In this document: piece by piece, positions 1 to 9,687 of the stretch
How positions within the stretch are numbered: position 1 is the first letter of the stretch
Layout of the letters: every line of letters begins with the position of its first letter
Assembly: GCA_964617525.1 (NCBI GenBank)
Contig: CAZTWG010000019.1
Span: 1 to 9,687 of the forward strand
Length of the DNA stretch: 9,687 nt
Source: an uncultured Gammaproteobacteria bacterium
GTDB taxonomy: Bacteria; Patescibacteriota; Patescibacteriia; UBA2591; UBA6264
Direction of reading: 5' to 3'
The notes under the pieces: generated by a model
Told to the model about the DNA's origin: nothing
The model's database searches: none
What the model saw: only the letters and a program-made list of their open reading frames with translations
Program-made: the position numbers and the translations under genes

Positions 1-22
1 TTTCTATTTTTTTATTATCCTT

Positions 23-1984
23 TTGCTGCTAACTATAACTGTATCTTTGGGTTCTAAGAAGTTAAGTAAAGGAAGAAAAAATAATATAAAAACATTAGAA
101 TCAAAAATTATTTTAAATAAATCGTCGTTTGAGGTTCCAAAGAGTCTTTATTTTTTCGGAATTCTAATTTTTCTTTTTTTATTCTTTTTGTTGTTTCGAT
201 CTCGCACCGGAGAATATATTCATTCTCCCTGGACTGTTATTCATCCTCTCTATATATATGGCTGGTTAGCTATATCTTTTATTATTGGTTATTTAGTTTT
301 TTCAAAATGCAAATTAAAAACATTTTTGTTGGTTATAATTTTTTGTTCTATTCTCTTGCATTCTTACCTATTAATTCCTTATGAAGCTGGTTTCGGCGGG
401 GATAAATGGCGACATATAGGAGCAGAGAGATGGTTGATGGATGGTAAGGTTTATGAACCAGCCCTGTTTGGCAAAAATGTTTCTTACAAAAATTTTGGTC
501 CTTTAATGGTTCCTGAAGTTTTTGTGGCTGGCAATAAAACATCTTATGCTAATATGTGGGGGCTAACCATTGCTTTGTCATGGTTGACTGGGTTAGATGT
601 TTTTTGGATTGACTTATTTTTAGGATTTCTGCTTTTTTCAATATTTTTGCCATTTTTGATTTTAAAATTTGCTAGTCTTTTTTCTAAGAAAAAAGAATTT
701 TTATATCTAATGATTTTTTCACCCTTTCTGTTTTACACCTTTCAAGCTTATGGGAGTATTACAGTGCCTATGTCTTTTGCCTTTTTGCCATTTCTCTTTA
801 GCTTAATTTTTCTTGGGCAGTATCTTAAGGGGTTAATTTCTGGTCGTCGTTTTTTAATACTTTTATGTTTTTTTATTCCCTTTCTGTATTTCAGCTATAT
901 TCTTTATTTAATAGTTTTTATTATAATGCTATTTTTAGCTTTAATCTTTAAAAGAATTTTTTCTGGCTCTCATACGGGTAAAATTAAAAAATGGGTTTTG
1001 CTTTTAATTATTTTTGTTTTTTGCGCTTCAATCTCGATACCCTTATTAGACACTCATAATCAATATTCTAATTTTAAAATGCCTCTTTTTTCTTCTTCTA
1101 ATATTTCTCATGCGCTTAAAAATTCTATTAGTTTTCTTTTCTCTTCAGCTGCTATTTTCCCTAGAATTTATCAATTTGAACAAGATAATTGGCTCTATGC
1201 GCAAACTAACCAGGAACTTTCGCGATCTATTTTTTTAGAGATTGCTCCATGGTGGCTGTTCTTAACGCCTATTCTTTTAATTCTAGTTATTCTGGGAGTC
1301 GTCCGATATGTTAAATTAAAAGATAAAAAGATCGCCTTTTGGTTGATTTTTTCTCTGATTATTTTTTTAACTAGCCAAATGATATCTTCTTCTTTTATGG
1401 AAGGAAATCATATCCTCAGCAAACGTTTGGTGCTTTTGATTTCTTTTTTAATCTCTTTCCCTTTGGCTTGGGGTTTAACTTATCTAGCTTCTACTCAAAG
1501 AAGGGTAGTTTTTGCAATAATAATTCTTTTTCTAGGGTTAGTTTCTGTCACTACCTATGCTTCTGGTCCTAAGTTTCAGGTAGTTACGGGCGATGAATTG
1601 AGCGCAGCAAAATACATTTGGAAAGAATATAAAAGAAACAATAATAAACCTGCGCATCCGTGCGTTTTGGCTAATACTTGGCCTTTACTGGCGCTAGAAG
1701 GAGTCTCTGGCAGGGAAATTATTACTGGTGGGTTTCCTTATTATTTTGAATATCGTCAACCAGAAAGAGTACAATTATTTGCTAATATGAATCATTCGCC
1801 CTCAGTTCGTTATTTGAATAAAGCAATTGAAATTACTGGTGCTAAAGAATGTTATTTTGTAACAGAAGAGCGTTGGATATTTTTCGACAAAAGGCAAAAA
1901 ATTATTGAGTCTTTGGATGAAATTTTGGGCAAGCGTAAACAAATAGGAAAGGTGATGATTTGGCTTTATGACCCTCGGATTTAG
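23..1984 (+). CDS. Large polytopic integral membrane protein with a ~130-aa hydrophilic C-terminal domain. Possible GT-C-like glycosyltransferase or polymerase; family not recognised.
   Basis: 1962-nt ORF ending at TAG 1982-1984. About 13-15 Phe/Leu/Ile-rich hydrophobic segments. A charged loop YEAGFGGDKWRH follows the third segment, and a soluble tail follows the last segment. The start is uncertain. There is no in-frame stop between the window edge (pos 2) and TTG 23, and the first in-frame ATG is codon 139. The start is therefore TTG 23, TTG 47, or upstream of the window. Confidence 0.6.
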   Translation: MLLTITVSLGSKKLSKGRKNNIKTLESKIILNKSSFEVPKSLYFFGILIFLFLFFLLFRSRTGEYIHSPWTVIHPLYIYGWLAISFIIGYLVFSKCKLKTFLLVIIFCSILLHSYLLIPYEAGFGGDKWRHIGAERWLMDGKVYEPALFGKNVSYKNFGPLMVPEVFVAGNKTSYANMWGLTIALSWLTGLDVFWIDLFLGFLLFSIFLPFLILKFASLFSKKKEFLYLMIFSPFLFYTFQAYGSITVPMSFAFLPFLFSLIFLGQYLKGLISGRRFLILLCFFIPFLYFSYILYLIVFIIMLFLALIFKRIFSGSHTGKIKKWVLLLIIFVFCASISIPLLDTHNQYSNFKMPLFSSSNISHALKNSISFLFSSAAIFPRIYQFEQDNWLYAQTNQELSRSIFLEIAPWWLFLTPILLILVILGVVRYVKLKDKKIAFWLIFSLIIFLTSQMISSSFMEGNHILSKRLVLLISFLISFPLAWGLTYLASTQRRVVFAIIILFLGLVSVTTYASGPKFQVVTGDELSAAKYIWKEYKRNNNKPAHPCVLANTWPLLALEGVSGREIITGGFPYYFEYRQPERVQLFANMNHSPSVRYLNKAIEITGAKECYFVTEERWIFFDKRQKIIESLDEILGKRKQIGKVMIWLYDPRI

Positions 1985-2011
1985 GGTTATGATAAGAAAG
2001 TAATTTAATTT

Positions 2012-2623
2012 ATGAAAGTTTCTAATGGAGTAAAAATATACAGAATTTTTTTGGTTTTATCTTTTTTATTGTTGGGAGTTTGGCTAATTTCCAAGAATTT
2101 AGTAATGGCTGGAGAACTAATTGTAGAAAAGGATTTTTGTTTTCCTTCACGTTTGATTTCTGATTTTTTCCCTAAAGATAGAGTAGGATTAATTGAAGGG
2201 CAGGGAGACTCAGAATGCTTCCAAAGGATTTTTGTTGAGCCAGCTTATTTCAAACTAAAGGTTCCACGTACATTTGATAGAGTAAGAGTTGAAATAACTT
2301 ATCAAAATCCTAATCATCCCGTTCTACAATTAGCTTTAATGCAAAAAAGAATTAATCCGTTAGATTGGAATTTTCAATTAAAATCATTAGAAAACCCTAT
2401 TAGTAAGGAGTGGCAAAAGGGTGTGGTTGAATTTATGGCTGGGCCCAATTATATGAATGACCATGCTTTAGAGTTTATGATTTCTGCGCCTGGATTAACT
2501 GATGCTAGACACGAAATTAAAATAAAAAAGATTAAAGTATGGCTATACAGATCTCCGTTTAATTGGAGAAATGTTTGCCCAGATATAAAAAATTATTTAA
2601 TAAATAAAATTAAGAAAGGGTAA
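2012..2623 (+). CDS. Hypothetical signal-anchored or secreted protein (203 aa)
   Basis: ATG 27 nt after the previous stop. N-terminal hydrophobic segment IFLVLSFLLLGVWLI followed by VMA-GE (possible signal-peptidase site). The rest is hydrophilic and looks beta-rich, with 3 Cys. No recognisable family motif. The stop TAA overlaps the next ATG (TAATG). Confidence 0.6.
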   Translation: MKVSNGVKIYRIFLVLSFLLLGVWLISKNLVMAGELIVEKDFCFPSRLISDFFPKDRVGLIEGQGDSECFQRIFVEPAYFKLKVPRTFDRVRVEITYQNPNHPVLQLALMQKRINPLDWNFQLKSLENPISKEWQKGVVEFMAGPNYMNDHALEFMISAPGLTDARHEIKIKKIKVWLYRSPFNWRNVCPDIKNYLINKIKKG

Positions 2624-2811
2624 TGTTTTATAGATTTTTAAAAGATTTATTAATTGCAAGTAGTTTTTGTTTTTTTGTGCTCTGCATAATAGAAGATTTT
2701 CAACCTGGTTTTGTTTCTTTTTGGTTTGATATAAGAATTGTTTTATATATAGCTTTGCTAAGTGGTTTTTTGGTTCTGTTAAATGAATTTGCTTTTAAGC
2801 TGAAAAAATGA
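2623..2811 (+). CDS. Small two-TM membrane peptide (62 aa), hypothetical
   Basis: ATG overlaps the upstream stop by 1 nt (TAATG), suggesting translational coupling. AAGG lies just upstream. Two hydrophobic helices (LLIASSFCFFVLCII, IVLYIALLSGFLVLL). It exactly fills the gap to rmuC and ends in tandem stops TGA-TAA. Confidence 0.45.
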   Translation: MFYRFLKDLLIASSFCFFVLCIIEDFQPGFVSFWFDIRIVLYIALLSGFLVLLNEFAFKLKK

Positions 2812-2815
2812 TAAG

Positions 2816-3859
2816 ATGTGTGGTATGACTACTTTATTAGTTATTTTAATTATTGTTATTGTGCTTGGCGGAGCTCTTTCTTTTGTTTATTCTAATAAAC
2901 GTTTTGAAAAATTTAAAGAGGATGTTATAAAAAATCAGGGAGTTCTGATGTTGCAGGACCAAATAGGAGAGATACGCACTAGCATTCAATCTCAATCAGG
3001 GCAGAATATAAAGATTATTCAAGATGTTATGGAAAGATTGGGGAAGCTTGATAAAACTAATCAAAAGATAGTTGATTTTGGGGGACAACTAAAAGACCTT
3101 CAGAATATTTTAAAAAACCCAAAACATCGTGGAATTTTAGGAGAGTATTGTTTAGAAATGGTTTTAAAGAATGTTTTGCCACCAAACATTTATAAAATGC
3201 AATACAATTTAGGCAAAGATGAACAAACTGGCAAGGATTTAATTGTTGACGCGGCAATTTTTGTTCAGAAGAAGATTATTCCTATTGACGCTAAATTCTC
3301 TTTAGAAAATTATAATCGTTTAATCGAAGAAAATGACAAGAGCAAACGTCAACAATTAGAAAAATTATTTAGACAGGATTTAAAGAATCGCATCAATGAA
3401 ACTTCTAAATATATTAATCCATCAAAAGATACTTTTGATTTTGCTTTCATGTTTATCCCTTCTGAGGCTATTTATTATGATTTATTGGTCGGAGAGGTGG
3501 GAGCCATTAAAAGCAAGGCCTCAAGTTTAGTTGAATATGCCTTTAGGGAAAGGCATGTTATTATTGTTTCCCCAACTACATTTTTAGCTTATTTGCAAAT
3601 GGTGTTACAGGGTTTACGTTCTTTGCAGATAGAAGATTCGGCGAAAGAAATTAAAAAAAATGTAGAAAAACTCATGAAACATATTAGCTCTTATGATGTT
3701 TTTTTGCAAAAGTTGGGACAAAATTTAAGCGTAACAGTAAATACTTACAACACAACATATAAGGAATTTCAGAAAATGGACAAAGATGTTCTAAAAATAA
3801 CAGGGGATAATGCGGGGATTGATGCGCTATCTCTTGATAAACCCAAATTAACTGATTAA
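2816..3859 (+). CDS. rmuC: DNA recombination protein RmuC (membrane-anchored, coiled-coil, PD-(D/E)XK-like nuclease family)
   Basis: N-terminal TM (TTLLVILIIVIVLGGALSFV) and a coiled-coil region. RmuC-family blocks recognised by eye: DAAIFVQKKIIPIDAKFSLENY, FAFMFIPSEAIYYDLL, VIIVSPTTFLAYLQMV. An alternative ATG lies at 2825. Confidence 0.85.
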   Translation: MCGMTTLLVILIIVIVLGGALSFVYSNKRFEKFKEDVIKNQGVLMLQDQIGEIRTSIQSQSGQNIKIIQDVMERLGKLDKTNQKIVDFGGQLKDLQNILKNPKHRGILGEYCLEMVLKNVLPPNIYKMQYNLGKDEQTGKDLIVDAAIFVQKKIIPIDAKFSLENYNRLIEENDKSKRQQLEKLFRQDLKNRINETSKYINPSKDTFDFAFMFIPSEAIYYDLLVGEVGAIKSKASSLVEYAFRERHVIIVSPTTFLAYLQMVLQGLRSLQIEDSAKEIKKNVEKLMKHISSYDVFLQKLGQNLSVTVNTYNTTYKEFQKMDKDVLKITGDNAGIDALSLDKPKLTD

Positions 3860-3863
3860 CTTT

Positions 3864-5000
3864 ATGGCAAAACGAAAAAATTTTATTCAAGCAACATCAA
3901 TTTTAGTTGGGACAATTGTAGGCGCTGGTATTTTTGGTTTACCGTACGCATTTTCAAAGGTTGGTTTTATCCCTGGCATTTTTTATCTTTTATTTCTAGG
4001 GATTGTATTTTTGATTACAATGTTTTGTTATGCTGAGGTAACTTTACGCACTAAAGGTGATATGGAAATGTCTGGTTATGTACGTCGTTATTTAGGTAAA
4101 AAATGGCAAATTTTAATTACAATATCTTTAGTGCTTGGAGGCTTTAGTGCTTCAATTGCTTATACTATTGGAGTAGGACAATTTTTGCATGCCATTCTAG
4201 GTCCTGTTTTGGGTGGTAGCCAAGTATTCTGGTCATTGTGTTTTTGGACATTGGCCAGCATATTAGTTTTTAAGGGTATCGGGATAGTTAGCAAAATAGA
4301 ACTTTTTATGGCTTTTGGGTTAATTGTGATTGTTTTGATAATTTTTGTAATGAGTTATTCATATATTGATATAGACAATTTAAAAAGTTTTCGTTTAGAA
4401 AACCTTTTTTTCCCTTATGGGTCAGTCTTATTTGCTTTGGGTGGAGCAACGGCTATCCCTACTATGCGCAGAATGTTGAGAAAAAATGTTAAATCGTTGA
4501 AGAAGTCAATAATTCTTGGCTTGTCTATTCCTATATTCATTTATATAATTTTTAGCTTAACGGTCATTGGCGTTAATGGTCAAAATGTTTCAGAAACAGC
4601 TATTACTGGATTAGCTAGGGCAACTAACAGTAGTGTTTTATTGATTGGTGGTATTTTTGGAATTTTAGCAATGACAACTTCGTTTTTGGCATTAGCTCAT
4701 ATTTTAAGCGAGTTATTCAAACGTGATTACAATATCCCAAGGTTTCCGGCATGGGCTTTAACAGTTTTTGTTCCTTTGATTATATTTCTTTTAGGATTGA
4801 GGAGTTTTATCGTTGTTATTAGCTTTGCTGGTGGTATTCTCTCTGGCATTCAGGGTATAGCTTTAATTACTAGTTATTATCGCGCCAAGAAAATGGGCGA
4901 TAGAGAGCCAGAGTTTAGTTTTAATCTACCAAAGCCAGCTGCATATGTTATTTACGCAGTATTTCTTTTTGGTATTGTTTATCAACTTATTTATTTGTGA
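3864..5000 (+). CDS. Amino-acid permease (APC superfamily; Aa_trans / Trp-Tyr-permease-like), ~11 TM
   Basis: N-terminal motif ATSILVGTIVGAGIFGLPYAFSKVGF is typical of amino-acid/auxin-type and aromatic amino-acid permeases. Multiple TM helices throughout. ATG lies 4 nt after the rmuC stop. Ends at TGA 4998-5000. Confidence 0.8.
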   Translation: MAKRKNFIQATSILVGTIVGAGIFGLPYAFSKVGFIPGIFYLLFLGIVFLITMFCYAEVTLRTKGDMEMSGYVRRYLGKKWQILITISLVLGGFSASIAYTIGVGQFLHAILGPVLGGSQVFWSLCFWTLASILVFKGIGIVSKIELFMAFGLIVIVLIIFVMSYSYIDIDNLKSFRLENLFFPYGSVLFALGGATAIPTMRRMLRKNVKSLKKSIILGLSIPIFIYIIFSLTVIGVNGQNVSETAITGLARATNSSVLLIGGIFGILAMTTSFLALAHILSELFKRDYNIPRFPAWALTVFVPLIIFLLGLRSFIVVISFAGGILSGIQGIALITSYYRAKKMGDREPEFSFNLPKPAAYVIYAVFLFGIVYQLIYL

Positions 5001-5017
5001 ACAAATAATATTTATCT

Positions 5018-6070
5018 ATGTCAGTTTTAGTTTTAAATAGTGGGAGTACTTCTCTAAAATACAAACTATTTTCAAGAAATTCTTTGAGGGTTTTGAAAAG
5101 TGGTAATTTTCAGGGTCTAAATAAGCAATCAGATTATTCTATTGCTTTTAAAAATCTTATTAAAGATATAGGGAACCTGTCTGATATTGAAATGGTTGGA
5201 CATCGCGTTGTTCATGGTGGAGGTAAATTTTTAAAATCTACCGTCATAAATAACAAGAATTTTAAAACTTTATTAAAATTTAATCATTTTGCCCCCCTGC
5301 ATAATCCTCATGCCTTGCAAGTTTTGAAGTTAGCTCGCATTTATATCCCTCATATCCCTCATATAGCTGTTTTTGATACAAGCTTTTTTACTACCCTACC
5401 CAAAAAGGCTAAGGTTTATTCTATCCCGTTAAAATACTATGAAAAATATGGTATTCAGAAATTTGGTTTTCATGGAATTTCATATAAGTATGTAGCTACA
5501 AAAGTAGCCCAAAAACTAAAAAGAAAATTAAATTCAATCAATTTAATTATCTGTCATTTAGGTGGAGGGTGTAGTGTAGCTGCTATTAAAAAGGGGAGGG
5601 CTATTGATACAAGTATGGGGTTTACCCCAATGAGTGGATTAGTTATGATGTCCCGTTCTGGAGATTTAGACCCAGGTCTAATCTTCCATTTAAATAATAA
5701 TTTTAAACTTTCAAATAATAAAATTTATAATTTATTGAACTTCGATTCAGGTATTAAGGGACTTTTTGGGAAAAGTAATTTTTTGGAACTATTGAAAGCA
5801 GTTAAGAATAAAAACAAAAAAGCTCAATTAGCTTTTGATATTTTTGTTTATTCTATTCAAAAATATATTAGTTCTTATTATGGCATTTTAGGGAAAGTAG
5901 ATGCAGTTGTTTTTACGGGAGCTATTGGGTCGGGTAATCCTTATACAATAAGAAAGATTAGACAAGGACTTAAAATTTTAAAAGAAATTAAAATTTTGAG
6001 AATTGTTACGAACGAGGAAATAGCAATTGCTCAAGAATGTATTATTTTACGGGACTCCGCCAAAAAATAA
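5018..6070 (+). CDS. ackA: Acetate (propionate) kinase, compact divergent form (350 aa)
   Basis: ASKHA/acetate kinase blocks: VLVLNSGSTSLKY, GHRVVHGG, APLHNPHAL, AVFDTSFF, FGFHGISYKYV, ICHLGGGCS, DTSMGFTPMSGLVMMSRSGDLDPG, VVFTGAIGSGN, TNEEIAIA. It is ~50 aa shorter than typical enzymes. Confidence 0.85.
   Translation: MSVLVLNSGSTSLKYKLFSRNSLRVLKSGNFQGLNKQSDYSIAFKNLIKDIGNLSDIEMVGHRVVHGGGKFLKSTVINNKNFKTLLKFNHFAPLHNPHALQVLKLARIYIPHIPHIAVFDTSFFTTLPKKAKVYSIPLKYYEKYGIQKFGFHGISYKYVATKVAQKLKRKLNSINLIICHLGGGCSVAAIKKGRAIDTSMGFTPMSGLVMMSRSGDLDPGLIFHLNNNFKLSNNKIYNLLNFDSGIKGLFGKSNFLELLKAVKNKNKKAQLAFDIFVYSIQKYISSYYGILGKVDAVVFTGAIGSGNPYTIRKIRQGLKILKEIKILRIVTNEEIAIAQECIILRDSAKK
5343..5364 (+). repeat. Perfect in-frame 9-bp tandem repeat (2.4 units) inside ackA, encoding IPH-IPH-I
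   Basis: ATATCCCTC ATATCCCTC ATAT read directly. In codon register this is ATC CCT CAT | ATC CCT CAT | ATA. It lies 4 codons upstream of the FDT catalytic-Asp motif. Confidence 0.9.
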
Positions 6071-6146
6071 AAAACACATAAGATATTATTTAAAGGGTTT
6101 ATAAAGAAGCGGAGCTAATAATTGCTTAAAAATTAGCTTAATTCTT

Positions 6147-6175
6147 CTCACATCTATGTATAGGTGTGAGTTTTT
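6147..6175 (+). terminator. Rho-independent terminator downstream of ackA
   Basis: 9-bp stem CTCACATCT / AGGTGTGAG (one G-U pair), 6-nt loop ATGTAT, then TTTTT (6171-6175). It is preceded by a weaker AT-rich hairpin, AGCTAAT(6113-6119)/ATTAGCT(6132-6138). Confidence 0.6.
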
Positions 6176-6177
6176 AG

Positions 6178-6186
6178 TTATCCACA
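6178..6186 (+). promoter_or_regulatory. Perfect DnaA-box consensus TTATCCACA (box 1), just upstream of the -35
   Basis: Exact 9/9 match to the classical DnaA R-box consensus. The extended 10-mer TTATCCACAG is shared with boxes 2 and 3. Confidence 0.5.
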
Positions 6187-6194
6187 GGTTATGG

Positions 6195-6223
6195 TTGCCT
6201 AGTGGGGTAAAATGGTTTATAAT
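6195..6223 (+). promoter_or_regulatory. Sigma70-type promoter of the mraZ/dcw operon
   Basis: -35 TTGCCT (6195-6200), exact 17-bp spacer, perfect -10 TATAAT (6218-6223). Predicted TSS is near 6230, about 82 nt upstream of the mraZ ATG. Confidence 0.55.
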
Positions 6224-6231
6224 ACAAATGT

Positions 6232-6258
6232 TGTGGAAGCCTGTGGATAAAAGTGGGG
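6232..6258 (+). promoter_or_regulatory. Candidate MraZ operator: three GTGG-core direct repeats phased exactly 10 bp apart
   Basis: GTGG starts at 6233, 6243 and 6253 (TGTGGAAGCC TGTGGATAAA AGTGGGGAAA), immediately downstream of the predicted TSS. A further GTGGGG lies at 6202-6207 inside the promoter spacer. Confidence 0.5.
6242..6250 (-). promoter_or_regulatory. Perfect DnaA-box consensus (box 2; TGTGGATAA on the + strand), at about +12 to +20
   Basis: Exact 9/9 reverse-complement match. It forms an 11-bp perfect inverted repeat with box 1 (TTATCCACAGG 6178-6188 / CCTGTGGATAA 6240-6250) that brackets the promoter. Confidence 0.5.
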
Positions 6259-6273
6259 AAAACTCAGGTAAAC

Positions 6274-6282
6274 TGTGGATAA
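6274..6282 (-). promoter_or_regulatory. Perfect DnaA-box consensus (box 3; TGTGGATAA on the + strand) in the mraZ leader
   Basis: Exact 9/9 match. The 11-mer CTGTGGATAAA (6273-6283) is an exact direct repeat of 6241-6251, with a 32-bp period. Confidence 0.5.
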
Positions 6283-6311
6283 ACAAAATAGTCTAATTTT
6301 AACGAATTATT

Positions 6312-6743
6312 ATGTTTATTGGGGAATATCATCATTCAATAGATGAGAAAAATAGGTTGGCAGTCCCAACAAAATTTAGATTAGATTTATCAAAAGGGGC
6401 AGTTGTCACTAGAGGAATAGACAGTTGTCTTTTTTTATACACTAAAAAAGAATGGGAAAAATTGGCCATTAAATTAGCTGATATGCCTATTAGTAAGTCC
6501 AAGACAAGAGCCTTTGCACGATTAATGTTGGCAGGAGCTATGGATGTTAATATAGACAAACAGGGAAGGGCTATTATACCCGATTATTTACGTCGTTACG
6601 CTGGCATTGGGAAGAAAACAGTCGTAGCTGGTCTTTACAATCGGTTGGAAATTTGGGACGAAAAGAAGTGGGAAGAGTATAAGCTTAAGTCAGAGTCTAA
6701 TAGCGAAGATATTGCCGAGAGTTTGGCCGAGCTAGGAGTTTAA
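6312..6743 (+). CDS. mraZ: Transcriptional regulator MraZ
   Basis: 143 aa. Two MraZ/SpoVT-AbrB-type repeats with DXXXR motifs: MFIGEYHHSIDEKNRLAVPTKFR and NIDKQGRAIIPDYLR. It occupies the canonical first position of the dcw cluster, directly before rsmH. Confidence 0.93.
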   Translation: MFIGEYHHSIDEKNRLAVPTKFRLDLSKGAVVTRGIDSCLFLYTKKEWEKLAIKLADMPISKSKTRAFARLMLAGAMDVNIDKQGRAIIPDYLRRYAGIGKKTVVAGLYNRLEIWDEKKWEEYKLKSESNSEDIAESLAELGV

Positions 6744-6755
6744 ATTAATTTAATT

Positions 6756-7628
6756 ATGCACGTTCCAGTATTATTAGACGAAGTGTTAGAATACTTGCGA
6801 CCAGAAGCGGGCCAAAATTTTATTGATTGCACTATCGGAGGGGGAGGCCATAGTTTTAAAATTTTATCTTACACTAAACCCAATGGCAAAGTTTTAGGCA
6901 TAGATTTATCACCTGAAGCTATAGAAAAAATTGACAACCAAAGAAGGATGCTAGATGTTAGAGAAAGAATTATTTTAGCTAATGATAATTTTGCAAATTT
7001 ACAAGAAATAGTTGAACGAAATAGTTTTTCTCCCGTTCATGGCATCTTACTAGACTTAGGGTTATCTTCTGATTTGATAGAAAGCAGTGGTAGGGGTTTT
7101 AGTTTTATGAGGGATGAGATTCTAGATATGAGATTTAAACCGGAATCAAATAGCTTAACTGCTCAGCAAATTATTAATCAATATTCTGAAAAAACTTTAA
7201 GAGAAATTTTTTGGAGATATGGAGAGGAAAGATACTCTTCTAGAATTGCTCAAGAAATAGTTAAAAGTAGAAAAAGAAAAAAGATAGAAACTAGCGCTCA
7301 GCTTTCCAAACTAATTAAAGATACTTTAGGTTTTCGTTTCCAAATTAAAGTTTTAGCTCGCATTTTTCAATCATTACGCATTGTAGTGAATCAAGAGTTA
7401 GAAAATTTACGGCAAGCTTTAGCTTCTAGTCTTAATATTTTGTCACCTTCTGGCCGAATAGTTGTCATTAGTTATCATACATTAGAGGACAGAATAGTTA
7501 AAAGATTTTTTAAAGAAGAAGATTCATTTAAAATTTTAACTAAAAAACCAATAACCCCTAGTAATGAAGAGGTTAAAAAAAATCCGCGATCACGAAGTGC
7601 AAAATTAAGGGTTGCGGAAAAAATATAA
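6756..7628 (+). CDS. rsmH: 16S rRNA (cytosine1402-N4)-methyltransferase RsmH (MraW)
   Basis: HVPVLLDEVLEYL, SAM-binding DCTIGGGGHS, LLDLGLSS, GRGFSF, LDMRF, SYHTLEDRIVKRFF, and C-terminal NPRSRSAKLRVAEK. It lies 12 nt after mraZ. Confidence 0.93.
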   Translation: MHVPVLLDEVLEYLRPEAGQNFIDCTIGGGGHSFKILSYTKPNGKVLGIDLSPEAIEKIDNQRRMLDVRERIILANDNFANLQEIVERNSFSPVHGILLDLGLSSDLIESSGRGFSFMRDEILDMRFKPESNSLTAQQIINQYSEKTLREIFWRYGEERYSSRIAQEIVKSRKRKKIETSAQLSKLIKDTLGFRFQIKVLARIFQSLRIVVNQELENLRQALASSLNILSPSGRIVVISYHTLEDRIVKRFFKEEDSFKILTKKPITPSNEEVKKNPRSRSAKLRVAEKI

Positions 7629-7632
7629 TTTT

Positions 7633-7956
7633 ATGATATTGTCTAGAAAACAATTTAAAAAATCTCGTTTCAATTATTCAGTCCTAAATTATCTTTCGCT
7701 GGGAATTCTCTTATTGGTTGTTGTTGTTTCTCTAATCCAAGTTAATGCTGGAGTTTATACTAGTCTAGAAATTAATCAGTTAAAGGAAGAGTTTAAGAAA
7801 TTGCAGGTAGAGAACGAATTATTATTGGAAAAAGAAGCCACCGTCAAGTCTATGGGGAGCCTAAATGAATTGTCGCGAGAGCTAAATATGGTTGAAGTGG
7901 TTGCTGTTAGTTATTTAAGCCCAAGCACAGATACCTTGGCTCGGCTTTCTCGGTAA
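7633..7956 (+). CDS. ftsL: Cell division protein FtsL-like (bitopic, coiled-coil)
   Basis: Position between rsmH and ftsI. Basic N-terminus, a single TM (LSLGILLLVVVVSLIQV), then a heptad-rich coiled coil (LEINQLKEEFKKLQVENELLLEKE) and an FtsL-like C-terminal ELNMVEV...SYL. I prefer ATG 7633 (4 nt after the rsmH stop) to the track's TTG 7612, which overlaps rsmH by 17 nt. Confidence 0.7.
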   Translation: MILSRKQFKKSRFNYSVLNYLSLGILLLVVVVSLIQVNAGVYTSLEINQLKEEFKKLQVENELLLEKEATVKSMGSLNELSRELNMVEVVAVSYLSPSTDTLARLSR

Positions 7957-7968
7957 TTTTACTTAAAT

Positions 7969-9687
7969 ATGAAAGGACGTTTTAAATTTATTATTATTGT
8001 AACTTTTATTTGTGGCGCTTTAATTTTGGGGCGCCTTTTCCAATTGCAGGTTATAGATCATAATTTTAATTCACCGGTTATCAGCGAAGAAACAGTACCA
8101 GCTCCAAGGGGGCGAATATTTATTAAAGAGAAGGAGGGTCTTTTCCCTTTGACCTTAAACCTTAATCAATATCATTTAATTGTTGACCCTCAGGCGATCC
8201 AGAAAGAAGATAAGGTTATGGAAGTGGCAGAAAAAATAGCTCCCTTTTTAGGCATTGTTATTAAAAATAAATCTCAATTTATTCAAGAGGATTCGGGAAC
8301 TGATGATTTCAAAAACTTATTATCGCGACTTTCTCGTAAAGACGATCGCTATGAATTATTAAAAAAAGACCTAACGACCCAGGAGTTTGAAGAAATTAAA
8401 AGCTTTAATCTTCCTGGTATTTTTTTAAATCCTGTTCTTAAGCGTTATTATCCAGAAGCAGAATTTTTTGGGCATTTAACTGGTTTCACCAGGATTATAG
8501 ATGGGAAGCAGAGAGGTCAGTATGGTTTAGAAGAATTTTTTGACAAGGATCTAACAGGTACTGCTGGTCGCCAAGTCAAAAAATTATCATCTTTCCCAAT
8601 TTATTTTACGGATAAGAAGGCTAAGCCTGGTGTAGATATAGTTTTGACTATAGACCGTTCTTTACAATTTTTTGTTTGCAATTTATTGGAAAGGGCAATA
8701 AAGGATTATAAGGCTGACTCTGGGTCAATAATCTTATTATCTCCAAAAACTGGAGCTATTTTAGCCTTAGCTAATTACCCATATTTTGACCCTAATAAAT
8801 ATTTTCAGGTGGAAGATTTGTCTATATTCAAAAATTCAACCATTTCTGATTCTTTCGAGCCAGGTTCTATATTTAAAATAATTACAATGGCTGGGGGATT
8901 GGATTCAAATAAGGTTACACCGACTAGTCTTTTTACAGATGCGGGATTTGTAAAAATTGATGGGGAGACTATTCATAATGTTGATGACGAAAATTTTGGT
9001 ATAGTTACTATGAGAGAAATTATGGAAGAATCAATTAATACTGGCGCAGTTTATGTAGCTGACCTATTGGGGAGAGAATCATTTAGGAATTATTTAAAAA
9101 AATTTGGTTTTGGTAGCTTAACTGGTATTGAACTAACAGGAGAAGTTTCGGGTGACATTAATAATTTAGAAAGAGAACAGCCAATATATTTAGCTACTGC
9201 TTCTTTTGGGCAGGGGGTTTCAGTTACCCCCCTACAAATGGTTACGGCTGTAGGCGCTATTGCTAATTCTGGACAATTAATGAAACCTTTTATTGTTGAT
9301 GAAATTATAGATGGAGACAAAATAATTAAAAAGGATATAAAGCCGATTAGGAATGTAATTTCTCCGTCAGCAGCAGCTATGATTTCAAATATAATGGTTT
9401 CAGTTGTGGACAATGGTTATGGAAGTAGGGCTAGAGTCCCTGGATATCTAGTGGCTGGCAAAACGGGGACTGCTCAGGTTCCAGAATCGGAGGGAGGATA
9501 TTCTGACGAGGTTGTTCATTCTTTTGTTGGTTTTGCGCCAGCAACAAATCCTGTATTTGCAGCTTTAGTTAAAATAGATAATCCCAAAGAAGAACGTTTC
9601 GCGGCCACTACTGCTGCTACTGTGTTTGGCGATTTAGCCGAATTTGTGTTAAAATATTATAATATACCTCCAGACGCAGAACATGGG
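7969..9687 (+). CDS. ftsI: Class B penicillin-binding protein / peptidoglycan D,D-transpeptidase FtsI (3'-partial, runs off the window)
   Basis: Not in the supplied track because no stop is reached. My manual frame-1 translation from ATG 7969 gives 573 codons with no stop. N-terminal TM FIIIVTFICGALILG, then LFQLQVID. Catalytic SxxK = S-I-F-K (8866-8877), SxN = S-I-N (9031-9039), KTG(T) (9460-9471). Canonical position after ftsL. Confidence 0.9.
   Translation, partial: MKGRFKFIIIVTFICGALILGRLFQLQVIDHNFNSPVISEETVPAPRGRIFIKEKEGLFPLTLNLNQYHLIVDPQAIQKEDKVMEVAEKIAPFLGIVIKNKSQFIQEDSGTDDFKNLLSRLSRKDDRYELLKKDLTTQEFEEIKSFNLPGIFLNPVLKRYYPEAEFFGHLTGFTRIIDGKQRGQYGLEEFFDKDLTGTAGRQVKKLSSFPIYFTDKKAKPGVDIVLTIDRSLQFFVCNLLERAIKDYKADSGSIILLSPKTGAILALANYPYFDPNKYFQVEDLSIFKNSTISDSFEPGSIFKIITMAGGLDSNKVTPTSLFTDAGFVKIDGETIHNVDDENFGIVTMREIMEESINTGAVYVADLLGRESFRNYLKKFGFGSLTGIELTGEVSGDINNLEREQPIYLATASFGQGVSVTPLQMVTAVGAIANSGQLMKPFIVDEIIDGDKIIKKDIKPIRNVISPSAAAMISNIMVSVVDNGYGSRARVPGYLVAGKTGTAQVPESEGGYSDEVVHSFVGFAPATNPVFAALVKIDNPKEERFAATTAATVFGDLAEFVLKYYNIPPDAEHG

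Follow-up and report, generated by a model that had tools for sequence, protein, structure and literature searches.

A candidate composite DnaA/MraZ operator on the dcw promoter of Patescibacteria

Introduction

Which protein reads a cluster of three perfect DnaA-type 9-mers that lies on the promoter of a division operon? The question is raised by a locus of a Patescibacteria (CPR) bacterium in which such a cluster is located between the ackA terminator and the genes mraZ-rsmH-ftsL-ftsI. We analyzed the stretch of 9687 nt that carries it, referred to below as the window, which is identical in ten assemblies. How replication and division are coupled in bacteria is a long-standing question. The CPR are ultra-small cells with reduced genomes, most of them uncultured, and to our knowledge nothing is known about the control of their cell cycle.

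A preliminary description of the window had interpreted the cluster as DnaA boxes and had named a datA-like titration locus and a lineage-specific extended MraZ box as alternatives. As detailed below, a sequence signature that fits the recognition code of DnaA is found phylum-wide on the dcw promoter, interleaved with elements of the MraZ operator. If DnaA is indeed its reader, the arrangement would constitute a minimal device for coupling replication to division in organisms with very few regulators; if the reader is not DnaA, either the MraZ operator would be redefined in a major part of bacterial diversity or a new regulator would be involved.

Results

Genes and promoter of the locus

The features of the locus are compiled in Table 1. 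The ackA terminator, the stem of which exhibits compensatory changes in a relative at 96% (L091), is located upstream of the mraZ promoter, which thus represents an independent unit. With 10/12 matches, the promoter was the sole good sigma-70-like candidate that the promoter scan detected on the plus strand, and the TTG of its -35 as well as a TAnAAT version of its -10 are kept in relatives. The dcw transcript is predicted to start at about 6230. The MraZ protein encoded in the window contains both DXXXR DNA-binding motifs (D11-K13-R15 and D82-R86), and murE is the next gene after ftsI/PBP in the gene list of the source contig (L001). As the preliminary description had maintained for dnaA and dnaN, Pfam revealed no DnaA or DnaN domain in the window, and an Rfam search for leader RNA elements returned sub-threshold noise only (MIR827 at 20 bits and Bacteroides-1 at 19 bits). 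All ten assemblies with an identical MraZ are also identical upstream of mraZ and are therefore uninformative on polymorphism within the species.

Table 1. Coordinates of the features at the ackA-mraZ junction and of the flanking genes
Feature	Position	Strand	Details
Acetate kinase (ackA)	5018-6070		Pfam
ackA intrinsic terminator	6147-6175	+	10-pair hairpin 6147-6170, then TTTTT; terminator scan
Box 1	6178-6186	+	perfect TTATCCACA; 8 bp upstream of -35
Phased NTGG cores over core promoter	6191-6215	+	ATGG 6191-6194, GTGG 6202-6205, ATGG 6212-6215
dcw sigma-70-type promoter	6195-6223	+	-35 TTGCCT 6195-6200, 17-nt spacer, -10 TATAAT 6218-6223
Canonical MraZ operator	6233-6262	+	three direct GTGG boxes with 6-nt spacers: GTGGAAGCCT GTGGATAAAA GTGGGGAAAA
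Box 2	6242-6250	-	perfect 9-mer and middle MraZ box (dual-coded)
Site 3	6254-6262	-	TGGGGAAAA, 2 mismatches to the 9-mer; third MraZ box
Box 3 (site 4)	6274-6282	-	perfect 9-mer; GTGG core at 6275
mraZ	6312-6743	+	143 aa; Pfam PF02381, E = 6.8e-39
dcw genes downstream of promoter	6756-9687	+	rsmH, ftsL-like ORF, ftsI/PBP
rsmH	6756-7628	+	Pfam
ftsL-like ORF	7612-7956	+	
ftsI/PBP transpeptidase	7960 onwards	+	Pfam

Three perfect 9-mers around the core promoter

Box 1 reads TTATCCACA on the plus strand, Boxes 2 and 3 appear as its reverse complement TGTGGATAA, and no further exact copy of the 9-mer is present in the 9687-nt window. The three exact copies conform to the high-affinity consensus of the R-type DnaA box (TTATNCACA). 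The boxes occupy exactly the positions and have the sequences that had been given for them, and the earlier estimate of about 0.1 expected copies is matched by a computed expectation of 0.12 (sd 0.32). At least three copies were reached in 0/200 dinucleotide-preserving shuffles; together with the conservation across species this led us to reject chance as the origin of the boxes.

The repeats that had been described for this region were likewise recovered. A perfect 11-nt inverted repeat is formed by TTATCCACAGG (6178-6188) at Box 1 and CCTGTGGATAA (6240-6250) at Box 2, and the 11-nt sequence CTGTGGATAAA is repeated exactly and directly at Boxes 2 and 3 (6241-6251 and 6273-6283). In addition, Boxes 1 and 3 lie in the arms of a 20-nt inverted repeat with 85% identity (6172-6191 and 6269-6288). 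The centre-to-centre spacings of 64 bp between Boxes 1 and 2 and of 32 bp between Boxes 2 and 3 were confirmed, and the -35 and -10 elements found by the promoter scan are enclosed by Boxes 1 and 2, as had been proposed.

Closer examination of the individual sites revealed differences among them. Box 1, with its centre near -48 from the predicted TSS, is inverted and lies outside the direct GTGG array. Its extended 12-mer GTTATCCACAGG (6177-6188) is identical to R1 of E. coli oriC, and the box is unchanged in 10/11 close relatives; it is the best candidate for a DnaA box among the three. Box 2 (TGTGGATAAA) is invariant across 11 close relatives. When more distant CPR loci are included, the corresponding site (site 2) usually reads AGTGGATAA; position 9, which is critical for DnaA, is not conserved there, with A in place of T in most relatives. 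Site 3 is present in most relatives as TGGGGATAA (the equivalent of TTATCCCCA) with an almost invariant GTGGGGA and may, besides serving as the third MraZ box, possibly represent a weak DnaA-type site; the conserved TTATCCCCA is non-consensus at DnaA-box position 7. Box 3 is centred at about +48 and is thus mirror-symmetric to Box 1 about the predicted TSS. Since its GTGG core follows the third MraZ box by 22 bp, it is in phase with the MraZ array.

A canonical MraZ operator within the cluster

According to the literature, MraZ boxes consist of GTG(G/T) with 6-nt spacers in arrays of three to four direct units, and structural work has assigned the base contacts of MraZ, made via K13, R15 and R86, essentially to the GTG(G/T) core only. 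Binding persists when the spacing between boxes is lengthened, the A-rich flank is conserved as well in the boxes of the Mollicutes (AAAGTG[T/G]), and MraZ represses its target promoter in E. coli, B. subtilis and Mycoplasma.

The array in the window has an exact period of 10 bp, with GTGG at 6233, 6243 and 6253 or about +3, +13 and +23 from the predicted TSS. It begins ten positions after the end of the -10 and is located directly upstream of mraZ, and its GTGG cores are 91-100% conserved (108 loci) in a column profile of the upstream sites that was anchored on GTGGGGA only. Additional NTGG cores, spaced by 11 and 10 bp, overlap the -35, the spacer and the -10; they are probably auxiliary MraZ contacts. 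Relatives have kept equivalent GTGG cores at about -52 and -31, counted from site 2, and the phased cores are conserved in 93-108 loci.

GTGG, the MraZ core, is part of every box, and the phase of the array is shared by Boxes 2 and 3. The array displays the hallmarks of an MraZ operator, with at least three direct boxes at the dcw promoter and inferred TSS of a gene whose product possesses the DNA-contact residues. Box 1 and the homologous upstream sites do not follow the pattern of direct units with specificity for a 4-bp core, since they are usually inverted, lie outside the array and are selected at positions 1-4 and 9. Membership in the MraZ operator hence holds for the array at 6233-6262 including Box 2 and not for the whole cluster. 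A change of GTGG to GAGG also alters A7 of the overlapping DnaA box.

Conservation of the 9-mer across CPR

Among the 136 distinct CPR loci compared, TGTGGATAA/TTATCCACA was the commonest 9-mer upstream of mraZ, with 129 copies. At the level of species, 55 of the 79 representatives carried at least one perfect copy within the 700 nt before mraZ, which we defined as the upstream zone for this count, and these upstream regions (54.8 kb) contained 79 boxes versus only 2 in the 414.9 kb elsewhere. The loci are related and the counts are not fully independent events, though the 79 are representatives at species level. The majority of the boxes that were first counted as background (25/29) map between -304 and -653 relative to the start of mraZ and still belong to its upstream region. 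Outside these regions the 9-mer was no commoner than expected by chance (2-4 copies in 415-600 kb), so that the sampled DNA gives no independent sign of its use elsewhere. The preliminary description had named two sequence-based observations that would count against a DnaA-box cluster, namely loss of the motif from the mraZ promoters of relatives and a similar density elsewhere. Neither was made: orthologous mraZ promoters from across CPR, at 67-96% MraZ identity, carried the motif, in many cases as a perfect copy, and outside the mraZ upstream regions the 2 copies mentioned above were counted in 415 kb.

The 9-mer follows mraZ whatever the upstream gene, and a perfect box was present in 91/125 loci without ackA. 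Most species have only one or two boxes, and many lineages have one. The distances from box to box increase in steps of about 10.5 bp (53, 62-65, 74, 85 and 95-100). In the Saccharibacteria chromosome L074 the related sites TGTGGATGA and AGTGGATAA and a perfect box at -231 were found.

The selection acting on the nine positions differs among the sites. Upstream of the -35, 55 perfect and 39 one-mismatch copies were counted, as compared to 28 and 217, respectively, in the background. The mismatches in this upstream zone were distributed over box positions 1-9 as 7, 1, 9, 3, 8, 3, 5, 1 and 2, corresponding to tolerance at positions 1, 3 and 5 and fixed T2, T4, C8 and A9, which fits the DnaA rule TT(A/T)TNCACA. 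At the upstream-zone sites, all nine positions thus appear to be under selection, which is relaxed mainly at 3 and 5. This pattern is partial at site 4, which is invariant at positions 2, 4 and 8 and tolerates changes at 3, 5, 7 and 9; of the invariant positions, 2 and 4 belong to the flank, and of the variable ones, 5 and 7 belong to the MraZ core. Site 4, corresponding to Box 3, is the one most often perfect across CPR (28 copies at offset +32). In most relatives the pattern is absent from site 2, position 9 being free. At the promoter-proximal site, 19 inverted and 8 direct perfect copies occupy the same place. The loci of class B, which have plain GTGGrrAAAA arrays and no ATAA flank, contain exactly one perfect upstream 9-mer in 18/19 cases, and the contact loops of MraZ are the same in the CPR classes with and without the ATAA flank. 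The full 9-mer is selected in its own right and is separable from the MraZ array.

Discussion

A composite operator as the best explanation

We consider it somewhat better than an even bet that the cluster at 6178-6282 represents a composite DnaA/MraZ operator on the dcw promoter in which two codes are superimposed, a reading that is based on sequence comparison. The proposal that the cluster consists of DnaA boxes is partly supported, namely for the sites of the Box 1 type, which are DnaA-like; it does not extend to three pure DnaA boxes, because Box 2 coincides with the middle MraZ unit and Box 3 follows the phase of the array, so that MraZ boxes are mixed in. The alternative of an extended MraZ box, in turn, applies in part to Box 2 as the middle unit of the MraZ operator.

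The first code would consist of the GTGG-type cores that are arranged on one face of the DNA at 6191, 6202, 6212, 6233, 6243, 6253 and 6275 and would serve as the autoregulatory operator of MraZ, an oligomer of which may cover the DNA from the -35 to about +50 and thereby repress transcription. The second code would be the full TTATCCACA upstream of the -35 (Box 1) and at about +48 (Box 3), in this lineage placed also on the middle MraZ box (Box 2, at about +16). We infer that the full 9-mer is read by DnaA, the initiator of replication, in the role of a transcription factor. Occupancy by DnaA, tracking the replication cycle, would modulate the expression of mraZ-rsmH-ftsL-ftsI, most likely by repression, a direction that we likewise infer. 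DnaA may act alone or via an interaction of Boxes 1 and 3 across the TSS (96 bp, about 9 turns), and it may compete or cooperate with MraZ at Box 2. If DnaA reads the flank, changing TGTGGATAA to TGTGGCGCA should abolish the binding of DnaA and spare that of MraZ.

The recurrence of this arrangement in most of the sampled relatives suggests a direct link between replication and division. A more far-reaching version, to which we assign slightly less than an even chance, is that DnaA gates the dcw operon across much of CPR, with mirror boxes at -48 and +48 that bracket the TSS and an operator shared with MraZ; a third box would be placed on the middle MraZ box in some lineages, and replication status and MraZ autoregulation would be integrated on 100 bp.

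Alternative readers and functions

One alternative is that all boxes are lineage-specific extended MraZ boxes, (T)GTGGATAA, without any role for DnaA, their resemblance to DnaA boxes being a coincidence of the GTGG inside TGTGGATAA and A/T-rich spacers. It is unlikely in our view, even though a considerable number of observations agree with it: every box contains GTGG, with Box 2 in the middle of the triple and Box 3 in phase 22 bp further on, the GTGG cores are the most conserved columns, sites 2 and 3 are mostly AGTGGATAA and GTGGGGATAA, respectively, MraZ tolerates lengthened spacing, the Mollicutes also conserve an A-rich flank, and E. coli MraZ has reportedly been placed at a DnaA box in PmioC. 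Extended MraZ specificity, or requirements of A-tracts or DNA shape for wrapping, could explain part of the conservation of the flanks. However, the base-specific contacts of MraZ are essentially confined to GTG(G/T), and the ATAA flank is missing from the arrays of E. coli and of class-B CPR although the contact loops of CPR MraZ are alike either way. In nearly all class-B loci the single perfect 9-mer and the array are separate. The upstream box mostly runs against the direction of the array, and both orientations are found at the same place. Selection with a DnaA-like degeneracy acts on positions 1-4 and 9 outside the MraZ core, and the flank of site 4 is more strongly conserved than positions 5 and 7 of its core. 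A different CPR DNA-binding protein with a specificity like that of the DnaA box would be expected, as a dedicated local regulator, to have a motif almost exclusive to mraZ upstream regions, as was observed in about 0.5 Mb of sampled DNA. We nevertheless regard such a protein as improbable. It would have to coincide in 9/9 positions with the most highly conserved of the known bacterial operator sequences, and also in the degeneracy pattern and in the G...G flanks that E. coli R1 and R4 have; the Pfam results and the source-contig gene list revealed no linked gene for a candidate regulator, and a conventional domain IV, if CPR DnaA has one, would bind perfect boxes anyway.

The composite DnaA/MraZ operator also has to be weighed against functions of the boxes outside transcription. 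Three perfect boxes within 105 bp, in sampled DNA in which high-affinity boxes are otherwise scarce, could be a major sink for DnaA, as in a titration or inactivation locus like datA or the B. subtilis clusters that has no primary role at dcw. This other alternative of the preliminary description is disfavoured by the interleaving of the boxes with the MraZ operator and by their register, fixed across the phylum, relative to the -35, the -10 and the predicted TSS; a single box, as many lineages have, would be too few, and the boxes always accompany mraZ whatever gene lies upstream. We consider titration very improbable. Still closer to negligible is the probability of a replication origin or of a chance or low-complexity artefact, despite the presence of multiple perfect DnaA boxes in an AT-rich intergenic region. 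The GC skew is positive without a switch across 20 kb, the genes are co-directional through the site, dnaA and dnaN were not found nearby by Pfam of the window or in the source-contig gene list, and the region is a 241-nt promoter and leader. An identity as oriC was rejected for lack of a switch in GC skew or strand bias in 20 kb and of linkage to dnaA/dnaN. A tblastn search of 170 CPR mraZ loci with an approximate sequence of B. subtilis DnaA as query detected no dnaA.

Comparison with known systems

No description of DnaA-type boxes interleaved with the MraZ operator on a dcw promoter was found in the literature, and each part of the arrangement has counterparts. Like the canonical MraZ operators, the CPR array consists of three direct GTGG boxes with 6-nt spacers, is placed immediately in front of mraZ, at the TSS or slightly downstream of it, and is accompanied by an MraZ with both DXXXR motifs. 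The E. coli Pmra has an array of GTGGG x3 with neither an ATAA flank nor a DnaA box, the MBRs of B. subtilis are GTGG[A/T]G x3, and Mycoplasma genitalium has four GTG(G/T) boxes. In contrast to these, the CPR operator comprises extra phased cores over the -35 and -10 and a fourth box two helical turns downstream, conserved ATAA flanks turn two or three of its units into perfect DnaA-type 9-mers, and an additional full 9-mer, usually inverted, is located upstream of the -35.

DnaA acts as a transcription factor at promoters with DnaA boxes, including its own autoregulatory promoter, nrdAB, guaB and sda of B. subtilis. These resemble the CPR promoter in having the consensus TTATCCACA next to, or downstream of, the core promoter elements and differ from it in that the target in CPR is the promoter of dcw (mraZ), where the operator of a second regulator is interleaved with the boxes. 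In Caulobacter, DnaA activates ftsZ, gcrA and others, and DnaA boxes in ftsQAZ of E. coli are the subject of an old proposal. The concept that the replication initiator directly controls division genes is the same in both cases, whereas genes, promoter architecture and phylum differ and no overlap with MraZ exists there. The datA locus of E. coli and the clusters of B. subtilis are likewise non-origin clusters of high-affinity DnaA boxes, but they titrate or inactivate DnaA and are not tied to the geometry of a promoter; in CPR the boxes have a conserved register relative to the -35, the -10 and the TSS, and in many relatives just one box is present.

The position of Box 1 beside the -35 resembles the mioC promoter of E. 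coli, which is described as DnaA-repressed (PMC4446571). There, a DnaA-type box (TTTTCCACAGG) is located just upstream of the -35, at a distance of 2 bp, in the same orientation as Box 1 of the window (TTATCCACAGG), and an MraZ site is reported to overlap this box (Eraso et al. 2014, as cited in PMC4446571), so that, as far as this secondary account goes, the same DNA has been reported as a target of both proteins. This bears on the purpose of MraZ, as its presence at the DnaA box of PmioC may reflect an ancient cross-talk of operators. The mioC promoter, however, adjoins oriC and does not serve dcw, contains one or two boxes and lacks a phased GTGG triple, whereas in CPR it is the division operon that bears the dual code, which is conserved throughout a radiation at the level of a phylum.

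Three boxes around the mraZ promoter

The three perfect DnaA-type 9-mers that the preliminary description had placed upstream of mraZ were all found there, and a search of the whole window returned no other exact copy. Dinucleotide-preserving shuffles gave a mean of 0.12 chance copies, in agreement with the roughly 0.1 expected earlier, and at least three copies occurred in 0 of 200 shuffles. Likewise present as claimed were the 11-nt perfect inverted repeat of Boxes 1 and 2, which encloses the -35 and -10 elements (6195-6223), and the 11-nt exact direct repeat of Boxes 2 and 3. Boxes 1 and 3 also lie in the two halves of a 20-nt, 85% inverted repeat (6172-6191/6269-6288; centre-to-centre 96 bp) with its symmetry centre at 6230, the predicted transcription start site (TSS). 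The Box 1 12-mer, GTTATCCACAGG, is identical to E. coli oriC R1.

Features of the mraZ region
Feature	Position	Strand or orientation	Sequence or detail	Basis
RmuC	2816-3859			Pfam
Amino-acid permease	3864-5000			Pfam
Acetate kinase (ackA), short	5018-6070			Pfam
ackA intrinsic terminator	6147-6170		hairpin, then T5; inside 241-nt intergenic region	
Box 1	6178-6186	+	TTATCCACA	exact match
-35 element	6195-6200	+	TTGCCT; 17 nt to -10	promoter scan (sigma-70-like)
-10 element	6218-6223	+	TATAAT	promoter scan (sigma-70-like)
Box 2	6242-6250	reverse complement of Box 1	TGTGGATAA	exact match
Box 3	6274-6282	reverse complement of Box 1	TGTGGATAA	exact match
MraZ	6312-6743			Pfam
RsmH	6756-7628			Pfam
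FtsI-type PBP	from 7960			Pfam

The promoter is the only good plus-strand sigma-70-like candidate in the intergenic region, and we infer a TSS near 6230. Relative to this site, the box centres fall at about -48 (Box 1), +16 (Box 2) and +48 (Box 3), and 8 bp separate Box 1 from the -35 element downstream of it. No known RNA element was found in the mraZ leader by Rfam. The terminator (6147-6175) shows compensatory stem changes in a 96%-identity relative (L091; CTCACA...TGTGAG versus CCCCTGCACC...GGTGTGGGGG). The acetate kinase ORF encodes only 350 aa, and its Pfam match is limited to profile positions 68-350 of 392, so truncation or divergence of this AckA is possible. Three consecutive plus-strand ORFs (23-1984, 653 aa, but called at 756 aa in the source contig; 2012-2623, 203 aa; 2623-2811, 62 aa) had no Pfam match and are kept in all assemblies of the species. 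GTGG occurs 32 times on the plus strand of the window versus 5 for CCAC, and GC skew is +0.05 to +0.23 across source contig positions 1-20432, both compatible with an extended run of leading-strand genes.

Fourteen public contigs encode an identical MraZ (GCA_053986565.1 JBMXII010000011.1, 76 kb, is the longest), and the upstream region was identical on every one of these that was read. Named MraZ homologues carry mainly Patescibacteria/Parcubacteria labels, which makes the source a CPR bacterium. Many CPR-like contigs (L011, L013, L014, L017, P0009 and others) bear the title 'uncultured Gammaproteobacteria bacterium' (TPA assemblies) or 'Bacteroidales bacterium', probably through mislabelling or mis-binning.

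MraZ operator and conservation across CPR loci

MraZ operators consist of 3-4 direct GTG(G/T) boxes set six nucleotides apart, each read by one subunit of the MraZ oligomer, with base-specific contacts essentially limited to Lys13, Arg15 and Arg86 inside the core (PMC12957436). The operator is GTGG[A/T]G x3 in B. subtilis (bioRxiv 10.1101/2022.02.09.479790), and the Mollicutes box is AAAGTG[T/G] (PMC8475190). The MraZ of the window carries the contact residues D11-K13-R15 and D82-R86. Just past the predicted TSS, GTGG recurs at 6233, 6243 and 6253 in exact 10-bp steps, the layout read directly in E. coli Pmra (GTGGGaaattGTGGGgcaaaGTGGG), and since this triple matches the MraZ operator layout, Box 2 is the middle MraZ box. 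Additional NTGG cores at 6191, 6202 and 6212 and the Box 3 core at 6275 share its helical phase (successive spacings from 6191 to 6275: 11, 10, 21, 10, 10 and 22 bp).

The comparison covered 160 related CPR mraZ loci from two collection scans (MraZ identity 66-96%), representing 136 distinct upstream regions. Their common module reads GTGG-TTGAC(-35) ... GTGG-tGTAAAAT(-10), followed by GTGG n6 GTGGATAAAA GTGGGGATAA n12 GTGGATAA, with cores at about -52, -31, -10, 0, +10 and +32 counted from site 2. Alignment of 11 close relatives gave a textbook footprint: Box 1, the -35 TTG, the phased cores, TAnAAT, TGTGGATAAA (Box 2), GTGGGGA.AA and TGTGGA.AA (Box 3) were invariant or nearly so, and spacers, leader and terminator sequence drifted.

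Within 300 nt upstream of mraZ, TGTGGATAA/TTATCCACA was the top 9-mer (129 copies, 136 loci). Of 29 perfect copies first taken as background, 25 were at -304 to -653 relative to the start of mraZ, within its upstream region. Conservation in related mraZ upstreams was borne out by a perfect box within 700 nt in 55 of 79 species-level representatives. Elsewhere the motif proved scarce and without enrichment: the representatives held 79 boxes in 54.8 kb of upstream DNA versus 2 in 414.9 kb of sampled CPR DNA outside these 700-nt regions, a roughly 300-fold difference in density. The boxes go with mraZ whatever the upstream gene, as 91 of the 125 loci without an ackA neighbour have a perfect box.

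Which protein reads the 9-mer

The 9-mer is under selection in its own right. The zone lying upstream of the -35 element and outside the array held 55 perfect copies versus 39 with one mismatch, compared to 28 versus 217 in flanking DNA. Mismatches at positions 1 to 9 of the upstream-zone boxes numbered 7, 1, 9, 3, 8, 3, 5, 1 and 2, with T2, T4, C8 and A9 nearly fixed and tolerance at positions 1, 3 and 5. This pattern matches the classical DnaA-box degeneracy, TT(A/T)TNCACA. The CPR boxes favour the flanks a-G-TTATCCACA-G, in agreement with E. coli oriC R1 and R4, which read GTTATCCACAG(G) and show the same G...G(G) surround. Upstream-to-downstream (inverted-to-direct) box distances in relatives cluster at 53, 62-65, 74, 85 and 95-100 bp, in steps of about 10.5 bp, hinting at an interaction in helical phase, e.g. 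looping.

The identity of the reader is the main uncertainty. Extended boxes read by MraZ only would accommodate the GTGG inside every box, the mostly AGTGGATAA form of site 2 (the Box 2 equivalent) in relatives with DnaA position 9 lost, and the retention of site 3 (equivalent to 6254-6262) as GTGGGGATAA = TTATCCCCA with a non-consensus position 7. Mollicutes MraZ boxes likewise have conserved A-rich flanks (PMC8475190), and the lack of 9-mer enrichment in sampled CPR DNA away from mraZ also counts against DnaA. We nevertheless consider MraZ alone unlikely. A protein reading GTGK would be expected to tolerate any base at positions 1-4 and 9, whereas upstream-zone boxes are constrained there. 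MraZ arrays are strictly direct, but the upstream box, at its one location (59-64 bp ahead of site 2, just upstream of -35), was inverted 19 times and direct 8 times. Site 4 (Box 3) shows variation at MraZ-core positions 5 and 7 but none at flank positions 2 and 4. Furthermore, 18 of 19 loci with a plain array (GTGGrrAAAAGTGG..., no ATAA flank) retain precisely one perfect 9-mer, located about 55-65 or 105-150 bp upstream of it, with MraZ contact loops no different from those of ATAA-type loci. In one CPR subgroup of plain-array loci (L059, L061, L125, L161, L083, L041, L169, L081 and L159), a second conserved block, AATGCTTGTCT(T/C), directly 3' of the GTGGGGAAAAGTGGGGAAAA array stands where the site-4 box would be.

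Another factor sharing the specificity of the 9-mer is improbable, and a datA-like titration locus somewhat more so. A replication origin, at odds with co-directional genes and positive GC skew over 20 kb, or chance is very hard to credit. We infer DnaA as the reader from the match to its box consensus, common to most bacteria, and from the selection pattern.

A candidate DnaA/MraZ operator

On balance, we lean towards the 6178-6282 cluster being a composite DnaA/MraZ operator on the dcw promoter. By homology of operator and protein, MraZ would occupy the phased GTGG array between -35 and about +50, repressing its own operon. DnaA would bind Box 1 beside the -35 element and, mirroring it at +48, Box 3, as well as Box 2 in the lineage of the window. 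Its effect could be repression, activation, DNA looping or competition with MraZ.

The ingredients, MraZ operators and DnaA boxes in promoters, are already known singly. No study of MraZ operators or DnaA boxes in CPR bacteria turned up in the literature searched, nor was any dcw/mraZ promoter described there as having DnaA boxes, in line with the earlier view of the arrangement as undescribed. What appears new is an operator with dual DnaA-type/MraZ coding, conserved on the CPR division operon, which would open replication-division coupling to direct tests in this radiation. The proposed operator may be likened to the DnaA-repressed E. coli mioC promoter (positions 1500-1560 of the region compared), where a DnaA box, TTTTCCACAGG, lies 2 bp upstream of -35 and where MraZ reportedly binds an overlapping site (as cited in PMC4446571).
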